Below the pieces are notes generated by a model. It saw only the letters and a program-made list of their open reading frames with translations, was not told the origin of the DNA and did not search any database. Positions 1 to 24,283 of a stretch of DNA of 24,283 nucleotides are shown here, piece by piece. Every line of letters starts with the position of its first letter. Within the stretch, counting starts at the first letter, position 1. Position numbers and translations under genes: made by a program. Source of the stretch: a virus (lineage: Duplodnaviria > Caudoviricetes); IMG/VR virus record IMGVR_UViG_3300035670_001209, positions 1 through 24,283 of that record. One strand, written 5' to 3'.

Positions 1-51
1 TCCTGTGATACCACTTTGAGTGGTTGTGAAGGTCTGTCCGACTTCCAGCAT
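1..51 (-). CDS. small hypothetical phage protein (5' part, runs off window)
   Basis: ATG at 51 reads MLEVGQTFTTTQSGITG...; preceded by AACGAAAGGAAAC RBS and promoter copy 1. Confidence 0.7.
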   Translation of the reverse strand, partial: MLEVGQTFTTTQSGITG

Positions 52-83
52 TTTGTTTCCTTTCGTTAGTAGTTGTAGGGGAC

Positions 84-105
84 ATTATACATGCCCCCTC
101 TGACA
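84..105 (-). promoter_or_regulatory. TGTCRG-N10-TANNNT promoter copy 1
   Basis: minus strand TGTCAG agggggcatg TATAAT. Confidence 0.8.
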
Positions 106-106
106 T

Positions 107-244
107 TTATAGACCGAAGTCTTGGCAGGTTAGCATTACTGCGTCATCTAGCGCCTCTACTAGTTCGGCTATGGTATCTTCGTCTAGATCTGATACCATG
201 TCGCTAGTTAGGCTTGATGACCATAGCTGTTTTACTTTAGCCAT
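107..244 (-). CDS. 45-aa acidic hypothetical protein (not in ORF track)
   Basis: MAKVKQLWSSSLTSDMVSDLDEDTIAELVEALDDAVMLTCQDFGL; start overlaps upstream stop (TAATG) with GAGGAGG SD. Confidence 0.75.
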   Translation of the reverse strand: MAKVKQLWSSSLTSDMVSDLDEDTIAELVEALDDAVMLTCQDFGL

Positions 245-525
245 TATTCCTCCTCGTCATTGTAGAGCCACGCTTCTAGGTGGTGTTGTTCAATAATAGC
301 CCATGCGGGTGCGGTATTTCTACCTTTATAAGATACGCCTTCAGGCATAGCAATTTCTCTATCTGAGTCTAATTCGTGATAAGCCTCAAGTGCCTCAATA
401 CAAGGTAGCACCATACTTTCGGGAACGGGTGGATAATGATTAGCAGTTAGGTGTATCTTTATAGCAGTAGATAAATCTAATCCTAAATCATAGTTGGCTA
501 AATCGGTAGCAAAATTACTCCCCAT
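244..525 (-). CDS. hypothetical phage protein
   Basis: ORF track 244..564; start reassigned to MGSNF (525) because GAGG SD precedes it and it avoids a long overlap. Confidence 0.75.
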   Translation of the reverse strand: MGSNFATDLANYDLGLDLSTAIKIHLTANHYPPVPESMVLPCIEALEAYHELDSDREIAMPEGVSYKGRNTAPAWAIIEQHHLEAWLYNDEEE

Positions 526-790
526 CTGATAATACCTCGTTTCGTAGAGTTTCCAATTCGTCAATAGTAGCCATAAGGTCTGAGAATTGGTCTTTAGTTA
601 GAATTGCCTTTGTTGCGCCATCTACGGCGTTTGAGGCTACCATTGTCGCATACATGAACATGGCTTTAGCAAAATCATCTTGCGATAAATTGTTGCGTTC
701 ATGGCAGATAAATTGGGCAAGACCCATTGAGTCATCTTCCATAATTGCTTTTTCAGTTGCCTGAATAAGAGCAGTTGCGGTGCTTATCAT
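515..790 (-). CDS. hypothetical phage protein
   Basis: 91-aa ORF with AACGAAAGGAAAA RBS and promoter copy 2. Confidence 0.8.
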   Translation of the reverse strand: MISTATALIQATEKAIMEDDSMGLAQFICHERNNLSQDDFAKAMFMYATMVASNAVDGATKAILTKDQFSDLMATIDELETLRNEVLSDGE

Positions 791-818
791 TTTTTCCTTT
801 CGTTGTGTTGAGGGCTAG

Positions 819-840
819 ATTATAGCCTAGCCCTCTGACA
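819..840 (-). promoter_or_regulatory. TGTCRG-N10-TANNNT promoter copy 2
   Basis: TGTCAG agggctaggc TATAAT; -10 lies within inverted repeat GAGGGCTAG/CTAGCCCTC (810-835). Confidence 0.8.
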
Positions 841-843
841 TTT

Positions 844-1098
844 TTAGGCTAAGGCTAAGAAAGCCTGCGTAGCGCCATCATTGACACGGGCTAATTCTGC
901 CTCTAACTCATTACGAGTAAATTTGGCAGGATTACCGATAAGTTCGGCTATCATCTGAGCATTCTCATCAGCAAAAACACCTTCAGGTAATCTTGCTACT
1001 TGTGGAGCAAAACTTCCATTAGGGTCAAGCATTGATACAAAATCAACACCATCAACGGAAAACGGGTATTTCACCCAATTAGTTGTATCTAAAGACAT
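844..1098 (-). CDS. hypothetical phage protein
   Basis: 84-aa ORF with conserved RBS and promoter copy 3. Confidence 0.8.
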   Translation of the reverse strand: MSLDTTNWVKYPFSVDGVDFVSMLDPNGSFAPQVARLPEGVFADENAQMIAELIGNPAKFTRNELEAELARVNDGATQAFLALA

Positions 1099-1129
1099 TT
1101 ATTTTCCTTTCGTTGTCGTTAGGTTAGGA

Positions 1130-1151
1130 ATTATACATTAGACTACTGACA
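1130..1151 (-). promoter_or_regulatory. TGTCRG-N10-TANNNT promoter copy 3
   Basis: TTGTAA a TGTCAG tagtctaatg TATAAT. Confidence 0.8.
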
Positions 1152-1178
1152 TTTACAATTTGAGCATCGGCGTGTCTT

Positions 1179-1194
1179 TGTGATAGATCTCACA
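1179..1194. promoter_or_regulatory. CRP-family binding site
   Basis: TGTGA tagatc TCACA, perfect match to CRP/GlxR consensus. Confidence 0.65.
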
Positions 1195-1331
1195 AATTTT
1201 AGGGCATTTTTAATTTGACTCGTAACTGCGTTTTGTGCCACTCTCCTTTGCGGGCCAAGATCTATTCTGTCAAATCAAAACGCTTTTTGTGTTTAAATTT
1301 TCTTTTATAAATTTTTTTTGAGGGAATTGGT

Positions 1332-1353
1332 TGCGCCGCATTACTACGGCGCA
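1332..1353 (-). terminator. GC-rich hairpin, possible terminator
   Basis: TGCGCCG-8nt-CGGCGCA just after the 1368 stop; no clear U-tract. Confidence 0.35.
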
Positions 1354-1367
1354 GCTCCAAAACTTTT

Positions 1368-1559
1368 TTAATTCGTGGTAAATTTTGGAACATGATAATT
1401 GCTCGCTTTGTGAAATCTTACAACATCAAATCGCTCATTGTCTTTCGCAAACATCTCCGCAAAATCATTTACCATTTTAGAAAAAACGGCTGGGTGAGTT
1501 TTATCTGAAACATAGGCGAGAATTCTCGCCGTTTCAACATAGTCTTTTCGTGTCATCAT
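1368..1559 (-). CDS. small hypothetical phage protein (MTRKDY...DNxRFD type)
   Basis: 63-aa ORF, translationally coupled to upstream gene (TAATG). Confidence 0.8.
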   Translation of the reverse strand: MMTRKDYVETARILAYVSDKTHPAVFSKMVNDFAEMFAKDNERFDVVRFHKASNYHVPKFTTN

Positions 1560-1714
1560 TAAACTAATTCTCCTTCATAGTCTAGGACTTCAAAAGCATC
1601 AAATTTATCTAATTCGCTTTCAGATAAATTATTGAGAGATTTACGGAGAGCGAAGATAGCAGACAAATCGTTGTCTGCCTCAACAGTATAAGTAATCAAG
1701 ACGATTTTTTTCAT
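1559..1714 (-). CDS. 51-aa hypothetical protein
   Basis: start reassigned to MKKIVL (1714) after AGGAGG SD; track start 1792 overlaps neighbour. Confidence 0.7.
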   Translation of the reverse strand: MKKIVLITYTVEADNDLSAIFALRKSLNNLSESELDKFDAFEVLDYEGELV

Positions 1715-1715
1715 C

Positions 1716-1925
1716 TTAGTTAGCCTCCTGACTTGTAAAGAGTTCGGGTTCGGAGAGCAACCCATTATCCCAAATAACATCTCCGCCATCAAGAATTAGT
1801 TCGTATGGATTACATACGCAATTCTCAAAATCGTAGTCATCTCCATTAGACCAATAGAGAGTTCCGACACCATTACAAAAATCGCAATTAGCGATTAGTT
1901 TTAGAGCATAATCTAATTTACTCAT
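1716..1925 (-). CDS. small Cys-rich (CxxCxGxG...CxC) zinc-binding protein
   Basis: CDFCNGVG...ENCVC; conserved RBS. Confidence 0.8.
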   Translation of the reverse strand: MSKLDYALKLIANCDFCNGVGTLYWSNGDDYDFENCVCNPYELILDGGDVIWDNGLLSEPELFTSQEAN

Positions 1926-2054
1926 TTAGTTTTCCTTTCGTTCGTTGTTGTCTTGAATTGTAGCAGAAGCCACCGACAAAATAGCGGTGAGGTTTTGCTG
2001 GCGTGTCGCCTCACGCTCAGCTTTTACATAATTTCTGAATTCGATCAAATCCAT
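1926..2054 (-). CDS. 42-aa hypothetical protein overlapping promoter copy 4 (not in ORF track)
   Basis: MDLIEFRNYVKAEREATRQQNLTAILSVASATIQDNNERKEN; GAGGA SD; stop abuts next ATG. Confidence 0.6.
   Translation of the reverse strand: MDLIEFRNYVKAEREATRQQNLTAILSVASATIQDNNERKEN
1957..1978 (-). promoter_or_regulatory. TGTCRG-N10-TANNNT promoter copy 4
   Basis: TGTCGG tggcttctgc TACAAT. Confidence 0.75.
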
Positions 2055-2055
2055 T

Positions 2056-2253
2056 TTAGTTATCCTCAACTTTCACGGCGATAGTCGCCCATTTATTTCC
2101 ATTGAAACGGATAGCGTAGGCATTATAGCCGTCAAGCCAGATGTCATCACGCTTTTCGGCAAAAGTAATTTCGCCGTATTGGTATTTTCTCGCAAGAGAG
2201 CGAGGATAGTAAGTTTGACCTATTAGCAGGTCTTCAATTGAATAAGTTTTCAT
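2056..2253 (-). CDS. hypothetical phage protein
   Basis: 65-aa ORF with conserved RBS and promoter copy 5. Confidence 0.8.
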   Translation of the reverse strand: MKTYSIEDLLIGQTYYPRSLARKYQYGEITFAEKRDDIWLDGYNAYAIRFNGNKWATIAVKVEDN

Positions 2254-2281
2254 TTAAGTTTTCCTTTCGTTTAGTTATTAC

Positions 2282-2303
2282 ATTTTAGCAGAGGGGTCTG
2301 ACA
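2282..2303 (-). promoter_or_regulatory. TGTCRG-N10-TANNNT promoter copy 5
   Basis: TGTCAG acccctctgc TAAAAT. Confidence 0.8.
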
Positions 2304-2305
2304 TT

Positions 2306-2437
2306 TTAGAATTCAAGAATTCCGTAGTATCTCTCAAAATCCTCGATAGTCATTAGGCCTTTATACTCATCACAATTACCGCAGAATTTCACATCTTCGG
2401 AATAATACTTTTCACAGAAGCAACAAATTATTTTCAT
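2306..2437 (-). CDS. 43-aa zinc-ribbon-like protein (not in ORF track)
   Basis: MKIICCFCEKYYSEDVKFCGNCDEYKGLMTIEDFERYYGILEF; two CxxC; GAAAGGAAAA RBS. Confidence 0.75.
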   Translation of the reverse strand: MKIICCFCEKYYSEDVKFCGNCDEYKGLMTIEDFERYYGILEF

Positions 2438-2463
2438 TTAGTTTTCCTTTCTTTAGGGTCTAA

Positions 2464-2485
2464 AGATTACCATAACCCACCGACA
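2464..2485 (-). promoter_or_regulatory. TGTCRG-N10-TANNNT promoter copy 6
   Basis: TTGAAA a TGTCGG tgggttatgg TAATCT. Confidence 0.75.
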
Positions 2486-2512
2486 TTTTCAATTCGACAC
2501 GCCGCTATTTTT

Positions 2513-2528
2513 TGTGAGGAATTTCACA
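2513..2528. promoter_or_regulatory. CRP-family binding site
   Basis: TGTGA ggaatt TCACA, perfect consensus. Confidence 0.65.
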
Positions 2529-2620
2529 AATTTCCAGGGGTTTCTTAAATCGGACGTAACGGATAAATCGCCCGCACAACTGCATGCGGGCAGCCGCCTT
2601 TTGTCAAGGCGACACGCCGA

Positions 2621-2707
2621 TTATGACGCTATAAATAGCACAAAAGCAAAGCCTAGCCCTACGCACATTAACAATAGGGCGGCGGTCTGAATAAGTTGCC
2701 AGATCAT
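2621..2707 (-). CDS. 28-aa single-TM membrane peptide (not in ORF track)
   Basis: MIWQLIQTAALLLMCVGLGFAFVLFIAS; GAGGAG SD; ATGA overlap with upstream gene. Confidence 0.6.
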   Translation of the reverse strand: MIWQLIQTAALLLMCVGLGFAFVLFIAS

Positions 2708-2877
2708 ACTAACTCCTCTAATTCTTCTAATTCTTCCAATTCTAATTCATGCTCTAGCAATTCGTCAAGAGATAAATCTCTCTCTGTTTCGTATTCGTCA
2801 AACTCTACTGAGTAATTACTCTGTATCGTTTCGTATTTGTATTCATTGACATTTCTTTCCCATGACATTTGATACAT
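2704..2877 (-). CDS. 57-aa highly acidic protein (not in ORF track)
   Basis: MYQMSWERNVNEYKYETIQSNYSVEFDEYETERDLSLDELLEHELELEELEELEELV; AAAGGAA SD. Confidence 0.7.
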   Translation of the reverse strand: MYQMSWERNVNEYKYETIQSNYSVEFDEYETERDLSLDELLEHELELEELEELEELV

Positions 2878-2889
2878 TTATTTATTCCT

Positions 2890-3033
2890 TTACTTTCTCT
2901 TTTTCCAAATCTTATACGCTACCACTGACACTAGAACAATTCCCATAAGTAGCCATGAGATAGAGGCGTATCCTTGCGCCCCGCTAATGTGTAATCCAAA
3001 AGAGTCTAGCTCTATGCTTAAGTATCTATCCAT
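2890..3033 (-). CDS. 47-aa membrane protein (not in ORF track)
   Basis: MDRYLSIELDSFGLHISGAQGYASISWLLMGIVLVSVVAYKIWKKRK; C-terminal TM followed by basic tail. Confidence 0.7.
   Translation of the reverse strand: MDRYLSIELDSFGLHISGAQGYASISWLLMGIVLVSVVAYKIWKKRK
2909..2930 (-). promoter_or_regulatory. TGTCRG-N10-TANNNT promoter copy 7 (inside CDS)
   Basis: TGTCAG tggtagcgta TAAGAT. Confidence 0.65.
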
Positions 3034-3047
3034 TTTCTTTTATTCCT

Positions 3048-3119
3048 TTACTTTAGAATCTCTATTACTAGCATTATGAACGCTGGCACTGCGATTATTA
3101 GTCCGATTATTTCTACCAC
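3048..3119 (-). CDS. 23-aa hydrophobic peptide (not in ORF track)
   Basis: GTG start, MVEIIGLIIAVPAFIMLVIEILK; full AACGAAAGGAAAA RBS. Confidence 0.55.
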   Translation of the reverse strand: MVEIIGLIIAVPAFIMLVIEILK

Positions 3120-3143
3120 TTCTTTTCCTTTCGTTAGAGGGTC

Positions 3144-3184
3144 TTATTCGCTAGGCTCACCTTTCGGATTATTTGCTAGGCTCA
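3144..3184. repeat. 16-bp direct repeat pair in 5' leader
   Basis: TTATTCGCTAGGCTCA (3144-3159) and TTATTTGCTAGGCTCA (3169-3184). Confidence 0.85.
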
Positions 3185-3210
3185 TACCCTTATTTAATTG
3201 TTATGTCGTT

Positions 3211-3232
3211 AGACTATCAGAGGGGTCTGACA
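3211..3232 (-). promoter_or_regulatory. TGTCRG-N10-TANNNT promoter copy 8
   Basis: TTGAAA a TGTCAG acccctctga TAGTCT. Confidence 0.75.
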
Positions 3233-3261
3233 TTTTCAACTCGACACGCCGTGGGGCGGTG

Positions 3262-3277
3262 TGTGATTTATGCCACA
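3262..3277. promoter_or_regulatory. CRP-family binding site (1 mismatch)
   Basis: TGTGA tttatg CCACA. Confidence 0.5.
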
Positions 3278-3378
3278 CACTCGCAATGCTCTACATCATA
3301 ATTATTTTCATCTCCCCAAAAGATGAAGCCAGCTCCCTTACATTCATTACATTCAACTCTGCTTATTGCGTTTATCAT
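3268..3378 (-). CDS. 36-aa Cys-rich protein, paralogue of 1716..1925 (not in ORF track)
   Basis: MINAISRVECNECKGAGFIFWGDENNYDVEHCECVA; GAAAGGAAA RBS. Confidence 0.75.
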   Translation of the reverse strand: MINAISRVECNECKGAGFIFWGDENNYDVEHCECVA

Positions 3379-3399
3379 TTATTTATTTCCTTTCATTTC

Positions 3400-3558
3400 T
3401 TAGAGTATAGCGTCTGCTACTGACATTTCCTCTATGGTGTAGCCATTGGCTACGAGAGTTTCCATGAGGTAGTTTATTGACCACTCATTGAGCATGAGGC
3501 GGTTATCAACGGAAACAAAGTTTCCTTCCTTTTCGGCGGTATAACTAAGTGTAAGCAT
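3400..3558 (-). CDS. 52-aa hypothetical protein, first gene of leftward array (not in ORF track)
   Basis: MLTLSYTAEKEGNFVSVDNRLMLNEWSINYLMETLVANGYTIEEMSVADAIL; GAAAGGAAGG SD. Confidence 0.7.
   Translation of the reverse strand: MLTLSYTAEKEGNFVSVDNRLMLNEWSINYLMETLVANGYTIEEMSVADAIL
3404..3425 (-). promoter_or_regulatory. TGTCRG-N10-TANNNT promoter copy 9
   Basis: TGTCAG tagcagacgc TATACT. Confidence 0.75.
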
Positions 3559-3591
3559 TATTACTTACCTTCCTTTCTATCTAATAACTTT

Positions 3592-3613
3592 ATGCTATAC
3601 CCCCCCACTGACA
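3592..3613 (-). promoter_or_regulatory. TGTCRG-N10-TANNNT promoter copy 10
   Basis: TGTCAG tgggggggta TAGCAT. Confidence 0.7.
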
Positions 3614-3634
3614 ATTACCACCAGACAAATGCCA

Positions 3635-3722
3635 ACAAATCGGACATTGGTGATGTTAATCACATGCCGCTGGTGTGATAGTAATCACATATGGGCGCAG
3701 TATTGGTACAAATCGGACATTG
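3635..3722. repeat. 15-bp perfect direct repeat enclosing two CRP-type sites
   Basis: ACAAATCGGACATTG at 3635-3649 and 3708-3722; GGTGA-N6-TCACA 3649-3664 and TGTGA-N6-TCACA 3674-3689. Confidence 0.85.
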
Positions 3723-3783
3723 AAATATCGTGGATCATACAAAATAAAATAATATTAACATTTTTAGAAATCTGATTTTATAG

Positions 3784-3812
3784 TTGACTAAAATAAAACA
3801 AAAAGATATAAT
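3784..3812 (+). promoter_or_regulatory. sigma70/SigA-type promoter, leaderless transcript
   Basis: TTGACT-N17-TATAAT, 6 nt before the GTG start. Confidence 0.75.
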
Positions 3813-3818
3813 GGACGG

Positions 3819-4604
3819 GTGGCAGAAAAAAATACAATAACAATATACTGGTCTTGTCCAACTTTTAATTTTCAACAAGATTCCTGGAATATGCTCTATT
3901 CAGAGCCAGAGCCAGTAATGAATTATCTGCTAACAAAAAAGAAGCCTATTAAAGATAGAAGGATGAGCGTATTGTCTTGTCCAGCTTCAAATGACTTTTT
4001 TAAAAACTTATACGTATTTAGATCAACCATAAATGATAGCTGCACTTGGCCTGAAGGATATTTAAAAGCGGTGGCGGAAGAAATGGGCCCTAAGCAAATG
4101 GATGAATCTTTAGACTTAGATCCTTCATATGGAAATAAGATAACTTTAGTATCTCCAAGACCTTCTTCAGTTGAGGGCCATATAGATCTACTTTATAATC
4201 TATCTTGGATATTTTTTGCAGATGAGCCATTAGTGGCTAGATTTACTGCTCCATACTATCCACCATTTACCCCTATGGAGGGAGCAATTTTAACAAGCGG
4301 GCAGTTTGATATAGGTCAATGGTTTAGGCCTTGGAATTTAAACTATTTTGTTCCATATGATACTCCTGGATTTGAAATAAAAGAAAACGATCCCATATTT
4401 TATTTTCATGCATTTACAGATAAGAGAATTGTATTTAAAAGATTTAATTGTGTTCAATCTCTGCAGACACTATACAATGAATTTGTTAGATCTCCAGGAA
4501 GATATGAAAGATTTGTTCCTTTAGCCAAGAGATATGAATTAGCTAAAAAAACTAAAACACGAGAAATTATTCTTAAAGAAATTAAAAATAATCTAGTCGA
4601 CTAG
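3819..4604 (+). CDS. conserved hypothetical phage protein (possibly DUF6065/dUTPase-like fold)
   Basis: 261-aa ORF; SCPA...LYVF, GQFDIGQWFRP and IKENDPIFY motifs; weak resemblance to 21975..22688. Confidence 0.6.
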   Translation: MAEKNTITIYWSCPTFNFQQDSWNMLYSEPEPVMNYLLTKKKPIKDRRMSVLSCPASNDFFKNLYVFRSTINDSCTWPEGYLKAVAEEMGPKQMDESLDLDPSYGNKITLVSPRPSSVEGHIDLLYNLSWIFFADEPLVARFTAPYYPPFTPMEGAILTSGQFDIGQWFRPWNLNYFVPYDTPGFEIKENDPIFYFHAFTDKRIVFKRFNCVQSLQTLYNEFVRSPGRYERFVPLAKRYELAKKTKTREIILKEIKNNLVD

Positions 4605-4680
4605 AATATTATGTTTAACGTGAAACATTACTGTTAAACATTTGGGGCGGGGAAGAAAAAGATGCTAAAATATTCCCAGG

Positions 4681-4962
4681 ATGAAGAGTGAGAAGCTCTC
4701 AGTAGCTAAGCAAAAAGCTTATCTATATAAGTATATACGGGAATATAAGGAACGAAATCCTTGTGTTGACTGTAAGGTGCAATATCCCTATTATGTGATG
4801 GATTTTGATCACGTTCGGGGACGGAAGCACAAAAACGTCATGGAATTAGTTCCATCTCTCAGTAAAAAGAAAATAGATGAAGAAATAGCTAAATGTGAGG
4901 TAGTTTGCTCTAATTGTCATCGAATTCGAACACATCTAAGAAAAGAGAAGAAATCAGGATAA
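4681..4962 (+). CDS. HNH endonuclease-family protein
   Basis: CVDC...DFDHV...CEVVCSNCHRIRT. Confidence 0.85.
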   Translation: MKSEKLSVAKQKAYLYKYIREYKERNPCVDCKVQYPYYVMDFDHVRGRKHKNVMELVPSLSKKKIDEEIAKCEVVCSNCHRIRTHLRKEKKSG

Positions 4963-5069
4963 TGGAGACAGCATTTATCATTGGATGCATAATGGGCATT
5001 ATTCTTATGGGATTTGCCTTACTTGCATCCTTTAATGATAATAATGATCATTGGAGACATAAGGGGTAA
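4962..5069 (+). CDS. 35-aa membrane peptide (not in ORF track)
   Basis: METAFIIGCIMGIILMGFALLASFNDNNDHWRHKG; TAATG coupling to HNH gene. Confidence 0.6.
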   Translation: METAFIIGCIMGIILMGFALLASFNDNNDHWRHKG

Positions 5070-5148
5070 TATTCTCTTCTAGTCCGCCGCCGCAATTTTT
5101 TGGCACTTTTTTGCAATTTGACGCAATTGCACTATATAAACAATACTA

Positions 5149-5177
5149 TTGACTATACCACCCCAATAATATAGAAT
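5149..5177 (+). promoter_or_regulatory. sigma70/SigA-type promoter
   Basis: TTGACT-N17-TAGAAT upstream of 5212. Confidence 0.65.
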
Positions 5178-5211
5178 ATCTTCTAAAGAAGTACTTATAT
5201 TAAGGAGAATA

Positions 5212-5820
5212 ATGAAGAAGTTAATTAGCGTATCTATGCTTGCTATGGTAGCAAGCTTGATTTCTTTTGTGCCTGCAAATGCTGAAGACTGCAGCCCCCA
5301 AAATCCATGTATGACTTATGCAGAAGTAGATGCAAATGGCAATGTCGTAAATGCTATTGTTTGTCAGCCTTCGGTGTGTGATGCTATGTGGGGAGGTAAA
5401 AACCCAAACAATGGAAATAAATTAGTTCCACAACTTGCTGCAGATTCTAATGGAAACAACAGAGGCGGGTATAACTCAGGTCCAGAAGTTTCAGTTACTG
5501 AATCTCAAGGAACATTTACAGTTGCAGATAGCAGAGATAATAGTGTAAAGACTATACAAAAGCCAGACATTCAGACAGATGTTTCTGCAACTACTACTCC
5601 TGTTACTAAGTCAGATGGCACTGCATCACAAAAAGCGACAGTTAATGCTTATAAGAATGATGTTTCTGTAGAAAAATCATTTGAAGAACAGGTTACAGAA
5701 GAACAGTTTGAGATTAGCATGAAGAGCCCATTTGATTGGGACTTTTCTCAACTTAATCTTATCTTTAGTGTTTTTGACATTTGGTTAGAAATGCTTGAAG
5801 ATTGGTTTTTAAATCAGTAA
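5212..5820 (+). CDS. secreted protein of unknown function
   Basis: Sec signal peptide MKKLISVSMLAMVASLISFVPANA, four Cys in N-terminal domain, AAGGAG SD. Confidence 0.75.
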   Translation: MKKLISVSMLAMVASLISFVPANAEDCSPQNPCMTYAEVDANGNVVNAIVCQPSVCDAMWGGKNPNNGNKLVPQLAADSNGNNRGGYNSGPEVSVTESQGTFTVADSRDNSVKTIQKPDIQTDVSATTTPVTKSDGTASQKATVNAYKNDVSVEKSFEEQVTEEQFEISMKSPFDWDFSQLNLIFSVFDIWLEMLEDWFLNQ

Positions 5821-5830
5821 TATTGATTTA

Positions 5831-5903
5831 TGGACATTAGCTCAGCAGGCAGAGCGGGAAGCTGTTAACTTCTAGGTCCCAGGTTCGAATCCTGGATGTC
5901 CAG
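5831..5903 (+). tRNA. tRNA-Asn(GTT)
   Basis: cloverleaf: TGGACAT/ATGTCCA acceptor, GGAAG-CT GTT AA-CTTCT, TTCGAAT T-loop. Confidence 0.95.
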
Positions 5904-5904
5904 C

Positions 5905-5976
<72 letters not shown>

Positions 5977-5981
5977 CTCAG

Positions 5982-6055
5982 GCGGAAATAGCTTAGTTGG
6001 TTAGAGCCCCGAACTCATAATTCGGTAGTCGTAGGTTCGAGTCCTACTTTCCGCA
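5982..6055 (+). tRNA. tRNA with CAT anticodon (elongator Met or Ile2; not initiator)
   Basis: GCGGAAA/TTTCCGC acceptor (1-72 paired), CCGAA-CT CAT AA-TTCGG lacks initiator GGG/CCC. Confidence 0.9.
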
Positions 6056-6058
6056 CAA

Positions 6059-6550
6059 TTACAATATATCCGTAAAATAAGTACCGTTAATATAAATTTT
6101 TGAAATTGTAGTTAAAGTGTATGGGCTTGTTCCAGTAAAGACGTATTCTCTAACTGGCTTTGGTGTTGGAGTATCTCCACCTAGCCAATGTAGATCTAGC
6201 GTTTGAGACCCTGGAAGATGATCGACATTGAGAATAATATGATTTGCTAGATCTGGATCTCCACCCGAAGGGTCATACCATACCCAACCTGGAAAATGAT
6301 TTGATGTTCCAACATGGGGCGGGAACGGAAGATCTACCTTAAACTGTCCAGTTCCAAAATTCGTAACAGTAGTCATCTCCAGCAATATCCAGAATGATAC
6401 TAAATATCCATCTTTGACGTAATACGAATTATAGGCGGGGTGGGAAGAACCTGTTCCAGTAAATACTAATCCAGTAGCAGAAAATGTAGGTGTATATCTT
6501 ATAGGTGGTAAATATTGAGCATTATTAAATCCTACTGAATTAGATAGCAC
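6059..6550 (-). CDS. hypothetical protein, beta-rich, tail-fibre-tip-like
   Basis: YTPTFSA...YYVKDGYLV...GTGQFKVDLPF pattern resembles phage fibre C-terminal domains. Confidence 0.55.
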   Translation of the reverse strand: MLSNSVGFNNAQYLPPIRYTPTFSATGLVFTGTGSSHPAYNSYYVKDGYLVSFWILLEMTTVTNFGTGQFKVDLPFPPHVGTSNHFPGWVWYDPSGGDPDLANHIILNVDHLPGSQTLDLHWLGGDTPTPKPVREYVFTGTSPYTLTTISKIYINGTYFTDIL

Positions 6551-6818
6551 GTTCTATTACCATTACTGCCGCCGACATTGAATTTGCAGAAGATACTGCA
6601 TATAAATGTTCATAAGCAGATACTTCGATAGTAAATCCCTGACCTGGATACAATTTAAAGCCATAGTTGCTAGAAGATACGGCAGATGTGCCAAGATAAA
6701 CAAATCCTGAATCATTGGTATTCTGCACAACTAAAGTATTGGCCGATTGAACCGTATCTACAATTGTTAGCTCTGTTGGCGTTGATGTATTTAGAGACAC
6801 GTTGCGAGTTCTGATCAT
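6540..6818 (-). CDS. hypothetical small beta-rich phage protein
   Basis: start reassigned to MIRTRN (6818), 6 nt after TATAAT (6825-6830); LVVQNT...VYLG...YGFKL motif. Confidence 0.7.
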   Translation of the reverse strand: MIRTRNVSLNTSTPTELTIVDTVQSANTLVVQNTNDSGFVYLGTSAVSSSNYGFKLYPGQGFTIEVSAYEHLYAVSSANSMSAAVMVIERAI

Positions 6819-6836
6819 ATAGATATTATACCTCTC

Positions 6837-6935
6837 ATAAAGGACAAATCCCAATCGGAGGCGGATCCAATTGGGACTTGCTACGCCGAAGCGTATGCAC
6901 GAGGAGCAAACGGTGGGATGCTACGACCCGTGCAA
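6837..6935 (-). ncRNA. candidate structured small RNA (three hairpins)
   Basis: own promoter TTGACT-N17-GATACT (6969-6941); three abutting stems, cUUCGg tetraloop, G-U pairs only on minus strand, final stem followed by CCUUUUAU. Confidence 0.7.
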
Positions 6936-6977
6936 ATCTAAGTATCACATATCTTAAATTTTAAGTCAACTACTTTT

Positions 6978-7256
6978 TTATTCCCAGGAACTACCCTTCA
7001 TCCTATTTTCTAAATATTTCTCATCCCCCGTCAAATCGAATAGAAGGGTCATTAGACGGTTGCAGTCCTCATGCTTCCAGTAGAAGTAGCACTTGCTGTC
7101 TTTGACGCCGTGGCAATTTCCTAGCTGTTTTTCGAGGTATTCTACAATCCACCTAAGACCTCCATGTGCCATAGCGACATCATCATAAAAATTTTGAAAT
7201 TCTAAACGTGCTGAGTTCATATATCGAGTAATTTGATCGATATATATTTTATTCAT
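6978..7256 (-). CDS. hypothetical phage protein
   Basis: 92-aa ORF in tightly overlapping minus-strand operon. Confidence 0.7.
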   Translation of the reverse strand: MNKIYIDQITRYMNSARLEFQNFYDDVAMAHGGLRWIVEYLEKQLGNCHGVKDSKCYFYWKHEDCNRLMTLLFDLTGDEKYLENRMKGSSWE

Positions 7257-7473
7257 TCCATTTACCTAGAGGACAAAAAGCATCTTGCATTTTTGCTTTT
7301 GTGGGCATATGGCATCCACATTCTTTGCATACTCTTAACTTTTTTATAAAAGAGTCACATGCTTTACAGGCAAGAATCCTTTTTTCATATTGATCTTGCT
7401 GGACCCAAACAGTATTTGGATTAAATATTTGCCAAGGTCTTACTGGCTCTCTATCTTCTCTTCCGTCTCCCAC
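7249..7473 (-). CDS. small Cys-rich metal-binding protein
   Basis: CKAC...CKECGC...CPLGKW; start uncertain. Confidence 0.75.
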   Translation of the reverse strand: MGDGREDREPVRPWQIFNPNTVWVQQDQYEKRILACKACDSFIKKLRVCKECGCHMPTKAKMQDAFCPLGKWNE

Positions 7474-7685
7474 TGTTCCTCCTGAGAATCTTCTTGCGGG
7501 GTATAAGATGGGGCTGGGCCCAACAAATACCCTTCGCTGTGATATTTTATCATTTTTTCAACTTCTTCTGATCCAACTAATTTACTGGCAAGAATGGTCA
7601 TAACATCGTAAATACGATGTAGCATTATGTAATTAACCATATCTATGTTTTCTGCTAAATCTTTTTTTTCTTCTCTTTCAATCAT
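7440..7685 (-). CDS. hypothetical phage protein
   Basis: 81-aa ORF, AGGAAG SD. Confidence 0.75.
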   Translation of the reverse strand: MIEREEKKDLAENIDMVNYIMLHRIYDVMTILASKLVGSEEVEKMIKYHSEGYLLGPAPSYTPQEDSQEEQWETEEKIESQ

Positions 7686-7753
7686 TTTTTCTTCCTATAT
7701 CTTCCCAGAATTTTTCACGACCCATTTGGTCTGTTTCTTTTATTACTCCGCCG

Positions 7754-7960
7754 TCAGTTTCCTCTGATGACTTTTTCCATTCGTCCATACAGTTCTAATC
7801 CTATCTCTTTCTTATAATCACATGAAAGGCAGTATAGGTAAATTTTATCATCAATTGATTGATTAGGCATCAAAAGGCCTTGGTCTAATGGACAATCCAT
7901 TTTCGACACAAGGCCCTGTGATGCAAGGTCTAAATATTTGGACACAATCTGTATCCGCAA
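7754..7960 (-). CDS. small zinc-ribbon-like protein
   Basis: CPLD...CLSC; TTG start after AGGAG SD. Confidence 0.7.
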   Translation of the reverse strand: MRIQIVSKYLDLASQGLVSKMDCPLDQGLLMPNQSIDDKIYLYCLSCDYKKEIGLELYGRMEKVIRGN

Positions 7961-7972
7961 TTTATCTCCTAA

Positions 7973-8560
7973 CTACTTTGGAAATTGAGTAGCCAACTTC
8001 TTAGCTTTGCTAATTGAGTTTGGCCAGGATGACCAATCAATTCCGCCTTTAGTCATGTAATACGTTATCTCTGCGTTAATTACTGGATCAAACAGTAGTA
8101 CGTTTGATCTCAGTTCGAATTTCTCTCTACGATCATCGCCAAGGTTTCCCAGCATATTGATCTGAAAAATTCCGTAGGAACTGTCTCCAGTATTCCTGTT
8201 ACCGTTGTATGCCATTGGGCGCCCATTGGACTCCGCCTTGGCAATACCCCAAGCCATTTTAAGAGCTTGTCCTTCAAATCCTACAGCTTTGAGTAGTTGC
8301 AGCAACTCTTTATCTGTAAGCATTTCTGAAGGTTTGTATACAGTGTTGCTGAATTTTTCCAGCGTTTCTTTCTTCAGTTGTTTTGCTTGTAACTTTTGTT
8401 CTTGAGGAGACACAACCAGATACTGCGCCTTAACCTCTTGAACAAGAGCTTCAGCTGGCTGCATTGTTTCAGGCTGGACTCCGAACAGGAATAATGTTAT
8501 CATTCCTACAACGGTCCAACCGTGAGCAACTTCGCTCAGCTTTTGTTTGATATTCTCCAT
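7973..8560 (-). CDS. membrane-anchored lytic transglycosylase (SLT/lysozyme-like)
   Basis: IAKAES catalytic Glu motif, SYGIFQIN, LFDP..NA, W..W; N-terminal hydrophobic segment; AAAGGAGG SD. Confidence 0.85.
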   Translation of the reverse strand: MENIKQKLSEVAHGWTVVGMITLFLFGVQPETMQPAEALVQEVKAQYLVVSPQEQKLQAKQLKKETLEKFSNTVYKPSEMLTDKELLQLLKAVGFEGQALKMAWGIAKAESNGRPMAYNGNRNTGDSSYGIFQINMLGNLGDDRREKFELRSNVLLFDPVINAEITYYMTKGGIDWSSWPNSISKAKKLATQFPK

Positions 8561-8593
8561 CGGGGTTTCCTCCTTTAGAGATAACGAACTACT

Positions 8594-8623
8594 ATAGTAT
8601 CATTGTTTGACAAAAGGTGTCAA
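8594..8623 (-). promoter_or_regulatory. promoter for SLT operon
   Basis: TTGACA-N18-TACTAT with TG extension; part of TTGACA-N5-TGTCAA inverted repeat. Confidence 0.55.
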
Positions 8624-8644
8624 GCTAGTTGACCAGAAAATATT

Positions 8645-9634
8645 ATGCTAATTTCATTTTCAACTCCAATAATTAACATGAAAACTAATAATGGCTATGG
8701 TCATGCTGGAACAAAAATAGTAGATTCATTAAAAGAATTAGGACATTCGGTAGGATTTCAATCTCCAAAAACTCCAGTCCAATTAAATTTTTCACAACCA
8801 GATTATTTTAAATTACATAGAAATCAATATCAAATAAGTTATACTCCTTGGGAATCAACTATAGTGCCAGAAAGATGGCGTGAATCACTAAGTTTGATTG
8901 ATGAAATATGGACAACTTCGGATTGGTGTGCAAATGTTTTTGAAGACAATGGATACAAGGATGTTCGTGTTTTCCCGCATGGAATTGATCCTATTTGGTC
9001 GCCCCGCCGCCGCCGTGAAGGTGATGTTATAAAGTTTTTGCATGTCGGCGAGCCAGCGCCACGGAAGGCGGGCCAAATGGTGGTTGACGCTTTTACAAAT
9101 CTTTTTGGCAATGATCCGAGATATTCTTTAACACTTAAAGTATATAAACATAATACTACTAGAATATATAATAATTATATAGATAAGAATATATTAGGTT
9201 TACCAAATGTCTTATATAATAATATATATATAATAGATAAAGATATGACTACTGAAGAATTAGTCAAATTGTATCATGATCATGATGTATTGGTCTATCC
9301 TTCATATGGAGAAGGATTTGGATTTATTCCATTACAAGCATTAGCTACAGGTATGCCAACAATTTGCACAAGTGGTTGGGCACATTATGAAAATTATCTT
9401 GGGCCATTAAAGTTAAACTCAGAATTGATAGATTCTCCTTGGCCATTTCCACATGAAGGAAAAGTCTTCGAACCAAACTATCAACATTTACTTGAACTTA
9501 TGAGAGATGTATCAATTAACTTTAAAGCTTATTCTGGATACTATTACGCTCAGTCAACTAAAATTCATGAAGATTACAATTGGTTACAGTTGACCAATAA
9601 TGCCTTTGATCATATATTCAAAAAGTTTTCTTAA
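8645..9634 (+). CDS. GT4-family (GT-B) glycosyltransferase
   Basis: NGYG N-terminal motif, RKAG, YPSYGEGFGFIPLQALATGMPTICT. Confidence 0.9.
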   Translation: MLISFSTPIINMKTNNGYGHAGTKIVDSLKELGHSVGFQSPKTPVQLNFSQPDYFKLHRNQYQISYTPWESTIVPERWRESLSLIDEIWTTSDWCANVFEDNGYKDVRVFPHGIDPIWSPRRRREGDVIKFLHVGEPAPRKAGQMVVDAFTNLFGNDPRYSLTLKVYKHNTTRIYNNYIDKNILGLPNVLYNNIYIIDKDMTTEELVKLYHDHDVLVYPSYGEGFGFIPLQALATGMPTICTSGWAHYENYLGPLKLNSELIDSPWPFPHEGKVFEPNYQHLLELMRDVSINFKAYSGYYYAQSTKIHEDYNWLQLTNNAFDHIFKKFS

Positions 9635-9719
9635 CCCCTTCCCCTCAGGAATAAAGTTTGCTAGAATTAGACTCTATCTAATTTTTAAATTTAACCGCAA
9701 GGCGGAGAAAAGGTGCTAT

Positions 9720-11654
9720 ATGTCAAGAGTTATTGAAAATCCATACGAGAATTTTATTGCGTTATCCAGATACGCAAGATGGATGCCAGATGAGAATCGT
9801 CGTGAAACATGGGGAGAAACCGTAGATCGGTACTTCAATTTCATGATTGATCATCTGATCAGTAACTATAACTACACCCCAGACAAAAAACTTGTAGATG
9901 AACTAAAAGATGCTGTATATAATCGAAATGTAATGCCTTCAATGCGAGCAGTAATGACTGCAGGTGCTGCTCTTGACAGAGATCATGTTGCAGGATATAA
10001 CTGCTCATTTGTTCCAGTAGATAATCCAAGATCATTTGATGAAACAATGTATATCTTGATGTGTGGAACTGGTGTTGGATTTTCTGTTGAATATAAGTAT
10101 GTTAACAAACTTCCTGCCGTCCCAGAGTCATTTGAAAAGTCTACAACTGTGATTGTAGTTGAAGATTCAAAGACTGGATGGGCAAAAGCATATCGTGAAC
10201 TTCTTGCAATGCTTTGGGCGGGACAGATTCCAGCAATTGATGTATCAAAGCTTCGTCCAGCAGGTGCACGTTTAAAAACAATGGGAGGTCGTTCATCAGG
10301 CCCTCAGCCATTAATTAATCTTTTTGATTTTACAATTGCAAAGTTTAAATTAGCAGCAGGCCGTCAATTGAAACCTATTGAAGCACATGATATTATGTGT
10401 AAGATTGGTGAAGTTGTCGTAGTTGGCGGAGTTCGCCGCTCTGCCATGATTTCGCTTTCCAATATTAACGATATTGAAATGGCGGCAGCAAAGTCAGGCA
10501 ACTGGTGGGAGAATAACTCTCAAAGGGCTTTGTCAAATAATTCAGTAGCATATTCTCGCAAACCAGAAATGGAGCAGTTTATTGCGGAATGGAAAAACCT
10601 CTATGATTCTAAGTCGGGAGAACGAGGCATATACAATGTGGCTGCTGCTCAAAAGCAGGCAGCAAGATGGGGACGTAGAGACCCTGAAATCCATTACGGA
10701 ACCAACCCATGCTCAGAAATCATTCTTAGACCTTATCAGTTTTGCAACCTTTCTGAAGTTGTAATTCGTGAGAATGATACTCTTAAGGATGTTGAGAACA
10801 AGGTAAAGTTAGCAACAGTTCTTGGTACTTGGCAATCTACTCTTACAGATTTTAAGTATCTTCGTAAGATTTGGAAAGACAATACCGAAGAAGAAAGACT
10901 GCTTGGAGTTTCTATTACTGGACAATTTGGCCATAAGTTTATGTCAGGCAAAGAAGGTCTAGATAAACTCGGTGAATTCCTAAACAAAGCAAGAGAGATT
11001 GCTAGAGATACAAATGTTAAGGAATCAAGCAATATCGGAATCAATGAATCTGCTGCAATCACCTGCGTTAAGCCATCAGGAACTGTTTCACAGTTAACTG
11101 GCGTATCTTCAGGGATGCATGCATGGCATTCTCCATATTATATCCGAACAGTTCGTGGAGATAAAAAAGACCCCCTATCAACATTTTTAAAAGAGGTCGG
11201 AATACCATATGAGGATGACTTTATGAAACCAAATGATACCTATGTATTCTCATTCCCAGTAAAAGCACCAGAAGGCGCTATTGTTCGTGACGATCTTACA
11301 GCTATTGATCATCTTAATACATGGCTTGTATATCAGCGTGAATGGTGTGAGCACAAGCCATCTATTACGGTATCTGTAAAAGAAGATGAGTGGATGGAAG
11401 TTGGTGCTTGGGTATACAAGCACTTTGACGAAGTTTCAGGTATTTCATTCCTGCCACACTCGGATCATTCTTATAAGCAGGCTCCGTATCAGGAAGTTAC
11501 AGAAACAGAATACTTAGAGCTTCTTGCTAAGATGCCTTCGTCAATTCGTTGGGAAGATTTGTCTTTCTACGAAACAGAAGACGGAACAAGTGGAACCCAA
11601 ACTCTCGCATGTACTTCAGATGGCAATTGTGAGATTGTAGACATTTCCGCCTAA
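9720..11654 (+). CDS. nrdJ: class II (adenosylcobalamin-dependent) ribonucleotide reductase
   Basis: start reassigned to MSRVIENPY; YNCSF, TNPCSEI active site, TCVKPSGTVSQL, C-terminal Cys pair ACTSDGNC; no beta subunit gene adjacent. Confidence 0.92.
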   Translation: MSRVIENPYENFIALSRYARWMPDENRRETWGETVDRYFNFMIDHLISNYNYTPDKKLVDELKDAVYNRNVMPSMRAVMTAGAALDRDHVAGYNCSFVPVDNPRSFDETMYILMCGTGVGFSVEYKYVNKLPAVPESFEKSTTVIVVEDSKTGWAKAYRELLAMLWAGQIPAIDVSKLRPAGARLKTMGGRSSGPQPLINLFDFTIAKFKLAAGRQLKPIEAHDIMCKIGEVVVVGGVRRSAMISLSNINDIEMAAAKSGNWWENNSQRALSNNSVAYSRKPEMEQFIAEWKNLYDSKSGERGIYNVAAAQKQAARWGRRDPEIHYGTNPCSEIILRPYQFCNLSEVVIRENDTLKDVENKVKLATVLGTWQSTLTDFKYLRKIWKDNTEEERLLGVSITGQFGHKFMSGKEGLDKLGEFLNKAREIARDTNVKESSNIGINESAAITCVKPSGTVSQLTGVSSGMHAWHSPYYIRTVRGDKKDPLSTFLKEVGIPYEDDFMKPNDTYVFSFPVKAPEGAIVRDDLTAIDHLNTWLVYQREWCEHKPSITVSVKEDEWMEVGAWVYKHFDEVSGISFLPHSDHSYKQAPYQEVTETEYLELLAKMPSSIRWEDLSFYETEDGTSGTQTLACTSDGNCEIVDISA

Positions 11655-11723
11655 TAGGCGTATAATAGAATTAGGGGCAACCCTAAAATTCCTGGGCGCA
11701 GGGCCCAGAAATAGGAGGATCTT

Positions 11724-11954
11724 ATGAATCAAGATCTTAACAATGATGGAAAGGTAACAATGCAGGAGAAAATTCTAGCAGCGTTAGCAAGCTATGGCCG
11801 CCATTTCCTAGGCGCAGCCATTGCTCTTTACATGACTGGAAATACTGACCCAGGAGATTTAATTAAGGGTGGTATAGCAGCATGCTTGCCAGTTATTCTA
11901 AAGGCTCTAAATCCAAACGAAAACAGCTTTGGGTTTACAAAACCAGCCGCATAA
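11724..11954 (+). CDS. putative holin-like membrane protein
   Basis: 76 aa, two hydrophobic segments, LPVILKALNPN..SFG C-terminus; AGGAGG SD. Confidence 0.6.
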   Translation: MNQDLNNDGKVTMQEKILAALASYGRHFLGAAIALYMTGNTDPGDLIKGGIAACLPVILKALNPNENSFGFTKPAA

Positions 11955-11967
11955 TTTAATAAGCAGT

Positions 11968-12009
11968 TAGGACAACTCCTATGCTAAAATGGGCATAGGA
12001 GTTTTCCTA
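11968..12009 (+). terminator. 17-bp inverted repeat; terminator overlapping a -10 element
   Basis: TAGGACAACTCCTATGC-taaaatgg-GCATAGGAGTTTTCCTA (1 mismatch). Confidence 0.6.
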
Positions 12010-12028
12010 TTTAGGAGATTTTCAGCAA

Positions 12029-12376
12029 ATGGCAGTACAAAAAAATTGGGAAGTAGATCAAAATACTACTTTCACATTTGAAGTAGAGTATAAAGACCCC
12101 AACGATGACCCCATCGATTTAAGTGGTGCGTCCGCAAAACTACAGGTAAGAGATACTAAGGGTGGATCAAAATTAGCCTTTACTCTAACCTCTCCATCTG
12201 GTGGAATTACAATAGATGCTCCTAACGGTAAGCTGACCGTTAGAATGACACCAACTCAAACAAACAAATTGTTTTATCCAAAGTCTTCTTACGATTTAAT
12301 GCTTACCGATTCTAATGCAGTTAAGACAAAACTCATAGAGGGTTTCCTTACTCTTAGTAGATCGGTGACTATTTAA
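12029..12376 (+). CDS. virion structural protein, BppU-N/Ig-like
   Basis: DQNTTF...PIDLSGASAKLQVR...YDL...KLIEG pattern; start of tail cluster. Confidence 0.7.
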   Translation: MAVQKNWEVDQNTTFTFEVEYKDPNDDPIDLSGASAKLQVRDTKGGSKLAFTLTSPSGGITIDAPNGKLTVRMTPTQTNKLFYPKSSYDLMLTDSNAVKTKLIEGFLTLSRSVTI

Positions 12377-12831
12377 TGGCAGAAAATAAAGTAGTAGTTA
12401 ATGAGACAGTAAATCAATTAAAAATATCAACCCCAGGACCACAAGGACCAAGGGGTAGAACAATTTTAAATGGTTCAGGTGCTCCAGCAAACAATTTAGG
12501 TCTTGAAGGAGACTTTTATTACAATACTATTACTACAGATTTTTATGGACCTAAACTGTCAGACTCTACTTGGTCTGGTGCAAGTGTCATTAAGTTTGTA
12601 CAAGAGGGCTCAGATTATGCCTTTTCTTCTTCTTGGGAGATAGGACAAGTAACTGGGCCAGTAGAGGGAATATACTCAGTAGCAATAACACATAATTTAG
12701 GCTTCTATCCAAATGTTACTGTTAAAACAAGCGGGGGAGATATATTGGAAACAGGCATAGATTATAATAATACAAATCAAATAACACTGACTATGGCACA
12801 ACCATTTTCAGGGACAGCGTACCTGTCGTAA
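12376..12831 (+). CDS. tail-associated structural protein
   Basis: short collagen-like PGPQGPRG, GSGAP...GDFYYNT, C-terminal ITHNLG domain. Confidence 0.7.
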   Translation: MAENKVVVNETVNQLKISTPGPQGPRGRTILNGSGAPANNLGLEGDFYYNTITTDFYGPKLSDSTWSGASVIKFVQEGSDYAFSSSWEIGQVTGPVEGIYSVAITHNLGFYPNVTVKTSGGDILETGIDYNNTNQITLTMAQPFSGTAYLS

Positions 12832-12840
12832 GGAGAAAAA

Positions 12841-14667
12841 ATGGCAAGATTATTCGTAACTGGCATAAATCTGAATAAAAATGAACTTCAGAATGCCAGG
12901 ATTCAAAACCTCAGCTCTGCGCCGTCAAGCCCAGTAGCAGGTCAAATTTATTACAACACAACAGCAAATGTCCTTTATTTCTATAATGGAACTGAGTGGA
13001 CACCAACTTCTGGTTCTACAGAAGTAATTCAAGATGTTATTGGTTCTTCCGTAATTGGTGGAACTGGTTTAACAGCAACATATAATGATACATCAGGTGA
13101 GACAACAATCGATCTTGATAATACCGCAGTAGCGCATGGTTCATATGGATCAGCAAGCAAAACTGTAACGTTTACAGTAGATCAGCAAGGCAGACTAACT
13201 GCAGCTTCTGATACAAATATTTCGATTACATCTACACAAGTAAGCGACTTTACTGAAGCCACACAAGATGCGATTGCCAGCGCTCTTACTGCAGGTGAAG
13301 GTATTGATGTTACTTATAACGATGAGTCAAATACTCTAACAATTGATGCAGAGCTCGCTTCAGATACTAATAAAGGTGTAGCATCATTTAGCGCAACAGA
13401 TTTTACAGTAACAACAGGAAATGTAGCTTTAAATCATGAGTCTGTACAAGACATAGTCGGTGCTATGGTTACAGGAAATACCGAAACTGGTATTACCGTA
13501 ACTTATGAAGATTCTGACGGGACTTTAGATTTTGCAGTAGCAGATCAGTTCCCATCACACACTACAACAGATCTCACTGAAGGTGCAAACCTCTACTATA
13601 CAACAGAGCGTGTACAAGATGAAATTAATAATACCATCGTAGCAGGAACTGGTTTAGACAAAACTTATGATGATGGCGCTGGAACATTTACAATTGATAT
13701 TGATTCAACTGTAACTACAAATTCTGGAACACAAACACTTACAAACAAAACATTAGGCGCAGGAACAGCTCTAAGTGCAAATCTAGATGCTGGTACAAAC
13801 AAGATTACAAATCTTGGAGCTCCAACAAACTCAACAGATGCCGCAACTAAGGCATACGTCGATGCAGTTTCTGAGGGACTTCATATACATGCTGCAGCTA
13901 GAGTTTACTCGTCAGCAAATATTGATTTGTCTACTGATCTTGAATCAGGAGACATAATTGATGGCATTACACTTGCAGCGGGAGATCGTGTACTTGTAAA
14001 TGGTCAAACCTCGCAGGCGCAAAATGGTATTTATGTAGTTCAAGAATCAGGTGCAGCAGTTCGTGCCACAGATTTTGATACACCGACAGAAGTTGCTTCT
14101 GGCGACTTTATTTTCGTATCAGAAGGTACATCTTATGCTAATACTGGATGGGTTCAAACAAATTCACCAGCAACCATAGGAACTGATGCAATTAGCTTTA
14201 CTCAATTCTCTGGTGCTGGTACTTATACAGCTGGCGCTGGATTAACACTAACTGGAACAGTATTTAGCGTAGATGTAACTCCAACTTCTGGAAATGCATC
14301 CTTAATTAATACTGGTGGTGCTACTGAAGTAAAAACAGATACTTCTCGTGGTCTTTCAGTAGATGCAAATGGTCTTGGAATTAATGCAGGATCTGGACTC
14401 GCATTTTCAGCTGGTGCCCTAACTCTAGATACAGCAGCTGGATTTGGAGTAGGTAAATATTCTACAGATATCGGAGACGGATCAGCGACATCTTATACTG
14501 TAACCCATAATAGGGCAACAAGAGATGTAACTGTTCAAATTTTTGAAAATGGTTCTCCATATGCTCAAGTAGAGGCAGACGTGAAGCATGCTACAAGCAA
14601 TACTGTAACAATAGAGTTTGCCGCAGCTCCAAGTTCTAACCAATATAGAGTTGTAGTAATAGGATAA
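12841..14667 (+). CDS. tail fibre protein
   Basis: 608 aa Thr/Gly/Ala-rich; repeated QD..G...AG.G....YND modules; KITNL..PT..TDAATKAYVD; GDRVLV..Q....NGIYVV domain. Confidence 0.8.
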   Translation: MARLFVTGINLNKNELQNARIQNLSSAPSSPVAGQIYYNTTANVLYFYNGTEWTPTSGSTEVIQDVIGSSVIGGTGLTATYNDTSGETTIDLDNTAVAHGSYGSASKTVTFTVDQQGRLTAASDTNISITSTQVSDFTEATQDAIASALTAGEGIDVTYNDESNTLTIDAELASDTNKGVASFSATDFTVTTGNVALNHESVQDIVGAMVTGNTETGITVTYEDSDGTLDFAVADQFPSHTTTDLTEGANLYYTTERVQDEINNTIVAGTGLDKTYDDGAGTFTIDIDSTVTTNSGTQTLTNKTLGAGTALSANLDAGTNKITNLGAPTNSTDAATKAYVDAVSEGLHIHAAARVYSSANIDLSTDLESGDIIDGITLAAGDRVLVNGQTSQAQNGIYVVQESGAAVRATDFDTPTEVASGDFIFVSEGTSYANTGWVQTNSPATIGTDAISFTQFSGAGTYTAGAGLTLTGTVFSVDVTPTSGNASLINTGGATEVKTDTSRGLSVDANGLGINAGSGLAFSAGALTLDTAAGFGVGKYSTDIGDGSATSYTVTHNRATRDVTVQIFENGSPYAQVEADVKHATSNTVTIEFAAAPSSNQYRVVVIG

Positions 14668-14668
14668 A

Positions 14669-15052
14669 ATGTCAAGAAAATTTAAGTCTTTACTGAACTT
14701 AGTAACACTGCCTTCCGATCCTAATGGGTCGGAAGGAGATGTGTTTTTTAATACAACAGAAAAAGCCTTAAAGATTCATAACGGAACAGAATGGTATACA
14801 ATCATTCAAAATACCGATCCCGCTCCATTTTATACTCATACACATACTTACGATGGAGATGTTCATACTGTTAATATTGGTGAACCAATAACTTTTAAAG
14901 AAATAAATAATGAAGATCCAGCGACTGTTCAGGAAGAAATTCCTGCTATAATTGGACTTGATGGAGGAGATGTTGCTGGTTCACAACAAGATGCAACTCC
15001 AACATTTGAAGAATTAACTCGCTTTGACGGGGGTAATGTAAGTGGCAACTAA
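14669..15052 (+). CDS. small tail-associated protein
   Basis: P..EGDVFFNT...HNGTEW motif shared with fibre N-termini; DGG motifs. Confidence 0.6.
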   Translation: MSRKFKSLLNLVTLPSDPNGSEGDVFFNTTEKALKIHNGTEWYTIIQNTDPAPFYTHTHTYDGDVHTVNIGEPITFKEINNEDPATVQEEIPAIIGLDGGDVAGSQQDATPTFEELTRFDGGNVSGN

Positions 15053-15569
15053 TTTTCCAAGTTCTTTAGACACACTGAACAATCCTCAATCTACAGACAG
15101 CCTAGAAGGACACGCTCAACAGCATACCAATGCAAATGATGCAATTGAAGCCTTACAGGCAAAAGTAGGTGCAAATAATTCAGCAGTAACAACAAGCTTG
15201 GATTATAGAATTGCTCAACTAGAATCTGGTGGAAATGTAGGAACAGAGTTAGGGCTAACTGGAAATAATGACTTAACTATAACTGGAATTGAAAATAAAA
15301 CAACAATTGATTCTTTTTCAAGATCTACATATAGAACAGTAACATACAGTCTGCTAATATCTAGGGGAGCTGAATATTATAGTTCTACTATTTTGGTTCT
15401 GGCCGACGGCACAGATATAAATATCTCTGAGTCAAACTTAATATCAAACACTTCAAATACTTTAGCAAATGTTACTTTTGAAGAAAATTCAGGTATAATT
15501 TCATTATGCGTAACTCCTGTTAGCTCTGCTGTTACAGCAAGATATTACAGGACTTCGCTTAAGGCATAA
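15042..15569 (+). CDS. virion structural protein
   Basis: MATNFPSSLD...HA.QH...NDAIEALQAKVG N-terminus; C-terminal domain like that of 15586..17340. Confidence 0.7.
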   Translation: MATNFPSSLDTLNNPQSTDSLEGHAQQHTNANDAIEALQAKVGANNSAVTTSLDYRIAQLESGGNVGTELGLTGNNDLTITGIENKTTIDSFSRSTYRTVTYSLLISRGAEYYSSTILVLADGTDINISESNLISNTSNTLANVTFEENSGIISLCVTPVSSAVTARYYRTSLKA

Positions 15570-15585
15570 ATAGGGGGTTGCAAAA

Positions 15586-17340
15586 ATGGCAACAGTAGAT
15601 AAAAACTTTAGAATTAAAAATGGTTTAGTTGTTGAAGGATCAACAGCTACCGTAAATGGATCAAATGTTCTTACAGAAGGTTCAACAGAATTTATTCAAG
15701 ACACAATGGCGGGAATGGTAGATGGTTCTCATACCAATTTAACCATTAGCTATAATGATACAACAGGAAAGCTAACCTTTACAGCAGAAAATGGTGTTGC
15801 AGATTCAACAACATCAGACCTTACTGAAGGTACAAACCTATATTTTACAGATGAAAGAGCAGTAGATGCAGTAGCAACAGCCTTAGGTAATGGAAGTCAT
15901 ACAAATGTAACTGTTACATATGATGATAATGCAAATAGCATTAGTCTTGCAGCCAACCCCGCATATACAGATGAGAATGCTCAGGACGCAGTAGGTAATG
16001 CAGTTGGAAACGGTTTAGATTATGATGATAACACTGGTGCAATTTCGGTAGATCCATCTGAATTTACTTTAAATCAGATCGGAACTGCGGCAGCAGATGT
16101 ATCTCTTGGTGGATTCAAAATTACAAATCTTGCAACACCAACAGCTTCTACAGATGCCGTTACAAAAGCATACGCAGATTCAATTGCAGAAGGTCTACAT
16201 GTTCATGCATCTGCAGCTACGGCAACAACTACAAATATTAGCATATCTGCAGATCTTGAAGCTGGAGATGTAATTGATGGTGTAACTCTAGTTGCTGGAG
16301 ACCGTGTTCTTGTTAAAGATCAAACTACTGCCTCTGAAAATGGTATCTATGTGGTACAGGCTTCTGGCGCAGCAGTTCGTGCTACGGACTTCGATCAGCC
16401 AGCAGAAGTTGACGGCGGAGACTTTATTTTCGTAACTGGTGGTACAGTAAACGATAATACAGGTTGGGTACAAACATCAACAGGTGTAACTACAATAGGA
16501 ACAGATCCTATATATTTCACTCAATTTTCTGGTGCTGGAACATTTACGGCAGGAAATGGTTTAACGCTTACAGGCAATTCATTTAGCATTAATACATCAA
16601 TTACTGCTGATTTGTCTACAGCTCAAACTCTTACAAATAAAACACTTACGTCTCCATTAGTAGATGGAAATGGAGTGGTATTTGAAGGAACAACTGCAAA
16701 TGAATTTGAAACAACATTAACAGTAACAGATCCTACAGCAGACCGCACAATTACTCTTCCAGATGTTACTGGAACAGTAATTACAAGTGGAGATACAGGG
16801 TCAGTAACTAATACAATGTTGGCAGGCTCAATTGCAAATGATAAGCTTACAAATTCTGCAATTACAATTAATGGAACTTCAACATCTTTGGGTGGAACAA
16901 GAACCCTATATACGGATGATATTACTGAAGATGGTTCACCAACAAATCTATGGTTTACCTCACAAAGGGCAGTAGATGCCTTGCAGGCAGTAGTTCCAGA
17001 CTTCACAGCAGTAGAAGTAAATGATATTGCTAGGCAGGTAGCTGCAACAGTGTCCTTAACAGATACTAATGCTACAACAGCATATTCTTGGGCAAAAGCA
17101 GATTACAGAGCAGCAAAGTTCTTGGTAAAATTTGCCTATGGAACCCATACAGAAGTTTCTGAAATTCTACTAAGCCTAGACACCTCAGACAACATTGCAA
17201 TAACAGAGTATGCAGTAGTAACTACAAATGGTTCTCTTGGCGATGTTACCGCAGATATTGATGGTAGCAATGTCAGGATAAGAGTAACAGCTGGCACGGC
17301 AACAACAACCTGCCATGTTGTTGGAACTCTAATACGATAA
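15586..17340 (+). CDS. tail fibre protein
   Basis: 584 aa; shares DLTEGTNLYFTDERA, KITNL..DAVTKAY, GDRVLVKDQ..NGIYVV and FEG...PTADRTITLPD modules with neighbours. Confidence 0.8.
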   Translation: MATVDKNFRIKNGLVVEGSTATVNGSNVLTEGSTEFIQDTMAGMVDGSHTNLTISYNDTTGKLTFTAENGVADSTTSDLTEGTNLYFTDERAVDAVATALGNGSHTNVTVTYDDNANSISLAANPAYTDENAQDAVGNAVGNGLDYDDNTGAISVDPSEFTLNQIGTAAADVSLGGFKITNLATPTASTDAVTKAYADSIAEGLHVHASAATATTTNISISADLEAGDVIDGVTLVAGDRVLVKDQTTASENGIYVVQASGAAVRATDFDQPAEVDGGDFIFVTGGTVNDNTGWVQTSTGVTTIGTDPIYFTQFSGAGTFTAGNGLTLTGNSFSINTSITADLSTAQTLTNKTLTSPLVDGNGVVFEGTTANEFETTLTVTDPTADRTITLPDVTGTVITSGDTGSVTNTMLAGSIANDKLTNSAITINGTSTSLGGTRTLYTDDITEDGSPTNLWFTSQRAVDALQAVVPDFTAVEVNDIARQVAATVSLTDTNATTAYSWAKADYRAAKFLVKFAYGTHTEVSEILLSLDTSDNIAITEYAVVTTNGSLGDVTADIDGSNVRIRVTAGTATTTCHVVGTLIR

Positions 17341-17354
17341 TTAAATAAAAAAAT

Positions 17355-17373
17355 AGTGGGCATATTGCCCACT
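17355..17373. terminator. intergenic hairpin
   Basis: AGTGGGCA-tat-TGCCCACT between two genes; no U-tract on + strand. Confidence 0.35.
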
Positions 17374-17397
17374 TAAAAGACGGGGGATAGGGAACTC

Positions 17398-17718
17398 GTG
17401 GCAACAACAAATAAGTCCTTTAGGGTCAAAAATGACCTATTAGTAGACGGTAATCAAATAACACTTGGTACTGCCCCCATTTCTTTTAATACAGCTACAA
17501 ATAAGCTTCAAATTTATGTTAATAATCAATGGCTAGATGTCGGCGACAGCAGCGATATTTCTTTTATGGATTTAGGGCTAGCAATTGATTATAATGGTGA
17601 GCCAATATATACAATGCAGGCTAATGGAGTTGAATCTACCGCTACAAAATTTGCAGACGGTGGCACCCCTTCTTCTACATCGTTTGCTGTAATATTTGAC
17701 TCAGGTAGCATATCTTAA
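17398..17718 (+). CDS. small tail-associated protein
   Basis: MATTNKSFRVKN N-terminus parallels MATVDKNFRIKN of 15586. Confidence 0.65.
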   Translation: MATTNKSFRVKNDLLVDGNQITLGTAPISFNTATNKLQIYVNNQWLDVGDSSDISFMDLGLAIDYNGEPIYTMQANGVESTATKFADGGTPSSTSFAVIFDSGSIS

Positions 17719-17746
17719 AAATATAAATGATATAATAGGAGTAATT

Positions 17747-19639
17747 ATGGCAACAGTAAGAATTCAAATAAGACGAGGAACAGCTTCTGACTGGTCTACC
17801 ACAAACCCCACATTAGCAGCTGGTGAAATCGGGCTAGAAACAGACACCCTTAAGTTTAAAATAGGCAATGGGTCTTCTGCTTGGAATTCAATTACTTCTT
17901 ATGCAAATGTTGTCCCAACAGACTTAAATAATACTCTTGATGGTTATCTTGAGACTGGAGACCTGGGCGTAACTGTAGCAGAATTAGTTGAGGGCAACTT
18001 GTATGTTCCAGGAACAGATATTGAACTTGCAGATACTCATACGGTAACCATTAGCTCTTCAAATGCCACAGATGATAGAACAATTACACTTCCAAATGCT
18101 ACAACAACTCTTGTAGGAACTGATACTACAGATACTTTAACTAACAAAACTTTAACAAGCCCAGTAATTACTGGTCTTACTCTTAATGATGGAAGCGTTG
18201 TATTTGAAGGCGCAGTAGCAGACTCATATGAAACCACTGTAACAGTAACAGAGCCAACAGCAGACCGCACAATTACTTTGCCAGATGCTACTGGTACTGT
18301 TGCCCTTACTTCTAACATCCCTTCCACTACAGATGGACTTTCAGAGGGAACTACAAACAAATACTTTACAGACGAAAGAGCTCAAGATGCTATTGGAAAT
18401 TCCGTTGGAAACGGATTAGATTATGACGATAATACAGGTGCAATATCTGTAGACCCATCTGAATTTGCGCTAAGCGCAGTAGGATCCCCTACAGCAGATA
18501 TAAATATGGCATCATATAAAATTACAAGTCTTGCAGCCCCAACATCTGCAAATGATGCAGCAAATAAAGCGTATGTAGATAATCTTACTGCTGGACTTAA
18601 TTTTCATGCTGCAGCTCACGCAGGAACGACTGCTAATTTAGATGCAACATATGACAATGGCACATCTGGCGTAGGTGCAACATTAACTGCCAATTCAAAT
18701 GGAGCTTTAGTAGTAGACGGACATACATTAAATGCTGATGAAAGAGTTCTTGTTAAGAATCAGACAACAGGGTTGCAAAATGGTATTTATGTAGTAACCA
18801 CCACTGGAGATGGCTCAACGCCATGGGTATTAACTCGTGCTACAGATGCAGACAATTCTCCGTCAGGTGAAGTTGCGTACGGAGACTTTATATTTATTCA
18901 GCAAGGATCGACAAATGCTGGTTTTGGTTACATTGTAAATACACCTGGAACAATTACACTTGGAACTACCTCAATTTCTTATGTACAGTTCAATGCTGGT
19001 CAAGTTGTTATTGCGGGAAGCGGTTTGACTGAGCCTACGGCTGGAACATTAGCCGTAGATACAACATTAATTCAAACTAGAGTCACTGATGTAAGTGATA
19101 CTGAAATTGGATATCTAAATGGTGTCACCTCAGCAATTCAAACTCAAATAGATGCTAAATTAGACTCAACTACAGCGGCATCTACTTATGCCCCACTTGC
19201 TTCTCCAACATTTACTGGAACAGTAATTCTACCAAGTAGTACTGTTACAAATGATATGCTTGCGGGATCAATTGCAAACAATAAACTTTCAAATTCATCT
19301 GTAACAATTAATGGAGAATCAGTATCTCTTGGAGGCAGCGTTACAATATCTGCTGCCCCTACTCCATCTGCCGTATCTTCAAATATTACGATGCAGGCAA
19401 ATTATAACTACTTTGTAGATACAAGCGCAGCCAGAACATTGACACTTCCAGCTACACCAGCATTGGGAGATACAATTGCAATATATGATGCTTCAGGAAC
19501 TGCTGCTACAAATAATATTACAATTTCTAGAAATGGAAATAAAATTAATGGCCAAACAGAAGATGCATTAATTGATGTAGATCAGGCGGCATCAGTCCTT
19601 GTTTATACTGGTGCTACAATAGGATGGAAGTTCGACTAA
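17747..19639 (+). CDS. tail fibre protein with Mtd-N/hyaluronidase-N-like N-terminus
   Basis: start reassigned to MATVRIQIRRG after AGGAG; RRGT...W...NPTLAAGEIGLETDT.KFKIG.G...W; C-terminal YFVDT...LTLPA.PALGD repeat-type domain. Confidence 0.82.
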   Translation: MATVRIQIRRGTASDWSTTNPTLAAGEIGLETDTLKFKIGNGSSAWNSITSYANVVPTDLNNTLDGYLETGDLGVTVAELVEGNLYVPGTDIELADTHTVTISSSNATDDRTITLPNATTTLVGTDTTDTLTNKTLTSPVITGLTLNDGSVVFEGAVADSYETTVTVTEPTADRTITLPDATGTVALTSNIPSTTDGLSEGTTNKYFTDERAQDAIGNSVGNGLDYDDNTGAISVDPSEFALSAVGSPTADINMASYKITSLAAPTSANDAANKAYVDNLTAGLNFHAAAHAGTTANLDATYDNGTSGVGATLTANSNGALVVDGHTLNADERVLVKNQTTGLQNGIYVVTTTGDGSTPWVLTRATDADNSPSGEVAYGDFIFIQQGSTNAGFGYIVNTPGTITLGTTSISYVQFNAGQVVIAGSGLTEPTAGTLAVDTTLIQTRVTDVSDTEIGYLNGVTSAIQTQIDAKLDSTTAASTYAPLASPTFTGTVILPSSTVTNDMLAGSIANNKLSNSSVTINGESVSLGGSVTISAAPTPSAVSSNITMQANYNYFVDTSAARTLTLPATPALGDTIAIYDASGTAATNNITISRNGNKINGQTEDALIDVDQAASVLVYTGATIGWKFD

Positions 19640-19651
19640 AAGGAGTAGTTA

Positions 19652-21022
19652 ATGACTATTAGAAAGTCATCTCTTCAGAAGTCTTCAGATTATTTAGCTG
19701 GAACTTCTGCACAGAGACCAGCATCGCCAGCGGAAGGTACTGAATACTTTAATACTTCTACTGGCGGATTGCAAGTTTATTTGAACGGACAATGGGTTAC
19801 ACGTCAAACACCGCCAGCTATTGTTGCACCAACTAGTATTGTTGCTACAAATTCTCCTGCAAATAGACCATATAATAATGGAAAAGCTTCCGTATCATTT
19901 ACACCATCTGAATTAGGTGGATTAGTTACAAATTATCAAGTAACTTCATCTCCTGGTGGATATGTAGCAAATGGAACATCTTCTCCAATAGAAATTACTG
20001 GATTGCAATCTAATACATCTTATACATATACAGTTTTAGCATCAAATTCATATTCTTCTGCAAATTCTTCAGCCTCAGCAGGAGTTACTGCAACAACTGT
20101 TCCACAGGCTCCAACAATAACTTCAGTAACCGCTGGAATGGGAGAAATTATAGTTGCCTTTACACCAAATGCGACAGGCGGAGAATCAATTACTTCTTAT
20201 ACTGTAACTTCTTCTCCAGGAGGATTTACAGCATCTGGATCATCTTCTCCACTGACAGTGACTGGACTTACAAATGGAACAACCTATACTTTTACAGTAA
20301 CAGCTACAAATAGCAACGGAACTTCAAATTCAAGTTCTCCAAGTAGCGAAATAATTCCTGGAACATTTACTGTTGAATATGCTGTTATAGCAGGAGGTGG
20401 AAGCGGTGCTCGAAGCATAGGAAGCCCTTGGGGATCAGGCGGAGGTGGCGGAGGAGGAGGATCTATAACTTCATCTACATTTGCAGCAGGCTCTAGTTAT
20501 ACAGTAACGATAGGAGCTGGCGGTGGCGGCGCAGATCCAGGTCCAGGAGGGACATCTTCTATTATTGGAGGCTCTTTAACGATATCTTCTGGCGGAGGAG
20601 GAAACGGTAGTGGAAGTACTAGCGCAGGCGGAGGGGGCAGTGGAAGTACAAATACTGGTGGCGGTGGAGGTAATGGTAGATTTATGAACGGTCAAGGAAA
20701 TAATGGCGGAGATGGATATCAAACTTCAATTTCTGGAACTGCTACTTATTATGGCGGCGGCGGAGCAGGAGCTGGATGGGGACCTTATGGTGATGGATCA
20801 CCTGGGCTAGGTGGAGGTGGAGCTGCAAATACTGGAGGCGGGGGCAACGGTTCAAGAAGTTCGTCATTTAATAATGGTGGATCTGGAATTATTATTTTAA
20901 AATATCCACAAGCTAGAACTATTTCTCTAGGGTCAGGAGTTGTTGGATCAACTGGAAGTGCTTCTGGTGGATATGTAATTACAACCATTACTGGGGGAAC
21001 GGGAACAATATCTTGGTCCTAA
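19652..21022 (+). CDS. adhesin/receptor-binding protein: two FN3 domains plus glycine-rich domain
   Basis: Y.VTSSPGG...ITGL...TSYTYTV.A.N twice; polyglycine-rich C-terminus ending GGSGIIILKYP. Confidence 0.8.
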   Translation: MTIRKSSLQKSSDYLAGTSAQRPASPAEGTEYFNTSTGGLQVYLNGQWVTRQTPPAIVAPTSIVATNSPANRPYNNGKASVSFTPSELGGLVTNYQVTSSPGGYVANGTSSPIEITGLQSNTSYTYTVLASNSYSSANSSASAGVTATTVPQAPTITSVTAGMGEIIVAFTPNATGGESITSYTVTSSPGGFTASGSSSPLTVTGLTNGTTYTFTVTATNSNGTSNSSSPSSEIIPGTFTVEYAVIAGGGSGARSIGSPWGSGGGGGGGGSITSSTFAAGSSYTVTIGAGGGGADPGPGGTSSIIGGSLTISSGGGGNGSGSTSAGGGGSGSTNTGGGGGNGRFMNGQGNNGGDGYQTSISGTATYYGGGGAGAGWGPYGDGSPGLGGGGAANTGGGGNGSRSSSFNNGGSGIIILKYPQARTISLGSGVVGSTGSASGGYVITTITGGTGTISWS

Positions 21023-21045
21023 TTAGGAGTAAAAGGATAAAATAA

Positions 21046-21393
21046 ATGGCACATTATGCATTTTTGAATGAAAATAACATCGTTACAGAAGTTATTGTTG
21101 GTATTGATGAAACTGAACTTATTGAAGGTTTAGATCCTGAAACTTGGTATGGAAATTTTAGAGGTCAAGTTTGTAAGCGCACGTCATATAATAACAATAT
21201 TCGTAAAAATTATGCTTCAGTTGGATATACCTATGACGAGTCTCGTGATGCATTTATACCTACAAAACCATTTAATTCATGGAGTTTAAATGAAGATACA
21301 TGTAGGTGGGAGCCGCCTATTCCTTATCCACAAGATGAAAATTATTACATTTGGTCTGAAGAAAATCAGAACTGGGAAATTCAAAGCGCTTAA
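21046..21393 (+). CDS. small tail-fibre-associated protein
   Basis: MAHYA...N.VTEVIV...RKNYA.VGYTYDE..DAFIP.KPF.SW; follows the Gly-rich adhesin gene. Confidence 0.65.
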   Translation: MAHYAFLNENNIVTEVIVGIDETELIEGLDPETWYGNFRGQVCKRTSYNNNIRKNYASVGYTYDESRDAFIPTKPFNSWSLNEDTCRWEPPIPYPQDENYYIWSEENQNWEIQSA

Positions 21394-21447
21394 TAATAAA
21401 TTTATTGATATAATTGCTATATATTATGGCAATAAAAGGAGGAACTT

Positions 21448-21924
21448 ATGGCATCGTATGCTGTAATTGAAAACGGAACAGTTATTAATGTAATCGTTGC
21501 GGAGTCAAAAGAAATCGCAGAACAAATTTCAGGAAAAGAATGCGTTGAACAAACTCACGAAAATCCATTGTCTCTTGATTGGTATTGGAGTGAGCAACAT
21601 TCTAAATATATTCCTCCCGCCCTTTTTCCTTCTTGGGTATATGATGGAACAACATGGGTAGCACCAGTAGAAATGCCAGTAGAAGAAGGAAAGTTTTTTA
21701 CATGGGATGAAACATCTGTTTCTTGGATAGCAAACGATATGCCTTCAGAAGAAGGAATTTTTGATGATGATGGAGAAGAAAAAACTGCAGAAGAATTAGG
21801 CCATGAAAAACCATTTGAGCAGTGGGTATGGAATGAAAACCAATGGCTCCCACCATTTCCAAAACCAGATGATGGACAAGAGTATGTTTGGTCTGAAAGT
21901 CTAGCAAATTGGCAATTAAAATAA
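21448..21924 (+). CDS. paralogue of 21046..21393 with duplicated Pro/Trp module
   Basis: MASYAVI.NG.VINVIVA; two PF.SW...W.PP..P......W.E....W repeats. Confidence 0.7.
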   Translation: MASYAVIENGTVINVIVAESKEIAEQISGKECVEQTHENPLSLDWYWSEQHSKYIPPALFPSWVYDGTTWVAPVEMPVEEGKFFTWDETSVSWIANDMPSEEGIFDDDGEEKTAEELGHEKPFEQWVWNENQWLPPFPKPDDGQEYVWSESLANWQLK

Positions 21925-21939
21925 TTTAATATTATAGCA

Positions 21940-21968
21940 TTGCTTTGTTTTAACAAATATTGTAAAAT
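21940..21968 (+). promoter_or_regulatory. promoter, leaderless transcript
   Basis: TTGCTT-N17-TAAAAT, 6 nt before ATG 21975. Confidence 0.65.
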
Positions 21969-21974
21969 ATATTT

Positions 21975-22688
21975 ATGTCTAAAATTATAAAATTTACTAA
22001 TATATTAGGTACAGAAGACATATTTCCTCCAGAACCAGCTAGTAAAAATATACCAGAATGGTATAAAAAACTAGAGTCATATGTTGGTGGAGAAAGAGTA
22101 GTTAAAGATCAACAGACAACTGCTACCATTAAAAGATGCATGCCCGTATTTGATGCCATATCTTCAGGATACATTATTAAAAGTCAGGCAGATGTCTATG
22201 TAACCCAACAGCCAAATGAAGATGGACTTATGGTGCCATTTTATCAGTGGCCAACTTTTAATATGATAGAGTTTCATACTGTTATTCAAGCTCCCAATCA
22301 TCCATTAAGAAGAACAATGCCAGAAATTTCTGCATATCCAAAATGGATGAACCCTTGGTCAATCTCCACAGAGCCTGGATATTCATGCATGTTTATACAG
22401 CCAATGCATAGAGAATCTGTTTTTACTATATTTCCTGGAGTAGTAGATACAGATAAATATATATCCTGTGTAAATTTTCCCTTTGTTTTAAATGATCTAT
22501 CATTTGAGGGCTTAATTCCAGCTGGTACTCCAATAGCACAGGTTATTCCATTTAAAAGAGATTCATTTAAAATGGAAATGGGGCAAGACATAGATAAGGC
22601 TTTAGTCGAAAAAAATGCCGTAAAGGTAAGAACTAGATTTTTTGACTCATATAAGTCTGGCTATAGAGAAGAAAAATCGTATCGATAA
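21975..22688 (+). CDS. conserved hypothetical phage protein (possibly DUF6065/dUTPase-like fold)
   Basis: IPEWYK, TIKRCMPVFDA...GY, KW.NPW.I.T.PGYSC.F, GVVDTD, IPAGTPIAQVIPFKR. Confidence 0.65.
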   Translation: MSKIIKFTNILGTEDIFPPEPASKNIPEWYKKLESYVGGERVVKDQQTTATIKRCMPVFDAISSGYIIKSQADVYVTQQPNEDGLMVPFYQWPTFNMIEFHTVIQAPNHPLRRTMPEISAYPKWMNPWSISTEPGYSCMFIQPMHRESVFTIFPGVVDTDKYISCVNFPFVLNDLSFEGLIPAGTPIAQVIPFKRDSFKMEMGQDIDKALVEKNAVKVRTRFFDSYKSGYREEKSYR

Positions 22689-22742
22689 TAATGGTATGCT
22701 ATAATTAGTTTATAAATTTGTTTGGCAGGAGGAACTTCAACC

Positions 22743-24283
22743 ATGGCAATTAGAAAGTCTTCAGTATCAGGAACCCCTAAAGGAGCTACAGGTGATCGCC
22801 CAGCGAACCCAGCTGTAGGAGATCAATATTTTAATGGAACTTTAGGACGTCTTGAGATTTATACAGGTGCAACAGACGGATGGAAGGCGGTAGGCGGAGA
22901 AGTAAGAGTTCCACAGCAACCGACAGCAACAGATGTTGCAACAAATCGTGCATTTAATAATGCTGCCGCAACTGTTGATATTGTCGCTAATTCTGAAGGA
23001 GGAATGCCAACTTCTTATACAATTACATCAAGTCCTGGATCGTTAACTTTTTCTGGAGCATCTCCAATAACAGCTACTGGGCTAAGTTCAAATACAACTT
23101 ATACATTTACAGCTACGGCATCAAATGATTTTGGTGATACATCTGCAGCATCTGCAGCATCTTCTGCAATTACAGTTACTTCTGTGCCACAGGCACCAAC
23201 AGTCGGTACACCATTAACTGTTCCTGGTGCAGCATACGGACAAACAACATCACTAGATGTTCCATTTACTGCTAATGCAAATGGCGGTAAAACAGTTACA
23301 TCATATGCTATAACAGCTTCTCCAGGAGGAGCCGTTGTAAATGGAACTACCAGTCCTTTTAGATTTACTGATTTGACTGGAGGGACAACTTATACATTTA
23401 CGGCAACAGCAACAAATGCAAATGGAACTTCCTTATCAAGCTCTGCTTCAACAGGATTTGTTGCAGCTACAGCGCCAGAGACTCCAACATTAGGAACACC
23501 TACTTTATCAGGAGCAAATCAAGTAAGTCTTCCTTTTACTGGAAGCAATGGCGGAGCAAACTATACTGGATTTACCGTAGTAGCAAGTCCATCAATTGCA
23601 TTGACAGTAACTGGATCAAGTTCTCCACTTACGGTAAGCGCAGACTATGTAATGAATCAAACATATACATTTACTTTAGCAACTACAAATTCAGTAGGAA
23701 CAAGTCCTACATCTGCTTCTAGCTCATCAATTCTTCCGAATAGAGGGTATACGCTAGAGCAAACTTATAATACGTCTACAACATATACAGTTCCAGAGGG
23801 AACCACACAACTTGCAGTTTATACATTTAGCGGTGCCGCTTCTGGTTCTGGAACATCAGGAGGAAAAGGTTCATCTGGAGTAGCATTTAAAGATTATAGT
23901 GTAACTCCAGGACAAACATATTCAGTTACAGTAGGAGCATCAAACGGAAGTAGCTCATTTGGAAACTTAGCATCAGCAAATACTGTTAACTCTGCATTAA
24001 ACTCAAATGTTAGTGGATTTACTACAGCAACAGGAGGAGCAGGCGGAGCACAGGATCAAAACGGTGTAGCTGGAGGAAATCTAGTACTTACTGGAACTGG
24101 CTTGACAACCTATACAGCAGGCGGCGGCGGAGGCGGAGGAGGAACTGGCTGTTCAAGATTCTTCATGACTGGTAATACTAAATACGGTAGCGGTTGTGGA
24201 GGAACCTCTGGAGGTAGTTTATATACTCAAGGAGGCAATGGCGGCGGTGCTGGTTGGAATGGATACTATAATGGTGGCGGATG
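22743..24283 (+). CDS. adhesin/receptor-binding protein, three FN3 plus glycine-rich domain (3' truncated; not in ORF track)
   Basis: MAIRKSSVSGTPKG...RPANPAVGDQYFN parallels MTIRKSS...RPASPAEGTEYFN of 19652; AGGAGG SD; frame open to window end. Confidence 0.8.
   Translation, partial: MAIRKSSVSGTPKGATGDRPANPAVGDQYFNGTLGRLEIYTGATDGWKAVGGEVRVPQQPTATDVATNRAFNNAAATVDIVANSEGGMPTSYTITSSPGSLTFSGASPITATGLSSNTTYTFTATASNDFGDTSAASAASSAITVTSVPQAPTVGTPLTVPGAAYGQTTSLDVPFTANANGGKTVTSYAITASPGGAVVNGTTSPFRFTDLTGGTTYTFTATATNANGTSLSSSASTGFVAATAPETPTLGTPTLSGANQVSLPFTGSNGGANYTGFTVVASPSIALTVTGSSSPLTVSADYVMNQTYTFTLATTNSVGTSPTSASSSSILPNRGYTLEQTYNTSTTYTVPEGTTQLAVYTFSGAASGSGTSGGKGSSGVAFKDYSVTPGQTYSVTVGASNGSSSFGNLASANTVNSALNSNVSGFTTATGGAGGAQDQNGVAGGNLVLTGTGLTTYTAGGGGGGGGTGCSRFFMTGNTKYGSGCGGTSGGSLYTQGGNGGGAGWNGYYNGGG

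What the first reader, a model, noticed from the sequence alone, without database searches (positions are those of the whole stretch)
6837..6969. Candidate novel phage small RNA with own promoter, three hairpins and C-rich loops
Seen on the minus strand: TTGACT-N17-GATACT. Stem 1, UGCACGGG/CUCGUGCA (6934-6896), encloses AGCA/UGCU with loop UCCCACCGUU. Stem 2 is UACGC-UUCG-GCGUA. Stem 3 has 15 bp, GCAAGUCCCAAUUGG/CCGAUUGGGAUUUGU, with loop AUCCGCCU, followed by CCUUUUAU. Four pairs are G-U on this strand but A-C mismatches on the other, which points to RNA-level selection. The downstream gene has its own -10, so this looks like a free-standing RNA. Known: C-rich loops (UCCC, CCUCC) in Gram-positive sRNAs pair with SD sequences. 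Inference: a trans-acting translational regulator or protein sponge.
Basis: partly seen in the sequence, partly recalled or inferred. Interest (0 to 1): 0.75.

Follow-up and report, generated by a model that had tools for sequence, protein, structure and literature searches.

The report
Actinophage small RNA matching own leaders
A large group of uncultured phages of actinobacteria carries a conserved, folded ~100-base non-coding element that is not in Rfam, whose fixed six-base loop matches a short word next to the start codons of the phages' own DNA-polymerase and early genes, so it is likely a small RNA that tunes their translation (expression and pairing untested).

Summary
Window 6934-6839 (minus strand) folds into three hairpins (z -4.55) behind a TTGACT-17-GATACT promoter match. 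It has no Rfam match. I found 173 distinct copies; 15 of 23 pairs show compensatory changes. It occurs once in each of five complete WhiB-positive phages of 107-116 kb, ending the lysozyme/zinc-finger operon, with variable downstream genes. The first C-rich loop and UUCG hairpin are not family-wide. What is kept is the loop UCCGCC on the terminator-like last hairpin and, mostly, a U-bulge in hairpin 1. The complement RGGCGGA lies just before start codons of these phages' own genes: an unknown early gene (50 of 52 leaders, mostly too close to AUG to be a Shine-Dalgarno), dnaE (39 of 44 in the RNA-bearing type, 0 of 55 others) and a second early gene (35 of 39); control genes 0 of 65 and 0 of 115. 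Best reading: a trans-acting sRNA whose loop is an anti-Shine-Dalgarno with one base changed, which damps phage early and replication genes while sparing host GGAGG sites. Not shown: transcript, pairing, sign of regulation, loop-target covariation, host. New variant of a known kind (works like 6C, is not 6C).

The parts
6941..6969 (-). sigma-70/SigA-type promoter match TTGACT-17-GATACT with extended-10 TG; start of transcription predicted near 6934
   Evidence: -35/-10 pair in 157 of 173 distinct copies
6896..6934 (-). hairpin 1 (P1): covarying outer stem, conserved U-bulge motif (GG-UC-G-U-AG / CU-C-CC type), variable apical stem and loop
   Evidence: 7 of 7 outer pairs with double-sided changes; bulge motif matched in 151 of 173 copies, loop UCCCAC in 72 of 173
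6882..6895 (-). hairpin 2 (P2), UACGC-UUCG-GCGUA; covarying but optional
   Evidence: absent in L473, L863, L866, L867, L869-L871
6844..6881 (-). hairpin 3 (P3), long terminator-like stem
   Evidence: 98.3% of cells paired; 4 of 12 pairs with double-sided changes
6859..6866 (-). apex AUCCGCCU; open loop UCCGCC (6865-6860), the invariant element and predicted seed
   Evidence: loop bases predicted unpaired; in 116 of 130 distinct protein-anchored loci, all 14 misses cut short or chimeric; closing pair A-U to G-C in L510/L511 with the loop unchanged
6837..6843 (-). short U-rich tail CCUUUAU, predicted 3' end
   Evidence: U-rich tail in 147 of 173 copies
6825..6830 (-). TATAAT of the next, probably leaderless gene (ATG 6818); downstream genes vary between relatives
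   Evidence: downstream -10 within 60 nt in 109 of 173 copies
6978..8560 (-). upstream operon: SLT_3 lysozyme-like gene (7973-8560), 68-aa zinc-ribbon-like gene (7754-7960), phrog_12271 (7440-7685), DUF6171 (7249-7473), 92-aa unknown (6978-7256)
   Evidence: first three genes in 83 of 84 RNA-bearing loci; zinc-finger gene and RNA co-occur in 7 of 7 among 50 records
9695..9706 (+). AGGCGGA (9700-9706) 13 nt before the nrdJ start (9720): the loop-complementary leader site seen in this window, but it sits in a small covarying cis hairpin, so it is an ambiguous target

Best explanation
The element is a conserved three-hairpin non-coding unit, likely transcribed as a ~95-nt small RNA, whose invariant loop UCCGCC is predicted to pair in trans with RGGCGGA sites that lie beside the start codons of the phage's own early and DNA-replication genes and would block ribosome loading there. 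Shown: covarying structure, conserved promoter and tail, invariant loop, conserved complementary sites in orthologous leaders. Inferred: transcription, pairing (7 bp, about -12 kcal/mol), repression rather than activation, and its use as a feedback brake or timer on replication and early proteins. The loop is an anti-Shine-Dalgarno with the middle U changed to G, so it would read the phage's GGCGG sites and largely spare canonical GGAGG sites. The bulge in hairpin 1 is likely a protein-binding site; its partner is unknown.
For: Covariation: 95.5% of cells paired, 15 of 23 pairs with double-sided changes, slid controls at most 49.8%. The loop is retained while stems, hairpin 2, hairpin 1 or the promoter change or vanish. 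FAM8, an unknown ~100-aa early gene with its own -10 and a ~22-nt non-coding leader: RGGCGGA in 50 of 52 distinct leaders, GGCGG ending 2-3 nt before AUG in 36 of the 50, tandem copies in 9. dnaE: GGCGG in 39 of 99 distinct leaders, i.e. 39 of 44 of the DG[LY]NSP type found in RNA-bearing genomes and 0 of 55 of other types (counted by eye). FAM9 35 of 39. Controls: SLT 0 of 65, zinc finger 0 of 115, phrog_12271 3 of 97. AGGCGGA 16 against 1.1 expected before starts, AGGTGGA 1 against 0.8, although both pair equally with the anti-SD (-9.9 and -10.0). GGCGGR in 38 of 975 ATG genes of 7 RNA-bearing genomes against 1 of 416 in 5 records where the RNA was not found. RGGCGGA in 2 of 620 genes of two streamlined actinobacterial genomes. 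Where the site overlaps an upstream frame it often uses GCG, the rarest Ala codon (756 of 13,037). RNA present in 9 of 9 complete genomes that carry FAM8.
Against: No transcript or pairing data. The loop hexamer did not vary in any copy recovered, so loop-target covariation could not be tested. RNA-bearing genomes form one clade, so the counts are not independent and the Fisher P of 2e-5 overstates. Of the 5 comparison records only G009 is near complete, and G010 shares only 2-4 gene families. In 2 of 7 RNA-bearing records dnaE lacks the site (GGAGG in G006, GGTGG in G008), and G006 has only 2 such ATG leaders. Helicase (16 of 36) and FAM98 (16 of 28) carry it only in part, mostly within the last codons of an upstream gene. 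The nrdJ site (104 of 117) is explained by a cis hairpin that keeps its pairing when the motif is lost. In dnaE and FAM9 the word sits at ordinary SD spacing and could be a weak SD. Start codons were called by my own heuristic. A 7-bp seed is short.
Confidence: 0.58

Rival explanations
1. Same pairing, different source or sign: hairpin 3 is mainly the terminator of the lysozyme/zinc-finger operon, and the loop acts from the mRNA 3' end or a processed fragment; or the pairing activates or stabilises the targets instead of repressing them.
For: 16 of 173 copies lack a recognisable promoter and some lack hairpin 1, yet keep the loop. The lambda sRNA LPR1/PreS enhances dnaN translation (10.1101/2024.10.31.621285, abstract and section titles). 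In nrdJ the site lies in a hairpin that pairing could open.
Against: 157 of 173 copies keep a dedicated promoter and most keep the hairpin-1 bulge. The FAM8 site lies between SD and AUG, where a bound RNA would obstruct the 30S subunit.
Confidence: 0.15
2. RGGCGGA is a start-associated sequence read by a phage or host protein (on RNA or DNA), like the SAS of cluster K mycobacteriophages; the reverse copy in the hairpin is a DNA site or a coincidence, and the RNA works through its hairpin-1 bulge as a protein decoy.
For: SAS elements are oriented, start-adjacent and conserved by gene family, with unknown partner (PMC3203893, passages). The hairpin-1 bulge is conserved in 151 of 173 copies and recalls the TAR U-bulge (U23-A27-U38 triple in PMC6379670, passages; the likeness is my own by-eye comparison).
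Against: The motif is only 6-7 nt. The complement is displayed exactly as an open loop on the transcribed strand, with wobble pairs on that strand (258 G-U against 1 A-C). A decoy for a GGCGGA-binding protein would need the opposite strand.
Confidence: 0.12
3. GGCGG is just a weak Shine-Dalgarno variant inherited in one clade to keep these genes low, and the loop is conserved for an unrelated reason (terminator stability, nuclease or protein recognition).
For: SD-like spacing in dnaE and FAM9, swaps with GGAGG or AAGGAG in some orthologues, one clade only.
Against: The middle C is fixed where U would be equally weak. FAM8 spacing of 2-3 nt and tandem copies do not fit an SD role.
Confidence: 0.1
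4. The RNA acts on the host: it pairs with host mRNAs or mimics the 16S rRNA 3' end (YGGAUC-CG-CCUCY against UGGAUC-A-CCUCC) to bind a ribosome-associated factor.
For: By-eye likeness to the 16S end of five streamlined actinobacterial genomes. A strong host-type promoter suggests early expression.
Against: The flanks that make the likeness vary with compensation. RGGCGGA is rare before host-type starts (2 of 620). The true host is unknown.
Confidence: 0.05

Closest known systems
6C sRNA (B11) of Actinobacteria, Rfam RF01066
   Same: Small hairpin RNA of the actinobacterial world whose C-rich loops pair with G-rich 5' UTR/RBS sequences without a chaperone; targets include dnaB (PMC6486639, passages read).
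   Different: No match to RF01066. One conserved loop UCCGCC on the terminal hairpin instead of several C-run loops; phage-encoded; candidate targets are phage genes.
C-rich-loop sRNAs of Firmicutes (RNAIII, RsaE/RoxS, LhrC; recalled, not from a call)
   Same: Seed displayed in a hairpin loop, pairing at ribosome-binding sites.
   Different: Those read canonical SD-like GGGA/GGAG words on host mRNAs; this loop reads the non-canonical GGCGGA. No Rfam match.
Lambda LPR1/PreS sRNA
   Same: Phage-encoded trans-acting sRNA linked to DNA replication (10.1101/2024.10.31.621285, abstract and section titles).
   Different: Found through RIL-seq in E. coli and enhances host dnaN translation; here the candidate targets are phage mRNAs and repression is predicted. 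Sequences were not compared.
Start-associated sequences (SAS) of cluster K mycobacteriophages
   Same: Oriented motif just upstream of start codons, conserved by gene family, partner (RNA or protein) unknown (PMC3203893, passages).
   Different: SAS is a 13-mer containing GGAG; here a 7-mer with a matching phage-encoded RNA loop.

Membership tests
6C RNA (RF01066) | Match to the covariance model | tested here: not met
   No match at gathering score in the window or at E<=10 in 6700-7100
6C RNA (RF01066) | Two or more loops with runs of C | tested here: not met
   Longest run in the window copy's loops is CCC; loop 1 UCCCAC in only 72 of 173 copies
6C RNA (RF01066) | Chromosomal gene of Actinobacteria | tested here: not met
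   Model R1: 0 of 151 genomes of the class sampled, a search without a positive control; hairpin-3 pattern in 2 contigs of the genome collection, both phage-like contigs also fetched by the phage protein
Trans-acting loop-pairing sRNA (works-like class) | Own promoter, terminator-like end, covarying structure | tested here: met
Trans-acting loop-pairing sRNA (works-like class) | Exposed conserved seed complementary to conserved sites at ribosome-binding regions | tested here: met
Trans-acting loop-pairing sRNA (works-like class) | Loop-target compensatory changes | tested here: inconclusive
   Loop hexamer invariant in all copies recovered; G006 and G008 dnaE lost the site without a loop change
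Trans-acting loop-pairing sRNA (works-like class) | Discrete transcript and regulation of targets | not testable with these tools
   Only assembled contigs of one run of doubtful type were offered
HDV-like / theta ribozyme | P1.1 GG after P1 and a P2 pseudoknot closing after J4/2 (features recalled) | tested here: not met
   Bases after P1 are variable (AU, UU, GU, AA) and no complementary P2 is seen in alignment A1 (by eye); no Rfam match
Candidate structured RNAs of Fremin et al. 2023 (PMC10690425) | Listed among their viral candidate structures | tested here: inconclusive
   0 hits for four loop words in the readable supplements; the two alignment archives and one table were not searched, three further files were too large

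The most novel reading that the evidence does not exclude
A private anti-Shine-Dalgarno: a phage clade has rewritten the ribosome-binding regions of its polymerase, helicase and key early genes to a one-base variant (GGCGG) and encodes a small RNA whose loop is the matching variant anti-SD, giving a chaperone-free regulon orthogonal to the host's GGAGG sites that times or caps phage DNA replication.
Probability: 0.45. Interest if true: 0.86.

Novelty: new variant of a known kind. Interest (0 to 1): 0.74.

Why it matters
Phage-encoded trans-acting sRNAs with identified targets are few; in the review passages I read (PMC12197685) the examples come mostly from proteobacterial phages, and the words 'actinobacteri', 'mycobacter' and 'streptomyces' do not occur in it. 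Here an undescribed RNA family and a candidate multi-gene regulon can be read from sequence alone, in a widespread clade (about 590 zinc-finger-anchored stretches in a partial scan). It offers a concrete answer to the open question of what reads start-associated motifs in actinophages, is testable with reporters in laboratory actinobacteria, and would be a compact orthogonal translation switch.

Tried and rejected
Rfam: only three tRNAs in the window; a miRNA chance hit (E 2.1) in the region. blastn against annotated phages: only short chance matches. The downstream protein found no relatives. A loose two-loop pattern in bacterial genomes gave chance hits; model R1 matched 0 of the 100 of those 120 loci tested. 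Expression: no RNA holder listed; the one run offered holds a relative's contig over 6839-7256 and says nothing on expression. HDV-like ribozyme and 16S-end mimic readings were considered and set aside (see tests). A second copy per genome: none in 5 of 5 complete genomes. Cultured syntenic relatives (Streptomyces phages Blueeyedbeauty and Comrade, Stanwilliamsviridae) gave no significant R1 match (best E 0.23 and 0.046); their helicase leaders lack the word, and dnaE starts were not located by my script. G065 proved 57% GC and was dropped as a host stand-in. 6C was not found in six small actinobacterial genomes. FAM8: no Pfam or PHROG family, no Atlas hit at 0.9 or above, four-helix model with best Z 5.4, uninformative. 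Zinc-finger protein: only weak likeness to RPB9-type zinc ribbons (E 0.06 and above). A free-loop pattern scan of the metagenome collection returned 2 stretches; the one I read has the standard loop. Literature searches listed no paper whose title or abstract start describes this RNA.

Full report
Observation. The promoter match, three stems, four G-U pairs and downstream -10 are in the sequence as described; the tail has three U, not four. The minus strand folds at -46.3 kcal/mol with z -4.55, the plus strand at -36.8 with z -2.44. Rfam gives only three tRNAs in the window and one chance miRNA hit at E 2.1 near the element.

Setting. The window is a 24-kb virus record with an SLT_3 lysozyme-like gene, a glycosyltransferase, a class II ribonucleotide reductase, tRNAs and virion genes. 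Five complete relatives (G001-G005, 107-116 kb) each encode WhiB, the marker used for actinophages in PMC6802176 (passages), and each holds one copy of the element. The zinc-finger gene and its gene order have counterparts in Streptomyces phages of the Stanwilliamsviridae, which gave no significant match to the RNA model. The exact host is not known.

Family. Two pattern scans and three protein-anchored scans gave the homologues. On 62 representatives, 95.5% of 1,417 cells pair, 15 of 23 pairs change on both sides, and slid controls pair at most 49.8% (the structure was derived from these sequences and they are related, so the shuffle counts are not probabilities). The element follows SLT_3, zinc-finger and phrog_12271 genes in 83 of 84 loci, while the genes directly before and after it vary, which fits a free-standing unit rather than a leader. 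Among 173 distinct copies, 157 keep a -35/-10 pair, 151 the hairpin-1 bulge, 147 a U-rich tail, 72 the first C-rich loop and 28 the UUCG (these copies were selected by the apex 8-mer). Hairpin 2 is missing in several members, leaving a ~75-nt two-hairpin core. The test that does not select for the loop is the protein-anchored set: 116 of 130 distinct loci have UCCGCC in a hairpin loop. Of the 14 misses, 12 end within 1,000 nt of the anchor, one ends just after the upstream gene and one is chimeric at a sequencing adapter; six more loci whose anchor my script missed all have the 8-mer. In L510 and L511 the whole stem and the closing pair have changed while the six loop bases have not. In the genome collection the hairpin-3 pattern occurs in 2 contigs, both also fetched by the phage protein, and model R1 matched 0 of 151 sampled genomes of an actinobacterial class.

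Candidate targets. The complement of the loop occurs before start codons in these phages. In G001-G005, AGGCGGA appears 16 times in the -18..-1 window against 1.1 expected, AGGTGGA once against 0.8, though both pair alike with the anti-SD. The sites fall in orthologous genes: DnaE-type polymerase and DnaB-type helicase, a small gene before the helicase (FAM98) and two early-region genes of unknown function (FAM8, FAM9). With more orthologues: FAM8 has RGGCGGA in 50 of 52 distinct leaders, in a short non-coding leader behind its own -10, ending 2-3 nt before AUG in 36 (GGCGG end), in tandem in 9; one miss is a wrongly called start, the other has GGTGG. FAM9 has it in 35 of 39. dnaE has GGCGG in 39 of 99 distinct leaders from a partial scan (120 of about 900 stretches); by eye these are 39 of 44 of the DG[LY]NSP type and 0 of 55 of other types. 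Helicase has it in 16 of 36 and FAM98 in 16 of 28; SLT in 0 of 65, zinc finger in 0 of 115, phrog_12271 in 3 of 97, glycosyltransferase in 1 of 41. Genome-wide, GGCGGR precedes 38 of 975 ATG genes in seven RNA-bearing genomes and 1 of 416 in five records where the RNA was not found. In 800 kb of two streamlined, rhodopsin-bearing actinobacterial genomes, RGGCGGA precedes 2 of 620 ATG genes, and five such genomes have the canonical 16S end. All 9 complete FAM8-bearing genomes carry the RNA.

Against. The RNA-bearing phages are one clade, so the counts are not independent; only one comparison record (G009) is near complete and one (G010) is barely related. G006 and G008 carry the RNA with the usual loop, but their dnaE leaders read GGAGG and GGTGG. 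The nrdJ site, the one target-like leader site seen in the window (9700-9706), is in 104 of 117 leaders but belongs to a small hairpin whose variants keep pairing and drop the word, so I do not count it. Helicase, FAM9 and FAM98 sites often overlap the last codons of an upstream gene. No loop variant was found, so loop-target covariation is untested. Starts were called by my own purine-weighted rule, which is blind to C versus U. There is no expression evidence either way.

Mechanism. Shown: structure, orientation, invariant exposed loop, conserved complementary sites. Inferred: a host-type promoter makes a stable ~95-nt RNA ending at hairpin 3; its loop, with the closing pair opened, forms 7-8 bp (about -12 to -13 kcal/mol against -7 for a GGAGG site) over or next to the SD of phage early and replication mRNAs and lowers their translation as the RNA accumulates. 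I favour self-regulation over superinfection exclusion because the sites are kept rather than escaped. The hairpin-1 bulge probably binds a protein; its likeness to the TAR bulge is my by-eye comparison (triple described in PMC6379670, passages).

Comparison and novelty. It works like 6C, whose C-rich loops bind G-rich ribosome-binding sites including that of dnaB without a chaperone (PMC6486639, passages), but fails the membership tests. Lambda LPR1/PreS links a phage sRNA to replication but activates a host gene (abstract and section titles). The leader word resembles the start-associated sequences of cluster K phages, whose partner is unknown (PMC3203893, passages). Seven literature searches listed no description of this RNA, but the alignment archives of PMC10690425 could not be read, so it may be an unnamed entry there. 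Two earlier notes of this scan report loop-to-leader matches at operon ends in other actinophages; I saw them after forming this reading, did not check them, and do not count them as support. Verdict: a real, undescribed structured RNA family with a specific, testable regulon; new variant of a known kind; interest 0.74.

Noticed in passing
window 9695-9706 (+), upstream of nrdJ: Small hairpin (CCGC-AAG-GCGG type) just 5' of the nrdJ Shine-Dalgarno, with compensatory variants across 117 distinct leaders; a separate cis element.
   Followed up: partly
window 5831-6056 (+): tRNA-Asn, -Thr and -Met genes converge on the operon that holds the RNA; in some relatives a tRNA gene directly abuts hairpin 3.
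   Followed up: no
window 7754-7960 (-): 68-aa protein with a predicted zinc-ribbon fold weakly like RPB9 (E 0.06); co-occurs with the RNA in 7 of 7 records and has distant homologues in Streptomyces phages.
   Followed up: partly
L570 and L554 (early regions of G005, G001): Many early-gene leaders share a CAACNAACGAAAGG-like word.
   Followed up: no
L776-L855 (FAM8 loci): FAM8, the best candidate target, is an unknown four-helix protein with a conserved D-H-W-F-N-P motif, no family match and its own promoter.
   Followed up: partly
L960 about 8880-8906 and L961 about 8285-8310: Two Streptomyces phages share a short conserved stretch after the end of the syntenic operon that, on the opposite strand, resembles the hairpin-1 bulge; not significant (E 0.42).
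   Followed up: no
L502 about 4150-4230: The contig contains a sequencing-adapter stretch and is chimeric beyond it.
   Followed up: yes
L470-L473, L704-L710, L915-L916: Contigs of this phage family sit in genome bins labelled Bacteroidia, Saccharibacteria, Brevundimonas and cyanobacterium; probably mis-binned, so these labels are not host evidence.
   Followed up: no
window 4681-4962 (+): HNH endonuclease gene before the tRNA cluster; its family is in 45 of 84 RNA-bearing loci.
   Followed up: no
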